Shown in pieces: positions 1 through 64,000 of a stretch of 64,000 bases of DNA (positions are counted from its first letter, which is position 1; the number at the start of each line of letters is the position of its first letter). The notes below the pieces were generated by a model that searched no databases, was not told where the DNA came from, and was given only the letters and a program-made list of their open reading frames with translations. Location: contig CAWJZV010000034.1 in assembly GCA_963847445.1 (NCBI GenBank), forward strand, positions 256,001 to 320,000, given 5' to 3'. The DNA is from an uncultured delta proteobacterium. Its GTDB lineage: Bacteria > Desulfobacterota > Binatia > UBA9968. Position numbers and translations under genes: made by a program.

Positions 1-117
1 CGTGTTCAGCCATCATCGCTGGGAGCCGATCTCAAGCAACTCGATGTCACGGTGACATGGCGCGATTTCCAACCTGGTGAAGTGACGCTGTCGGCGCTGC
101 TGTTCGCGGGATCGTGA
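1..117 (+). CDS. 3' end of PilV-like minor pilin (partial)
   Basis: Frame 1 reads RVQPSSLGADLKQLDVTVTWRDFQPGEVTLSALLFAGS*. The 'VTVTW' segment is typical of PilV C-termini, and the stop overlaps the PilW-like start. Confidence 0.6.
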   Translation, partial: RVQPSSLGADLKQLDVTVTWRDFQPGEVTLSALLFAGS

Positions 118-761
118 TGGCGCCAATGCATGACCAACGCGGCGTGACGTTGATCGAACAATTGATCGCCCTAGGATTGGGCGCGCTGATGATGACCGGA
201 TTATTTGGCTATTTCCGCTCGGAGGTTTTTCATTTGCGCGCGCTTGAGACCAGGATTACGACGATGGAGGATGCCCGCGGAGCGTTGGACATCATGATTC
301 GCGACTTGAAAAACGCCGGTTCCTGGGGCACCGGCAGCGCTCCGGCGGAAAGCGCCGGCGCGGACGATCCTGACGGCGATGCCGACTCTGTGTGCAATCG
401 CGTCTACCGGGCGACCGCCACCATCATCCACGTGCAAATGGATCTTAACGGCAACGGCAACTGCACGGATCTCGAACCGCGAGAAAACCTCCGCTACGAA
501 CTAACCGGCCCGACTTCCAGTTGTTCTGGCCCGAAGATCATTCGGCGCAACGGCGACTGCCTGGTGGCCAATGCCGTGGCGGGTCCTGGGGCGTTGTTCA
601 CTTACTACGATGGCGCCGGCAATCAGCTCGGTGCGACACCGGACCGCACGGCTATTCGCCGTGTGCGCATATCCTTCGCGCTTCGGACGGCGAACCCGGA
701 CCCGCGCGTCGGCGGTACGCTGACTTCGCAACTGTCGAGCAGCGTCGAGTTTCGCAATTAG
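114..761 (+). CDS. PilW-like minor pilin with prepilin N-terminal motif
   Basis: QRG|VTLIEQLIALGLG prepilin cleavage/methylation motif followed by 'EDARGALDIMIRDLKNAG'. Confidence 0.85.
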   Translation: MMAPMHDQRGVTLIEQLIALGLGALMMTGLFGYFRSEVFHLRALETRITTMEDARGALDIMIRDLKNAGSWGTGSAPAESAGADDPDGDADSVCNRVYRATATIIHVQMDLNGNGNCTDLEPRENLRYELTGPTSSCSGPKIIRRNGDCLVANAVAGPGALFTYYDGAGNQLGATPDRTAIRRVRISFALRTANPDPRVGGTLTSQLSSSVEFRN

Positions 762-787
762 ACGGTCTCAGTGAAAGGTTGGGCGAT

Positions 788-1940
788 TTGATAAAAAACC
801 AACGCGGTATCGTCCTGGCTGGCACGCTGATGATTCTCTCGGCGCTCGCGATCGCCGGCGTGGCCGCACGGGTGATGCTGCAAAACGATCACCGCACGTC
901 GGCCAATCTGCGCGCTGGCTCACAGACTTTTTATCTCGCCGCTTCCGGCATCGAATGGGGCAAGAGTGAGATGTTGGCATCCCCAGGGCTCACGCCGGCA
1001 CCGGCGGACCGGTCGGTGGATTTCACTAATGGCAGGTTCTCGGTCTCCTTCGGATCGGCGTTGAGTCTTAGACCGCTATCGGCGCAGTTTGTCGTGCGAT
1101 CTTTAGGGATACTCGGCCGTGATTCTCACATGCTGCAAGCCCGATTGAGCAAGATCTATGATCTTGCCGATGGCGCGCTCGGGCTGCGCGGCAATATTCA
1201 GGCGGTTCATTTCGCCGGCGCCGGCATCGCCATTTCCGGCATCGATCATGATCCGGCGACCGGCCAGCCGGACGGCGCTGCGACGGGTCGTCTGGCAGTT
1301 TCCACCGATTCCCAGTCGCTGAGCGATCTGGTCGGGGCGCAGACAGCGAGTTTGCCGGCTGGTAGCTGGCAAAGCGCTGCGGGCGGGCCGGCCGTTGCGC
1401 CGAGTAGTCATCTTACCTCTGCCGCACTCAGTCAACTGGCCGACACTCTTTGTACCGCTCCGGGAGCAGTAACCCTGTCGATACCGGTTACGGGTGCGCT
1501 GACTCTGGCAAACCAGATTTGGGGAACGCCAACGACGCCGCAACTGCGCTGTATCGAGGGAATTTCTGGCGCCGGGGATGCCGTGACGCTGGCTGGCGAG
1601 TCCGCCGGCGCCGGTATCCTCGTCGTCAGAAATGCCGACACTAATCTTGAGCGGGGCGATGCGCTGGGAAGGCTTGATTCTCGTTACCGGCAGCGAGGTT
1701 AGTCTGAAGGCTGGAGTGTCGAGCACGACCAATATTTTTGGCTCGGTTATGATCAATGAGACAGCCACCCCAAGCCTTGGAGCTTTAGCTCTGGACATTC
1801 AGGGGAGTTTCCGGGTGTCTTATAGTCGCTTGGCGCAAAGCCGCGTTGCCGGCTTGATTCCTAGCAGCGAGTTTGCTGCGCTCCACGCCAGCTTGCCGGC
1901 TTCGATTAAGCAGGATTATTGGCGCTCGGAAAGCCCGTGA
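788..1940 (+). CDS. PilX-like minor pilin (frameshifted near 1650)
   Basis: KNQRGIVLAGTLMIL...TFYLAASGIEWG is a PilX N-terminal pattern. The reading continues in ORF 1632..1940 and ends 'DYWR'. Confidence 0.75.
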
Positions 1941-2132
1941 AAAAGCCCCGAAGGTTTAATTTACATTACCGCTGCAAGATGCTAAATAACGATTCTACAA
2001 TGGTTTGGGAGCAATTGACTGGCCCATGGAACGAGCTTCCATGTGAGCTGGAAGTTTTTCTGACAATTCCCAGACCTGATCATGTAAAATACCGAGTCTG
2101 AGTTTACGGTAGCGGTGTAAGAGGGAGAGCGC

Positions 2133-2522
2133 ATGGATACCAAAAAGACCATAATGGTGGTTGACGATAACCCCGATATCATTACGATCGTCAAAACCAT
2201 TTTGGAGGGCAGGGGGTTTACCGTTTTTAGTGCCTCCAGCGGCGCCGAATTGCTCAACCTGCTGCCGACTCAAAAGGCCGATTTGATCATTCTCGACATC
2301 ATGATGCCGGAGATGGACGGTCTCGAAGTGCTCACCCGGCTCAAGGGCAAGACTGAAACCTCGACGATTCCGGTAATTCTCCTGACCGCCAAGGTGCAGT
2401 ACGAAGACGTGCTCGGCGGCTACAAGTTGGGCGCGGACTATTACATCACCAAACCCTTCACCAGCACACAGCTGGTCAACGGCATTAATTTGCTGCTCGG
2501 CGAAGGCAAAGCCGCTAGTTAA
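2133..2522 (+). CDS. Stand-alone response regulator receiver (CheY-like)
   Basis: VVDD, LIILDIMMPEMDG, LLTAK and YITKPF motifs. Confidence 0.95.
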   Translation: MDTKKTIMVVDDNPDIITIVKTILEGRGFTVFSASSGAELLNLLPTQKADLIILDIMMPEMDGLEVLTRLKGKTETSTIPVILLTAKVQYEDVLGGYKLGADYYITKPFTSTQLVNGINLLLGEGKAAS

Positions 2523-2609
2523 TTCGCAGTTCAGGTTATTTACCCCGTTCCCGGCCCAGCCAAGCGCGCGATTTGCATCTTGTCTGGGTTTTCTTCATTC
2601 TCATAGTCC

Positions 2610-3251
2610 ATGGTTCGTTTTGTCACCTTCGAAGGCGGCGACGGCAGCGGTAAGACTACCCAGATCAGAGCCCTGGAAAGCTATCTGAGTTCCCACGGCA
2701 AGGTCTGTTTAGTCACCCGGGAGCCGGGCGGCACTGATCTTGGGGCGATGCTGCGCCGGGTACTTTTGGAAGCTGGTGGTGCGCCGATTGCGCCCTCGAG
2801 TGAGCTATTTCTTTACTTGGCGGACCGGGCGCAGCATGTCAGCGAAGTGATCCGCCCAGCGGTAGCCGCCGGCAAAATCGTGCTGTGCGACCGTTTCACC
2901 GACTCTACTCTGGCGTATCAGGGGTATGGACGCGGTTTGGACTTGGGCTTGCTGCGCCAGTTCAATAGCGTAGCCGACGACGGCACGCGTCCGGATCTGA
3001 CTTTGCTGCTCGATTGTCCGATTGAAGTTGGCTTGGGCCGCACCGCGAGCCGCCAGGCGCAGTCCCAAGTCGACGCACCGAAGGAAGATCGCTTCGAGCG
3101 CGAGAAAATGGAGTTTCACGAAAAGGTCCGTGCCGGCTTTCTCGACCTGGCGCGGCAAGAGCCAGGTCGCATTCGCGTGATTGACGCGGCGCAGCCAGCG
3201 GCGCAGGTTTCATTGGCAATTCGCAAAATCATCGACGAGGCGCTGGAGTAA
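2610..3251 (+). CDS. tmk: Thymidylate kinase
   Basis: FEGGDGSGKTTQ P-loop, TREPGG, DRF..STLAYQG. Confidence 0.97.
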   Translation: MVRFVTFEGGDGSGKTTQIRALESYLSSHGKVCLVTREPGGTDLGAMLRRVLLEAGGAPIAPSSELFLYLADRAQHVSEVIRPAVAAGKIVLCDRFTDSTLAYQGYGRGLDLGLLRQFNSVADDGTRPDLTLLLDCPIEVGLGRTASRQAQSQVDAPKEDRFEREKMEFHEKVRAGFLDLARQEPGRIRVIDAAQPAAQVSLAIRKIIDEALE

Positions 3252-4241
3252 TGGGTTTTGACGAAATCATCGGTCATCGCCGGCCACTGGAGAGCCTGCG
3301 CCTCGCCTTGTCAAGCGGACGGCTGCATCACGCCTATCTGTTTGTCGGGCCAGAGGGCATCGGCAAGCGCACGCTCGCAACCGCGCTGGCGCAAGCGGTG
3401 CATTGCGGCGATGGCGCGGGTGATTTTTGCGGCAGCTGCGTCAATTGCACGAGAATCGCCGATGGCAATCATCCCGACGTGCGCATCATCGAGCCGCTGG
3501 CCGGCAAAAAAGAGATTTCGATCCAGCAGGTGCGCGAGTTCGAGCGCGAGCTCAATTATCGTTCGTTCACGGGCAAGCGTAAAATCGTCATCGTCGATCC
3601 GGCGACATTGATGAACCTGGCATCGCAGAACGCGCTGCTAAAGACCCTCGAAGAACCGCCGCAAGACTCGCTGATTATTCTGATCGCTGTCGAGCGCCGG
3701 CGGGCTATTGCCGACGGTGCGTTCGCGTTGTCTGCGGGTTTCCTTCGCACCGCTGGCGCGCAGCGAGGTCGCTCAGTATTTGCGCACGAAGCAGAGGATG
3801 AGCGGCGACAATGTTGAGTTTGTCGCCGCCATGAGTATGGGCAGTATCGGCACCGCCGTCGGACTCGACAAAGAAGCATTTGCCGAGAAGCGGCGGGTGT
3901 GGGCCGGCATGGTCGGCGCGCTCAAAATGGGCGATTATCAAGCGGCCGCAGTCGCCGCCGAGGCGTTGGCCGGCAACCGCGACGACGCGCTCAAGTTTCT
4001 CGCTTGGGCGCAAAGCTGGTATCGCGATCTGCTGGTTTATGGCGTTACCGGCGATGGCAGTGAGCTGGTCAATCTAGACATGCGCGGGCAAATCGAACAG
4101 CAAGCGGCACCGGCGCAGAGCGCGCAGCGGATTGCGGCTGTGACCGCCAGCAGCCGGGCGGCGGCGGCGATCCAGCGCAATCTCAATCGCCGCATGGTCT
4201 TGGAGAAGTACTTGTTTGGAGTCGTGAAGGGACGGTCATGA
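3251..4241 (+). CDS. holB: DNA polymerase III delta' subunit (frameshifted near 3700)
   Basis: [32 protein letters not shown], then PTVRSRC in the second frame. Sits in tmk-holB-metG-tatD synteny. Confidence 0.93.
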
Positions 4242-5771
4242 GTTCGGTTTATATCACTACGCCATTGTTCTACGTGAATGCCGAACCCCACTTGGGCAGC
4301 ACGTATACAATGGTGATCACGGACACTTTGGCGCGCTACTACCGGGCTAAAGGTGACGAGACGTTCTATCTCACTGGCACCGACGAGCATGGCGACAAGA
4401 TCGCCCAGGTCGCTGCCGAGGCCAAGGTCTCGGAAAAAGAGTTTACCGATCGCGTCAGCGCGGCGTTTCGCCGTATCTGGGACGATTGCGGCATTACCTA
4501 CGATCACTTCATTCGCACCACCGACGCGCATCATGTCGGTTTCGTGCAGGAGGTGTTGCAGTTGGTCTATGATGCCGGCGATATTTACTTCGGCAAGTAT
4601 GGCGGACTTTACTGCGTCGGTTGCGAGCGCTTTTACACCGATAAGGAACTGCGCGACGGCAAGTGTCCCGACCATCTCATCGAACCGAAGCTCATCGAGG
4701 AAGAAAATTATTTTTTCCGCATGGGTAAATATCAGGACCGGCTGCGCGAGCATATCGAAAGTCATCCGGATTTCATCCGCCCCGAAGGCTACCGCAACGA
4801 AGTGCTCGGCATGCTGCGCGAGCCGATCGGCGATCTGTGCATCTCGCGGCCCAAGAGCCGGCTCACTTGGGGCATTGGCATTCCATTCGACCAGCGCTAC
4901 GTTACCTATGTCTGGTTCGACGCCTTGCTCAATTACGTGAGCGCGCTCAAGTTCAAGGGCGAGAAAACGTTTCAAAAATTCTGGCCGACGACGCAGCATT
5001 TTATCGGCAAGGACATCGTCAAACCCCACGGCGTGTTTTGGCCGACCATGCTGATGGCGGCCGGGCTGCCGCTGTACAAGCACCTGAACGTTCATGGTTT
5101 TTGGACCGTCGAAGGCCAGAAGATGTCGAAGAGCTTGGGCAATGCCGTGGCGCCACTGGAAGTGAAGGCCGAGATCGGCATGGATGCGTTGCGCTATTTC
5201 TTGCTGCGTGAAAGCGTCTTTGGCCAGGATCCCGACTTCCGTCATGAGAGTCTGGTTAGCCGCTATAATACCGATCTCGCCAACAATCTCGGCAACTTCG
5301 TCAGCCGGGCGCTGGCCATGCAGCAAAAATATTTCGCCGGCATCGTCCAGCCGCTCGAGCGCCGATTGGCCGGTGGAAGACCGCGAGCTGCGCGATAAGT
5401 TCGCGCAAACCGAGAAAGACATCGATGGCTACATGAACGATCTGCAGTTCCATCGCGCCTTGGAGTCGGTTATGGCTGCGCTTGATCACGCCAACCGCTA
5501 CATCGTTCAGATGGCGCCGTTCACGATGATCAAGGATGCCGACAAACAAGCGCGCGTCGGCGCTGTGCTGCATCAGTTGCTCGAAGTGGTGCGCACTCTG
5601 GCGCGACTACTGGCGCCGTTCTTGCCGGACACGGTGGGTGAGTTGCGCGCCTTGCTGGCGCTTGAACCCGCTGCTTTGACCAAGCCTTGGGGCGAGGGCT
5701 TCGTAGCTGGACATCAGATCAACGCGCCGAAGGTTTTGTTTCCGCGCATCGACACCGGCGCCAAAAAATAG
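4238..5771 (+). CDS. metG: Methionine--tRNA ligase (frameshifted near 5360)
   Basis: [23 protein letters not shown] and KMSKS motifs. The C-terminus LFPRID is in the second frame. Confidence 0.96.
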
Positions 5772-5785
5772 CAGCTTTGCCAATT

Positions 5786-6556
5786 ATGCTGATCGATAGC
5801 CACGCCCATATTCAGGGCAAGGAATACGCCGGCGAGACGGAAGCAGTGATCGCCCGTGCGCGTGAGGCCGGGGTCGAGACGATTATCGCCGTCGGCGGCG
5901 CCGGTGATATGTCGAGCAACAGCGAAGCGGTGCGGTTGGCGAATTCATTCGCCAACGTCTACGCCACCGTCGGCATGCATCCCCATGACGCCAAAGATGT
6001 TGGCGCCGATGAGTTAGAAGTCCTAAAAAATTTAGCGGCGGATGCCAAAGTCGTCGCCATCGGCGAGACTGGCTTGGATTACTACTACAGCCATTCGCCC
6101 CATGACGTGCAGCGGCGCGTGTTCGGTCAATTCATCCAGATGGCGCGCCAGACCGAGTTGCCGATCGTCGTCCATGAGCGCGACGCGGCGCAGGAGGCCG
6201 TCGAATTACTGCGCGGCGAAGGGGGCGGCGAGTTGCGCGGCGTGATTCACTGCTTCACGGGTAATTACCAAGCTGCTTGCGCTTATCTTGACCTGGGATT
6301 CTATCTCTCATTTACCGGCATCATCACCTTCAAAAATGCCGATGCTCTGCGTGAGGTCGTCAGCAAGGTTCCGCTGGAGCGCATACTCGTCGAAACCGAT
6401 TCGCCCTATCTCACCCCCGTGCCCCATCGCGGCAAACGGAACGAGCCCGCCTATGTTCGCTTTGTCGCCGAGACCATCGCCAAGGTCAAAGACATTGCAG
6501 TCGAAGAGATTGCTCACGTAACCTCTGCTAACGTTAAACAGCTGTTTCGTATTTGA
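5786..6556 (+). CDS. tatD: TatD family hydrolase
   Basis: MLIDSHAH, GMHPH, IGETGLDY, VIHCF, ETDSPYL, NEPA. Confidence 0.95.
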   Translation: MLIDSHAHIQGKEYAGETEAVIARAREAGVETIIAVGGAGDMSSNSEAVRLANSFANVYATVGMHPHDAKDVGADELEVLKNLAADAKVVAIGETGLDYYYSHSPHDVQRRVFGQFIQMARQTELPIVVHERDAAQEAVELLRGEGGGELRGVIHCFTGNYQAACAYLDLGFYLSFTGIITFKNADALREVVSKVPLERILVETDSPYLTPVPHRGKRNEPAYVRFVAETIAKVKDIAVEEIAHVTSANVKQLFRI

Positions 6557-6992
6557 CCGCCGGGTTTGGCAGCCTATGCTACCCTCAGTAACCAAAGTTC
6601 ATCACAAAAGGTTGTTGATGGAAGTTTCATAGAAGAGGAAGCCAGAGGTCATTAAGGTGTTGGGGCATCGCTATGCGAGATTATGTGCTAGCCGTTAATG
6701 AAACTGCTCAAAGGACATATCATATTCCTTCTTTTCTTAGGTGCGAAATTGAAAATCGTTGCTGGAATAATGAACGTGCGCAGCAGCCATGCCAACAGAG
6801 ACAGCGGATGTCCCAGCTCGGCAATCGCGGTAATTTTGCGTTAGCCAATTCTCACGCATAAAAAAGTAAAGCGCAAAAAGCTCATAAACGGGAAAGCGTC
6901 AATTCTCATGCGATAGCATCCACTCCAGTGGCCGAGATGGAGATGATCTGGTATGGGAATGACTGATCTGAAACTAAAACGGCGTAAGGACA

Positions 6993-7733
6993 GTGACGAC
7001 CTTTCTTTGGATCTTCTTCAGCGGACTGCTGATGAGCGCGATCGCGCTCGTCGGCAGCGTCACTCTGTTTCTCAGCGAAGCAGCGCTGAAAAAATTACTG
7101 TTGCCGCTGGTCGCGCTGGCAGCGGGCACTCTGCTCGGCGGCGCTCTCCTCCACATGATACCCGCCGCCATCGAAAAGAGCGGCAACCAACTGTCGATTT
7201 ATCTCTGGATTTTGCTCGGTTTTACGCTCTTCCTGGCGCTCGAACAGTTTCTCCACTGGCATCACTGTCACCGGGCGCCGAGCGAGCACCGGCCGTTGAC
7301 TTATTTAATTCTCATCGCCGACGGGGTGCATAATTTCATCGGCGGCCTCGCCGTGGCCGGAGCTTTTCTGATTGACGTGAGAGTCGGCATCAGCACTTGG
7401 CTTGCCGCTGCCGCCCATGAAGTGCCGCAGGAACTTGGAGACTTCGGCATTCTCATCCACGGCGGGTGGAAGAAGGGCCGGGCACTGCTCTACAACTTTC
7501 TTTCGGCGCTCACCTTCCTGGTCGGCGGCATCGTCGCGTACGGTGCGTCATTCACCTTCGACGTGACTTTTCTCCTGCCGTTTGCCGCCGGCAACTTCAT
7601 CTATATCGCCGCCGCCGATTTGATTCCCGAGATCAAGCATGAAGAAGACGCCAGGCTCAATGTCATCCACTTTTTTTCGTTCCTGGCCGGCCTTGGGCTG
7701 CTCTTGGTCGTAAGATTCGTATTCGAAGATTGA
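6993..7733 (+). CDS. ZIP family metal (zinc/iron) transporter
   Basis: Hydrophobic protein with HWHHCH loop, DGVHNFIGG and HEVPQELGDF. Confidence 0.93.
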   Translation: MTTFLWIFFSGLLMSAIALVGSVTLFLSEAALKKLLLPLVALAAGTLLGGALLHMIPAAIEKSGNQLSIYLWILLGFTLFLALEQFLHWHHCHRAPSEHRPLTYLILIADGVHNFIGGLAVAGAFLIDVRVGISTWLAAAAHEVPQELGDFGILIHGGWKKGRALLYNFLSALTFLVGGIVAYGASFTFDVTFLLPFAAGNFIYIAAADLIPEIKHEEDARLNVIHFFSFLAGLGLLLVVRFVFED

Positions 7734-7762
7734 ACAGAGCTTCTGAACTTTGGAGTTTCGTT

Positions 7763-8611
7763 TCAAAAATTGTTCAACGGGATCTTCAGATAAGCAATTC
7801 CGTTCGCCTCGGGCTCGGGGAACTCTCCGGCGCGGATATTGATCTGTATCGCAGGCAAGATAAGGGCCGGCATGTCGAGCTGAACGTCGCGGTTTTTTCG
7901 GATGGTGGTAAATTCCTGTTTGGTCGTCTCTTCGCGCAGCTGAATATTGGCGCGCTTCTGCTCGGCGACGGTCGTGACAAAACGCAGCTCGCGGCCGCCG
8001 GGCTGGTAGTCATGGCACATGAAAAGCCTGGTGCTTTCCGGCAGCGCATAGATTCGTTGGATGGAGTCGAAGAGCTGTTCCGCGGACCCGCCGGGAAAGT
8101 CGCAGCGCGCCGTGCCGTAGTCCGGCATGAAAAGGGTATCGCCGACAAAAAGCGCATCGTCGATTTGCCAGGACATGTGTGCCGGCGTGTGTCCGGGCGT
8201 GTGCATGGCTCGCACTCGGAACGAACCTACTTCGAGTTCCTGTCCTTCATCGAGCAAGAGATCGAACTGCCGCCCATCCACCGGGAAGTCCGCGCCGAGA
8301 TTGTAGATGTCGCGAAAACTGCGCTGGACTTCGCCGACCCGGCTTCCGGTCACAGTGCGGGCGCCGTAGCGCTTTTTAAAGAAAGGCATGGCCGTCAGGT
8401 GATCCGCATGCGCATGGGTATCGATCACGTAGGGAACGGTAAGATGCCGGTCATCGATATATCGCGCCACGGCCTCAGCGGACCGAAAGGAAGTGCGCGC
8501 ACTCTTCGGCTCGTAATCCAACACGGGGTCGATCACGACGCCGGTCCTGGCATCGTGAACCACGTAGGTCAACGTCGACGTTGCCCGATCGAAAAAGTGC
8601 TGGATCTCCAT
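7763..8611 (-). CDS. MBL-fold metallohydrolase, persulfide dioxygenase (ETHE1/Blh-like)
   Basis: THAHADH, HTPGHTPA, GDTLFMPDYGTARCDFPGG, MCHDY, YLKIPLN. Confidence 0.9.
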   Translation of the reverse strand: MEIQHFFDRATSTLTYVVHDARTGVVIDPVLDYEPKSARTSFRSAEAVARYIDDRHLTVPYVIDTHAHADHLTAMPFFKKRYGARTVTGSRVGEVQRSFRDIYNLGADFPVDGRQFDLLLDEGQELEVGSFRVRAMHTPGHTPAHMSWQIDDALFVGDTLFMPDYGTARCDFPGGSAEQLFDSIQRIYALPESTRLFMCHDYQPGGRELRFVTTVAEQKRANIQLREETTKQEFTTIRKNRDVQLDMPALILPAIQINIRAGEFPEPEANGIAYLKIPLNNF

Positions 8612-8839
8612 TTCAGTTTTGCCTTAGCTGACCTTCGTCGGCTGAAATGTGTTGTCATCTACGGGAAACAATGGCTCGCGGAATATTTTCCCGTCATGCT
8701 ACCCCTTAATACCGGCAACTTGCTTGCGCCCAGGCGCAACGAACGCCAAGCCCGGAAACGTTATAACCTTTGCGGTCTCTGCGTCTTTGCGCGTGATAAC
8801 CCGATTGAGTTGCGGCTTTGCGCGTCAGGAATACAGGAG

Positions 8840-9358
8840 TCAAATATGGCCGCGCGCGTCTTGCAATTTTTTGTACCAGCCGGGAACGCTGAATTCGTCG
8901 ACGCGATAAGTCGGCCGATAACCTTTGATATCGAGGATCGGCGTACCGTCGAAAAAATCGAGGCCGCTGACTTTGAGAAATCGCCCTTGCCGTCCGAGCA
9001 AGCGCACCAGCGTGAGCCCGATGGGATTGGGCCGCGTAGGCGAATCGAGGGCGAAGACGCCGAGCAGCGGCAGGTCCTCTAATTTAAATCCTCGATTGAC
9101 CAGCCGTCGGGGCTTTACCTGAAGCGGGCCGATCTGATCCGGTCGCAGCCGGTCAAAATACGCCAGGACAAAAAGATGGGAATAACCGTCGATCCCTTCC
9201 AGCGCCGGTTCGAACTCGGCATAGATTTCGAGTTCTCCTGCCAAATCTTTGCCCTCCGCGCGAATATCCGATTCGGACGATTGCGTCCTGACCTGGCCAA
9301 TGGGATTAAAGACAATCTCAGACATACCAATATCTCCGTATTCTCGAACTAACGACAA
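8840..9358 (-). CDS. TsaA/TrmO-like tRNA m6t6A37 methyltransferase family protein
   Basis: GVFALDSPTRPNPIGLT and LDFFDGTPILDIK. Confidence 0.88.
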   Translation of the reverse strand: MSLVREYGDIGMSEIVFNPIGQVRTQSSESDIRAEGKDLAGELEIYAEFEPALEGIDGYSHLFVLAYFDRLRPDQIGPLQVKPRRLVNRGFKLEDLPLLGVFALDSPTRPNPIGLTLVRLLGRQGRFLKVSGLDFFDGTPILDIKGYRPTYRVDEFSVPGWYKKLQDARGHI

Positions 9359-9390
9359 TCTGCCTCAGGACTTTGCCAAGCACGCCTCGG

Positions 9391-9832
9391 TTACTTCGCT
9401 GGCGTCGTGGCGCCTTGTTTGAGGAATGCCACCAAGTCGATGAGCTCTTGCACGGTCAAGAAGTGATTATAGTTGCCCATGGCGGCTTTTCCGTCTTTGA
9501 CCGTGTAACCGGGAGCCGCGACTGCCGGATGTGCTTTGATAATCGATGAGGCCAGGTACTCTTTGGGCAGAACCGAGTAGCCGGTCAGCTCCGGCCCGAC
9601 GTTACCGGGTCGCGCGGCGAGCGACTCCTTTGGGAGTTTGATCGTGTGGCAAGCGTAGCACTCCATTTTGATGAAGAGCTGCTTGCCCGTTTCCTGATTG
9701 CCGTCGGGGAATGAAAAGCTCCAGCCTTTGGGCACGCTCGGCTTGGCCGGGACTCGGCTTTTGCGCCAGCGCAATACCGGACAGCGATAGCGACAGCGTC
9801 AACGTTAACGCATATGGAATTATTCGTTTCAT
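9391..9832 (-). CDS. Secreted monoheme cytochrome c (frameshifted near 9760)
   Basis: Signal peptide MKRIIPYALTLTLSLSLSGIALAQ in one frame. GKQLF..MECYACH, GPEL and ELIDLVAFL follow in the next. Confidence 0.8.
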
Positions 9833-9969
9833 AGCTCGATCTCCTTCGCTTTCGCATAACGTCAGCAGTCCGTCACAGCATGTTTATCGGAACCGGTTGT
9901 TCCAGCTCGGCAGATCTCTTTCCGACCTGCAGAGCAGCCCTGGCGTAGCGGCTGCTCGCTGTAGCGACC

Positions 9970-10135
9970 CGGTGAAATCAAACGGTCAAGGTTCATGGGC
10001 TTGTTCCACGCCGACGAGTCATGGACAAACTTCTTGCGGAGTCCGCGCATCCGTAGACTTCCAGCCTGTGCGCGAGAGTTCGGAGTTCGAACCGAAGACG
10101 AGATCGACACGCGTGCCGGTCCACTTGAGTCAGAA
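9970..10135 (-). pseudogene. katG: C-terminal remnant of catalase-peroxidase
   Basis: Across frames the minus strand reads KWTGTRVDLVFGSNSEL..EVYGCADS..KFVHD..AWNKPMNLDRFD, the conserved KatG C-terminus. No room exists for the rest of the gene. Confidence 0.75.
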
Positions 10136-10240
10136 GCTCATTCCTGGTTGTGGGTTAATCCTTTACCGCCAATTCATTTGCCAACCCAATTTGGCCTGCC
10201 GACGCGCGTCGAAGCTCCGCGCACGCCGGGGCGCAAATAG

Positions 10241-10741
10241 CTATCGCGATTTCTTCAACATGAAGTCCAAATCTTCAGAGAGCGACTGGAGATCCTCCTC
10301 GTGCGCCACTTCGTCCTGAAGAATTTGCAAAACCATATTGTAAGTGACTGGGTCTTTTGTCTGAGTCGCCTCCAAAAGTTTCTTGTAAAAGCCAATGGCG
10401 CAGCGCTCGCCCTTGATGTTTTGGCTTAGGATAGTCTCGACGAACGGGTCATCGGGCGCGTCGTAGCCGCAACTGGTCACGTCATACCATTTTTTCGGCT
10501 CGGCCACCGGCGTGCCGCCGAGCTGGATGATCCGGGCCGCGACCATGTCGGCGTGACGCAACTCGTCGGTAGCATGTTGCAGCAATTCGGCGATCACCGC
10601 TTCTTTCATCGGACCCTTCACGACCTTGGCGCCCAGCCAGTATTGGTAATAGGCGAGCCACTCATCGGCGAACGCCATATTGAGCAGCTTCAACAGTTGT
10701 TCCACGTCCATGCCGACAATTTCTCTTCCTTTGGTGCCCAT
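10241..10741 (-). CDS. DPS-like (DPSL) ferritin-superfamily protein
   Basis: MGTKGREIVGMDVEQLLKLLNMAFADEWLAYYQYW, DELRHA, GERCAI and DEVAHEE di-iron motifs. An AGGAG RBS precedes ATG 10741. Confidence 0.9.
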   Translation of the reverse strand: MGTKGREIVGMDVEQLLKLLNMAFADEWLAYYQYWLGAKVVKGPMKEAVIAELLQHATDELRHADMVAARIIQLGGTPVAEPKKWYDVTSCGYDAPDDPFVETILSQNIKGERCAIGFYKKLLEATQTKDPVTYNMVLQILQDEVAHEEDLQSLSEDLDFMLKKSR

Positions 10742-10829
10742 AATATTCTTCTCCTGTTTGTTCAATTTTTAGATGCACAACCACCGTGTAATTCCCTTAA
10801 GTATCGGCGATTGATCGCCATCAAGCGAC

Positions 10830-10892
10830 AAGAGCCCGCGCTTCGCCGCAAACGCGAAACGCCGGGCTCTGGGTTCGTGACCGCTGGCCTCT
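10830..10892 (-). promoter_or_regulatory. Leader RNA element, copy 1 (GA[AG]NCC repeats plus hairpin)
   Basis: Minus strand AGAGGCCAGCGgtcacGAACCCAGAGCCCGGCGTTtcgc...gcgaagcgCGGGCTCTT. The core is near-identical to 19486..19556. Confidence 0.7.
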
Positions 10893-10907
10893 TGGTTTAC
10901 TTGACAA

Positions 10908-10923
10908 AGCACTTAGTGTGCCA
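10908..10923 (-). promoter_or_regulatory. sigma54-type promoter upstream of DPSL
   Basis: Minus strand TGGCAC-ACTAA-GTGCT (GG-N10-GC). Confidence 0.55.
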
Positions 10924-11137
10924 CGGCCAATGGCGGATTATCGACGCCGGATCAAAGACAAATTGTCATTGTTGAAAATTTGCGCTGCAAAAAACTTCAA
11001 CTATGGGAATCGCCGGTGTCTTTGGTTTCTGGCCCATAGCTATGTTTGACAGCACGATCTCGAATACAAATCTTTGCTTAGCGATCATCCCACTTGCAGC
11101 TCTAATCGTTAGTAGTGGTGACGGTCGTCGGAGCTCG

Positions 11138-11816
11138 TCACTTTGATTGCCAAACTATTCCGTCGGTTTGAATAAACGAAAGCGACGATATGTGGCGCGT
11201 CCGGTTGAATTTTTCGCTCGCCACTGCCGCCGGCCTTTTCGTCAAAGTGAGTTACTTCCAATACGTAGCGACCTGCCCAGGGCGTCGGCAGAGTGACACG
11301 GCCCTGTTCGTCGGTGGTTAAAGGCTTTTCCCACTTGGACGGTCCGATGATCGTGAGTTCGGCTTTCGCAAGCGGTGAACCGAGAAAAATTAGCACAAAG
11401 GTTTTGCCGTTGGCTTCTGTGGGCACTAACTCCAAGTCGAGCTTCGCCGCGGTTTCCGTACGCCCATGCTTGGCGTAATAGATCGTCTTGGTTGTGCCGC
11501 CCTTTTCGTTGTCCTCGCGCGCTGGGACGCCGCTGTCGACGAAGCGCACGTCGCCAGCTCCCTTGGCTGGGAATTCGAGGTTGTTGTCATTGCGTTTGAC
11601 CTGAAGCGGCTCGTTGCTTGCGCCGACAATGACGCGCGGCGCTTTGAATCGGTCGAGCAGCCCGCCGGTTTTTTCGCGGATATCGTCGATCCATTCGCCA
11701 AAATAGGCGCGCGCCGGGCCGTCGCCGTCGCGTTCGAGCCAGACGAAATGAGCCTGGGCACAAGGAGTTAGCAACAATGTGGCGGCCATTATCATGAGAG
11801 AAATGAACTTCAACAT
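11138..11816 (-). CDS. DUF4198-like periplasmic metal-uptake protein (frameshift near C-terminus)
   Basis: Signal peptide ending AQA|HFVWLE, plus TTDEQGRVTL and GRYVLEV. Confidence 0.75.
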
Positions 11817-11835
11817 GGGAGATCTCCTGGAATGT

Positions 11836-12426
11836 CTATGCCGACAGAGTGGTGCGTTCAGATTTTTCGAGATGCGCCAGCACGCCGTCGAGCCAATGCT
11901 TGGCCGGCGCGTCGTAATCGACGTCGCAATCGACGCGCGGATGGATGCGAATGCCACCGTGGCGCTCCAGAGCGGCGTCGAAGTCGCGGCCACACTTGCA
12001 GAAATGATCGTAGGTGGTGTTGCCGAGGGCGAGCACGGAAAACTTGACGCCGCGCAGATCGAGGCTATTGCCTTGCACCACCGCTTCCCAGAACGGCGCG
12101 GCATCGTCAGGCGGCTCGCCGTCGCCGTAGGTGCTGATCACCACCAGTACGCAATTTGACTGCGTCAACACGCTGGGTTGGCAGTGCGCGATGTCTCGTA
12201 CCCGAGCCGTGACGCCGGCACGGCGCAACGACAGCGACAGCTTATTCGCCAGCAATTCGGCGTTGCCGGTCACGGTGCCGTAGAGAACCAGCACTGAATC
12301 GCCGTTGTCGGGCGAGGTCTGCCACTCGCCGTGAACTTCCTCATGGCCGTTGTGCGTGTGGCCGTTGGTTGCATTGGAGCTAGTTTGTTCCATCTCGATC
12401 CTCGCTAGGTCGTTTTGATGTTTCAT
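11836..12426 (-). CDS. Flavodoxin domain (CysJ-like), probably the C-terminus of the PepSY-TM protein
   Basis: LYGTVTGNAE, STYGDGEPPD, LALGNTTYDHFC. It overlaps the PepSY-TM ORF by 47 nt. Confidence 0.85.
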   Translation of the reverse strand: MKHQNDLARIEMEQTSSNATNGHTHNGHEEVHGEWQTSPDNGDSVLVLYGTVTGNAELLANKLSLSLRRAGVTARVRDIAHCQPSVLTQSNCVLVVISTYGDGEPPDDAAPFWEAVVQGNSLDLRGVKFSVLALGNTTYDHFCKCGRDFDAALERHGGIRIHPRVDCDVDYDAPAKHWLDGVLAHLEKSERTTLSA

Positions 12427-13657
12427 TGCTCTGCGGCACGGTTTGCATGACTTCGGGACTGGCTTGCACCGGCGCGGTTACATATTCCACGGTGGTTGCG
12501 TCTTCGGCATCGCGTTTACGATAGCGGAAGCGCCGCCAAGCCATGGCGAAGCCGGTCCAAACCAGGAAGCAGCCGCCGAGCGACGCCAGGCCGGCGACGG
12601 TTTGGCCGGCGAAACCGAGAGCCTCGCCGGTGTGAAGACCGCGCACCCAAACTCGCAGCTTTCGTCCCGGACTGGCGGCGGCGTAGGGCTCCCATTTTAT
12701 GACTTCGGCGCTGGAGCGATTGAGCGCCAGTTGCGAGCGCGCGAAAATATGCGGCGCTGTCGGCTCTTGAATCAAGACCGTGACCGGGCCATCGCCGCGC
12801 GGCGGCAGGCGCATCATCATCATGATCCAACCGGGAGCTTGCTGATCGGCGCGCGCCAGGAAGGCATCGAAGCTTGCCATCGGCTTGCGCTCGCGCGCCT
12901 CTGTGCCCGCGCCGCGCCGCTGCTGCGCTTGAGCCGCAGGGCCGGGGGCTTGCGCTCTTGGCGGCGGCTCGCTGCCCGTCAATGTGTAGAGCAGATCGTT
13001 GGCCCACGGATAAGACATCACCGCCGCAGTGAGCGTGAGAATGATGAGCACCGACGACGACCAGAAACCGATGACGTTGTGCCAGTTCCAGTCGCGCGCT
13101 TTGCCGCGGAGGTGGAAATTGAAAAGGAGGCTCGGCTTCAATCCCCGCCAATGCCAACTGCGCGGCCACCAGAGATAGACTCCGGTAAGCGCCAGCCAGA
13201 AAAACGCTAGGTTGCAAGCACCGGTGATGGCGCGCGCGGTGACACGGCCTTCGCCCTCCGTGCCGAGCCAGCGGTGCCAATCGACGACGTCGTGAAACCA
13301 GTCGTGCAGTTTCGATTCCGAGCCGAGGATCGCGCCGGTATACGGATTCACGTAGGTTGCGCCTTCACGACCGAAGCCGACGGCGACGGATGCGGTCGGT
13401 TCGTTGCGCAGGACCACGCCTGTGGGCTGGGCTTTGGGATTCTGCGCGCGCGCCTTGGCTACCAGTTCATCCAGGCTTATGCGCTGCGCATTGGCAGCCG
13501 GCGGCACGACCAAGCGCACGTCTCGTTCGGCGTATTCGACCAGTTGGTGCTCGTACATCAGGATGACGCCGGTCGCCGACATGATGAAGATGACGGTGCC
13601 GCCGATAACGCCGGCGAGCAGGTGGGACCAAAAAATGATTTTATGCAGCAGCTTCAT
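12380..13657 (-). CDS. PepSY-associated TM helix protein (PiuB-like)
   Basis: FWSHLLAG, YVNPYTG, WHRWL, TGVYLWWPR, WHNVIG, LHTGE. Confidence 0.9.
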   Translation of the reverse strand: MKLLHKIIFWSHLLAGVIGGTVIFIMSATGVILMYEHQLVEYAERDVRLVVPPAANAQRISLDELVAKARAQNPKAQPTGVVLRNEPTASVAVGFGREGATYVNPYTGAILGSESKLHDWFHDVVDWHRWLGTEGEGRVTARAITGACNLAFFWLALTGVYLWWPRSWHWRGLKPSLLFNFHLRGKARDWNWHNVIGFWSSSVLIILTLTAAVMSYPWANDLLYTLTGSEPPPRAQAPGPAAQAQQRRGAGTEARERKPMASFDAFLARADQQAPGWIMMMMRLPPRGDGPVTVLIQEPTAPHIFARSQLALNRSSAEVIKWEPYAAASPGRKLRVWVRGLHTGEALGFAGQTVAGLASLGGCFLVWTGFAMAWRRFRYRKRDAEDATTVEYVTAPVQASPEVMQTVPQSNETSKRPSEDRDGTN

Positions 13658-13673
13658 GCCGTCTCCTCGGGCG

Positions 13674-14204
13674 CTAGTTGGTCTTGCCGGCCTTCAGAAC
13701 ACCAAGCTCGGCGCGCAGCCAGTCGCGCAAGATATCCTTTTCGTAGCGTAGATAGTCTTCTCTCGGGTAAACGCTGCGGAGTTGGTAATTGATATCGGTC
13801 AAGTCGCGTTTGCCGGATTTGACCACCGTCGCGGCGCTATCGATGATCTCGAACTCAAGCACGATGTGGGGCGGGTAGAGACCTTTGACGATGCGCACTT
13901 GGTCCGCTTGCGGACCGCGAAACAATTCGAAGTCGCCGGCGAGGTCGATGTCGGTGATCCGGATATTCAGTTTCATATTCTCAGGGATGTAGCGCGCGCC
14001 GGTCGTGATGATGAACTTTTGCAGTTCGCCGACGATGCCCGTCGATGTCGGCTCCAGCTCGGCGCGGCGCGCGTCGGTGAATTTCTCCGGTTCGATGAAG
14101 GCGACGGAGATCCGCGCGGCGGATTCATCCACCGGCGCGGCCGCGGCGCAGCCGGCAACCAGCACGAGGCCGATGGCCGAGATCATTCTTGATCGCCTAT
14201 TCAT
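13674..14204 (-). CDS. DUF3016-like lipoprotein
   Basis: Lipobox VAGC, PEKFTD, ITDIDLAG, YPP, LRYEK. Confidence 0.75.
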   Translation of the reverse strand: MNRRSRMISAIGLVLVAGCAAAAPVDESAARISVAFIEPEKFTDARRAELEPTSTGIVGELQKFIITTGARYIPENMKLNIRITDIDLAGDFELFRGPQADQVRIVKGLYPPHIVLEFEIIDSAATVVKSGKRDLTDINYQLRSVYPREDYLRYEKDILRDWLRAELGVLKAGKTN

Positions 14205-14205
14205 G

Positions 14206-14886
14206 TCACACCTCCGCGAAGCGGCGCAGCAAATTGTGATAGCAATTGGTCAGCTCCACCACGGCGCCGTGATTGGGCAGAGCTTGATTGACTTTGTTGA
14301 TCGCCATATCGAGATCGAAAAGCAGAGTTCGAGTGCCGTCGTCGCGCACCATGCTCTGCACCCAGAAAAACGACGCGAGACGAACTCCCCGCGTCACCGG
14401 CTTGACGTGGTGCAGGCTGCTCGCCGGATAAACCACCATGTCGCCGGCGCCAAGCTTGACCGCGTGGGCGCCGTAAACGTCGTCGATGACCAGCTCGCCG
14501 CCGTCGTAGTCTTCCGGCGCGCTGAGAAACAGCGTCGCGGAAATATCCGTGCGCACGCGCAGCGGCGTGCCGGGAATCTGCCGGATGGAATTGTCCAGAT
14601 GCGCGCCGAAAGATTCGCCGCCTTCGTAGCGGTTGAATAGAGGCGGGAAGACCCGGAGCGGCAACGTCGCCGTGATAAACAGCGGGTTGCGCTCCAGGGC
14701 CGCCACGATCATGTCGCCGAGCTCCCGCGCCTCCGGGCTATTCTCCGGTAGCTGGCGGTTGTCCTTGACCACGGCGGATTGATACCCCGCGGTCACGCGG
14801 CCGTCGATCCAGCCCGCGCGCTGCATCACTTCACGGCAGCGCGCGAGCTGTTCGGGGTTCAGGACATTGGGCACTTGGACGATCAT
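14206..14886 (-). CDS. piuC: PKHD-type Fe(II)/2-oxoglutarate hydroxylase (PiuC/YbiX)
   Basis: [43 protein letters not shown]. Confidence 0.93.
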
Positions 14887-14900
14887 TTTTTTCCGACTCC

Positions 14901-17118
14901 TTAGAACTTGAAGCTCGCGCTGCCGATGAACGTGCGGCCCGCGCCAGGCAACGACGTGTCCCCGCTGAGACTGTCGAATAGTAATGGTCGTTGGTCAGAT
15001 TGATCGCGTTGACCCGCAATTGGAATATTCTTGTTGAGCTGGTACGCCACCGTCGAATCCCAGCGAACATGATCCGGGACACGGGCGATTGTTTGGCGGC
15101 ATTGTTGTAATCGACAGCCGACATAGGTCGGGCCGCCGCCGATTTGCCATTTTTCGAGAAAGTCGTAGGTGACCCAAACGTTCGCGCTGTGCGTCGGCAC
15201 GTTGGCGAGTTCGTTGCCGATGATGGCGGGGTTGGTGTCGATTTGCGAATCTTCGATATCGAGGTATGTGTAACCGCTAAAGATATTCAAGCCGGGGAGA
15301 AGGCGGCCAGAGAGCCCGAATTCGACACCCTGTGAACGCGTGCTCACCGTCAAGCACATTAGCGTCCGCGGTCGGATCAATCGGATTCGGTGTACACGGG
15401 CATCGGTTTTGTCGATTCGAAATACCGCGCCTTGCAGATTCAGGGCTCCATTGAAGAATTCCAGTTTGCCGCCGATTTCGAAGGTTCTGTTTTTTTCCGG
15501 AGGGGCACCTGTCGGTGTTAGGTGCCAAGGGCATGGCTTCGGCGGAGGGATTGAACGCGGTGCGCATAGGAGAAATAGTAGCTCTGTGACGGGGTCGGGT
15601 GAAAGATCAGACCGCCTCGATAACTCCACATTCGATCTGTCCGACCCAGGTCCGAACGAGCCGTTATCGCGCCAGTGGTATTATGCGTGATCGTGTCAAA
15701 GTCGTTGTCGAAGTAATCCCAACGGACGCCGCCGACGAGATCGAAATACTGGTTTAGCTTGATCTGATCTGCGGCGAAGATGCCGAAACCGAAGGCACTG
15801 CCGTCTGCGCGACTCGATACCGAGCGCGACATTCCCGCGGTACTGGCAACTGATTGTGGTTGGGATTGTTGAGCGTTGTGCCGGAGGCACTCCGACGAAA
15901 GCGTAGTGGTTCGTCGAAGGTCTCCCGCGATACCTCCAGCCCGGATGTGACTGTGTGATTGAAACCGAAGGTGTCGAACTTGGCGGTAAGATCCGTTTGG
16001 TTGCTCAGAATGCTTTCCTAGGTATCGCGCTGCCGGTCGGCTTCCGGTGAACAGGGTCGGGGATGACATTGACGCGTGGCGCTTGGTTTCGTGAATCCCG
16101 GTCGACGTGGCTGTAGCGGAGGGTGTTCCGCAAGGTGAACATATCGTTGAAGCGGTGATCCAACCGCGAGGTGCCGATATTCACCGTTGTTTCTTCGTTG
16201 TCTTCATTGGCAAAGCCATAGAAGTTCTTGCGGTCGATGCGTAACGGACGGCCATTCTACGTACGGAAAACCGTAATCAGGAATATTGTCTTCAGCTTGA
16301 AGCAGGTAGCTCAATGTTAGCTGCGTCGGCGTGCCCAAGCCGAACGCAGATCGACGGCGCAAACCCCAGCCGCTTGCTGCTTCGATCTTGTCGCGTTCCA
16401 CGAACATCGTCTTTGTGGGCCATGAGGTTGATGCGGAAAGCCGCATGGGCAGCCCTGGGGAATCGGTTGGTTGACATCGATGGTGCCGCGCAGGTAGATC
16501 CGTTGCCGCCAACGCTAAAAATGCCGTCGTAGCTCGGGGTCGAGTTGAGGAACTTTGCTGACCTGATTGATCGATGCCGCCGGTGGAGCCACGACCGAAG
16601 TATAGGGAGGACGGTCCTTTTAGAACTTCGACGGATTCGAGATTGAACACATCTCGAAAATAGGAGCCCGGAGTCGCGCACCCCGTCGATGATACATGTC
16701 GTTGCTCGCGTTGTAGCCCGCGCAGCGTCAAGTTGTCGCCTTGAACCGCCGCCTTCGCCTGCACGGAAACGTAATACCAGGCACGTTGCGCAACGCATCG
16801 CGCAAGGTCGCAGCCGGCCTGTTCTTCGATTAATCTTCTGCGGCATCACGGTAATCGACTGCGGCATGTTTTTCAGTGGTACGGGAATCTCGATAGGGAC
16901 GATTGCGGCACTACATAGGGGCTATCTTGATCCTGCACCACCACCGGCGGCAGGGTAATCGGTTCCTCTTTTTTCGGCTCCGCCGCGCCTGCGTGGCTTG
17001 CCAGCGCAAAGCTGAAAGCCATCGCCTTGCCAACTCCTTCACCGGCGGCGAGACAGATTTTTTGGAACGCTGTCTTGTTATTTTTTCTTTCGTTCGCGCG
17101 CTTTTGTTGTCGACTCAT
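14901..17118 (-). CDS. TonB-dependent siderophore receptor (PiuA/Fiu-like), heavily frameshifted
   Basis: Fragments across frames: ITLPPVVV (TonB box), [48 protein letters not shown], and C-terminal [14 protein letters not shown]. Confidence 0.88.
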
Positions 17119-17138
17119 CTCATCCTCCATAACGTTAG

Positions 17139-17192
17139 GGTTGCTTGATTGGCTGGCTTTCCACGTCCGGAGGGCTGGATGGCTGGCTGGGT
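17139..17192 (-). promoter_or_regulatory. AGCCAGCCA direct repeats between hemP and the receptor (candidate HemP/HmuP-responsive element)
   Basis: Minus strand CCCAGCCAGCCATCCAGCCC...AAAGCCAGCCAATCAAGC in the receptor 5' UTR. Confidence 0.55.
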
Positions 17193-17395
17193 CAGAAATC
17201 ATTTACTTTCGTCAAAATCAGTTTGCCGTTTCTGGTGATGCGCAGGTTGTATTCCTCCTTTTGGTGCACGATGACGATCTCGCTGTTGCCTTGAAACAGG
17301 TGATTGCTTTCGATGCGCGGCTTTTTCCCGGACGGCGCCGAGCTGCTCGGCGTGACCGTTCGTTTGGTAGCGAAATTCACAAGCGTTTCTCCCAT
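17192..17395 (-). CDS. hemP: HemP/HmuP family small regulator
   Basis: IESNHLFQGNSEIVIVHQKEEYNLRITRNGKLILTK is the HemP signature. An extra A likely removes the natural stop. Confidence 0.9.
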   Translation of the reverse strand: MGETLVNFATKRTVTPSSSAPSGKKPRIESNHLFQGNSEIVIVHQKEEYNLRITRNGKLILTKVNDF

Positions 17396-17403
17396 GGGTC
17401 TTC

Positions 17404-18238
17404 CTAGTGCAGTTCGAACTTCACCGGCAACATCACCCATACCGACACCGCTTCTTTGCCCCGGCGGGCCGGCTCGAAGAGCCATTTTTTAACCGCTTCC
17501 ACAGCGGCGAAATCGAGATCGCGAAAACCGGCGGACTGATCGACCATCACTTCGCCGACCCGGCCATTCTCCAACACGCGGACGCGCAATGTTGTTACGC
17601 CCTGCACACCAGCTCTTCGCGCGGACTCGGGATAGCGCGGCTTGACTTGGTAACCGCCGAGTGGCCGAGCCAGACCCGATAGTGCTTCTCCGGAGCCCGC
17701 GCCGCCGCCGGTGCCGTCGCCCTTGGCGCCTCGACCCAGTCCCGACGCGCCTGTGCCGCCGCCACCGCCGGCAACGCCGCTGCCGCCGACCACGCCCACA
17801 TCGCCCTTGCCGAAAAGATTGCCGGCACCGGCGGCGCTGCCTTCGGCTTCGGCCGCGCTTGCGACGCCGACGTTCCAGCCGGCCTTGGCGGCACCGGTGT
17901 TATCCGGTAGCGAGGCGAGCGGCTGTTCGACCGGTTTCTCTTTGACTCTCTTCCTTGGTGTTGCCGGTCGGCGGCAGCGGGCTGGTTTCGAAAACCGGTT
18001 TGGATAGAAGCTTCGGCGCGGTGATATTTTGCAGCTTGGGTTTGGGCGCTGGAGGAGGCGGAGGCGGTGTGACCTCGACTTTCTTCGGTTCCTCGATGCG
18101 CGCCACATCCACCAGCTCAATCGGTACCATGGCGGGTTTAATCGGTTTGGCGTGCATCACCAACGCAGCCAACGGAATTATGCCCAAATGAATCAACGAC
18201 GACGCAGTGAATGAAGATACCAACCAGCGCTCGTTCAT
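17404..18238 (-). CDS. tonB: Energy transducer TonB (frameshifted near 17950)
   Basis: TM segment SSLIH, Pro-rich linker, and C-domain PRYPESARRAGVQG...WLFEPARRG...PVKFEL. Confidence 0.92.
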
Positions 18239-18648
18239 TTTTTCTGCTCCTTCGGTTTTACCGCGATGGCCATCTTTGCCACGTTGGCGCCGCGGGCGAT
18301 GTCCATGACTTCGACCACCTGGCCGTGCTGAACGCCGTCGTCGGCGTTGATGACGACCAGCATCTCGGCATTCTTCGCAAGTTGCTGGCGCAAAGCTTCA
18401 CCGAGAGCCGCTTTGTCGATCGCTTGCTGGTTGAGAAACAACCGGCCGTCTTTATCGATCGTGATCGCCGCGCTCTCGGCAGGCGCCTGCTGGCCGGACG
18501 CCGCCTTGGGCAGATTGACCGGCATGCCTTTGAACTGGGTCATCGACAAGGTCGAGATCATGAAAAAGACCAGTAGAAAAAAAATCGTGTCGATCATCGG
18601 GATGATCTCGATGCGCGCTTTCTTGATGCTGCGGCGTTGAATGCGCAT
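18235..18648 (-). CDS. exbD: Biopolymer transporter ExbD
   Basis: IEIIPMIDTIFFLLVFFM, VNLPKA, INADD..HGQVVEVMD. Confidence 0.95.
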   Translation of the reverse strand: MRIQRRSIKKARIEIIPMIDTIFFLLVFFMISTLSMTQFKGMPVNLPKAASGQQAPAESAAITIDKDGRLFLNQQAIDKAALGEALRQQLAKNAEMLVVINADDGVQHGQVVEVMDIARGANVAKMAIAVKPKEQKK

Positions 18649-19256
18649 TAATGCTTCCCCGCATGTTCATGCAGCAACAATTCCAGCGAAGAGCTGAAGT
18701 GCTCCATGCGGTCCATTTCGCGCTCGACCTTGGCGGTGAAGTAGTTGTAGGAGACCAGAGTCAAGATCGCGATCAACAAGCCCGTGGCAGTCGCGATCAG
18801 CGCTTCCGCGACTCCGCCGGTAATGGCGTGGGGTTGCCCCATGCCCGCTTCCGACATGACATCGAAGGAGCCGATCATGCCGACGACGGTGCCGAGCAAT
18901 CCGAGCAGAGGGGCAAGCGTCACGATGGTGTCGAGAATTCCCAGGCGGCTTTTAAGCACGGGAATCTCGGCCTGCGCCAGAGCTTCCATTGCCTTCGCCG
19001 GCGCGGGATTGCGGTGGGCGATACCCGCTGCTAAAACCCGCGCGATTGGCTGGCTGGAGTTCTTGCCCAGGTTTAAAGCTTGTTCGAATTCGCCCTTTTC
19101 GACCAATGATAAGATTTGTTGTAGGACATCTTTCGTTTTCAGTTTGGCCCAAAACACAAACCGTTCGATGGTGAGCGCGAGTGAGATCAAGGAGCAAGCG
19201 AGCAGCGGGATCATGACGATGCCGCCTTTGATGATGATTGCAATAAATGCCGACAT
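18648..19256 (-). CDS. exbB: MotA/TolQ/ExbB proton channel
   Basis: GGIVMIPL, APLLGLLGTVVGMI, GVAEALIATATGL. Confidence 0.95.
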   Translation of the reverse strand: MSAFIAIIIKGGIVMIPLLACSLISLALTIERFVFWAKLKTKDVLQQILSLVEKGEFEQALNLGKNSSQPIARVLAAGIAHRNPAPAKAMEALAQAEIPVLKSRLGILDTIVTLAPLLGLLGTVVGMIGSFDVMSEAGMGQPHAITGGVAEALIATATGLLIAILTLVSYNYFTAKVEREMDRMEHFSSSLELLLHEHAGKH

Positions 19257-19258
19257 GA

Positions 19259-19472
19259 CTATTGGACCAGACCCTTTCTTTAGCTCGATGTGACTTTCCG
19301 TTTCACTTAGTTCGTTACTTTCGGCGACGCTTTGCATGGCGAGACCAAGTTCGCGCAGGTCGTCACGGGCGATATGCAGGACGACGCTGCCGTAGTGAAA
19401 ATGGGCGGTGTCCTGGCTGCAATTGCAAAGCGAGACCGACCATCTGCCGTTGGATGATTTGATTCCGTACAT
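19259..19472 (-). CDS. Small (~70 aa) Cys/His-containing hypothetical protein heading the exbB operon
   Basis: GGAGG RBS, then MYGIKSSNGRWSVSLCNCSQDTAHFHYGSVVLHI. Removing one base near 19272 gives ...KKGLVQ* just before the exbB ATG. Confidence 0.6.
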
Positions 19473-19485
19473 TTTGACCTCCAAT

Positions 19486-19556
19486 AAAAAAAGAGCCCGA
19501 GGTTCCGCCAACTTTTCGCGGAACGCCGGGCTCTGGATTCTAGATCGCTGGCCGCT
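19486..19556 (-). promoter_or_regulatory. Leader RNA element, copy 2, with intrinsic terminator (attenuator)
   Basis: Minus strand GCGGCCAGCGatctaGAATCCAGAGCCCGGCGTTccgc...gcggaacctCGGGCTC-T7, directly before the RBS. Confidence 0.75.
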
Positions 19557-19565
19557 GACTAGGGT

Positions 19566-19618
19566 TGTATATTCAAATCATAATTATTTGTCAATACTAA
19601 TATAAAAATATTAGTATT
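19566..19618 (-). promoter_or_regulatory. sigma70-like promoter with palindromic operators
   Basis: Minus strand TTGACA-N17-TATACA. CAAATCATAATTATTTG (19574-19590) lies over the spacer, and a perfect inverted repeat AATACTAATAT-N4-ATATTAGTATT spans 19593-19618. Confidence 0.6.
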
Positions 19619-19675
19619 AACTAATAATAATTCCTAAGCTATTGAAGATATACTCATTTAATCATGCCGAGTAGC

Positions 19676-19897
19676 CTATATATTTCCCAAATCTGCTTCG
19701 GATGCCGCACCATCCTGATTATCGCGGCCCTCGGTACTGAGGGGAATCACTACCCGGCGTTTGCAGCGGCGACACTTGAGCTCCACGCCTTCGGGTACCA
19801 AGCGCGCGAGCAAGCTACCGCAATGGCAGCGGAGCGCATCGCCGTCCTTAGTCACCGTCCCCGCCGTTTCCTGTTCGCCTTGCCTTGGAATACGCAT
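19676..19897 (-). CDS. Com-like zinc-ribbon protein
   Basis: LRCHCGSLLARLVPEGVELKCRRCKR matches the RC..C..LLA...EIKC.RC pattern of the Mu Com family. It abuts the FTR1 stop. Confidence 0.7.
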   Translation of the reverse strand: MRIPRQGEQETAGTVTKDGDALRCHCGSLLARLVPEGVELKCRRCKRRVVIPLSTEGRDNQDGAASEADLGNI

Positions 19898-21887
19898 TTA
19901 AGCCACTGCCTTATTTCGTTCATGCGCCATCCATAATGAGGTAGCTATAAATATGCCGACCAATAGCCCCTGGGCTGCCAGGGTTTCCATGGTCGGATAG
20001 ATACCCAACAGCGGCACCGCCGGCGGAAAATTGAGCGGCGTCGCCGGAACCCAGCCGGCCGCCTGCAATTGATTGATGCCGGTGCCGGCGAAGATGAAGG
20101 CCATGATGTAGAGCAGTGTGCCGGTGACGCCGAAGAAAGTATTTTAGCGGTAGCGCAGGCCGAGCTTGAAGATCGCAAAGGTAGCCGCGACCAGCGCGAC
20201 CAAGCCCGCGGCGAATCCGCCAAGGATGGCCTGGTGGCTGATTTTCATTCTGTAACCAGAGCGCTTGATAGAAGAGCACGACCTCGAAGGCTTCGCGGTA
20301 GACAGCGAAAAATGAGATGCCGATGAGTCCGAAGATACGTCTGCGTCGAAAGCACGTTTTGCACCTTGTCTTGAATAAATGCATGCCACCGTTTTAGCCT
20401 CGGTCCGGGTGTGCAGCCAATAGCCGACATAGAACAGCGCCGACGCAGCGAAGATCGAAATGAATCCTTCCATGCTTTCACGGTGCTGGCCGCTGAAAGT
20501 CAGCACGGTTTGGGCGGCGAGCCAGGTGAGGAAACCGGCGGCCAACTGCGAGAATCCAGCCGAAATGGATGTAGCGAATCGATTTTGTCGCGCCCATAAC
20601 CCGCAGCATGGCGATGATCGCGGCGAGAATCAGCGCCGCCTCGAGTCCTTCGCGTAAAATGATCAGGGCCGAATTCAAGAATGCGTAATAACCGGAGAAA
20701 TCATCGCTGCTGGCCAACAGCTGTGCCGCCTGGTCGAGCTTGGCTTCGATTTCGCAGCGTGTTGTTTTTGAATCTCCTCGGCGGAAACTCCCTGCCGGAT
20801 CGAATTGCGAAACTGGGTGAACTGGGCCTCGAGAGATCTGTCCCAAGGCCGCATCCTTGGCGAACAGCGTCGGCTCGGCCATCTCGATAGCCGTCAAGGT
20901 AGGCCTCGATGGCTTTTTGGTAAGCTTTTTCCTTATCGCCTTTGCGTATATCTCAGCGGCTTCGCCGAGCAGGGTCGCGGGCGATCAACAATGGATCGGT
21001 CGATTTTTCGTCCAGAAGCCCGCGCCTGAGGTAGGCGAGAATGTCGTTGCTCGGCGCGTTGGGAAAACTCTTCTTGATTTTATCGGATAGCTCGCTCGTC
21101 TGAAGAAGTTGCCAAGGTCGCGACGCCTGCGAGTCGGCCGGCAGCGACTTGCCTTTCAGCCAGGACTCTCCGCGCCGGCTTTGCCGTTCGTCAGCGGGAA
21201 AACGCAGCGCCAAAACATAGAAGGCGACTTGCCAGCGTTGCTCGTCCGGCAGCGCGGCGAAGGAAGCCATCGCCGTTTTGTCGATGCCGAACTGGTCGTG
21301 TTGTAGACTTTAAAAGGCGAGAGTCCGGCCATGAAGTCTGCGTCGGTGAAATTGGCCGGCGGCGGGGTTTTGGGATTCATCGACTCGCGGCCGGGGCCGT
21401 CGCCTTTGCCGCTCTCGCCATGGCACTGAGCGCAATTCTGCGTGTAGACGAGTTTCGCGCCGCTCGAAGTTCGGCAGAGCCTTGGGGTAGGTGACGATAT
21501 TATAGGTTTTGATCAAGCGGTCCTTGATCTGCTGGGCCAATTGCGGCACGGCATCTTCGCCGGTTTTATCTTGTATATGCTTCGCCAGCGCTTGCAGATC
21601 TTTTTCGATGCCCGCTTTATCGCCTTCGGCGGATTTGAGTTGGTTGAACAGCTCCGAGCTGCGCGCCGAGAACTCGCTCATCTCCGATACTCGTCGGCGT
21701 TGACAACTTTCCCGCCTTGCACGGCGTTGCGATAGTCGCCGCCGATGTAATCGATTAGCGCCAGAATTCGCTTGGCTTCGTCACCGGCAGCGAATGCGCC
21801 GGTCGCCGTTAGAATGATCAGCCCAAGGAAGAGGAAGAACCGACTGCACATGACTCGTGTCGATCTGGTCGCGGAGGATGAAGCCAT
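19898..21887 (-). CDS. Cytochrome c / FTR1 family iron permease (PbrT-like), multiply frameshifted
   Basis: LIDYIGGDY, CAQCHG heme motif (21420-21440 region), ILREGLEA and VYREAFE (two REXXE motifs), LLGIYPT. Confidence 0.88.
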
Positions 21888-22014
21888 AGTGGTCGTATAT
21901 GTAAGGAGCCGAACTTTATCAAAAATTCTTTTGTCCAATAACATTTCAGGTCGATTCTTTGCGCCTGCCCGGAGCCGTAAACGGGTTCGCTCGTCTCCCG
22001 CAAGGACGGCTCAG

Positions 22015-23724
22015 CTAAACAGCCGAAACCTGAGTCCGAACCGTGTCGCTCCGCCGACGCTGGCTCGAATTGGCGATCTGGCGCGACAGTAAAATCAGCG
22101 GCAATAGCGCGATGGCGACCATCAGCAGCGCCGGCAGGGCGGCTTCGGCAATGCGCTCGTCCTTTGCCAAGTTGTAGGCCTCGACCGCCAGTGTGTCGAA
22201 ATTAAACGGCCGCATGGCGAAGGTCGCCGGTAATTCTTTCATGACGTCGACGAATACGAGCAGCGCCGCGGTGGCGATGCTGCTGCGCATGATCGGCATG
22301 TGCACCCGCACCAGGGTGCGGCCGGGTGACAGGCCGAGGCTGCGCGCGGCATCGTCCATCGACGGTGTCACCCGTGTAAGCCCGGCTTCGGCCGTTTGAA
22401 ACGCCACGGCGAGAAATCTGACGAGATAGGCATAGATTAGCGCCGTGACCGAACCGGTTAAAATCAATCCGGTGCGCACGCCAAATTGTTGGTGAATCCA
22501 GGCGATCAATGCGTTGTCGAGCTTGCCCAGCGGGAGCAGAATGCCCACAGCGATTACCGCGCCCGGCAGGGCATAGCCGAGCACAGCCAGGCGATTCGCT
22601 GCTTGTACCAGCGGACTCTTCACTGTCCGTGCCGCATAAGCCAGCAGCATGGCGACGACGACGGCGGCAATCGCGGCGATGCCTGCTAAAATAAACGTAT
22701 TGGTAATCAGCCCGGTGATGCGAGCGCCAAATTGCACCTGCGGATCGGTCAGGGCCAGCTCCAGCAGAATCGCCGCCGGCACGACGAAACCGAAAGCAAT
22801 CGGTGTGGCGCATAGCGTGAATGCGCCCAGAGCCTTGGCGCCGCCAAGTAGTTGCGGGGTTATCGGTGTGCGGTTGCTGGTATAGCGCGCGCCGCCGCGG
22901 TGCATGCGCTCTAGTGCGAGCATCGCGAGCACGAATACGAGCAGGCAGGTAGCGAGCTGGCCGGCTGCGACCGAATCGCCAAGGGAGAGCCAGGCACGGT
23001 AGATGCCAGCGGTAAAAGTATTCACGGCAAAATACGAAACGGTGCCGAAATCAGCGAGTGTCTCCATCAGCGCCAAGGCGACGCCGGCGACAATTCCGGT
23101 GCGCGCCAGCGGCAATGACACTCGCCAAAATCTTCCCCACGCGCCATAGCCGGCCAGTTGGGCGGCCTCATAGCTGCTGCGTGACTGTTCGAGGAAGGCG
23201 CTGCGTGTCAGCAGGTAAACATAGGGATAGAGCGCGAGCGATAGCATGGTCGCGGCGCCTGGCAATGAGCGGATTTCCGGAAACCAGTACTCACGCACCC
23301 GCCAACCGGTGAATTCGCGCAGCATGCTTTGCACCGGTCCCGAGGTCTGGAGCCAATCGGTGTAAGCATAGGCCATGACATATGCGGGGATCGCCATTGG
23401 CAACACCAGCGCCCATTCCAGGACGCGTCGGCCAGGGAATTCATAGGCGGTCACCAACCACGCGGAGAGCACGCCGCAGCAAACAACTCCCGCAGCGACC
23501 AGCACCAGCAGCAGGAAAGTGTTGGCGATGTACTCGGGCAGGACGGTCGATATCAGGTGCGCCCAGGTAGCCTCGCTGGGCAAGAAAATGTTCCAGACGA
23601 CTGCAGCAATCGGCGCCACCACCAGGGCGGCGGTTATCAATGACACGACGCCGAGAGCACCGATCCGCGGGACGGTGATGCCGCCGATGGTTTTCGAGCG
23701 CAAAGCAGCGGCAATCGTTGTCAT
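22015..23724 (-). CDS. fbpB: Fe(III) ABC transporter permease
   Basis: LYPYVYLLTR, METLADFG, DAARSLG, VMKELPAT, RPFNFDTLA. Confidence 0.93.
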   Translation of the reverse strand: MTTIAAALRSKTIGGITVPRIGALGVVSLITAALVVAPIAAVVWNIFLPSEATWAHLISTVLPEYIANTFLLLVLVAAGVVCCGVLSAWLVTAYEFPGRRVLEWALVLPMAIPAYVMAYAYTDWLQTSGPVQSMLREFTGWRVREYWFPEIRSLPGAATMLSLALYPYVYLLTRSAFLEQSRSSYEAAQLAGYGAWGRFWRVSLPLARTGIVAGVALALMETLADFGTVSYFAVNTFTAGIYRAWLSLGDSVAAGQLATCLLVFVLAMLALERMHRGGARYTSNRTPITPQLLGGAKALGAFTLCATPIAFGFVVPAAILLELALTDPQVQFGARITGLITNTFILAGIAAIAAVVVAMLLAYAARTVKSPLVQAANRLAVLGYALPGAVIAVGILLPLGKLDNALIAWIHQQFGVRTGLILTGSVTALIYAYLVRFLAVAFQTAEAGLTRVTPSMDDAARSLGLSPGRTLVRVHMPIMRSSIATAALLVFVDVMKELPATFAMRPFNFDTLAVEAYNLAKDERIAEAALPALLMVAIALLPLILLSRQIANSSQRRRSDTVRTQVSAV

Positions 23725-23757
23725 GGTGTCTCTCAGTCAAGTGCTAAGATTAAGGCT

Positions 23758-24811
23758 TCATTTCCAGCCGACCTGGTCGGCCAGTCGCTGGGCCGCCGCC
23801 TGGGTCTTGCCCAAATTTGCCAATGGCAACGCATCGGTCCTAAACCGGCCGAAAGTCTCGAGCTGGGGATTCGCCAGCTTCACGCTCTTGACGGTGGGCC
23901 ATTCGTTGTTGCCATTGGCAAAATAAGCTTGTGCCGTGTCGCTGGCGAGATACTCGAGAAACTTCACCGCAGCGTCGCGATTGGGAGCGTTCTTCAGTAT
24001 GCCGCCGCCGGAAATGTTGACATGAGCGCCGCGATCGTTCTGATTGGGCCAAACGATGTGGACTTTTTCCACCAGCGCGCGATCTTCCGGCTTGGTCGAA
24101 CGCATAAGCCGGACATAGTAATAATGGTTTGACAGCGCGATCGAACATTCACCGACGCCCACGGCGGTCAATTGGTCGGTGTCGCCGCCTCTTGGCGGGC
24201 GCGCCAAGTTCGTGGCAACGCCGCGCGCCCAGTCGCGCGCCTTATCCTCGCCCAAGTGGAGGATCATGCTGGATATTAAAGAAAGGTTATACGGGTGGCT
24301 GCTCGGGCGTGTGCAGATTTCGCTTTTCCACTTGGGATCGGCCAACTGCTCATAGCGCGCGACATCGCCGGGACTGACCTTGCGCCGATCATAGGCGATA
24401 ACCCGAACCCGCGATGAGAAGCCGAACCAGTTGCCATTGGGATCGCGAAAGTGAGCGGGGATGCGCTTAGCCAGCAGTTCCGACTTGAGCGGCGCGAAGA
24501 TGCCCGCCTGCTCCGCGCGCCACAGCCGGGCGACATCGACGGTCAAGAAGACATCCGCCGGACTGGCGGCGCCTTCGGCCTTGATGCGCTCAAAAAGCGC
24601 GTCTTCGCCGCCTTCGATGCGATTAAGCTTGATGCCGGTGAGTTTGCTAAAGCCGCTGTAGAAAGCTTCATCGGTCGCATAGTGACGGGCGGTATAGAGG
24701 TTCATGACCTTTTCTTGTGCCGTCACGGTGTCACTAACAATCGCGCTTAACCCGAGTCCCAATAACCAAGGCAAAAACCGACAAGCACCATTGTGAATAT
24801 CTATGCTTCAT
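23758..24811 (-). CDS. fbpA: Fe(III) ABC transporter substrate-binding protein (FbpA/FutA)
   Basis: NLYTARHY, SPADV, GGDTDQ, NHYYY, HVNISG, GNNEWP. The signal peptide appears frameshifted. Confidence 0.92.
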
Positions 24812-24900
24812 CTCATGTCTCCCCGATAAAATTTACTTCGTGTTGACTGTTTAAATATCCTGTAGGTTTAACTTCTAAAAGTTGTACCCCAGAAACTTAA

Positions 24901-24935
24901 ATTGTTCGTATAGTCGAATAATATTAGTTTGTCAA
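24901..24935 (-). promoter_or_regulatory. fbpA promoter with overlapping palindrome (candidate DtxR-family operator)
   Basis: Minus strand TTGACA-N17-TATACG. The imperfect palindrome ATTGTTCG-N6-CGAATAAT covers the -10. Confidence 0.5.
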
Positions 24936-25121
24936 ACCGCAACCTTGTCCAAAAGGCACTGCTGGGCGGTACGTATTCTGGCGTTTCAAACTGCCAACAA
25001 ACGGCAAAATATCCGGGCGGTATTGATGCGAACCTCGGCGTGGCAATTGGCCACATGGTAATGGCCAACACCAACTAAGCGGAGGGGTTTCGATCGTCCC
25101 GTCGTTCTGGAAAAGGGGGAA

Positions 25122-26174
25122 CTACTCGATGGGTTCACTGCCGGCATCGGCAAAGACCACGGCGGTGGGGATATGAACATCGATTGGCACTCGGTGTCCG
25201 ACCGGCCAATGGACGGGTTTGCGTTGCTCCAAGTGGACCGCGTCACCCGAGGGCAGACGCAGCCGGTAGAGGATTTCGCCGCCAAGAAACTCGCGCTCTT
25301 CGACGGTGGCGAGAATGCCGTCGGCTGTGGTGTTGACGGCCTCGTGGCGGATCATCACTTTGACCGGTCCGGGAGGCACCTCCGACGAACAGGAGAAATT
25401 GCCAAATTCGGTCTTAACCTGGGCTCCGGTTACGATACCCGTGATAAAGTCGGCATGACCGACGAATCCGGCAACGAATATAGTCGAAGGATTATAATAG
25501 ACGTCTTCCGGTGTGCCGACTTGCTGCAGTTCGCCATGACGAACGACAGCGACTTGGTCAGCCATTCCGAGAGCTTCTTCCTGGTCGTGGGTGACGAGTA
25601 CCGCGGCGGTTTTCATCTGGCGCAATATGCCAGCGACCTCTTTGCGCATTTGCGGCCTGAGTTCAGGGTCGAGGCCATTGAAGGCTTCGTCAAGCAAGAC
25701 AACCGGCGGGCGCGGTGCTAGCGCGCGCGCCAAAGCAACCCGCTGTTGCTGACCACCCGATAATTCATGGGGATATCGTTGCGCGTACGGCAGCAACTCG
25801 GTTGCCCGCAACAACTCTTGAATGCGCTCTTGGCGCTCTTGGTTGGCAATGCGGCGCAGGCCAAACTGGATATTCTCGGTCACCGTCAAATGGGGAAACA
25901 GGGCGTAGTCCTGAAAAACCATCCCGACGCCGCGCGCTTCGGCGGGGAGCCATATCGAACCGGCGACGTCGACGACCGTGCGCTCGCCGATAAGAATCCG
26001 CCCTTCATCGGGTCGCTCGAATCCGGCAATCAGCCGGAGCAAGGTGGTTTTCCCCGATCCCGACGGTCCGAGCAGTGCGAGAATCTCACCTGAATGGACT
26101 TGGAGGTCGCAGCGCTTTACAGCCGGGGTGTGGTTGTATCGCTTGCTGATTTTTTCGACTTTTATGACAACCAT
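25122..26174 (-). CDS. fbpC: Fe(III) ABC transporter ATP-binding protein
   Basis: GPSGSGKT, VFQDYALFPH, LSGGQQQR, VTHDQEEA, C-terminal TOBE-like region. Confidence 0.92.
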   Translation of the reverse strand: MVVIKVEKISKRYNHTPAVKRCDLQVHSGEILALLGPSGSGKTTLLRLIAGFERPDEGRILIGERTVVDVAGSIWLPAEARGVGMVFQDYALFPHLTVTENIQFGLRRIANQERQERIQELLRATELLPYAQRYPHELSGGQQQRVALARALAPRPPVVLLDEAFNGLDPELRPQMRKEVAGILRQMKTAAVLVTHDQEEALGMADQVAVVRHGELQQVGTPEDVYYNPSTIFVAGFVGHADFITGIVTGAQVKTEFGNFSCSSEVPPGPVKVMIRHEAVNTTADGILATVEEREFLGGEILYRLRLPSGDAVHLEQRKPVHWPVGHRVPIDVHIPTAVVFADAGSEPIE

Positions 26175-26436
26175 CGGTGCTTTGCCAGGAATCAATACCT
26201 GAAACCGCTGGAGAGGTCCAGGACAGCCTGGGGAATTTCCAATTCTGAGTTCCGCAGTGCATTTCCGGACGCTGTTACAGCGCATCGTTTCGGCTGTTCT
26301 CGTGTAACCAACTTGCACTTGAACGATTCCTCCAATAGCATGCGCTACATCTTTGCGGAAACCTGCGCGCATCGTGGCCGTGCGATTCGATCGGTCTGGA
26401 GCGAGGCGAGAAAAGCGATCGGTAGTCAATTGATAT

Positions 26437-27102
26437 ATGGAAGCACATAAAGTAACCCACGCCTTGGAGGACTATCTGAAGGCGATTTACCAGCTAGCCG
26501 AGGAGGCTCAACCGGTGATCGCCGCGCGCATCGCCGCCGAGACCGGGGTGACGCCGTCGACCATGTTCGCGACGTTGCGTCGTCTGGCTAGTGAAGGTTA
26601 CGTTACGATCAATCGCCGCAAGGAGATTCATCTGACCGAAGATGGACGAAAAGTCGCTGAGCGGATCGTTCGCCGCCACTTTCTGACCGAGCGTTTTCTA
26701 ACCGACTTGTTGGGATTGGACTGGGTCAAAGCGCATCAGGAGGCTCATCGGTTAGAGCACGCGATCTCTCAGGAAGTCGAAGAGCGCCTGGCTAAGCTGT
26801 TGAGCAACCCGACCACCTGTCCGCATGGCAACCCGATTCCCGGAACCGGCTCCGGTAGACTGCCCAAGACCGTGCCGCTCAGCGAAGCCGTGGACGGCCA
26901 GCAAGTGGATCTCGACTATATTACTGAAGGCGGCGAACGGGATGTTCGCCTGTTGGGGTTTTTAGAGGATCACGGACTGGTGCCGGGCGCCAAAGTGCAT
27001 ATTATCGACGTCGCGCCGTCCCTCGGCATGATGACACTGAAAGTCGGCGACGATCAGTTTTCTCTTGGCATCGAGGCGGCGAAGAAGATCCGCGTTCACT
27101 AA
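26437..27102 (+). CDS. DtxR/IdeR/MntR family metal-dependent repressor with FeoA domain
   Basis: EDYLKAIY, RRHFLTERFL, EAHRLEH, CPHGNPIP. Divergent from fbpC. Confidence 0.95.
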   Translation: MEAHKVTHALEDYLKAIYQLAEEAQPVIAARIAAETGVTPSTMFATLRRLASEGYVTINRRKEIHLTEDGRKVAERIVRRHFLTERFLTDLLGLDWVKAHQEAHRLEHAISQEVEERLAKLLSNPTTCPHGNPIPGTGSGRLPKTVPLSEAVDGQQVDLDYITEGGERDVRLLGFLEDHGLVPGAKVHIIDVAPSLGMMTLKVGDDQFSLGIEAAKKIRVH

Positions 27103-27120
27103 ATTTCGCCGCAGGGAGTG

Positions 27121-27405
27121 TCAATTCGAACTTGCTTGCTCAGGACCCTGAGTGGATGCCGATTCCGGCTCTGTCTCGGCTCGAAGGCCGGCCAATTCGT
27201 TGGCGAGAAACTCGATCTGATCGCCGAGCGCAATATCCCGGTCGATGACGATCAACTCCTGTCCCTTGACCCGGCAGCGCCCGCTATGGGCGCGGTAGCC
27301 GACCTCGCGCAAAAGCTTCTCCATGCGCACATGAATATTCAGCCGTTTGGCGCTGACGATGAGATCCTGGAGGCGGGCTTCCTGACGATTCTTCGGTCGC
27401 TGCAT
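27121..27405 (-). CDS. Hypothetical protein
   Basis: Fills the intergenic gap. SGRCRVKGQELIVID looks like a conserved small-protein motif. Confidence 0.55.
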   Translation of the reverse strand: MQRPKNRQEARLQDLIVSAKRLNIHVRMEKLLREVGYRAHSGRCRVKGQELIVIDRDIALGDQIEFLANELAGLRAETEPESASTQGPEQASSN

Positions 27406-27594
27406 TTATCCAACTTTCCGAACGTAGGCCCGAGTATCTCTTAAAGGGCGGCTTTTGTAAACCGCTATGGCAGATTCCGTTTGAAAATGGCCCCGGCCTT
27501 GTTATCGTGCTTCCAGCCAAGCGATACATCGCCGAGCGCGCCGGCGATACCGACTGGTTGCGATTGACGCAGCGCAAATGTAGCGGAGGGCAGC

Positions 27595-28431
27595 ATGATC
27601 AAAAACATTTTGATTCCTCTCGACGGCTCCGAGCATTCCAAGGCGGCGCTCGATTACGCGGTGTGGCTGGCGCGCGGCTTTGACGGCATGCTAATGGGCC
27701 AGCATGTGATCGACACGGTTTCCCTCGAAGGAACCTTTTTCCACGATGTCTCCGGTTCCCTCGGTTTTGAACCTTATCTCGATTTGTCGACCAAGATGCG
27801 CGAGATCTTCGATGATCGCGGCAAGCTCGTCCTGGAAAATTTTCGCGAGATCTGCGCGGCGAAGAACATCCGCGCGCGCACCTTTCTCGACACCGGACTG
27901 ATCGCCAACGAGATCTGCGAGCGGGCTAAGGTCGCTGATCTGGTGGTGATCGGCCATCGCGGCGTCAACGAAGGTTTCACCGCCGGCATGCTCGGCTCCA
28001 CCGCCGAAACGATCATTCGCAAATGCCCGCGGCCGATCTTTGTTTCGACAGAGCGCTTCAACACCATCGCCAACCCGCTGTTGGCCTATGACGGCAGCCA
28101 GCGGGCGAGCTCGGCGATGGAATCGGCGGCGGAGTTTTGCACGGTGCTCAAACTGCCGCTTACCGTGCTGACCATCGCCCGCGAGGAGGCGGCAGCGCAG
28201 GCGATCTTGCAACAGGCCAAGGCTTATCTCGGTTCCTATGCCATCGACGTCAAGTACGAGATCGCGCGCGGCTATCCCGAACAAAAAATCATCGAGTATC
28301 TGGTCAATCTCAAATACGACCTGCTGTTCATCGGCGCCCACGGCCACCGGCGGATCATTAAGATGGTGCTCGGCAGCACGACTGAGTATGTCCTGCGCAA
28401 TGCGCCTTGTCCGGTTTTTCTAAATCGATAA
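27595..28431 (+). CDS. Tandem universal stress protein
   Basis: ILIPLDGSEHS, LVVIGHRG..LGSTAE, LLAYDGS, IGAHG..LGSTTE..PCPV. Confidence 0.95.
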   Translation: MIKNILIPLDGSEHSKAALDYAVWLARGFDGMLMGQHVIDTVSLEGTFFHDVSGSLGFEPYLDLSTKMREIFDDRGKLVLENFREICAAKNIRARTFLDTGLIANEICERAKVADLVVIGHRGVNEGFTAGMLGSTAETIIRKCPRPIFVSTERFNTIANPLLAYDGSQRASSAMESAAEFCTVLKLPLTVLTIAREEAAAQAILQQAKAYLGSYAIDVKYEIARGYPEQKIIEYLVNLKYDLLFIGAHGHRRIIKMVLGSTTEYVLRNAPCPVFLNR

Positions 28432-28478
28432 CAGCCATTCAAAGGTTCACGGGTTCAACGTTTCAAGGGCTCGGAATT

Positions 28479-29285
28479 ATGAAGTTTATTGCTGCTGCGG
28501 TGCAGATGTTGGCCACCGACGACAAGGCGGTCAATTTGGCCGAAGCTGAACATTGGCTGCGCGACGCCGCGCGCCAAGGCGCGCGGCTGGTGGTCCTGCC
28601 GGAAGTTTTTATCTGGCGCGGCAACAAGAAATTAGAAAGCGCCTGCGCCGAACCGATACCCGGACCGACTTCCAACCGGCTTGCCGGGCTGGCGCGTGAG
28701 TTAAATATTTTCCTACTCGGCGGTTCGATCCTCGAAGAGATTCCCGGGAGCCAGAAAGCTTACAACACGAGCCTGCTCTTCGATCCTGCGGGAAATCTAC
28801 TCGCGAGCTATCGCAAGATTCATCTCTTCGATGTCGACTTGGCCAATGGCGTGTCGCTGCGCGAGTCGGAGAGCCGCGCCCATGGCTGCGATATTGTGGT
28901 TGCACCGACGGCGCTTGGCACCATGGGATTGTCGGTTTGCTACGATCTGCGCTTTCCCGAGCTTTACCGTCGATTAGCCGACCAGGGCGCCCACGTCATC
29001 TTTGTTCCCTCGGCATTTACCGCTTTCACCGGTCAAGCGCACTGGGAGACTCTCTTACGCGCCCGCGCCATCGAGAACCAAGCGTACGTAATCGCCGCCG
29101 ATCAATTCGGCAAAAGCGCCAAAAGCTTCGAATGTCACGGCCACTCAATGATCGTCGATCCTTGGGGAACGATTCTCGCTGAGTTGCCGGACGGGCCAGG
29201 TGTAATCACAGCGGAAATCGATCTCGACCACCTTGCCAAAGCGCGCGCCGAGCTACCGGCGCTGCGACATCGCAAGTTATTCTGA
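28479..29285 (+). CDS. Carbon-nitrogen hydrolase (Nit1 / deaminated-glutathione amidase-like)
   Basis: VLPE, YRKIHLFD, CYDLRFPE, RARAIENQ, GHSMIVDPWG. Confidence 0.93.
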   Translation: MKFIAAAVQMLATDDKAVNLAEAEHWLRDAARQGARLVVLPEVFIWRGNKKLESACAEPIPGPTSNRLAGLARELNIFLLGGSILEEIPGSQKAYNTSLLFDPAGNLLASYRKIHLFDVDLANGVSLRESESRAHGCDIVVAPTALGTMGLSVCYDLRFPELYRRLADQGAHVIFVPSAFTAFTGQAHWETLLRARAIENQAYVIAADQFGKSAKSFECHGHSMIVDPWGTILAELPDGPGVITAEIDLDHLAKARAELPALRHRKLF

Positions 29286-29424
29286 GTTGCACGCTTAAAA
29301 ATTGATCACGGTACTGCTCAAGAAACCATCATAAGCCTTGGTTTGGTTGCTTCTCGCCGCTAATAGCTCGAAGAATCCCCGCGATTCCGATGAGTTAATG
29401 TAAGAATAAAGTTATAAACCGAAT

Positions 29425-29440
29425 TGGCACGGAGAGTGCA
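29425..29440 (+). promoter_or_regulatory. sigma54 promoter of glutaminase gene
   Basis: TGGCAC-GGAGA-GTGCA. Confidence 0.65.
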
Positions 29441-29536
29441 CACTAACCTAAGATGGTGGAATCGTTAACGCTTCAACTCTTTGGTTTGATGGATTCAATT
29501 ACCGTCACCGGCTAACCGTATTACTACGTACCGCAG

Positions 29537-31408
29537 ATGCAACCGGCTTCAGCGACTAAGTTCAGCGTCAACGGCGCCAATTCGTCGCCGCTGATCGCTT
29601 CACTCGAAGAAATTCATGCGAAATACGCCGACAATTTTAGCGGTAAAGTAGCGACCTATATCCCCGAATTGGCCAAAGCTAACCCAAAGCTGTTTGGCAT
29701 CGCGCTGGTTACCGCCGACGGGCAAATCTATCAAGTCGGTGATGCCTGCCATGCGTTCACGATTCAATCGATCTCGAAACCCTTTGTCTATGGCTTGGCG
29801 TTGGAAGATCACGGTGCGGATTACGTTTTGACCAAGGTTGGCGTTGAGCCGACGGGCGAAGCCTTCAATTCCATCGTGTTCGATGAGCGCAATAACCGCC
29901 CGTTCAATCCGATGGTCAATGCCGGAGCCATCGCCACCACCGCTTTGATCAAAGGCGAGAGCGCCGAGCGGCGGCTGGAGCGCGTGCTTAAAAAATTTAC
30001 CGACTTGGCCGATCGTTGCTTAGCGATCGACCATGACGTCTATCTTTCGGAATTCAAGACCGGCCATCGCAACCGCTCCATCGGCTATCTTGAGCTCAGT
30101 GCCGGCATGATCGATGGGCAAGTTGACGAGCATCTCGATTTGTACTTTAAACAGTGCTCGATTTTGGCGAGCGCGCGGGATCTCGCCGTGATGGCAGCGA
30201 CACTGGCCAACGACGGCGTCAATCCGTTGAGCGGCAAACGGGCGCTGCAAGCGGCCTATGTCAAGAACGTTTTGAGCGTGATGCATAGCTGTGGCATGTA
30301 CGATTATACCGGCGAATGGACCTACCGCATCGGTCTGCCGGCTAAGAGCGGTGTGAGCGGTGGCGTCATCGCGGTTCTTCCCGGCCAGTTTGGCATTGGC
30401 ATATTCTCGCCATTACTCGACGATCAAGGCAACAGTTGCCGTGGCATTCAGGTTTGCGAAGAGCTTTCAGCGCGTTTCAAGCTGCACATGTTCGGCGCCC
30501 GCACGACTACCGGGGTTTGCCTGCGCCGGAGTTATCGGGCCGCCACCGTGCGCTCGATCCGCCAAAGGGGCAGTGTCGAGCAGGCGATCCTCGATCGCAA
30601 GGGTCAGGGGATTTGTGTCTATGAACTCCAGGGAAGTCTTTTCTTTGGTGCCTTAGAACAGGTGTTTCGCAAGGTCTCCGCGGAATTGGCAACCCTTGAG
30701 TACCTCATCCTCGACGTTAAGCGAGTGATGGGAATCGATGAATGCGCCTTGACGTTGGTGGTCCAGTTGAATGTCTGGCTGGCGACTCAAGGCAAGAAGC
30801 TCATCTTCGCACATCTCGCGCCGCGCTTCGCCGATACGCTCAAGCGAAGTCCTGATTATGTCTGGACCGATAGAAGCTTTTTCGCCGATACCGACACCGC
30901 TCTGGAATGGTGCGAAAATCGTTTGCTCGCGCAAGAGCAGCCCCGGCCTGTGGCGGAAATTCTTCGCCTGCCGCTCAGCGCGATGAATATTCTTGCCGGT
31001 TTCGCCGCTCAAGAAACCGCTTTGCTCGAAACCATCGTCGAGGAGGTGAACTACGCCCAGGGCGAAACCATCATTCGCGAAAACGATCGTGCTGACGACC
31101 TTTTTCTCCTCGCTGCCGGCACGGTTAGCGTCTACCTTCGACTCACCGATGGCAATCGGCGACGGCGGGTGAGCACGATCACGCCGGGTCTGGCTTTCGG
31201 AGAGCTTGCCTTATTAGACGGTGGCGAGCGCTCCGCCGACGTGATCGCCGACGAGCCGGCGCTGTGTTACGTGCTGCCGATCACCAAGCTCAGGGCGCTC
31301 GCGAGCAAGCATCCGGCGATTGAGACCAAACTTTTTTTCAATATTTGCCGCGAGCTCTCGGTTCGTCTACGGCGCGCGGATGCGGAAATCCGCTCTCTGG
31401 CGGAATAG
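29537..31408 (+). CDS. glsA: Glutaminase A fused to STAS and cyclic-nucleotide-binding domains
   Basis: GKVATYIPELA, FTIQSISK, NPMVNAGA, CGMYD and PAKSGVSGG (glutaminase); ELQGSLFFG (STAS); FGELALLDGGERSADV (cNMP). Confidence 0.93.
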   Translation: MQPASATKFSVNGANSSPLIASLEEIHAKYADNFSGKVATYIPELAKANPKLFGIALVTADGQIYQVGDACHAFTIQSISKPFVYGLALEDHGADYVLTKVGVEPTGEAFNSIVFDERNNRPFNPMVNAGAIATTALIKGESAERRLERVLKKFTDLADRCLAIDHDVYLSEFKTGHRNRSIGYLELSAGMIDGQVDEHLDLYFKQCSILASARDLAVMAATLANDGVNPLSGKRALQAAYVKNVLSVMHSCGMYDYTGEWTYRIGLPAKSGVSGGVIAVLPGQFGIGIFSPLLDDQGNSCRGIQVCEELSARFKLHMFGARTTTGVCLRRSYRAATVRSIRQRGSVEQAILDRKGQGICVYELQGSLFFGALEQVFRKVSAELATLEYLILDVKRVMGIDECALTLVVQLNVWLATQGKKLIFAHLAPRFADTLKRSPDYVWTDRSFFADTDTALEWCENRLLAQEQPRPVAEILRLPLSAMNILAGFAAQETALLETIVEEVNYAQGETIIRENDRADDLFLLAAGTVSVYLRLTDGNRRRRVSTITPGLAFGELALLDGGERSADVIADEPALCYVLPITKLRALASKHPAIETKLFFNICRELSVRLRRADAEIRSLAE

Positions 31409-31561
31409 TACGAGTTCGCCAGGGCAGGATATTGCCGCGCGCACCGATGGCGAGACGCTACTGAAGGCGATCTGGATTACCTGGCTAAAGTGCGCACCGA
31501 GCTGCCGGCGCTACGGCACCGGCGCTTGTAGGGCGCGAATCATCGACGCCTTCATGCGCGG

Positions 31562-32461
31562 TTATCTGAGAGGAACCTTGCCCCACCTCGAATGAAGCCA
31601 GACCCACTGTTCAGGCACCGTCCGAATGGCGCATTCCAGGCGGTCGTTGAACAGGGCGGTCAATGCCGGGATATCGATTTTTGAATCGCCGGTCGGCGTA
31701 TAGTAGACGCGGTTGAAACTCAGTTTGTGCAGTTTCTGGCGGCGATGATGCCAGCAGAAAATCACCGGGGCTCCCGTGCGCAGCGCGATCGCTGCCGGGG
31801 TCGTCGGCGTGAAAGCCGGTCGTCCGAAGAACGGCAAATAATCTCCTGCGGTTCTGGTGTTCTGGTCGATCAAGAAGGCCATCAAACCGTTGCGTCGCAA
31901 AACGCTCAAGATGCTTTTACCCGCGTTCGTCTCGTCGCGCCAGACGATACGCAAGCCATGCGCGGTTCGCCACTTTTGCAGCCAGCGTGTTACGCGGGGA
32001 TCGTAAGACGGCTTGGCGATGGACGCGATCGGATAGCCGGCCGCGGCAATGGCTTGGCCAAGGAGCTCCCAGTTGCCGATATGTCCGGAAATCAGCACCG
32101 CGCCTTTGCCTTCCGCGAGCGTATCATCCAGCACTCGCCGCGCCGCGTCATCCAGTTTAGGCACTGAGCGGTGCAGGCGGGATAGTTCCCAGAGCGATTC
32201 GGCGAAATGAACGAACATGCGCCGGGTGATTATCACCGCGTCGAGCTCGGGTAAAACCGCAGTTAGCTGTGCGCGCGCTCGCCGCGCCGCACTGACAAAA
32301 ATATGCGGTGCCAGACAACCGACCAGGCGCAGAAAACCGCGCAGCGGCAATACTCGGGCGGCGGCAAATCCCAGCCGCATCAAGCCGTAGAGCAAGTCGT
32401 TCTTTACGCGCTGGTGCCAACTCCAGCGGCTGCGCTTTTCTCTCGTCTTTATCACGGTCAA
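31562..32461 (-). CDS. Lipid A lauroyl/lysophospholipid acyltransferase (LpxL/HtrB family)
   Basis: GHIGNWE, LIDQ, PFFG, PEQWVWLHSRW. Confidence 0.92.
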   Translation of the reverse strand: MTVIKTREKRSRWSWHQRVKNDLLYGLMRLGFAAARVLPLRGFLRLVGCLAPHIFVSAARRARAQLTAVLPELDAVIITRRMFVHFAESLWELSRLHRSVPKLDDAARRVLDDTLAEGKGAVLISGHIGNWELLGQAIAAAGYPIASIAKPSYDPRVTRWLQKWRTAHGLRIVWRDETNAGKSILSVLRRNGLMAFLIDQNTRTAGDYLPFFGRPAFTPTTPAAIALRTGAPVIFCWHHRRQKLHKLSFNRVYYTPTGDSKIDIPALTALFNDRLECAIRTVPEQWVWLHSRWGKVPLR

Positions 32462-32600
32462 ACATTAGCACGGCTTAGCCGAACCTCATAACTCATGTAA
32501 GCATGATCAGTTACGACGTAAGAGTGCGTTTCAATGGGCCCTCGTTTTGGATGCCGACGTTGAGGGCAGGGATGGGGCGCAATTGATTGCGCCCCAGGAT

Positions 32601-32858
32601 TCACGGGCCGTGGTACTTGAGGTTCTTGTGAAGTGAAACCGTCGGCACTTCAAACGAAGTCCGCTCAGCCATCCCGTCCCAAACTAACTGCGAAGCGAGA
32701 ATTGGACCGTAAGCGCAAGTCTTCTTCCCGCTCTCCTTATCCGCCGCCGACGTGTTCAAATCCACCGGCGGATTGTTCGCCCGCTGCTTGCCCTTGTGCG
32801 CGTACTGGTCAATCGGCTTTTTCTTTGCGATGCTCGCCGGCTTCTTTGCCTTGGCCAT
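32601..32858 (-). pseudogene. N-terminal remnant of a type III-like site-specific DNA methyltransferase
   Basis: YAHKGKQRANNPPV...QLVWDG.AERTSFEVPTVSLH resembles the N-terminus of Mod-type methyltransferases. The ORF stops after 85 aa. Confidence 0.6.
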
Positions 32859-32991
32859 TTACTCTCCCCAATACAGGTTTAGAGATTCAGCGCTGAAAAT
32901 TGTCCGATCTTACGCGATGCGCTAGCAGCCTTACAAGTCTCGACCTGCGGTTGCGTTGACATCGGGAATGGCACGGCTTAAGACTGACTTG

Positions 32992-33357
32992 ATGCTGGTT
33001 TCTTCGCAGTACCGGGCGGTCGTTCAACTCCTCGCGCTAACGCTTCATACCTTTCTTCTTGGCATTGTTGTCCTCGCTTCGGTTCCCCAGGTCTCGGATC
33101 GAGATGGGGACTATCGACCGGCGCAGGCGAGTCGGCTAGCTGCATTGCACGATCAGATTGACGGCAGGGCGCTCAACCGCGGGGTAAAACCTTATGACAG
33201 CCCGAGCCCTGGGGCGTTCTTTGCGTCGGCTCGTTTCCGTCAGGCTCAGGTCCAACAAGCGGCGCTGTTCGGTTTCCATATAAATGATGGTTTTTATCGC
33301 CAACCTTCGCTGGGGTTTCTGCCGATCCGTTCTCCGCCTTTCCAACTTCCTCTGTAA
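32992..33357 (+). CDS. Putative leader/arrest peptide with N-terminal TM and C-terminal RSPP
   Basis: Hydrophobic N-terminus, low-complexity spacer, ending FLPIRSPPFQLPL*. Confidence 0.5.
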   Translation: MLVSSQYRAVVQLLALTLHTFLLGIVVLASVPQVSDRDGDYRPAQASRLAALHDQIDGRALNRGVKPYDSPSPGAFFASARFRQAQVQQAALFGFHINDGFYRQPSLGFLPIRSPPFQLPL

Positions 33358-33546
33358 CTTTCGAGCAGTTTGATAGCGAACGACTGGTCTGGCCCGCCGA
33401 TGCGTGCGAGCGCGGGACGAGTCGTCGCTCGTGGTGCTGTAATGTGATCGAACATCGCCGCGGTCCGCGCGCGCTATTTCACTCGCGAAGAGGCAAAGCT
33501 CTTCGGGGTGAGATGCCGCCGCGCCGTCGGCGAGATAGGAGTCGAA

Positions 33547-33636
33547 ATGTTAGGGGGATTGTCTACCGATACAATTATCGTAATCGGCTTAATGGCTGCC
33601 GCAGTGCTGTTTATCATTTGGGTGAGAAGACAATAG
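33547..33636 (+). CDS. 29-aa single-pass membrane protein
   Basis: AGGAG RBS, then MLGGLSTDTIIVIGLMAAAVLFIIWVRRQ*. Below the ORF-track cutoff. Confidence 0.6.
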   Translation: MLGGLSTDTIIVIGLMAAAVLFIIWVRRQ

Positions 33637-33868
33637 TGTCTCAGGGGCAGCCTTGCTCTCGCTCCGCAAACTAATTCCGGCATGCCCACGCGCACTGGAG
33701 CTGCGTGTGGGCTCGCCAAAAAAGGCGCGCACATGATTCGCACGCACTCCACTTACAATCAATGTCTGCTGCCAAGCCCACTGGTGAAATTTTTCTGTGG
33801 GCGGGCGCGGCGGTGCCGGCGCTGAAAAATTGCTGATTGCCTAAACGGCGTCTTACGCAGTTTTAATC

Positions 33869-34425
<557 letters not shown>

Positions 34426-34455
34426 TAAGTATCAAGCTAACTTGAGGAGGAGATC

Positions 34456-36064
34456 ATGAAAGTTTTACGGTTTAATTTACAGCGATTTAGCTGCGCGTTG
34501 GCGTTGGGAACGCTGCTAATGACGAGTATTTCGTTGGCGCAGGAAGCACCGGCGCCGGCGGAGGTGAAAGTTGAAGCGGCTCCGGCACCCGCTGCGCCGG
34601 CGGAGACGAAGAAGGAAGACCCCCTGGCCAAGCCGGCACAGTTTACCCAGGGGATGCTCGAGCAAATCGGCGGTGCCAAGGTTGCTTTGGACACCATGTG
34701 GACTTTGATCGCCGGCATGCTGGTATTTTTTATGGGTCTGGGTTTTGCCTCGTTGGAATCGGGATTATGCAGGGCGAAGAATACCGTGACGATTCTCGCG
34801 AAAAACTTCATTGTGTTCGCGGTGGCATCCATCGCCTTTTTGCTTGTCGGCTGGGGTTTGATGTTCGGCGACGGCAATCCATTTTTCGGTACGCAAGGAT
34901 TGTGGTTTGTCGGCGGCGCGGACAACAGTCCGGCGACGGGCGGATGCCTACAAAGGCGTTTATTCCTCGATCAACTGGACGGGCGTGCCGCTGTGGACGA
35001 AGTTTTTCTTCCAACTGGTGTTTGCCGGCACGGCGGCGACAATTGTTTCGGGCGCGGTTGCCGAGCGCATCAAGTTCGGGGCTTTTTACATCTTCAGTTT
35101 TGCAATGGTCGCGCTTATCTATCCGGTCGTGGGGCACTGGATTTGGGGCGGCGGCTGGCTCGCCAAGCTTGGCATGTTCGATTTCGCGGGCTCGACGGTG
35201 GTTCATTCGGTCGGCGGTTGGGCGGCATTGACCGGAGCCATAGTTCTCGGGCCCCGCATTGGCAAATTTAATCGCGACGGAAAGCCCTTGCCGATCCCTG
35301 GCCACAGCATCGCGATGGCGACCATCGGCGTATTCGTGCTCTGGTTCGGTTGGTTCGGATTCAATCCAGGCAGCACCATGGCCGCTGATGCCGGCGCTAT
35401 CGGCCGCATCGCCGTGGCGACTAACACCGCGGCGGCCGCGGCGGCAATCTCCGCCTCGATCACAGCGTGGTTGTTTTTGGGCAAGCCTGATCTGACGATG
35501 ATCTTAAACGGCGCTTTGGCAGGTTTGGTTGCAATCACTGCCCCCTGCGCATTCGTCAGTATCCCAAGTTCGCTCGTCATCGGTCTGTTCTCTGGCGCGT
35601 TGGTTGTGCTCGCGGTGCTCTTTTTCGACAAAATTAAGATTGACGATCCAGTCGGCGCGACCTCCGTGCATTTGGTCTGCGGCGTATTCGGCACCATCTG
35701 TGTCGGTCTATTCGCCCAGGATCAGTTCACTCCAGGTACCACTGGAAACGGTTTGTTCTTCGGTGGGGGCACCAAATTGTTATTTGCGCAGCTTGCGGGC
35801 GTAGTAGGTGTCGGCGGCTTTGTCTTGGTCTCTTCGCTAATCATTTGGAAGATAATTGACGCGACCATCGGTGTCCGGGTATCGGCAGAAGAAGAAATCG
35901 AAGGTTTGGATGTTGGCGAGCACGGCAACATCGCTTACCCGGACTTTGCCTCGACGTCATCCAGTAGTTTTCGATCCCAAATGGGCAGCGGTAGCGGTTC
36001 AGTGGCCCAGTACGAGCCTCAGACGGCTCCGGTCCTCGCTACACAAAGCGGCAGCAAGTCTTAG
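34456..36064 (+). CDS. amtB: Ammonium transporter (frameshifted near 34940)
   Basis: FFQLVFA..IVSGAVAER, DFAGSTVVH, WFGWFGFN, NGALAGLVAIT, DDPVGATSVH. Confidence 0.96.
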
Positions 36065-36091
36065 GATCGCTGCAGGTGCGGCGCAAGTTCG

Positions 36092-36138
36092 ACAGAACCG
36101 GGACGCGCGCCTCGGGTTCGCCATCCCGGTTCTGTCTT
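36092..36138 (+). terminator. GC-rich hairpin between amtB and glnA
   Basis: GACAGAACCGGGA...TCCCGGTTCTGTC inverted repeat with only a short T tail. Confidence 0.5.
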
Positions 36139-36193
36139 AAGTGAAACTGACAACCACCAGGATTGTTAATATAGACAAGGAGTGGAGAAAAAC

Positions 36194-37610
36194 ATGTCCG
36201 TAAAAGACGCCCTAGAGATGGCGAAGAAGAACAAAGTAGAGATCGTCGATTTCAAGTTTATCGACGTGCCCGGGCTGTGGCAGCATTTTTCGATTCCCGC
36301 AACGGATTTCGACGCCGATAAGTTCGAACAAGGGTTGGGCTTTGACGGTTCGAGCATCCGCGGCTTTCAGAGCATCAACGAATCGGACATGATCCTGATC
36401 CCCGATCCCGACACCGCGATGATGGATCCGTTCACCGAACATCCCACCCTAAGCTTTGTCTGTAACGTGTTGGATGCGATCACCCGCCAGCCCTATTCCC
36501 GCGATCCCCGCTATATCACTCAGAAAGCCGAGAAGTATCTAAAGTCCACCGGCTTGGCCGACATCAGCTACTGGGGTCCCGAGATCGAGTTCTTTATCTT
36601 CGACAGCATCCGCTTCGACCAGAACCACCATGAAGGCTACTATCACATCGACTCCAGCGAAGGGTTCTGGAACTCCGGCAACGCCGACGGCCCCAATCTG
36701 GGCAACAAGATTCGTTACAAAGAAGGTTACTACCCGGTTCCGCCGATGGATCAGTATCAAGACCTGCGCTCCCAGATGGTGCTCAACTTAGAGAAATGCG
36801 GCATCAAGATCGAAGTGCATCACCACGAAGTCGCCACCGGCGGCCAGACCGAGATCGACATGCGCTTTGACACCATGACCAAGATGGCCGACAAGGTGCT
36901 GCTGTATAAGTATGTGGTTAAGAACACCGCCAAGCAAAGAGGCAAAGTGGTCACCTGTATGCCCAAGCCGCTGTTTCAGGACAATGGTTCCGGCATGCAC
37001 TGTCACCAGAGCTTGTGGAAGTCGGGGAAGAATATTTTCTACGACAAGAAGGGCTATGGCCTGATCAGCGAGACCGCCAGACACTACATTGGCGGCCTGC
37101 TCAAGCACGCCCACGCGCTGTGCGCCTTCATCGCGCCGACGACCAACTCCTACCGCAGACTGGTGCCCGGCTACGAAGCGCCGATCAACTTGGTCTACTC
37201 GGCGCGAAACCGCAGCGCCTGTGTGCGTATTCCCATGTACTCGACCAGCGAGAAGGCCAAGCGGCTGGAGTTTCGCACTCCTGACCCGAGCGCCAATCCG
37301 TACCTCGCCTTTCCGGCGATGTTGATGGCGGGGTTGGACGGGATTAGAAACAAGATCGAGCCGCCGAAACCGATCGACAAGAACTTGTACGAATTGGAAC
37401 CCGAAGAGGCCGCCAAGGTGAAGTCGATGCCGGGATCGCTGGACCAGGCCCTCGATGCCTTGGAGAAGGATCATGATTTCCTACTCAAGGGCGATGTCTT
37501 CACCAAGGACGTGATCGAGACCTGGCTGGAGTACAAACGCAAGCATGAGGTCGATGCCATCCGGCTTAAGACCCCATCCTTGGGAGTTCGCTCTCTATTT
37601 CGATATCTAA
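36194..37610 (+). CDS. glnA: Type I glutamine synthetase (1-nt insertion near C-terminus)
   Basis: [45 protein letters not shown]. The corrected end reads [13 protein letters not shown]. Confidence 0.97.
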
Positions 37611-37621
37611 AAAATGGCTGG

Positions 37622-37667
37622 GCACAGTGGACTGAGGGACGAAGTCCGCTCAGTCCACTGTGCTTTT
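37622..37667 (+). terminator. Intrinsic terminator after glnA
   Basis: GCACAGTGGACTGAG...CTCAGTCCACTGTGC-TTTT. Confidence 0.75.
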
Positions 37668-37691
37668 GATGGAGTAACTTTTGGGGGACCC

Positions 37692-38438
37692 ATGGGTGAG
37701 GTCGTCGTTTTTCAGCATGACCCATTCGAAGATTTGGGTTTCTTCGCCGAAGTTTTTGAAAAACAGCACGCCGCTTATCGTGTGGTCCGCTTGTTCCACG
37801 GTGAAATGCCAGAGGAGAACTGGGAACAGGTCAAGGCGCTGATCATTCTCGGCGGGCCGATGAACGTCGACGACGAAACCAGGTTGCCGATTCTCCGCTG
37901 GGAAAAGCGCATCATTCGCGCTGCCATCGATGAAGCGGTGCCGGTTCTAGGAATTTGTTTAGGCGCGCAGTTGATTGCCACGACTCTCGGTGCTGCGGTG
38001 TTTCACGGCGCGGTTAAAGAGATCGGCTGGAGTCCGATTTCGATCACGCCCCATGGCCAGGTCGATTCCTTACTCGGCTATCTGCCGGAGAATGCGACGG
38101 TGTTCCAGTGGCATGGCGACGGCTTCGAGCTGCCAGCGGGGGCGATTTTGTTGGCGTCGTCACAGCACTATCGCACCCAGGCATTTCGCCTCGGCAAGAC
38201 TATTTACGGCTTGCAATTTCATCTCGAGGTGACGCCGCGCATGATCGAACGCTGGCTCGATGAGCGTTCCAAAGACCTGGCGCTGTCGCCCTACGTGCAG
38301 CCGGACAAAATCATGGCCGATACGCAAAATTATGCGCCGGCGCTGAAATACTATGGCGAGCGCTTTCTATCCGAGTTTCTCCGGCGCGTCGCTCGCTCGA
38401 AAAGCCGCAAAACGGACGGCGGGATGGTTTCGCTATGA
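37692..38438 (+). CDS. Type 1 glutamine amidotransferase-like protein
   Basis: ILGGPM, GICLGAQ, FQWHGD and QFHLE; the Cys-His-Glu triad is intact. Confidence 0.92.
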   Translation: MGEVVVFQHDPFEDLGFFAEVFEKQHAAYRVVRLFHGEMPEENWEQVKALIILGGPMNVDDETRLPILRWEKRIIRAAIDEAVPVLGICLGAQLIATTLGAAVFHGAVKEIGWSPISITPHGQVDSLLGYLPENATVFQWHGDGFELPAGAILLASSQHYRTQAFRLGKTIYGLQFHLEVTPRMIERWLDERSKDLALSPYVQPDKIMADTQNYAPALKYYGERFLSEFLRRVARSKSRKTDGGMVSL

Positions 38439-39022
38439 AGAAGGTGCTGGTTATCGATGATCATGAACCTTCGCGCCGTCAACTGATTCAAAGTCTGCAC
38501 GGCTGCGGTTATCAGATCGCCGCCGAGGGTTCCAGCGGCAGGGTGGCGTCGGCGCTGGCGCGTGCTTCGGCTGCTGAAGTCATTGTCATGGCCGTGGGCT
38601 TGGTGGATCTCGATGGTATCGACGCGGCGCGAGAGATCATGCAGTCCGACCCGCTGCCGATCGTGCTGGTCACGAGTCATGCCGATCCTTCGACGGTCGC
38701 GCGCGCGACTAATGCTGGCGTGATGAGTTATCTGGTCAAACCCCTGCGCGTCGAAGAGCTCGCGCCGGCGATCGAGCTCGCCGTCAGCCGCTTTCGTGAA
38801 TTTGTTTCCTTGCGCGACGAAGTCTCCACGCTCAAGCTCAATCTCGAAGAACGCAAGTTAATCGAGCGCGCCAAAGGGTTGTTGATGGAGCAGCGTCATC
38901 TTTCCGAAGAGCGCGCCTATTCGTTGATGAAAAAGGCCAGCATGAACATGCGCAAGCCGATGTCGGACATCGCCCAGGCGATCTTACTCGCCGGCGGACT
39001 GCTTACCGAGACCAATCCCTGA
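38435..39022 (+). CDS. ANTAR-domain antiterminator with pseudo-receiver (AmiR/NasT-like)
   Basis: LEERKLIERAKGLLM..LSEERAY..KASM is the ANTAR domain. The receiver has VIVMAV, i.e. Ala where the phospho-Asp lies. Confidence 0.92.
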   Translation: MKKVLVIDDHEPSRRQLIQSLHGCGYQIAAEGSSGRVASALARASAAEVIVMAVGLVDLDGIDAAREIMQSDPLPIVLVTSHADPSTVARATNAGVMSYLVKPLRVEELAPAIELAVSRFREFVSLRDEVSTLKLNLEERKLIERAKGLLMEQRHLSEERAYSLMKKASMNMRKPMSDIAQAILLAGGLLTETNP

Positions 39023-39149
39023 ATTTAACGCTTTTCGCCATTCACCGCAGAAACGCAAAGCTTTCGAGCGGTGTCCAATCTTGACTTCTCTGTGGTGGTT
39101 GCGCCTCCGTGGTGAAACATCTTCTAGTTGCAGCACAGCCGCCTCTGGC

Positions 39150-39264
39150 TGCTTGTTGTTTAGGCATCTCGTGACTGATGAACAGGCGACGATTATTAAC
39201 AGAATATTAAAACGTCATGATATCGCGATGTTTCTGATTGCTGGCAAGTGGCACAGCGGTTGCG
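39150..39264 (+). promoter_or_regulatory. Tandem enhancer boxes and sigma54 promoter
   Basis: TGCTTG-N5-TAGGCA (39150), TGACTG-N5-CAGGCG (39172); TGGCAC-AGCGG-TTGCG (39249-39264). Confidence 0.8.
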
Positions 39265-39278
39265 TTGTCAGGTAAGCG

Positions 39279-39343
39279 AGGGCGAAGTAGCCCTGGGTCG
39301 AGCAAAGGCGCTCACCGGTGAGCCGGTGGAGCGCCTTTTTTTT
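39279..39343 (+). promoter_or_regulatory. ANTAR-target dual-hairpin RNA with overlapping terminator
   Basis: AGGGC-GAAGTA-GCCCT and GAGC-AAAGGC-GCTC hexaloops (purine at 1, G at 4). The second overlaps the terminator AAAGGCGCTCACCGG..CCGGTGGAGCGCC-T8. Confidence 0.85.
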
Positions 39344-39356
39344 GGAGAATAAGAAA

Positions 39357-39551
39357 ATGAACACGAAGAAGTCTGCAACCGACAAGATCTTCGACAACAT
39401 TATTTTCCTGGCCGATGTCTTTGGCGACCTGGCGGACAAGGATATCCCGCCATTGCCGGTGTTGGAGATGGCGCGCTGTTTCGAGCTTGCGCCGGCCTAC
39501 GTCGTTCGCGCCAGCCGGCGCCGGCGGAAAGACTGGCCGCTATGGAATTAG
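39357..39551 (+). CDS. Small hypothetical protein (64 aa)
   Basis: GGAG RBS after the terminator. MNTKKSATDKIFDNIIFLADVF... overlaps the next gene. Confidence 0.6.
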   Translation: MNTKKSATDKIFDNIIFLADVFGDLADKDIPPLPVLEMARCFELAPAYVVRASRRRRKDWPLWN

Positions 39552-39895
39552 CACCGGTGCAATATCGCCTTACCGAAGTGTCGGGTTGGGTGATCGTGAC
39601 GCCTTCGGGGAAGGCTGAAAACAATGAACCGCTGCGGGTGCGCTATTTGTTTCGCCGCTGGCTGACACGCCAGGGAATTCGAGTCATCGTCAACCTGAAG
39701 CAACTCGAGCAGTTCGGCGTGTGGGAAGTGGGCGTGCTGACATCGTTCAAACGCGAAGTCGACCAGCGCGTCGGGATGCTGCGGCTGTGCCACCTCAATC
39801 CGGAACTGAAGGGATATTTTCACGACGATCGGTTCACCGAGCAGTTTGAAATCTTCGATGACCTCGAAGAAGCCATGATGGCAGGAAAGCATTGA
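39542..39895 (+). CDS. STAS domain (anti-sigma-factor antagonist-like) protein
   Basis: IVTPSG, VIVNLKQLEQF, LRLCHLNPEL, FEIFDDLEEA. Confidence 0.8.
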   Translation: MELAPVQYRLTEVSGWVIVTPSGKAENNEPLRVRYLFRRWLTRQGIRVIVNLKQLEQFGVWEVGVLTSFKREVDQRVGMLRLCHLNPELKGYFHDDRFTEQFEIFDDLEEAMMAGKH

Positions 39896-40662
39896 CGGCA
39901 ATGGGACAAATGCCTGACGCGGTTAACGAACTCAATCCGGGGATTTTTCAGATTCGCGGCCTCAAAGGCAGCAGTCATAGTTACGTTCTCAAAGGCGATT
40001 ACATGAACGTGATGATCGACACCGGTTCGGATCAAAACTTTCCGGTGCTGGAGCGCGGCTTGCGCCATATCGGCATGAAGGTGCGCGACGTCAACCTGGT
40101 GATCAACTCGCACGAGCATTGCGATCATATTGGCGCCAATCGTTACTTTCAGGAAACCGCGATGATCGCGGCCTATCGTTTGGCCGCGTCGAAGATGACT
40201 ACCGGCGATTACTACGTGACCATGTACAAGGGCAACGATCTGAACGAACCGCCGATGCGGGTGCATCTGTGGTTGGAGAATATGACGCGCATCGACCTGG
40301 GCAATTATACGCTGCGCGTCTTTCACACGCCGGGTCACACTTCCGGCTGCATTTCGATCATCGAGAGCACCTGCGGTCTGCTGTTTTCCGCCGACAGCGT
40401 GTTCGCCGGCGGCACGCTCTCCTACATCGCCGAGAGCGGTAGTATCGGCGACTACCTCGACTCGCTGGCGCGGCTGCGCAGTTTCAGTCTGAAGGCGCTC
40501 TATCCCGGTCATGGGCGAGTGTCGGCGACGCCGATCGAAGATATTGATCGCGCGGTCGCCAACGCGCAACTGTTGCTGGAAACAAAGAACAACGAGAAGG
40601 TCGACATTTTCTATCAGAATGCGCATGAGAATTCCGATGCAATGGCAGGGATGGTGTTGTAA
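39892..40662 (+). CDS. MBL-fold metallohydrolase
   Basis: IDTG, SHEHCDHIG, HTPGHTSG, FSAD, YPGHG. Confidence 0.9.
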   Translation: MTAMGQMPDAVNELNPGIFQIRGLKGSSHSYVLKGDYMNVMIDTGSDQNFPVLERGLRHIGMKVRDVNLVINSHEHCDHIGANRYFQETAMIAAYRLAASKMTTGDYYVTMYKGNDLNEPPMRVHLWLENMTRIDLGNYTLRVFHTPGHTSGCISIIESTCGLLFSADSVFAGGTLSYIAESGSIGDYLDSLARLRSFSLKALYPGHGRVSATPIEDIDRAVANAQLLLETKNNEKVDIFYQNAHENSDAMAGMVL

Positions 40663-40744
40663 GCGACTAAGAAACGGTTCGTAAAAATATTTACGCTTGC
40701 GGCGCCGAGACGCCGCAAGCACGAGAAGAACGGTCCGGGTGTCG

Positions 40745-40812
40745 ACGCTGAAGCCCGCGACCATGGCAATGGCGCCTGATTCCTCAAACGGGATCGAGCG
40801 CCATTTTTATTT
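40745..40812 (+). promoter_or_regulatory. Second ANTAR-type hairpin plus terminator
   Basis: GGC-AATGGC-GCC hexaloop overlapping ATGGCGC...GCGCCAT-TTTTATTT. The upstream hairpin CGC-TGAAGCCC-GCG is imperfect. Confidence 0.65.
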
Positions 40813-40907
40813 GCAACGAATGATTAAAGAGGTGACGCGATGATCGAAGAACAGGTTTCCAGCAATAACCAACGACTCGAAGACCAAGAAGCGCGGAAAG
40901 GATTGCC

Positions 40908-41903
40908 ATGAAAGTGAAAATGTTTCCGATGCTCGCATTGACGCTATCGCTGGCCCTCGTGCAGGGAAGCGGCGCCCAAGAAAAATTGGAAAAACTTCAC
41001 GTCGGTGTGGCCGGGTTAAGCGGCGCGCTGGCGCATGCGTTCATCCCGAAAGACACCGGCCTGTACGAGAAATTTGGCCTGGATGTGGATTTAGTTTTCT
41101 TTCAGGGCGGCACCCAGGGAGTGCAATCTCTGATTGCCGGCGGCGTGCAATTCATCGTGTCTTCGGGATCGGAGGTTATTGCCGCGCGGGTTGCCGGTTC
41201 TGACATCACTATCATCGCAGGCTACATGAATACGGTGCCTTACAGCATAGTCGCCGACAAAGGCGTCCGCCGGTTCGAGGACTTGAAGGGCGGCAAGGCG
41301 GCAGTCAGCCGGTTCGGCACCACTTCAGATCTCGCGTTACGTTATGCCTTTGAACAGAATGGGTTGTTCCCAGGCAAAGATATTACCTTAGTCCAGTTGG
41401 GCGATCAGGGCGCCCGCTTCGCGGCGCTCACCGGCGGCACGGTGCAAGCGACGGTGATCTCGCCCCCCTTCGATCTCACCGCCAAAAAACTGGGATATCG
41501 AATTCTCGCCGATATGGCGGATCTCGGCTTGCATTATCAGCATGAAGCCTTGGCCACCACGGAGCGCATGCTTGCGGCCAGACCGGATACGGCACGCCGG
41601 TTTCTCAAGGCGTTCATCGCCGGCATCCATGTCTGGATGACCGATGAGAAAAAGACCAAAGAGATATTGGCCAAACGGTTAAGGATCAAGGATAACGAAA
41701 TTCTCGACGAAACCTATTCGGCCTACAAGAAACTGACTGAAAAGAAACCTTATCCGACTCTCCCTGGCCTGGAATTTCAGATCGCCGATTTGGCGCTGCG
41801 AAACGCCAAAGCCAAAGGCGCCCGGGCCGATACATTCGTCAATCTCGGCTTGCTGAAGGAGATCGACAGCAGTGGTTATATCGACGGTCTGTACAAAAGA
41901 TAG
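40908..41903 (+). CDS. ABC transporter substrate-binding protein, NitT/TauT (SsuA/NMT1) family
   Basis: Signal peptide, GLYEKFGLDVDL, EDLKGGKAAVSRFGT, RFLKA, SGYIDGLY. Confidence 0.88.
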   Translation: MKVKMFPMLALTLSLALVQGSGAQEKLEKLHVGVAGLSGALAHAFIPKDTGLYEKFGLDVDLVFFQGGTQGVQSLIAGGVQFIVSSGSEVIAARVAGSDITIIAGYMNTVPYSIVADKGVRRFEDLKGGKAAVSRFGTTSDLALRYAFEQNGLFPGKDITLVQLGDQGARFAALTGGTVQATVISPPFDLTAKKLGYRILADMADLGLHYQHEALATTERMLAARPDTARRFLKAFIAGIHVWMTDEKKTKEILAKRLRIKDNEILDETYSAYKKLTEKKPYPTLPGLEFQIADLALRNAKAKGARADTFVNLGLLKEIDSSGYIDGLYKR

Positions 41904-41960
41904 CGCATGATTCGAAGTAGGCGCTCCGTTATCAACCCTATTTTGGTGAAGGAGATGAAC

Positions 41961-42526
41961 ATGCAGAAAGTAACAAAGATTTTAGTCCCGATCGATTTTT
42001 CTCCCGAGTCCGGCAGGCCTTGCGCGATGCTGCCTCAATAGCGCGGGAAACCGGCGCGCAGCTGATCGCGTTGCATGTCATCGATGAAAGAGTCGAGAGA
42101 GATATGTTGCTGTCTTCGATCGTGTCGGTCGACGGTTGGCGGTTTCCCTTGGACGGCTTGGCAGCGATCCCGCTGGACCTTGTGATGCGCGAGCGAGCGC
42201 TCGATTTGTGGAACTTTGTCGAGCGTGAGGCCGAGCCGCTGAGCCAGGACAGGGTTAAGAAAGTGGTCAGACTCGGCAAGTTCACCAGAGAAATAACCAA
42301 CTTCATGCGCGATGAGGAAGTCGATCTGCTGGTTCTCAAACTGCGCCGGAGGCGGCGGTTTCCCGATCTAACGACGCTACAGCTTGTCACCATTGCTGGG
42401 CGGCTGTCATGTCCAGTTTTGCTGGACCCGCCGGCCGTCCGCGACCTTCCGGAGCCAAAAAATGGTTTGTTGACTTTCAATCTGTTACCGACGTGGAGAT
42501 TCCTGAGCTGTCGCCAGGCGATCTAA
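41961..42526 (+). CDS. Universal stress protein (frameshift near 42015)
   Basis: KILVPIDFSPES, then LIALHV, VDLLVL and SCPVL. Confidence 0.75.
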
Positions 42527-42591
42527 CGATCAGGCCGGCTTCTGGACTAGCGGGTTGGCAATGGCGCCGATCCATGCCGTGTTCTGACGTT

Positions 42592-42708
42592 TGCCTAAAT
42601 TGTTGGCGGTAGGCGAATAAACCATAGGCAAGCCGCTTTCGAGTCGAACGTCAAAGGTGCTGAATTTATTTTATTATTGCCGATTCACATGGCGGCATAA
42701 GCGTTGCG
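42592..42708 (+). promoter_or_regulatory. Tandem enhancer boxes and sigma54 promoter of nirA remnant
   Basis: TGCCTA-N5-TTGGCG (42592), CGAATA-N5-TAGGCA (42614); CGGCAT-AAGCG-TTGCG (42693-42708). Confidence 0.7.
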
Positions 42709-42726
42709 TATAGAGCATCGCGAGAG

Positions 42727-43182
42727 ATGAACAAGATTGAAGAATATAAGAAGGAGAAAGCCGGCCTCGATATTCTCGGTGACATACCGCGCTACGCCGC
42801 TGCAGGATGGGAAAGCATCACCGACGGTGACAAGGAGCGTTTAAAATGGGCCGGGATTTTCTTTCGGCGGCAGACTCCCGGGCGCTTCATGATGCGGCTG
42901 CGCTTCGCCAACGGCTTCATCAACGCGGCGCAGCTGCGCACCATCGGTGAAATTAGCCGCGACTTCGGCAAAGCCTTCGCCGATATCACGACGCGCCAGC
43001 AGATTCAGTTGCGCGAATTCAGAATCAACGATGTGCCGGAGATCTGGCGGAGACTGCGCGCCGTCGATTTGATTTCTTTGCAGACCGGCATGGATAACAT
43101 TCGCGGCGTGATCGGCTGCCCGGTGGCCGGTCTCACTCCCAATGAGTTGTTCGACGCTTCGCTTTGCAATGTGATTGCTTAA
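42727..43182 (+). pseudogene. nirA: Truncated ferredoxin-nitrite reductase (first ~145 aa only)
   Basis: MNKIEEYK.EK, RLKWAG, FMMRLR, DITTRQQIQLR, GMDNIR...CPVAG. The sequence then switches to the AT-rich porin promoter. Confidence 0.8.
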
Positions 43183-43309
43183 ATTTTCAGCAGCAGCGTC
43201 AATAATTAGGCAATTATTCATCCGTGGGGTTTCCCATCGGTGAAAAAGCGGTGTGAAATGAAAGATCGAATTACTAGTGGATGGAATTTTCCATGGCATT
43301 CGTTTTGCT
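43176..43309 (+). promoter_or_regulatory. Tandem enhancer boxes and sigma54 promoter of porin gene
   Basis: TGCTTA-N5-TCAGCA (43176), GCGTCA-N5-TAGGCA (43196); TGGCAT-TCGTT-TTGCT (43294-43309). Confidence 0.78.
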
Positions 43310-43427
43310 CGATTTTTACGAAATTAAATATTAGTGAAATTTGTCCGGACTTAGTGAATAGTTCGTTTGGGTTTAGTGACGTATTTGCTATAAATTAGCG
43401 AAATCGATTTTCGAGGAGGATTGGGTA

Positions 43428-44668
43428 ATGAAACGTGGAATGGTTCGAATCGCGCTCTTAGCTGGAGTCATCATGCTTAGGGGGCAAAACGTTAAGGCGG
43501 CCGAAGATAAGCCGCTCGGCCCAGGCTGGTTGAGTCTGGATAGCAGTGTCGGCAAGCTCGATGGCGCCATCGCCAACGGCAAAAGTGGGTTGGAAAATGC
43601 TTTGGGCATCGGCATCAGCGGATTTATCGATATGGGCTACACATGGAGCTCGAATCATCCCGGTAATGGGGCTAATATCTCCGGCCGCTATTTCGATAAA
43701 GACAATAATCAGTTTAATGTTAATAATTTTCATCTCGCACTAGAAAAGCCGGAAAAGGATTGGGGCGTTGGTTTCAGGGTTTCCGGTGATTTTGGTCGAT
43801 ATGGCGAGCTGCTGCACGAAGCGACACAGTGGAACAAGACCGGTGCCAGGTTTTGCTGCGGACCGTCGGCCGAACTGCGTGAGGCGTATCTTAACACCAC
43901 GATTCCTGTGGGCGCGGGGATCGGTATCAAAGGCGGCTTGTTCACAACTCTCTTGGGCACGGAAATTCTCAACAACCCCGGCGCATATAACGACAATATC
44001 TCTCGTTCTTTCGCGTTTAACTTTGGTGTCCCACTGCGCCATCTCGGGATGTTGTTCAGCTATCCGTTTCACAAAACGGTCACGGCCACTTTAGGCGTGG
44101 TGACCGGTTGGGATAATCCGCACGACAACAACAGCGCGCCGTCCGGTATTGTCGGCGTGAACCTTAACCCCGAGCGATGCCTTTGGCTTGGCGAGCAATC
44201 TCATATATTGGTCCCGAACAAAGGCATAACACCGGACGCCAAAGGCTGACCTGGAGCAGCGTGGCGACGATCAAACCGACGGATCCTTTGACAATTTTGC
44301 TCGAATATACGTTTGGCGGGGAATCTGAAGTGGCCACGCCGACGAGCAATAAGGAAGATGCTTACTGGCATGCTCTTGCGGCTATCGCATCATGGAGCTG
44401 GACCGACCGTTTCACCACGGCTCTGCGCGGCGAGGTTTTCTTCGATAATGAAGCTGCGCGAACTGCCGGCCTATCGGCCACTACTCCCCAACATAATGTC
44501 ACACTCGGCGAACTGACTTTGACCGGCAGCTATAAGTTTACCAAGATGCTGATCGGTCGCGCCGAGCTGCGTCAGGATTGGGCCAACCACCCAGTCTATC
44601 AAAAAGGCCGAAACAGCGCCGATAGCAATCAAACGACGATCGGCATGCAATTGCTTTACACGTTCTAA
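43428..44668 (+). CDS. Outer-membrane beta-barrel porin (DUF1597/BBP2-like), frameshifted
   Basis: Signal peptide, ELREAY, GLFTTLLGTE..NDNISRS, RAELRQD, C-terminal LLYTF. Confidence 0.85.
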
Positions 44669-44693
44669 GTCGATTGCCTCCACTTAGGGCGGA

Positions 44694-44727
44694 CGGGGAG
44701 CAGCCGATGGGCTGCTCCCCTTTTTTT
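44694..44727 (+). terminator. Intrinsic terminator
   Basis: GGGGAGCAGCC-GATG-GGCTGCTCCCC-T-run. Confidence 0.85.
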
Positions 44728-44842
44728 GGCTCGATGACAGCTCCCGCCACAGGCTTCGTTAGTTTGCCCTGCCCGCGCCGCTGGAAAAAAAACCTGGCGA
44801 CTGTTAGTCCTGAATTATCTCGTCGTCGGCTGACCCGTTCAA

Positions 44843-46430
44843 TTGATTCGCCAAAACCACTTTCCGTTCATTCTCGTCATTTTAAGTTCTCTGTTGTTTT
44901 TCTTCGCTCTCGGCTCGCGTGATTTCTGGGCGCCGGTGGAGCCGCGCTACGCCGAGATCGTTCGGGTGATGTTTGCCAAGGGCGAGTGGATCGTTCCCAC
45001 CGTCAACGGGGGCATTTACACCGACAAGCCGATTCTCTTCTTCTGGCTGGCGCTGATCGCGTCGAAGCTTTGCGGCGGCGTGTCCGAGTGGACGGTGCGG
45101 TTTCCCGCCGCGCTCGGCGGCGTCGGATTTATTTTATCGACGTACTTCTTCGGTCGTGATTTCTTCAGCCCGCGCATCGGCTTGATCGCGGCGGCGATCC
45201 TGGCGACGACCATGCGCGTGATCTGGGAAGCGCGCTGGGCCCATGTCGACATGGTTTTTTGTTGTTGGTTCTTGCTGTCGGTTTACTTCGCTGCACGAAC
45301 TTTTCTCCGCAAAGATCGCGGTTACGAAATTCTTTCGCCTACGTTTTCATGGGATTGGCGGTACTGACCAAGGGGCTGATCGGCGTCGTCTTGCCGGGCT
45401 TGGTGTTTGGTTTCGTTCATGCTCGTGCGGCGCGATTGGCGCATGATCGCGGCAGCTAAGCTTCATTTGGGAATTCCCATTTTCCTGCTGGTCACCATGC
45501 CGTGGCTTTATCTAGTTCAGCAAGCGACCGACGGGCGTTGGCTCAGCGAGTTTATTTACATCCATCATTTGCAGCGTTACACCGCCGGTGCCGGCCATCG
45601 GCAGCCGGTCTATTATTATCTGACGACGCTACCCACCGATTTTTTGCCATGGACGATCTTCGCTATCCCCGCACTGATCGCGCGTTGGCCTTATCGCCAA
45701 GCCTTGAAGGATGTCTCCAGTCAACTTTGTCTCTGCTGGTTTCTGGCGATCTTGTTATTTTTTGCTATCTCCGATACCAAGCGCGATCTTTATTTGCTGC
45801 CGTTGCTGCCGACGGTGGCGTTATTGGTTGCTTGCTACTGGGACTCTCTCGGCGCTGAAGCGCGACGCGCTAGGCGCGTCATCCCGCTGGCTCACGGCCG
45901 GCTTTTTCGCGCTGCTTGCTCTCGGCGCTTTCCTGATTCCAGCGGCGGCGTGGTGGCTGCGACCCGATGCGCTGCTGCCGCTGCTGCCGGCGAGTCTGGT
46001 ATTGACGATCGGCGGCGCGCTTGTCGCCGCATACTTGCTGCAGCGCGAGTTTTGTAGGGCGATGGTGGCGATCGTCGCTTTGATGACACTGTCGATGGTC
46101 ACGGCGGCGCTTTGGATATTCCCTTATTTGGAAAATTTTAAATCGCCGCGACCGTTCGCCTTGGAGATCAAGAGAGTGGTGCCGGCGTCAGCGCCGTTGT
46201 ATATCTATGCCGACACCATGCATGATTTTAATTTTTATGCCGAGCGCGAAGTCATGCCGGTTCTAACTTCACCGGCGGTATTGGCAAAATTGCTAAAGAC
46301 AGGCCAAACTGGGTTTCTCTTGGTCAGGGAGCGCGATTTCGGCAGATTACCGATGTTGTCGCGGACTTGGGTAATCGCCAGCGATGGTAAAGGGCGTATG
46401 CCGTGGCATTTAGTTGAGTTCAAAAGATGA
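44843..46430 (+). CDS. ArnT/GT39 family glycosyltransferase (multiple frameshifts)
   Basis: EPRYAEIVR.M...W, DKPILFFW, LTKG, H.QP.YYY, FLPW, K...YLLP. Confidence 0.85.
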
Positions 46431-46855
46431 TCAGAAACATTTCCTGGATCGCAGTTGCCGTGATGGTGGCTTACCTGCTCTGGTGGCTGGTTCCGGCATA
46501 TTTCCCAAGGGAGGCGGACGATCCGCGCTCGCAGGAGTATTTGAGCCGCATCGCCGCGGAGATCAATCGCGGTGTGCCGATGATGATCGATAAGGAGACC
46601 GAGCTGATGCCGTCCTCAGGCCATGAAGGGATGCTGATCTATAATTATCGTTTAGTGAGTTATGCGGTAAAAAAACTTGACCATCAACGATTCGCCGCCG
46701 GTGCGCGCGATCGCTTAGTGCAAGGCGCGTGCGGCCGGCCCGAGACCCGCGACGATTTCCTCAAGAAAGGCGTAACTCTACGTTACTCCTATTTCGACAA
46801 GGACAAGCAGCATATCGCGTCCATCGATGTGACGCCGAAGGATTGCGGCTTCTGA
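46427..46855 (+). CDS. Hypothetical membrane-anchored protein
   Basis: N-terminal TM, NRGVPMMIDKET, two Cys ending PKDC. Coupled to the upstream stop (ATGA). Confidence 0.7.
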   Translation: MIRNISWIAVAVMVAYLLWWLVPAYFPREADDPRSQEYLSRIAAEINRGVPMMIDKETELMPSSGHEGMLIYNYRLVSYAVKKLDHQRFAAGARDRLVQGACGRPETRDDFLKKGVTLRYSYFDKDKQHIASIDVTPKDCGF

Positions 46856-46867
46856 GGGTGGGCGAAT

Positions 46868-46948
46868 TGGAGTGATGGAGTAGTGGAGTATCGGAGTGGT
46901 GGTCCGGTCCAGAGCCCATCACTCCACCATTCCAATACTCCATCACTG
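46868..46948. repeat. Periodic palindromic intergenic repeat
   Basis: (TGGAGTRR)-like octamers mirrored by (CACTCCA/TACTCCA) units between convergent genes. Confidence 0.7.
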
Positions 46949-46962
46949 CAGCGCGCTTCGCG

Positions 46963-47992
46963 CTATTTGAGGATTTCTTTCGCGCGCGGAATCAGTTTGG
47001 GGTCGAGTTTGAAAACATCGAGGACATTTTTTTCCAGCTCTGCGCCGTCGAGCGGGCTGATGTCGAGTTTGGCCTTTGTCGCATCAGCAAGGAACTCCGG
47101 ATCTTTCATGACGTCCATGAATGCCTTTCGCAGGATCGTTAAACGATCCTTCGGGGTGCCGGGCGGAAGCATATAGGGTCTGGCTGCTGGGCCTACGCTG
47201 TGAACCAAAGCGTTGATTAGATTCCGAGCTTCGTCTGTCTTGGCATAGCTAATCGCCAACGGGACCTTGGTTAGCTCCGGGTGCGATTTCGCAGTGGTCT
47301 GCAATACGATCTGCAGGTCGCCGCCTTTAAGCTCATTAGGCCAGGTCGCGGCAAAAGGACTGCCAAGAGTTGCACACCCCTTGGACTTCGCCGCTGTCGT
47401 AGGCCAATCTTACTGTCGAGGTGCCTTTATAGCCGGAGACGAGTTGCGCAGGAAGCCCGATGGTTGCCATCAATACTTTGGGGATATCGTCCGTGGCTGA
47501 ACCCGCTCCGACCCCCCCAAGCTTGACGACGGTCTTGGACGACATCCATTGGTCCATGGTCGAGATGCCGGTATTTTTTTTCGACACGCCGATGACATAA
47601 TCGTCCTGGGTCGGGACGCCGATGTAGCCAAATTTGGCCGCGTCGAACTGGATGCCCGGTTTGCCCAGGAGTTGCTGCAGGAAAAGCCCGCCGATGAAGT
47701 GACCGATGGTCAGGCCGTCGGGCTTGGCGATATTGTACATGTAGTTGGCCGAGATCAGAAAGCCGGCGCCGGGCATATTTTCAACAACGAAGGTCGGATT
47801 GCCCGGAATATGTTTACCCATGTGTCGCGCAATCGTGCGCGAATAGGTATCGTAACCGCCGCCGGCGGAAGCGCCGACAATAATCCGGATGGTCTTGCCT
47901 TGGTAAAACTTGTCCTGGGCGACAGCGACGCCATGGTACCAGGTTAACGGCCAGCAAAACGGCTGCGAGCACGAAATGACATCTTGTTTCAT
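46963..47992 (-). CDS. Tripartite tricarboxylate transporter substrate-binding protein (TctC/Bug), frameshifted
   Basis: FYQGKTIRIIVGASAGGGYD, HIPGNP..VENMPGAG, PDGLT, GYKG, RPYMLPPGTP. Confidence 0.9.
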
Positions 47993-48059
47993 AGATTGAT
48001 TCTCCTCTTGTTTTAAGGTCTTAGACGATAGCGGCTGACCACTTATTGCAGGATCTCTT

Positions 48060-49139
48060 TTAGCTGACTTGACGATGGCTGGCTCTATCTTGAAGAGCTG
48101 CATCGACGATTTTTTCAATTTCCTCGCCGGTCAACGGATCGATGTCGAGGCGTGATTGTTTAGCGTCGGCGATGAACTCCGGATCTTTAAGCGTCTCGCC
48201 GAACGCTTTCCGCAGCAGTTGCACGCGATCCTTGGGCGTCCCGGGCGCCACCGCGTAAGGGCGGGTGATCGCGGCGGGATCGTGGCCGCCGAATTTGAGG
48301 ATTTGCTTGGCGTTGTCGTTAGCGGCGAAGTCGACGGCGTTGGGGACTTTCGCTAGTTCGGGGTGCGGCTTGGGATTGACCTGCAAGACGATGAAGACGT
48401 TGCCGGAGTCGAGGCCTTGACGCCAGATCGACTTGATCGATTCCCATTGCCAGCAGCCGCCGGCGACTTCGCCGGCTTCGGCGGCGAGCCGAACCTCCGC
48501 CGTGCCTTTGTAGCCCGCCACTAGTTGGATCGGCAACTTGAGCGCGGCGAGCAGGAGCTTGGCGGTGTTATACGTCGTGTCGCCCGGCGCAACGCCGCCG
48601 ATTTTCACCGGCGTTTTCGAGTTCCTCAATGCGTCGAAAGTGGTGATGCCGCTTGCCTTGGTAAAGGCGCAGGCGACGTTGTCCTGGGTCGGGATGCCGA
48701 TGTATTCGAACTTGCGCGCGTCGAACTCGATGCCCGGCTTGCCGATGACTTGATTGATCACCTGGTTGCCATGGAAATTCAAAATCGTCAGGCCGTCGGG
48801 CTTGGCGACCTTATATACGTGATTGGCGGCGAGCAGACTGGCGGCGCCGGTCATGTTCTCGACGACGATGGCCGGGTTCCCCGGAATATGGTGGCCGAGG
48901 TGACGCGCGATCAGGCGCGAGTAAGTGTCGAAGCCGCCGCCGGCGGAGAAGCCGACGATTAATTTTATAGTCTTGCCTTCGTAGAATGGCGCGGCTGCCT
49001 GGGCCGACGTCAGCGCTGTCATAACCAGGAGCATTTGGCCGAGTGATATGCCTAAAAGTTTAAACACTTGATTAATTCCTTTACCGAGACTCGGAACTTT
49101 AACGCAGGCAATTAATAATGAAAAATCGACCTGAGTCAA
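48060..49139 (-). CDS. Tripartite tricarboxylate transporter substrate-binding protein (TctC/Bug)
   Basis: FYEGKTIKLIVGFSAGGGFD, PDGLT, GYKGTAE, RPYAVAPGTP. The start codon is uncertain. Confidence 0.9.
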   Translation of the reverse strand: MTQVDFSLLIACVKVPSLGKGINQVFKLLGISLGQMLLVMTALTSAQAAAPFYEGKTIKLIVGFSAGGGFDTYSRLIARHLGHHIPGNPAIVVENMTGAASLLAANHVYKVAKPDGLTILNFHGNQVINQVIGKPGIEFDARKFEYIGIPTQDNVACAFTKASGITTFDALRNSKTPVKIGGVAPGDTTYNTAKLLLAALKLPIQLVAGYKGTAEVRLAAEAGEVAGGCWQWESIKSIWRQGLDSGNVFIVLQVNPKPHPELAKVPNAVDFAANDNAKQILKFGGHDPAAITRPYAVAPGTPKDRVQLLRKAFGETLKDPEFIADAKQSRLDIDPLTGEEIEKIVDAALQDRASHRQVS

Positions 49140-49255
49140 TGGCAGCGTACCGCTCCGGGCAATCTCACGAACTCCGGGAGCAGTCGTTTTAGGTTAACCG
49201 TGACGCTTCAGCGAGGGACCCACGCGGTGACGATAATAGGTTCATTAGTATTCGA

Positions 49256-51360
49256 CTAATCGTTATCGCTGATCGTGACTTGCGCGGTATTTTGCGCACC
49301 GAGCGCTGCGCCGCCGGTAGGATTGGAGAGCGTAAGATTAATTGTTTCATTACCCTCGACAGCGGTGTCGTTAGTAATCGGTATCGTAAAGGTCTTAGTG
49401 GTTTGATTTACGGCGAAGGTGAGGGTTCCTGAAGTTGCGGTATAGTCCGATCCCGCCGTCGCTGTGCCGTCGCTAGTCGCATAGGTGACGCCAACACCGC
49501 TGGCGGTGCCGCCGGTGCGGGTAACCGTAATGATCGCTCTTCTGCCGGATTCGCTGACAGTGTAAGTGGGTGAGGCTAAACTGAACGGTGCCTGCGGCAT
49601 CGTCGTCATTCACGGTCAAGGTGGCCGTGCTCTGGCTTCCCAGACAGTCCACCGACCGGAGCGCTCAAGGTCAGATTGATCGTTTCATTGGCTTCATTGA
49701 GGGTGTCTCTCCTGATTGAAACGGTGAAAGTTTTGCTGGTCTGGCCGGCCGTGAAGCTTAGCTTCCCGGTCCTGGCGGTAAAGTCCGATCCTGAAGTCGC
49801 GGTGCCAGCGCTGACCGCATAGTTCGCCGACAAAGTGCCAACCGCAACGCCGGTGCGAGTTACTGTAATCGTTGCTCTGCCGCTGCTCTCGTCGAAAGTG
49901 TAATTTGCCTGAACTAAATTGCAGGGAAGGAAGCTCGTCCAAGGCGGCGAGGATTCTTATCCGCGGCTTGGTGAGGCCGTTCAGCCGGGTCGAAAACCGC
50001 TTGACCGGAAGTCTGCAATGCCGCCAGCATCTGGCTGACTGTGGCATTTGGCGCTGCTTGCTTGAGAATCGCAAAGGCTCCAGAGACATGCGGCGTGGCC
50101 ATGGAGGTTCCTGGAATTGCAGCGAAGCCGCCGCCGGGAATCGACGAGTTAATCACCGATCCCAGGAGCCAACAGCGATAGAAACGTTGCACTATTCGTG
50201 AATAATGAAACCTCATCCGTGGTCGATCCGCCGGAACCGTCTCCAGTAGAGCCGACACTGACCGCGTCGGGCACACAAGCAGGAGCCGCAATACGGTTTC
50301 CCTGACTGTCATTCCCCGACGCTACGACGGTGGCAATATTGGCGGTTTTAAGGGACCTTATAATACTTGCTCGTGGGTCGGTGTTGCAGGGAGCTGCCGA
50401 GGTTTGTCCGCCGAGACTCATGTTGACCGCGGCAATGTTGAACAGCGACCGCTGGCTATAAACATGCTGTAACCCAGCCAGGACATCTGAGGTGAATGCT
50501 AGAGCGCACGGCGCAGGATCGCCGCTCAACTGGCAGATAAACGCGTCCGAGAATTGGCTAAAAACCTGGATTGCCATGATCCCTGCGCCCGGCGCGACTC
50601 CGGCAAATCCTCCGGTTGATCCGCCTGCTGCGATGCCGGCCACGTGGGTGCCATGGTCACAGCCGTTGGCGTTACAAGGTACACCCGATCCAGTCGCTGT
50701 GGACGTCTCCGCGCCGCCAGGACATACACTCGTGGCCGATAGATTCGAATCATTAGATGAAAAACACGCTTCGGCGATGACTTTGCCGCTGAGGAATGCG
50801 TGACTCTTGTCTACACCCGTATCGAGTATCGCGATCACGGTGCCGGTGCCGTCCAAGCTGAGTCCCGCGAATCCGCCGGCCCACGCCTGGTCGGCTTGCA
50901 CCAGCGGGATGCTTTCGGCGAGAAATGGTGTGTTGAGTTGATCCTCTAAGACTTCGGTGACGACGCCGCGGAGGGATTCTAAGGCTTGAAGTCCCCCGGG
51001 GGTGAGACTGAGAGCCATAAATGGAAAATCTTGAAACTCATGAATGACCCGGTGCGGCAATCGCGATAAGCTAGCTCGTGTAGAGGCGCGAGCGAAGTCA
51101 ATAGTTCTGCGGCGGCTTGCGATCTCCAGGTCGCTCTCAATGTCAGATTCGGTAGTTGGCGGCGTGTTAAGCCGAACGATGACTCGGACGGTTCCTTGTT
51201 GCTGTGCCTTTTGCATTAAACTCTGTGGGACCATAAAGGAGGCCGCCCCGCTGACGATTCCAGCGGGGAGGAAAAAAAACTGGATGAATAAAACGGCCGC
51301 AAGAAGCGTGGGCAAAAGTGATCGGATAATCATGGTGTATTCCCTCAAGTATACAGGCAT
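49256..51360 (-). CDS. Secreted S8 subtilase with propeptide and two C-terminal Calx-beta domains (frameshifted)
   Basis: ILDTG, HGTHVAGIAA, ASGN and GTSMATPHVSG catalytic motifs; two GTAT.GSD..NETINLTLS repeats. Confidence 0.9.
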
Positions 51361-51368
51361 GCGTTTAT

Positions 51369-52046
51369 TTAGAGGCTCATAATGGTTTTAAAAGGGATCG
51401 ATAGTCCGTCCTCAGTTACGCGCGTCACATGCCGGGACGCGGCAATTATCTTGAGCGCATCGACGGATGCTGCCAGCACAATGGCTGGAATCGAAGAGTA
51501 GCTTCGGATAACTCGAAGGTTTACCTGGGCTAGCTCGTCAAGGAGCGCTTTTTGTGCCATGCGAATAGCATTTTCCCGAGACGATTCGGAATCTTCTCTG
51601 TGCGGCGCTAAGCGTAATTCGACAATCACGCGGACCGAGCCCAGGGCCTTCGCCTTCTGATAAATTTCCGGAGCAATGAGGGCTGGCTCGTCAGCAACAG
51701 GTTTTGGGTTCTGCGGCTCGAAGTCTCTGCCGGCAAATGAGATTCCAATGCTAACGCGATCTTGAGGTACATGCTCCAAGAGGATGTTATTCGCTGTTTC
51801 TTGTCGGGGATCAACCTTAGCAGGTTTGCCTGAGGCGGTTAAGGTTGGGATCGCGGCGCCTTCTCCATCCCGATCAATTTCAGGATTCAATCGAGGATCG
51901 AACCCCAACGGCAGGGAGATGCCAAAGGACAGTAATAAACTCGCACTGAGCCGCCGTGCAGATTGACCAGACTTGCTTGGGGAAGAGTTTGTTGAATGTG
52001 CGCGCAAATTGTCCCAGGTCACGACATTAAGTGACTGATTTACCAA
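51369..52046 (-). CDS. Protein with stand-alone subtilase propeptide (I9-like) domain
   Basis: The C-terminal ~95 aa align by eye with the propeptide of the downstream protease. Confidence 0.65.
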   Translation of the reverse strand: MVNQSLNVVTWDNLRAHSTNSSPSKSGQSARRLSASLLLSFGISLPLGFDPRLNPEIDRDGEGAAIPTLTASGKPAKVDPRQETANNILLEHVPQDRVSIGISFAGRDFEPQNPKPVADEPALIAPEIYQKAKALGSVRVIVELRLAPHREDSESSRENAIRMAQKALLDELAQVNLRVIRSYSSIPAIVLAASVDALKIIAASRHVTRVTEDGLSIPFKTIMSL

Positions 52047-52197
52047 AGTGATTATGTTTCTTAGTGGGTTTCCCGGCGAAGCCCATTGTCGCTCCAGTTA
52101 CGCCGATCCGGTTGAGCAGTCAACAGGCGGGCAAGCACCAAGCCTGGGCGTCTTTGCCAAGCCGCGCTTGAAGGGCAAGACTTCCGGGTGATTTGCC

Positions 52198-52990
52198 TCA
52201 GTGGTCTTGGCGCATCTCAGCGCGTAACTCATCCTCCCAAATGCGGCTGCCATCCGACAACCATTGTAAGCCCGGGTCGCGGATTTCACCGGCGCGTGTG
52301 AACTTGGGCAGCTCTTCGAGCGCGCGGGCGAGCACCGCTTGGTTGCGGACGCGGTCATGGGGCGGGCCGAAGGTACGGCCCACCGGATGATCGACGAATA
52401 GCGCGCGCGGCGGCGTGACTTTACTCATGATGTCGTGGGCCGTGCCGATCATCAGTGTCGGAATACCCTGGCCTTCGATGACATGGGCGATGAGACCGAC
52501 GGTCTCATGGCAGAAGGGTCAATAGGGCACGAGCAGAGCGAGATCGACCTGGGCCTGCTTCAAGTCGTTGGCGATGGCCGTCGCCAGCTCGTTTTCAATC
52601 TTGCCATGATCGCGCAAACCGCCCATGAAGGAAAAGTGAAACGGTGCCAAGCTGCCGACGACCCCGCGCTTGTGCAAGATTCGCCAATGCCGTGCGCGGA
52701 AAAACAATCTCCGGGTCCTGCTTCGGCACTCGGCCGATGCCGGAATGATGATCGATGATAAGCTCTCCCGCGCTCGGATCGGACGGCACGCGCCGATAAT
52801 TGAAATCTTCACGCGGTATGAACGGCTCCTGATGCGCCAACCGCAACGCCGCGCTGCTCAATAGCGCGACGCGCGATTCACTCAACGGTTTCTTGATCGG
52901 ACACCAGGCTGGTTTTGTCGGCGACACCAGCACGCGCGGCGGTTTGGGCGCGGAGTTTTGCGCCATGACGGGGAGATATTGGAAGGGCAT
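52198..52990 (-). CDS. PrdB/GrdB-family reductase selenoprotein (in-frame UGA at 52519-52521, frameshift near 52680)
   Basis: KPLSESRVALLSSA, DPEIVFP, HFSFMG, then VDLALLVPY-UGA-PFCHETVGLIA..IEGQGIPT and PPRALFVDHPVG. Confidence 0.85.
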
Positions 52991-53516
52991 TAATAAGATC
53001 CTCCGTGCGATAGTTCTACTTCAGGAACTAACAGGGTTCAACGCAAGCATCGGGTAAATTCGTTTAATTCTTTTCTTCTAATCTTGGGATTGCCAAGTCG
53101 TTGAGCGTCGTGGTATCGGGCTTACTCTAGAGTGCTTGCCCAACAAGTATCTCAGACTAATGCGCGGAATCGAGGACGCCGGTGACTCACTGGACAAGTT
53201 CGGCAAGAACTGCGACGACTGAAAAGTTAGAGAGGAAGAATAGACTTCAGACTTTCCCTTAAGTAGATTCGTTTCAGTTTGTTGTGATATCGATAGCAAA
53301 GTTTCTAGTCTGCCCCGATCCTGCTCGCCGATTTGTTTCGTGCCACGTAGTATTGGCGATCTCTCTTTGGCCGCACGGAATGTTAGTGGCCGACACGGAT
53401 CTTGCTGTCCATTCGCCAAGAGAGATCACGCCGCTTTGTTTTGGTCCATCAGAGGCGATCGTTGAAACTCGCCGGCGTGTGAAATCCCTCCTGCGTTGTG
53501 GTAAGCAATTGCCCTC

Positions 53517-54209
53517 ATGATCGATGTCGGGGCGAACTATCGGATGATTGTTGAGCGGATTGCTGTTGCGGCGGCGAAGGTGGGGCGGGATGCGCGCGAG
53601 GTTCGGCTGCTGGCGGCTTCGAAGTCGCAGCCGGTGGATTCGATCCGCGCGGCGCTGGCGGCGGGGGTGGCGCTGGTCGGTGAGAACTACGTCCAGGAGG
53701 CGGAGGAGAAGAAGAATCTATTGGCAGAAGCCAAGGTCGAGTGGCATATGATCGGCCATTTGCAACGCAACAAGGCCAAGCTGGCGGTGGAGTTGTTCGA
53801 CGTCGTCGAGTCGCTGGATAATTTGGCGCTGGCGCGGGAATTGGATAAAGAGGCGGCGAAGCGAAGCAAGATTGTGCGCGCGCTTATCGAAGTGAATTTG
53901 GCGGGTGAGGAGAGTAAGGCTGGGGTTGCCAAAGCTGAAGTCGCTGGCTTGTTAGAAAAGGTTGCCGGTTTGGCCCACGTGAGCGTCCAAGGGCTGATGA
54001 CCGTGCCGCCGTTTCGCGAAAATCTTGAGGAGGTGCGGCCGTACTTTCGCGAGTTGCGCGAGTTACGCGACTCGCTCAATTCACTGAATTTGCCCAACGT
54101 GCGTCTTAACGAGTTGTCCATGGGCATGACCCACGACTTTACCGTGGCGATCGAAGAGGGCGCGAGCATCGTGCGCGTCGGTACGGCGCTTTTCGGGCCG
54201 CGGGGATGA
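53517..54209 (+). CDS. yggS: PLP homeostasis protein
   Basis: LAASK, GENYVQE, WHMIGHLQRNK, GLMT, LSMGMTHD, VRVGTALFG. Confidence 0.96.
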   Translation: MIDVGANYRMIVERIAVAAAKVGRDAREVRLLAASKSQPVDSIRAALAAGVALVGENYVQEAEEKKNLLAEAKVEWHMIGHLQRNKAKLAVELFDVVESLDNLALARELDKEAAKRSKIVRALIEVNLAGEESKAGVAKAEVAGLLEKVAGLAHVSVQGLMTVPPFRENLEEVRPYFRELRELRDSLNSLNLPNVRLNELSMGMTHDFTVAIEEGASIVRVGTALFGPRG

Positions 54210-54215
54210 TGACCC

Positions 54216-54515
54216 ATGTTTCTGATCGCTAATTTGCTGGTTGCGGTGGCGCAGATTCTCGACTACGTCCTGTGGGCGTATGCTTGGATTTTATTGGCTC
54301 GTGTGGTGATTTCTTACATTAATGCTGATCCGAATAATCCATTGATCCGTTTCCTCCACAGTGCCACCGAGCCGGTGTTGACGCGGCTGCGGGCGAAATT
54401 GCCGTTGTCCTCCGGCGGCTTCGATTTTTCGCCGATTGCGGTTTGGCTGGCGGTGATGTTTTTGCAGCGTTTCTTGGTTCGCTCCTTGTACGACTTGGCG
54501 CAAGCGATCAATTAA
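54216..54515 (+). CDS. yggT: YggT family membrane protein
   Basis: DPNNPLIRFL..ATEP and GFDFSP; follows yggS. Confidence 0.92.
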   Translation: MFLIANLLVAVAQILDYVLWAYAWILLARVVISYINADPNNPLIRFLHSATEPVLTRLRAKLPLSSGGFDFSPIAVWLAVMFLQRFLVRSLYDLAQAIN

Positions 54516-54533
54516 AACTGGGAGGATGTTCAG

Positions 54534-55488
54534 ATGAAGTCTCTCTTTGCCGCCGATATTCGCGACAATCAAGCGGTCGATGCCATGTTTTTGGTCGCGG
54601 CGAAAACTCATGGCGTGACTAAGACCGGCAACAGTTATCTAACGTTGAAGCTGATCGACCGGACCGGCGACATCGAAGCGCGGGTGTGGGAGCGCGCCGA
54701 CGATATCGGCCGCGGCTTCGACAAAAATGATTTTGTCCGCGTGCGCGGCCAGGCGACGCTTTATCAAGGCAAGATGCAATTGCGCGTGCAAGACGTCATG
54801 CGCGTCGACGAGTCGAAGATCGCGCCAGAGGATTTTTTGCCCAAGAGCGCTTTCGATCCGCAGGTCTATGCTTGAGGAACTGCAAACAATTCTTCGTGCC
54901 ATGAAAAATCCCCATCTGCTCGCCCTGGCGGAAGCCTGCTTCGCCGACGAGGAGCTGATGCGCTTGTTGCGCCAGGCGCCGGGGGCCAAGACGATTCATC
55001 ATCCTTATTTGAGCGGTTTGTTGGAGCATACGCTTTCCTTGATGAAGCTGATTCAAAAAGTCGTCGAGAATTACCAAGGCGTCGATGTCGACCTGTTGCT
55101 GATGGGCGGCTTTCTCCATGACATCGGCAAGGTTTACGAGTTTACTTTCGACCGGGCAGTGGATTACACCGACGCCGGGCAGTTGTTGGGCCATTTGGTC
55201 ATGGAAGTGGAGATGGTGACCAAGAAGATCGAAGCGATTGCGGCATTTCCCACTGAGCTGGCTTTGCTGCTCAAGCATTTACTGGTGAGCCATCATGGCG
55301 CTTATGAGTTCGGCTCGCCCAAGCTGCCGCAGACCGTTGAAGCGGTGATCCTTCATTCCCTCGACGACCTCGACGGCAAGATTCAAGCGATCCAAAACAT
55401 GCCGGAGAAAGAGCCGGGATCGAAGTGGACCGCGTTTCACCGCGCGTACGGGCGGAGTTTTTATCGAATTAAGACTGAAGAGCCATGA
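54534..55488 (+). CDS. OB-fold plus HD domain 3'-5' exoribonuclease (YhaM-like), frameshift near 54865
   Basis: YLTLKL.DRTG.IEARVW, APGAKTIHH..GLLEH, LHDIGK, SHHG.YEFGSP. Confidence 0.9.
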
Positions 55489-55571
55489 AGTTTGCAGAAT
55501 GCGAAATGCACAATGCAAATTGAACGCCGTGAAATCTGAAAATATGAGATTCAAACCGGAGGTTTGCCATC

Positions 55572-56990
55572 ATGAAAAATTTTGTTGCGGGCGCGTGGAT
55601 CGATAAGGCGAAGAAGATCGAAGTAACCAATCCGTTCGATAACTCGGTAATCGACGCCGTGCCGAAGGCCGATGCAGGGGATTTGGAAACGGCGTTGGCC
55701 TTCGCCGAGCGTGGCGCCAAGGTGATGGCGAAGCTGTCGAGCTACGAGCGCTGGAAGATTCTCCGCAAAGCGGCGGACATGATGGCGGCGCGTAACGAAG
55801 AGCTGGGCCAAATCATTTCCCAAGAAGAGGGCAAGATCATCGCCGAAGGGCGCGGCGAGGCGATGCGCGCGGTCGAAACCATGATGGGCTCGGCGGAGGA
55901 GGCCAAGCGGCTGCATGGCGAGACCGTGCCGCTGGATGCCGATCCCACCGGCGGCAAGAAACTCGGCTTCACGCTGCGCGTGCCTTGCGGCGTCGTCGCG
56001 GCGATCGCGCCGTTCAATTTCCCATTAAACCTCGTCTGCCATAAAGTTGGCCCCGCGCTGGCGGCGGGTAACACGGTCATTATCAAACCGGCTTCCGATA
56101 CACCGTTGTCGGCGGTCAAATTGACTGAGATTTTGCTTGAAGCAGGCTTGCCGCCGGAAGGGATTCAATGCCTCACCGGTTCAGGCGGTGAAATTGGTGA
56201 CGCGCTAGTTGCCGATCGAAGAGTCCGTAAGGTGACATTTACCGGCAGCCGCGAGATCGGCGAGCGGATTTGCCGCACGGCGGGCATCAAAAAAGTTACC
56301 ATGGAGTTGGGTTCCAATAGCCCGGTGATCGTCATGCCGGATGCCGACATGGAAAAAGTCGCGACGGTTTTAGCGATGACCGGTTACGGCAACGCCGGCC
56401 AAACTTGCATCTCGACACAGCGGGTATTGGCGGCAAAAAGAGTATACGGTGATCTCTTGAGCGCGTTGAAGCCGAAAGTTGAAGCGTTGACCACCGGCAA
56501 CCAGCTCGACGAGAAAAGTAAAGTCGGCCCGATGGTGAAAGAGAGTGAAGCCATGCGTGTCGATGAATGGATCAAGGAAGCGGTCAGCGGCGGCGCGAAG
56601 TTGGTCGCCGGCGGCGGGCGGCGCGGCGCGATTTATCTCCCGGCGGTAGTCGCAGACGTTCATCCTGACATGCGCGTCTCGCGCGACGAGTTGTTCGGCC
56701 CGGCGGTGGCGGTGACTCCATTCGAGACGATTGAAGAAGCGATCGCCTTGGCGAACGACAGTATTTATGGATTAGCCGCCGGGATTTTTACCGACAACGT
56801 CGAATGGGCGATGAAGTTCGCGCGCGAAGCGGAGGCGGGCAATCTGCACGTCAACTGGGGCTCGCAGTGGCGCGTCGATCTGATGCCCTATGGCGGACTG
56901 AAAGACTCCGGCTTCGGCAAGGAAGGGCCTAAGTACGCGGTCAACGAGATGACGGAACTGAAGATGGTAGTGTTTCATTTGAATAGTTGA
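55572..56990 (+). CDS. Aldehyde dehydrogenase family protein
   Basis: PFNFP, FTGS, MELG, GQTC, ELFGP, PYGG.KDSG. Confidence 0.95.
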   Translation: MKNFVAGAWIDKAKKIEVTNPFDNSVIDAVPKADAGDLETALAFAERGAKVMAKLSSYERWKILRKAADMMAARNEELGQIISQEEGKIIAEGRGEAMRAVETMMGSAEEAKRLHGETVPLDADPTGGKKLGFTLRVPCGVVAAIAPFNFPLNLVCHKVGPALAAGNTVIIKPASDTPLSAVKLTEILLEAGLPPEGIQCLTGSGGEIGDALVADRRVRKVTFTGSREIGERICRTAGIKKVTMELGSNSPVIVMPDADMEKVATVLAMTGYGNAGQTCISTQRVLAAKRVYGDLLSALKPKVEALTTGNQLDEKSKVGPMVKESEAMRVDEWIKEAVSGGAKLVAGGGRRGAIYLPAVVADVHPDMRVSRDELFGPAVAVTPFETIEEAIALANDSIYGLAAGIFTDNVEWAMKFAREAEAGNLHVNWGSQWRVDLMPYGGLKDSGFGKEGPKYAVNEMTELKMVVFHLNS

Positions 56991-57031
56991 ACTAGGCAAC
57001 GGGCATCAGGCAAGAAAGAAGTCACCCTATA

Positions 57032-57766
57032 ATGATAGCAAAATCGCGAACCGACGGACGGAAACAGAATCAATTACGAACGCTGAAGATCACGCCGAGC
57101 TACATCAAGACCGCGGACGGCTCGGTGCTGATCGAGATGGGCGATACCAAGGTCATTTGCACGGCCAAGCTCGAAGAGCGCGTGCCGCCGTTTCTGCGTA
57201 ACAGCGGCAAGGGCTGGATCACTGCCGAGTACGGCATGTTGCCGGGGTCGTCGCAGCAACGCATCGGCCGGGAGTCGTCGCGCGGCAAGGTCGGCGGCCG
57301 CACCCATGAAATTCAACGGCTGATCGGCCGCAGTTTGCGAGCGATCGCCGACTTGAAACTTTTGGGCGAGCGGACCATCTGGATCGACTGCGACGTCATT
57401 CAAGCCGATGGTGGCACACGCACGGCGTCGATCACCGGCGCCTATGTGGCGGTGGCGGAAGCGGTCAAGAGTTGGCTCGACAAAGGCAAGCTGCTGCAAA
57501 CGCCTATAAAGGATGCCGTAGCGGCCGTGAGTATCGGTATCGTCGAAGGACGGATTTTATTAGACCTATGCTACATTGAAGACAGTACCGCCGATGTCGA
57601 CATGAACTTCGTCATGACCGGCTCGGGCAAGTTCATCGAAGTCCAAGGCACCGCCGAGAGCGCACCGTTCACGCGCAAGCAGATGGAGCGCATGGCGGAA
57701 ATCGCCCAGGACGGCATCAAAGAGCTGCTCAAAGCGCAAAAGCAAGCGATCTCTGGCCTGGCTTAA
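57032..57766 (+). CDS. rph: Ribonuclease PH
   Basis: [47 protein letters not shown]. Confidence 0.97.
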
Positions 57767-57807
57767 GAGAAATATTTTACCGCAAAGTTCGCAAGGAAAT
57801 TCTATTC

Positions 57808-58428
57808 GTGATCGAACTCCTCGTTGCCACGACCAATCCAGGCAAGTTGGCCGAAGTGCAAGCGTTTTTAAGTTCACGGCCGATTCGGATTCGTTCCTTG
57901 CGGGATTTAAAAGATCCTCCCACGGTGGTGGAAGATGGCGCGACCTTCGAAGCAAACGCGCTTAAAAAGGCGCGCACCTTGGCGGATTTTTCCGGGTTGC
58001 TCACGTTAGCCGATGACTCCGGTCTGGAAGTCGAGGCACTGGGCGGCGCGCCGGGAATCTATTCGGCGCGCTACTGCGGCAGGGAAGGTGACGACGCCGA
58101 AAACAATCGCAAGCTCCTGCGCGAATTGACTGGCGTGGCCGAAGCGAAGCGCACTGGTCGTTTCGTCTGTGCGTTGGCGCTTTGTGCGCCTGAAGGGTTT
58201 GCCATGGCTGACTGGACCGTGCGCGAGTCTTGCGACGGGAAAATCACCTTCGAACTAACAGGCGTAATGGCTTCGGCTACGATCCGTTGTTTTTCTATGC
58301 GCCCTTTGGCAAAACCTTCGGGGAGATCGACCGCGAAACTTAAAGCAACGGTCAGTCACCGCGGTAAGGCGCTGAAAAAGCTTGCTCAAGCATTGCCGCA
58401 ACTGGTTGATTTGGCGGTTGAACCTTGA
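57808..58428 (+). CDS. rdgB: Non-canonical purine NTP pyrophosphatase
   Basis: ATTNPGK, ADDSGL, PGIYSAR, SHRG. The GFGYDP motif is present in an alternative frame (compensating indels ~58262-58341). Confidence 0.93.
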   Translation: MIELLVATTNPGKLAEVQAFLSSRPIRIRSLRDLKDPPTVVEDGATFEANALKKARTLADFSGLLTLADDSGLEVEALGGAPGIYSARYCGREGDDAENNRKLLRELTGVAEAKRTGRFVCALALCAPEGFAMADWTVRESCDGKITFELTGVMASATIRCFSMRPLAKPSGRSTAKLKATVSHRGKALKKLAQALPQLVDLAVEP

Positions 58429-58469
58429 TTTGATCGAAACCCAGTGTAGAATGGCCGCTGGTTGATTGA

Positions 58470-58546
58470 CGGGGCGTAGCGCAGCCTGGTAGCGCACCTG
58501 CCTTGGGCGCAGGGGGTCGGAAGTTCGAATCTTCTCGCCCCGACCA
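58470..58546 (+). tRNA. tRNA-Pro(TGG)
   Basis: Cloverleaf, anticodon arm CCTGC-CTTGGGC-GCAGG, TTCGAAT loop, encoded CCA. Confidence 0.96.
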
Positions 58547-58637
58547 ACGAACAATGGTATGTGCTGAGCTATGAGTACTGAGTACTGTAGGGCAGAAGGG
58601 CATTCCCTTCAGTACTCAGTACTCGCTACTCGATTGG

Positions 58638-58714
58638 GCGCCAGTAGCTCAGCTGGATAGAGCAACGGCCTTCTAAGCCGTAGGTCATGGGTTCGAATCC
58701 CTTCTGGCGCACCA
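58638..58714 (+). tRNA. tRNA-Arg(TCT)
   Basis: Anticodon arm ACGGC-CTTCTAA-GCCGT, CCA end. Confidence 0.96.
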
Positions 58715-58725
58715 GACTGTTTTGC

Positions 58726-58803
58726 GGTGAGTGTAGCTCAAGTGGTTAGAGCACTGGATTGTGGTTCCAGGGGTTGAGGGTTCAAGTCCCTTCACTCACC
58801 CCA
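58726..58803 (+). tRNA. tRNA-His(GTG)
   Basis: Anticodon arm CTGGA-TTGTGGT-TCCAG, G-1 and C discriminator, CCA end. Confidence 0.96.
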
Positions 58804-58888
58804 GTTTCAATTCGGCGAAGATCGAGGATTGAGGATTGATAGCCGCAATCCTTAATGATCTATCTTCCAGATTTAGTTTGATCCGTGC

Positions 58889-58964
<76 letters not shown>

Positions 58965-59132
58965 AATTCTCTTCTCAATCTCACCGCTACTGGGCTTGGC
59001 TGCCCATCTCCCGGTCCGAGCATGGGTTGGACTAAATCGCTGGATGTTATTTATCCGCAGCAGTATGCTATCATGAGTGACGATTCGACACTGGTTTGAT
59101 CTGGCAACAATCCGAGAAACTACCTGGCAGCC

Positions 59133-59651
59133 ATGGAACAAAGCCTGAGTTATACGATGCCGATGGAGGTTCACCTGCCAGCGGCACTGGTGCGCGGTGT
59201 GCTTGAGACCAATCAAGACCGGCTTAGCAGTCATCTCCTAGTTCGCCAGGATGACCAGGTTTTCTCGCTGCGGGATGCGACCGTGGAAGATCTTACCGGC
59301 AAGCCGATTGCTAGCCGCACCAACGATTATGTCGTCTATATGCGGGAGGTTTTTTTGATCGCCGACTTGAGTCCGGCCGGCCAGTCGCAGCGCTCCGGTC
59401 TCGAGGGGCTTTATCGGAAAAAAAATATCAGCAAGGCATTGATCAGCGTCGGGACGTACTTGATCCAGGGCGACGTCTATCTGCTTCCCGGTGGCGCGTT
59501 GTACGATCTGCTGCTCGAAAAGAATCAATTCATACCGTTGACCAACGCGACGATTCTCGGTCGGCCACCCGCCCCACCCCGGACTTATTTGATCAACCGT
59601 CAAAAGATCGGCTTTATGACGGCCATCGGCGATGGTTTGGTGGAGTTCTAA
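59133..59651 (+). CDS. Hypothetical protein with internal duplication
   Basis: Two similar halves (V..RG.L...RLS.L..F.L.DAT and LIQG.V....LYDLL...FIPLTNAT). Confidence 0.7.
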   Translation: MEQSLSYTMPMEVHLPAALVRGVLETNQDRLSSHLLVRQDDQVFSLRDATVEDLTGKPIASRTNDYVVYMREVFLIADLSPAGQSQRSGLEGLYRKKNISKALISVGTYLIQGDVYLLPGGALYDLLLEKNQFIPLTNATILGRPPAPPRTYLINRQKIGFMTAIGDGLVEF

Positions 59652-59654
59652 CCC

Positions 59655-59972
59655 ATGGCCGCCTATCCAACTGAAATAAATCATGTAAAAGCGCGCGGCG
59701 TGGTACGCATCACCTGGGATGACGGCCATATAGGCGAATACAACGAGCCATATCTGCGCGGCTATTGCCCCTGTGCGATGTGCCAGGGCCATGGATCCCA
59801 GCGCCAATTCATTTCGGTGCCCGAGGCGAAGCTTCAAGAAATTCACGGTGTCGGCAACTATGCCATCGAGTTCCGATGGCATGATGGCCACAGCACCGGA
59901 ATCTATACTTTCGAATATCTGCGGACAATTTGCCCCTGCGCGGCCTGCACTCGGGCGCACGGCGACGGTTAG
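59655..59972 (+). CDS. DUF971 / GBBH-like N-terminal zinc-binding domain protein
   Basis: ITWDDGH, LRGYCPCAMC, VGNYA...W.DGHSTGIY. Confidence 0.92.
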   Translation: MAAYPTEINHVKARGVVRITWDDGHIGEYNEPYLRGYCPCAMCQGHGSQRQFISVPEAKLQEIHGVGNYAIEFRWHDGHSTGIYTFEYLRTICPCAACTRAHGDG

Positions 59973-60104
59973 TAGTTCTTGTCGGCGCCCGGGAGTGTGT
60001 TCATGTCCTTGCTTCGATTTGCCAGATGATTTCCGTCCTCTGTTCGATCACGGCGCGGCGCTCGATGTTTTATCACCTTCTGTGACCCTGCTTTTTTTGA
60101 TTTC

Positions 60105-60782
60105 ACCCCAACCTTCCCCACTGGGAGGGTAGTCGATCTAAGCAGCCAACCAAATCAACCTGCACAGCCAGAAGGTCTCCACATAAGGCTTGGAGTCGTC
60201 AGTGTACGTAACGTCGGTTGTCGCTCTGGTCGTCGGGTCGACTGGCAACAAGTGCCCTCGCGACTATCGGGTAGATCTTGCCAGTACCGAACCAAGGCCA
60301 ATTGTTCATCGAGATTGACAGGCCAACCAGCACGCGCCGTACTGGTGCGGCCGACACAGTTCCATCGCCTCAAGACGCACTCGGACTCCATGCCTCTCGG
60401 GCGTCCGCGGACAAACCCTTTTTCCACCGGGAGTAGCGCCAACTGCGTGCGCTGTTGGGTCTTTTCATCGAAGCCTTCGATCACCCGGCCCCAAGCCTGC
60501 TGCCGGCTGTCGTTGATCTTGCTCAGATACAACACCTGGCGCTGCACCACCTTGGCCCCGGCGCAGCGTTTACTCTCGACGATGTTCCAATAGCGATGCT
60601 CTTGCCGTCCGATTGCAGCGGATCTTGGTGTCTGATTGTAGCCAAAAACTCGCCCTTGATTAAGATACTTGGTCTACATTACAGCCGCTTTGAAAGTATC
60701 AGCTCTTGAAATTACGAAGCTTTTTACGCTTCAGAGTTACATAAAAATTTTGTTTCGCTGCGAGTTGGGAAAGGTGGGGTAG
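60105..60782 (-). mobile_element. IS1634-family transposase remnant
   Basis: Minus strand HRYWNIVESKRC..KVVQRQVLYL..INDS..AW..IE.FDE is an IS1634-type N-terminus that decays downstream. Imperfect inverted ends CCCCAACCTTCCCCA / TGGGAAAGGTGGGG. Confidence 0.7.
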
Positions 60783-61048
60783 TCAGGTTGAGACCTGGGT
60801 CGTTGACGCGCAGCAGTCCCAGAGTATCGACCAGGAAGGATTGAGTTTAACCGATATTAGCACTGCAGAACATTATCCAATTGCGTTATCTTAGGATGCT
60901 GAACTGCCAAGTGATCTTGGGCATGGAGTAGTTCGATCCCGATACCCGCCAGTCGCGCTCACTGCGCTTGACTTACCACCGGGTAATTCTTACTCTCCTT
61001 TCCTAGTCTGTGAAACTGGATCGAGAATTTGCAGCGACAGAAATACGT

Positions 61049-61131
61049 GCGAGAGTGGCGGAATTGGCAGACGCACTAGACTTAGGATCTAGCGGGCAAC
61101 CGTGGGGGTTCGAGTCCCCCCTCTCGCACCA
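61049..61131 (+). tRNA. tRNA-Leu(TAG)
   Basis: Anticodon arm CTAGA-CTTAGGA-TCTAG, long variable arm, CCA end; upstream of tig. Confidence 0.96.
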
Positions 61132-61272
61132 AGAAAGGTTTTGCTTCGCTCGATATACACTGAGATAGAAAGGTTAACGGTAAGGCTACCGCCCGACTCT
61201 CATTGCGAGATTCCGTACAGTCGGGGCTCGCCCTGTGTCAATGCGCAAACGCCTCTGTCGTAAGAAAATCAG

Positions 61273-62598
61273 ATGAAAGTCGATATCGATGAATTGAGTC
61301 CGATCCAACGCAAGGTTAGCATCGAATTGCCGGCGGATCGGGTCGCTAAAGAGTTTTCCCACGCGTATAGAAACCTTGGCCAGCGTGTGACAGTTAAGGG
61401 CTTTCGTACCGGCAAGATTCCGCGCGGCGTGCTTCAGGGAATTTATGGCGAAGATATCAAAGGCGAAGTACGCTCCCACCTGGTGGAAGAGTGCCTGGCG
61501 GAGGTGGTCAAAGAACGAGACTTGCAAATCGTCTCACGGCCGGAAGTGGAGACTGGTGAGATCAAGGAAGACGGGGAGTTTTCCTTCTCGGCGGTCTTCG
61601 AGATTAAGCCGGCTATCGAATTGAAAGATTATTTGGGTGTCGAAGTAGAAAAGGTCAAGGTCGCCATCAGCGAAGAGCAGGTCGATGAGGCACTCAAACG
61701 CTTGCAAGACGGTCATGCGCGCCTTGAGTTGGTGGAAGGCCGCGATGTCGTTCAGAAGGGCGATTTCGTTACCGTCGATTTCGAAGGCACCCTTGCCGGC
61801 AAGCCATTTGCCGGTGGCAAAGGCGAGAACTACGTGCTCGAAGTCGGCGCCGGTCACACGTTGCCGCAGTTCGAAGAGGCTGTGGTTGGTTTACAATTGG
61901 GCCAGCAGCAATCGGTTGCGGTGACCTATCCGGATAACTACCCAAATGCTGAAATCGCCGGGAAGGCCGTCGACTTTGCCCTAACCGTTCGTGAGATCAA
62001 ACAGAAAGTGCTCCCGGTGCTTGACGATGATTTCGCCAAAGATCACGGCGAGCATGGCTCATTGGCAGAGTTGCGAGCGGCGATTCGTCAGCGGCTTGAG
62101 GATGAACTCAAGCACTATCAGGATGAAGATCTCAAAGAAAAGATGATCAGCCGTTTGATCGAGGCTCACTCGTTCAGTGCGCCGCCGTCGATGGTCGAAC
62201 GGCAGACTCGCTATCTCATGGAGCGTTACCAAAGCCAAATGGCCGGACATCCGGGTGGGGCAGAGGTGCCGGCTCCACCCATGGAAGAGGCGCGCAAGAC
62301 CTTCGAAGGCCGCGCCGCTCGTCAAGTACAGGCAACGTTACTCGTCGAAAAAATCGCCCAGGCGGAAACCATCGAAGTGTCGGACAAAGAGCTGCAAGAG
62401 CGGGTCGATAATCTGGCGCGTGGCGCTGGTGATCGCGCTAAAAGCTTGCGGGAATACTATGCGCGCCCCGACGCACGCGACGATCTGCGGGCGCAAATAG
62501 CGTTTGATCGCACTCTTAGCTTCTTGCTTGAGCGGGCCAAAATAAAAGAGGTCGATGCACCGATATCTACAGTTGATGCTACGCCCGAAAAAAGCTAG
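61273..62598 (+). CDS. tig: Trigger factor
   Basis: GFRTGKIP signature, FKBP domain VDFEG..FAGG; tig-clpP-clpX synteny. Confidence 0.96.
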   Translation: MKVDIDELSPIQRKVSIELPADRVAKEFSHAYRNLGQRVTVKGFRTGKIPRGVLQGIYGEDIKGEVRSHLVEECLAEVVKERDLQIVSRPEVETGEIKEDGEFSFSAVFEIKPAIELKDYLGVEVEKVKVAISEEQVDEALKRLQDGHARLELVEGRDVVQKGDFVTVDFEGTLAGKPFAGGKGENYVLEVGAGHTLPQFEEAVVGLQLGQQQSVAVTYPDNYPNAEIAGKAVDFALTVREIKQKVLPVLDDDFAKDHGEHGSLAELRAAIRQRLEDELKHYQDEDLKEKMISRLIEAHSFSAPPSMVERQTRYLMERYQSQMAGHPGGAEVPAPPMEEARKTFEGRAARQVQATLLVEKIAQAETIEVSDKELQERVDNLARGAGDRAKSLREYYARPDARDDLRAQIAFDRTLSFLLERAKIKEVDAPISTVDATPEKS

Positions 62599-62631
62599 AA
62601 TGCTCTTAATGATTAAGGGGTTTACCCACAT

Positions 62632-63234
62632 ATGAACTTCATTCCCATGGTCGTCGAGCAAACGGGGCGAGGCGAACGGGCATATGATATTTATTCGCGT
62701 CTGCTAAAAGAACGAATCGTCTTTCTTGGCTCGGTGGTCAATGACGAAGTGGCCAACGTCATTACCGCGCAGCTGCTGTTCCTCGAATCCGAAGATCCTG
62801 AGAGAGAAATTTTCTTCTACATCAACAGTCCGGGCGGATCGGTCACTGCGGGCTTGGCGATCTATGACACCATGCAGTATGTGCGACCGCAAATTTCGAC
62901 GCTTTGCGTCGGTCAAGCGGCAAGCATGGGCGCCGTGTTGCTAGCTGCCGGCGCGAAAGGTAAACGCTTCGCGCTGCCACATTCGCGGATCATGATTCAC
63001 CAACCGCTGGGTGGTTTCGAAGGCCAGGCGACCGACATCGAGATTCACGCCCGTGAAATTCTCCGTATGCGCGAGGAATTGAACAACATTCTCATGAAGC
63101 ATACGGGCCAGGGCATGAAGAAAATCGAAAAAGACACGGATCGCGACATGTTCTTGACGGGGAAGCAAGCTCAAGAGTATGGCTTAGTCGACGATGTGAT
63201 CGCGGCGCGTCCTGACAGTGCGCTCAAGAAATAG
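62632..63234 (+). CDS. clpP: ATP-dependent Clp protease proteolytic subunit
   Basis: [31 protein letters not shown]. Confidence 0.98.
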
Positions 63235-63258
63235 CTCGTAGTTTGGCTTGGGGGGTCT

Positions 63259-64000
63259 ATGCCTAAACATGGTGAGCACGGATCGGGAAATCTCGTCTGT
63301 TCTTTTTGTGGCAAAAGCCAAGACGAGGTTCGCAAGCTGATTGCCGGTCCGACGGTTTACATTTGCGACGAATGCATCGACCTTTGCAACGACATTATCG
63401 CTGAAGAAATCGACCACGACGAGAACCTAAGTTCGTCGTCGAACGTTCCCAAGCCCGCGGAAATCAAGCGGGTGCTCGACCAGTATGTGATCGGACAGGA
63501 GCGCGCCAAGAAGATATTGGCGGTCGCCGTGCATAATCACTACAAGCGCATCGACAGCCAGATGGTGACTGGGGATGTCGAACTGCAAAAGAGCAACATT
63601 CTGCTGCTTGGTCCCACTGGATCGGGCAAAACTCTACTCGCCCAAACTCTTGCCCGCTTTCTGCAGGTCCCCTTTACTATTGCCGACGCCACCAGCCTGA
63701 CTGAGGCGGGTTATGTCGGCGAGGACGTTGAGAATATTATTCTCAATTTATTGCAGGCGGCCGAGTACGATGTTGAAAAAGCCCAGCGCGGCATTGTCTA
63801 TATAGATGAGATCGATAAAATTTCGCGTAAGTCGGACAATCCATCAATCACCCGGGATGTGTCCGGCGAAGGGGTGCAACAAGCGTTGCTAAAGATTATC
63901 GAAGGGACTATGGCGAGCGTGCCGCCGAAGGGCGGACGCAAACATCCCCAGCAAGAATTTTTGCAGGTGGATACCACCAATATTCTGTTTATTTGCGGTG
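63259..64000 (+). CDS. clpX: ATP-dependent Clp protease ATPase subunit (partial, runs off window)
   Basis: [51 protein letters not shown]. Confidence 0.97.

Follow-up and report, generated by a model that had tools for sequence, protein, structure and literature searches.

Com proteins have so far been viewed as an oddity of phage Mu and its kin, in which they control a single DNA-modification gene. In the published account, Mu Com recognizes GAG(N)2CC repeats on either side of a stem of 3-4 bp, next to an inhibitory hairpin that the protein melts, and the motif selected by SELEX for Haemophilus sputorum Com is NGAGNNCC(N)2-3GAGNNCCNN, with GAG(N)2CC recurring at a period of 9-10 nt (PMC6483171). 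The same account agrees with the GAG(N)2CC motif that an earlier, sequence-only reading of the locus analyzed here had named for Com. LicT is described as binding an RNA site that extends into a terminator's 5' arm, and its binding prevents termination (PMC5393181). A term search of a 2025 review on antiterminators that bind RNA found no occurrence of zinc, zinc finger, zinc ribbon, Com protein or phage Mu. Here we analyzed a stretch of 64,000 nucleotides (the window), which appears to hold one Com-like protein and two cognate RNA sites belonging to a conserved non-phage cassette.

Two RNA elements and a Com-like gene in the window

The element spans about 70 nt and consists of a 5' block, a mini-hairpin of 3 bp (G-R-U/A-Y-C), a long hairpin and, in most copies, a U-run that follows it. 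In the 5' block there are as many as three repeats of the GARNCC kind (GMGRUC, GAAYCC and GAGCCC), the last of them forming the 5' arm of the long hairpin. Both copies in the window (Table 1) share the block GGCCAGMGRUCNNGAAYCCAGAGCCC followed by the hairpin, including a 15/15 match, CCAGAGCCCGGCGTT. When this 15-mer was searched in the window allowing up to two mismatches, the two element sites were the sole matches, two or more matches being reached in 4 of 100 shuffles, and the whole 7.2 Mb genome contains these two copies only. The hairpin forms in the predicted folds of copy 1 (-39.7 kcal/mol, z -2.4) and copy 2 (-40.2 kcal/mol, z -4.2), and the inner stems (TTCGC/GCGAA in copy 1, TCCGC/GCGGA in copy 2) differ by one compensated pair. 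Copy 2 has 7 U in the 8 nt of its tail, with a Shine-Dalgarno (SD) sequence and ATG 19 nt past the hairpin; copy 1, with 4 U in the 8 nt, lacks a U-run, and its SD and ATG lie 89 nt downstream. A simple terminator scanner run on the window called neither copy.

Table 1. Features of the locus, in order along the window
Feature	Position	Strand	Details
Ferritin/DPS-like gene, downstream of copy 1	10241..10741 (ATG 10741)	minus	Pfam Ferritin 3e-26
Element copy 1	10892..10831	minus	R1 covariance model 73.4 bits, E 7e-17; 5' block AGAGGCCAGCGGUCACGAACCC; GGCCAGCG at 10889-10882; hairpin 10870-10831; tail UGUCGCUU
Putative sigma54-like promoter, copy 1	10908..10923	minus	TGGCAC-N5-GTGCT
First gene past copy 2	18648..19472	minus	conserved ORF of about 70 aa fused in frame to ExbB; Pfam MotA_ExbB 4.7e-32
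Element copy 2	19556..19486	minus	R1 covariance model 84.1 bits, E 1e-19; 5' block AGCGGCCAGCGAUCUAGAAUCC; GGCCAGCG at 19553-19546; hairpin 19534-19492 (43 nt), 5' arm AGAGCCCGG
3' end of copy 2 and start of next gene		minus	U7 run 19492-19486; GGAGG 19482-19478; ATG 19472
Putative sigma70-like promoter, copy 2	19566..19594	minus	TTGACA 19594-19589, 17-nt spacer, TATACA 19571-19566
Com-like zinc-ribbon ORF (com)	19676..19897	minus	73 aa, core RCHCGSLLARLVPEGVELKCRRCKR; single tblastn match in own genome
FTR1-like iron permease gene	19898..21944	minus	interrupted, spread over several frames in the present assembly

The putative sigma70-like promoter lies between com and copy 2, stopping some 10 nt short of the element, and the exbB-type copies of relatives carry a -10-like TATAC(G/A) at the same distance. 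It was absent from the list of a consensus promoter scanner because the scanner demands T as the sixth base of the -10 hexamer. Just upstream of it, at about 19593-19619, there is an AT-rich palindrome. Sigma54-like sites were located 28-36 nt upstream of the element in 5/5 DPS-type loci examined, four by regular expression and the fifth (L042, TGGCAC-GTTTA-CTGCT) by eye.

Examination of the neighboring genes placed both copies before genes of iron metabolism. Three fragments of the interrupted permease gene match Pfam FTR1 (2.2e-7, 0.0018 and 0.0046), a single ORF of 660 aa occupies this position in one relative (G014), and the FTR1 stop abuts the com start codon (TAAATG). The ExbB gene is followed by genes for ExbD, TonB, hemP and a TonB-dependent receptor, TonB_C and hemP being matched; in other genomes the 70-aa ORF and a 202-aa ORF are separate rather than fused as they are here, and the contig of a relative is 1 nt shorter at 19270, inside the fusion gene. 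The DPS-like gene matches the NCBIfam archaeal-type DPS models at 1.6e-22, under their cut-offs, and its pairing with the element recurs in 5 loci from 5 species.

Judged from the alignments, the com product is a predicted Cys4 zinc ribbon (CxC...CxxC) of a non-phage group homologous to phage Mu Com. Comparison by hhalign of 30 homologues with Mu Com (AF083977 Mu_52) gave a probability of 91.7% and an E value of 8e-7 over 36 columns, and the residues C24, C26, C42 and C45 together with the core are invariant in the 30 homologues. The AlphaFold2 model has a core of three strands (pLDDT 82-89) between termini predicted as disordered (< 50). About 30 of the 120 homologues listed bear the JGI name 'phage FluMu protein Com'. 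The subfamily comprises at least 525 clusters (50% identity) at E 1e-10 or better and inhabits the chromosomes of uncultured soil and sediment lineages. The protein found no match in Pfam and NCBIfam, nor by tblastn in 50,697 phage records, and one viral relative was identified among 2.9 million viral contigs. A contig from an RNA library, 94% alike, covers the start of com only.

These results agree with the sequence-only reading, which had described two copies with a shared block and hairpin, now seen to lie both on the minus strand, the compensated inner-stem pair, the last repeat as hairpin arm, a U7 run close to the ribosome-binding site of copy 2, and sigma54-like and sigma70-like sites near the starts of copies 1 and 2, respectively. 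The 73-aa Com-like ORF that it had placed at the end of the FTR1 gene, about 120 bp upstream of copy 2, ends 119 nt from it, and all the computationally testable parts of that interpretation held.

A multi-phylum element family linked to com

To describe the spread of the element we searched other genomes. A 32-nt pattern of the element was present in 13/30 other genomes of the same genus and gave 0 with a reversed control, so that its occurrence exceeds chance. An exact 24-nt pattern, by which this set of loci was ascertained, yielded 57 loci in 185,579 species genomes, 50 of which, in several phyla, contained the full element at 39 bits or more. Covariance model matches came from relatives labelled Binatia and, beyond these, from Chloroflexota, Myxococcota, Nitrospirota and Bdellovibrionota. 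A covariance-model search of related genomes, which the earlier reading had suggested, thus found the element well beyond this genome; its description of a duplicated leader was right about the two copies and too narrow for a multi-phylum RNA family. The element had no match among 2.9 million viral contigs. In the window and 16 carrier loci no Rfam 15 family reached its gathering threshold, tRNAs alone passing, and at E values up to 10 the best overlapping matches scored 12-18 bits against thresholds of 50-86.

In 41/57 elements the stop codon of a com ORF, on the same strand, precedes the element by 3-163 nt. Taking the protein as the starting point, 72 of 80 metagenome loci (the closest matches to this query, some of them duplicates) had an element on the same strand no more than 300 nt further downstream, and in 3 of the 8 misses the sequence was too short. 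Among 61 genomes around the window, 21 had both com and element, 1 the element alone, 2 com alone and 37 neither; among 41 genomes around a Chloroflexota carrier, 7 had both, always adjacent, and 34 neither. Over these 102 genomes of two phyla, 28 had both, 71 neither and just 3 only one, counts that overstate independence because genomes inside a clade are related. Co-occurrence with Com-like genes, on whose failure the earlier interpretation was to fall, is therefore strong. One com gene is matched by two elements here and by up to three in relatives, which implies action in trans, and in G014 an element also precedes a second com gene, com2.

In Chloroflexota the cassette lies behind a TetR gene and ahead of DUF6125 and acyl-CoA dehydrogenase genes, and the element begins 3-29 nt past the com stop codon, a gap so short that co-transcription is obligatory. 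Because the targets are iron genes here and acyl-CoA dehydrogenase operons there, the pair makes up a regulatory cassette of general use, not one devoted to iron; the label of iron regulon, proposed in the sequence-only reading, fits this lineage and not the family as a whole.

Downstream genes, RNA structure and competing explanations

An SD sequence and start codon follow the hairpin by 60 nt or less in 40/51 elements where they were found (median 34 nt), and a separate promoter for the genes downstream of these elements would not fit in. Among 57 elements, the next 8 nt contain 6 or more U in 30, 5 in 12 and 4 or fewer in 15, copy 1 included, so termination cannot be the universal read-out. 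These features bear on the possibility that the element is a trans-acting sRNA some 70 nt in length, conserved in its 5' seed, closed by a Rho-independent terminator and transcribed from Fur- or sigma54-type promoters, Com being a chaperone or a mere neighbor and the downstream genes being expressed by leaky read-through. A conserved 5' end, a variable stem and a U-tail are indeed features of enterobacterial sRNAs, in the window and close relatives the element follows promoter-like sequences at a distance of a few nt, and in some copies the next ORF is about 100 nt away. However, the Chloroflexota elements, being so close behind the com stop, are without their own promoter, the proximity of SD and start in those 40 elements ties the downstream genes to transcription through the element, and the 5' block has no evident complementarity, judged by eye, to ribosome-binding sites. 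We regard this explanation as unlikely.

The position of most copies raises a second possibility, that the hairpin is the intrinsic terminator and 3' UTR of com itself, with the 5' block serving mRNA stability or self-repression by Com at its own 3' end and the orphan copies being remnants. The 41 copies directly behind com and the U-tail in most copies would fit. Against it, the orphan copies are kept in position and sequence before the DPS-like gene in five species, each with its sigma54-like promoter, an element stands ahead of com2 in G014, and the lack of promoter room for downstream genes applies here as well, which makes this explanation quite improbable.

The pattern of conservation is relevant to a third one, a small riboswitch with a terminator-embedded aptamer for a metal ion or a metabolite, com being a co-transferred passenger. 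The 5' block is almost invariant between phyla and its last part is the terminator 5' arm, a layout known for the HMP-PP riboswitch, and metal genes are the targets in this lineage. The conserved part, however, amounts to about 26 nt plus the 3-bp helix, to which any pocket would be limited, as the loop and inner stem vary freely; com and the element are almost never apart even though com, being upstream, is not controlled by the element; and the Chloroflexota targets are unrelated to metals. A riboswitch is accordingly very improbable.

Analysis of the structure supported the action of the element as RNA. The hairpin over 57 copies had 97.5% of its cells paired, and the observed covariation was reached by 0/500 shuffles. 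The inner stems, although free in sequence, are stable (median z -3.8 against inner-stem shuffles, and below -2 in 85/90 copies), the native stability being matched in just 36/4500 shuffle trials. The variable purine-pyrimidine pair of the mini-hairpin was GC in 48, AU in 26, GU in 16 and AC in none of 90 distinct copies, and G-U wobbles make sense at the RNA level only. The orientation of the element relative to com was fixed, with the same strand in 72/72 loci. The claim made from the first two copies, that covariation pointed to RNA structure and not to a DNA operator, was thereby reinforced. A reading in which the Com-like protein is a transcription factor, the conserved block its DNA operator and the hairpin an unrelated terminator is hardly credible: the block does cover roughly +1 to +28 relative to promoter-like sites in the window, and some annotation pipelines call Com proteins DNA-binding regulators, but the strand bias and the wobble pairs just described stand against it, as do the fixed distance of the block from the RNA hairpin whose arm it forms, its place inside the operon and not at the promoter in Chloroflexota, and the fact that Mu Com is an RNA binder. 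The element is an RNA family with conserved structure and tight genetic linkage to com.

Proposed regulation and relation to known systems

Taking all the results together, the explanation that we favor as fairly likely is that the Com-like protein binds the repeats of the element and frees the expression of the downstream genes. Without the protein, the nascent RNA would form the hairpin, acting presumably as a transcription terminator, and RNA polymerase would terminate or the leader would remain closed. Once accumulated, the protein may bind physically to the repeats and the mini-hairpin; its binding would compete with the 5' arm, opening rather than stabilizing the hairpin, which on this proposal could then not form, and the downstream genes would be expressed. 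As com seems to be translationally coupled to the FTR1-type permease gene, the Com-like protein would control the adjacent exbB-exbD-tonB-hemP-receptor operon in cis; the DPS-like gene, 8.7 kb off and putatively driven by sigma54, would be controlled in trans. The pair probably gates the iron-uptake and iron-storage genes of this genome after transcription start, and may thereby place a second, post-initiation lock on iron-starvation genes.

A wider generalization, toward which we lean with somewhat less than even confidence, is that chromosomal Com zinc ribbons and their terminator-embedded RNA site constitute an undescribed class of portable protein-dependent riboregulators, most likely antiterminators, in at least five phyla. 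In Binatia-like bacteria and Myxococcota they would have been recruited to iron acquisition and storage, forming a second lock that follows Fur/DtxR- and sigma54-type promoters, and the Cys4 site might add metal or redox dependence.

What these results add is a sister Com subfamily that is chromosomal and has an RNA partner outside Rfam. If the protein binds as proposed, a zinc-ribbon class would join the short list of bacterial RNA-binding antiterminators and activators, a protein of about 60 aa and an RNA of about 70 nt would together make a compact switch that nature has already moved between unrelated operons, and iron-starvation control in Binatia-like bacteria would have a post-initiation layer. 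The small size of the pair suits direct biochemistry and structure work.

Fur-controlled iron sRNAs such as RyhB, PrrF and NrrF resemble the element in their iron-starvation context, their short terminator-ended unit and their duplicated copies, whereas the element is joined to coding genes and to a protein gene, occurs in non-iron operons too and has no Rfam match. With BglG/LicT and their RAT sites the proposed logic is alike, a protein-bound site overlapping the terminator 5' arm; the folds are unrelated (CAT/PRD domains there, a zinc ribbon here) and no sugar-PTS input enters here. Our covariance model had no match in the Mu com-mom region, and there are differences from Mu and its relatives: the first knuckle is CxC and not CxxC, the hairpin is terminator-like with the start codon outside it, and the repeats around the 3-bp stem (GAAYCC-A-GAGCCC, with GMGRUC upstream) follow GARNCC and recur every 7 nt, each being one nt shorter than in the H. 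sputorum motif and the spacing tighter. In Com-mom translational activation as here, the gene for a Cys4 zinc-finger protein, small and disordered in its tail, lies directly upstream of the gene that is controlled in Mu and presumably so here, with the RNA site between them and GA...CC repeats around a very short stem beside a hairpin that is inhibitory in Mu and may be so here; the present system departs from Mu in that one protein would serve several sites in trans and that its targets are cellular operons, with no phage involved.

A Com-like protein and the RNA element linked to it

The main result of this analysis is the link between a protein and an RNA, namely the 73-aa zinc ribbon encoded by com and a leader element of about 70 nt with a terminator-like hairpin. 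Seen from the element, of 57 copies, both copies of the window among them, 41 are preceded on the same strand by a com ORF that stops 3-163 nt before the element. The gap between com and the element is 3-29 nt in Chloroflexota, therefore leaving no space for a promoter; relatives of the window fall into two classes, with gaps of about 30 nt or, where a promoter-like spacer intervenes, of about 100-160 nt. Sixteen copies lack an adjacent upstream com, among them five of the DPS type, two with broken com frames (L059 and L036), one located before a com gene (L043) and one with 222 nt of upstream sequence. Seen from the protein, the element follows within 300 nt on the same strand in 72 of 80 metagenome loci (at a median distance of 59 nt past the match), these loci being the peptide-pattern hits nearest to the query, duplicates included; in three of the eight misses the available sequence ends less than 330 nt downstream.

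Two samples of genomes were tabulated; in both, members of one clade do not count as independent. Among 61 genomes around the window, 21 held both partners, one the element only, two com only and 37 neither (20, one, two and 37 without the unpublished genome G005, which has one element and one com), and among 41 genomes around a Chloroflexota carrier seven held both, adjacent in the same genomes, and 34 neither. The genome with the element only (G008) has a diverged, weak orphan of 35 bits (L162, 1082-1151) and no com was found in it; of those with com only, G002 presents a weak hit with an internal stop codon and G027 an intact com followed by a degenerate element of 17 bits (L161, 815-883). 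It is possible that the elements of G027 and G008 are decay intermediates. The sequence-only reading had made co-occurrence with Com-like genes its own test, and the association was found on all these counts, with 28 genomes carrying both.

Judged by its sequence, the product of the 73-aa ORF is a relative of Com. Profile comparison with phage Mu Com (AF083977) gave a probability of 91.7% (E 8e-7), aligning LRC-HCGSLLARLV-PEGVELKCRRCKRRVV with IRCKNCNKLLFKADSFDHIEIRCPRCKRHII of Mu Com, and about 30 of the 120 homologues listed bear the JGI name 'phage FluMu protein Com'. The AlphaFold2 model is a three-stranded ribbon (pLDDT 82-89) with disordered ends. No match to Pfam or NCBIfam was obtained, nor any by tblastn against 50,697 phage records; Foldseek against the PDB returned nothing at E 0.001 or better, generic zinc ribbons with E above 1 being the best hits, and no Com entry turned up when the PDB was searched by sequence, leaving no solved Com structure for comparison. 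With a cut-off of E 1e-3, a word-indexed search yielded 330 homologues and an HMM search of 1.84 billion representatives yielded 1131, of which 525 reached E 1e-10 or better, with the core R-C-x-C-G-S-L-L-A-R-x-x-P-x-G-V-E-x-K-C-R-R-C-K-R almost invariant. A few members of the HMM set have two domains: in P0121, P0132, P0133, P0158, P0162 and others (103-199 aa) two Com-like stretches form tandem zinc ribbons, which would fit the bipartite repeats in the element RNA.

A phage origin of the locus was ruled out, given the iron-transport neighbours and the search of 2.9 million viral contigs, which gave no match to the element and a single relative of the protein, at a locus without the element. 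The initial assignment to the Mu Com type, outside any phage context, is upheld.

The element as a structured RNA

Both copies noticed at the outset were located. They share the sequence AG-M-GGCCAGCG-R-UC-NN-GAAYCCAGAGCCCGGCGUU, after which each has its own hairpin, the inner stems differing yet remaining complementary. Copy 2 ends in the U7 described before, six nt 5' of GGAGG, and copy 1 is without a U-run. Pattern search, BLAST and the covariance model agreed on only two copies in the whole 7.19-Mb genome, which rules out a dispersed repeat of the REP or MITE kind. A 32-nt pattern with up to three mismatches matched, at one to four copies each, 13 of the 30 further genomes scanned from the genus, G005 included, and 0 of 30 genomes outside it (reversed control, 0).

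A scan for exact matches to the 24-nt pattern GCCAGMGRTCNNGAAYCCAGAGCC, with each of 185,579 species represented by a single genome, gave 57 loci. The covariance model R1, built from 22 copies, one of which is a row (L007) added by G005 to the underlying alignment A2, then found full elements in 50 of these loci, 55 in number and scoring 39-83 bits, besides the two window copies. The remaining seven (L028, L034, L040, L046, L053, L063 and L075) have no hairpin or score at most 31 bits, and look like chance matches in coding sequence. Carriers are titled Candidatus Binatia, 'delta proteobacterium' MAGs, several Chloroflexota classes, Myxococcota, Nitrospira, Bdellovibrionota and Thermodesulfobacteriota, the genomes being MAGs of uneven quality whose labels are unreliable in detail. 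L044 and L070 (titled Verrucomicrobiia and Syntrophobacter) match element hits in genomes of the window's genus in coordinates and scores and appear to be the same stretches. No family of Rfam 15 matches the element, ruling out a known RNA family by that comparison.

Paired cells make up 97.5% of the alignment of 57 copies, a share that falls to 55-60% when the 3' partners are slid by one column, and none of 500 shuffles reaches the observed covariation score. The outer stem AGAGCCC/GGGCUYU is nearly invariant and, because it hardly varies, is on its own little informative on structure. The sequence of the inner stem is unconstrained: when the inner part of 90 distinct copies was shuffled, the median z was -3.8, with 85 of the 90 below -2, and 36 of 4500 shuffles matched the native stability. 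Within the 3-bp mini-hairpin G-R-U/A-Y-C (loop CNNGA) the variable pair is GC 48 times, AU 26 times, GU 16 times and never AC, counts that are inflated by lineage effects; both types of this R-Y pair occur within single genomes, copy 1 having G-C and copy 2 A-U. The G-U wobbles speak for RNA. The sequence-only reading had preferred an RNA structure to a DNA operator, and these pairing statistics bear it out.

Gene context in the window and in other carriers

Every gene from about 9 to 26 kb of the window is on the minus strand (see the table). The promoter and terminator readings were made by inspection, together with a survey of U-runs and Shine-Dalgarno (SD) sequences in the 57 copies; a promoter and terminator scanner run on the window called neither TTGACA-17-TATACA nor the hairpins.

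Features of the window around the two element copies
Feature	Coordinates	Strand	Remarks
FTR1-type iron permease gene	19898-21944	-	several frames; Pfam FTR1 on three fragments
com ORF, 73 aa, CxC...CxxC	19897-19676	-	ATG directly after upstream TAA
AT-rich spacer with TTGACA-17-TATACA	19594-19566	-	promoter-like, read by inspection
Element copy 2	19556-19486	-	followed by GGAGG and ATG at 19472
ORF of about 70 aa fused to ExbB, then ExbD, TonB, hemP, frameshifted TonB-dependent receptor	3' of copy 2	-	ORF 19263-19472; TonB 17404-18238; receptor 14901-16867
PKHD-type 2OG-Fe(II) hydroxylase, DUF3016, PepSY_TM, flavodoxin, DUF4198	between receptor and copy 1	-
Sigma54-like TGGCAC-N5-GTGCT	10923-10908	-	5' of copy 1
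Element copy 1	10892-10831	-
Ferritin/DPS-like gene	10741-10241	-	89 nt beyond copy 1
DtxR-type regulator gene	26437-27102
Five clustered tRNA genes	58470-61128	+

An AT-rich near-perfect palindrome, TAATACTAATAT-N4-ATATTAGTATT, at about 19593-19619 (-), overlaps the -35 region of the promoter-like site of exbB and could serve a Fur- or DtxR-type repressor as operator. Farther out than the sigma54-like site, some 75 nt 5' of the element of the DPS type, the window (about 10960-10995), L045, L056 and L042 share a conserved block, CAACAATGACAATTT, which could be a site for an enhancer-binding protein or IHF.

Many frame breaks are present within the window. Several overlapping frames make up each of the genes for the TonB-dependent receptor, for TonB and for the FTR1-like permease, whose equivalents in the well-assembled relative G014 are single ORFs of 719, 276 and 660 aa; the splits look like indel errors of a long-read assembly, or else pseudogenes. 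The conserved ORF of about 70 aa (MYGIKS...), without a Pfam family, always stands between element and exbB in relatives and is fused in frame to ExbB in the window, a frame break at this junction corresponding to one nt fewer at 19270 in a relative's contig. Among 24 listed sequencing runs one is an RNA library, holding 0.05 of the sampled words, and two contigs from it, 90-95% alike to the window, cover 18864-18898 and 19845-20089.

In 40 of the 51 elements where they were found, an SD sequence and start codon lie within 60 nt past the hairpin end (median 34 nt; 19 nt for copy 2), and the genes so placed must therefore be transcribed through the hairpin; at least five U in the eight nt after the hairpin were counted in 42 of 57 copies. 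In Binatia-like, Myxococcota and Bdellovibrionota carriers the genes downstream of the element include the 70-aa ORF with ExbB, ExbD and TonB, DPS-like ferritin, a TonB-dependent receptor, a 450-530-aa protein that has no Pfam family and precedes either FMN_bind and ApbE or imelysin, DUF6662 outer-membrane proteins, a cupredoxin with Haem_bd, and multicopper oxidase. In Nitrospira an HD-GYP protein gene follows the element, and in Chloroflexota DUF6125 and acyl-CoA dehydrogenase genes do, with a TetR gene ahead. The proposal of an iron regulon consequently fits the window's lineage, with its iron genes, and is too narrow to take in the acyl-CoA dehydrogenase genes of Chloroflexota. The order in G014 is FTR1-like, com1, element, cupredoxin operon, element, com2, element and exbB operon, with a later element before a DPS-like gene; com2 with an element on either side, followed by exbB (L163, 11738-14396), suggests that two Com-like proteins are connected in a cascade or by positive feedback.

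Other explanations and a possible mechanism

The element could also be read as a stand-alone sRNA, the terminator and 3' UTR of com itself, a protein-free riboswitch or a DNA operator, and each of these four is contradicted by at least one of five findings: the short gaps between com and element in Chloroflexota, the downstream genes without a promoter of their own, the conservation of orphan copies, the near-obligate linkage to com, and strand specificity together with G-U pairs. An RNA-only antiterminator, pairing the first CCAGMG repeat with the 3' arm, was dropped on inspection, being at most 4 bp and lost if M is C. An ECF-sigma or other promoter behind the conserved block was dismissed by eye, the block lying inside operons in Chloroflexota.

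All functional statements on the cassette are ones that we infer. It is fairly probable that the Com-like protein binds the element RNA and controls the downstream genes; should it do so, activation by antitermination would be favoured over other read-outs. The block of the element reads GAAYCC-A-GAGCCC, with a weaker GMGRUC upstream, around the 3-bp stem, and the 5' arm of the big hairpin consists of the last repeat. An invariant outer stem beside a drifting inner one would thereby be accounted for: the 5' arm would be recognised by its sequence, to which the 3' arm has to stay complementary. The simplest model has binding and pairing in competition: protein on the repeats would block pairing of the 5' arm, so that the terminator or closed leader would not form. 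Copy 1 and 14 other copies are without a good U-run, and effects on translation or stability would therefore be expected at least there. Where com precedes the element on one transcript, or is induced along with FTR1, which is the arrangement in the window, the cassette could work as a delay or threshold device, the same logic as in com-mom of phage Mu.

In a full-text literature search neither chromosomal Com-like regulators nor this RNA motif were described, the motif lists in supplements of RNA-discovery studies being a place that could hold the motif, and the terms searched had 0 occurrences in PMC11109978 and PMC12591593. According to PMC6483171, Mu Com binds a short hairpin with GAG(N)2CC repeats beside a translation-inhibition hairpin and opens the latter. 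A zinc finger of the Com type opening an mRNA hairpin is thus known from phage Mu. What is new is a chromosomal Com subfamily spread over several phyla and paired with a conserved RNA of its own that Rfam lacks; new as well are an inhibitory hairpin resembling a terminator, more than one site for each protein, and cellular targets that are largely iron-related.
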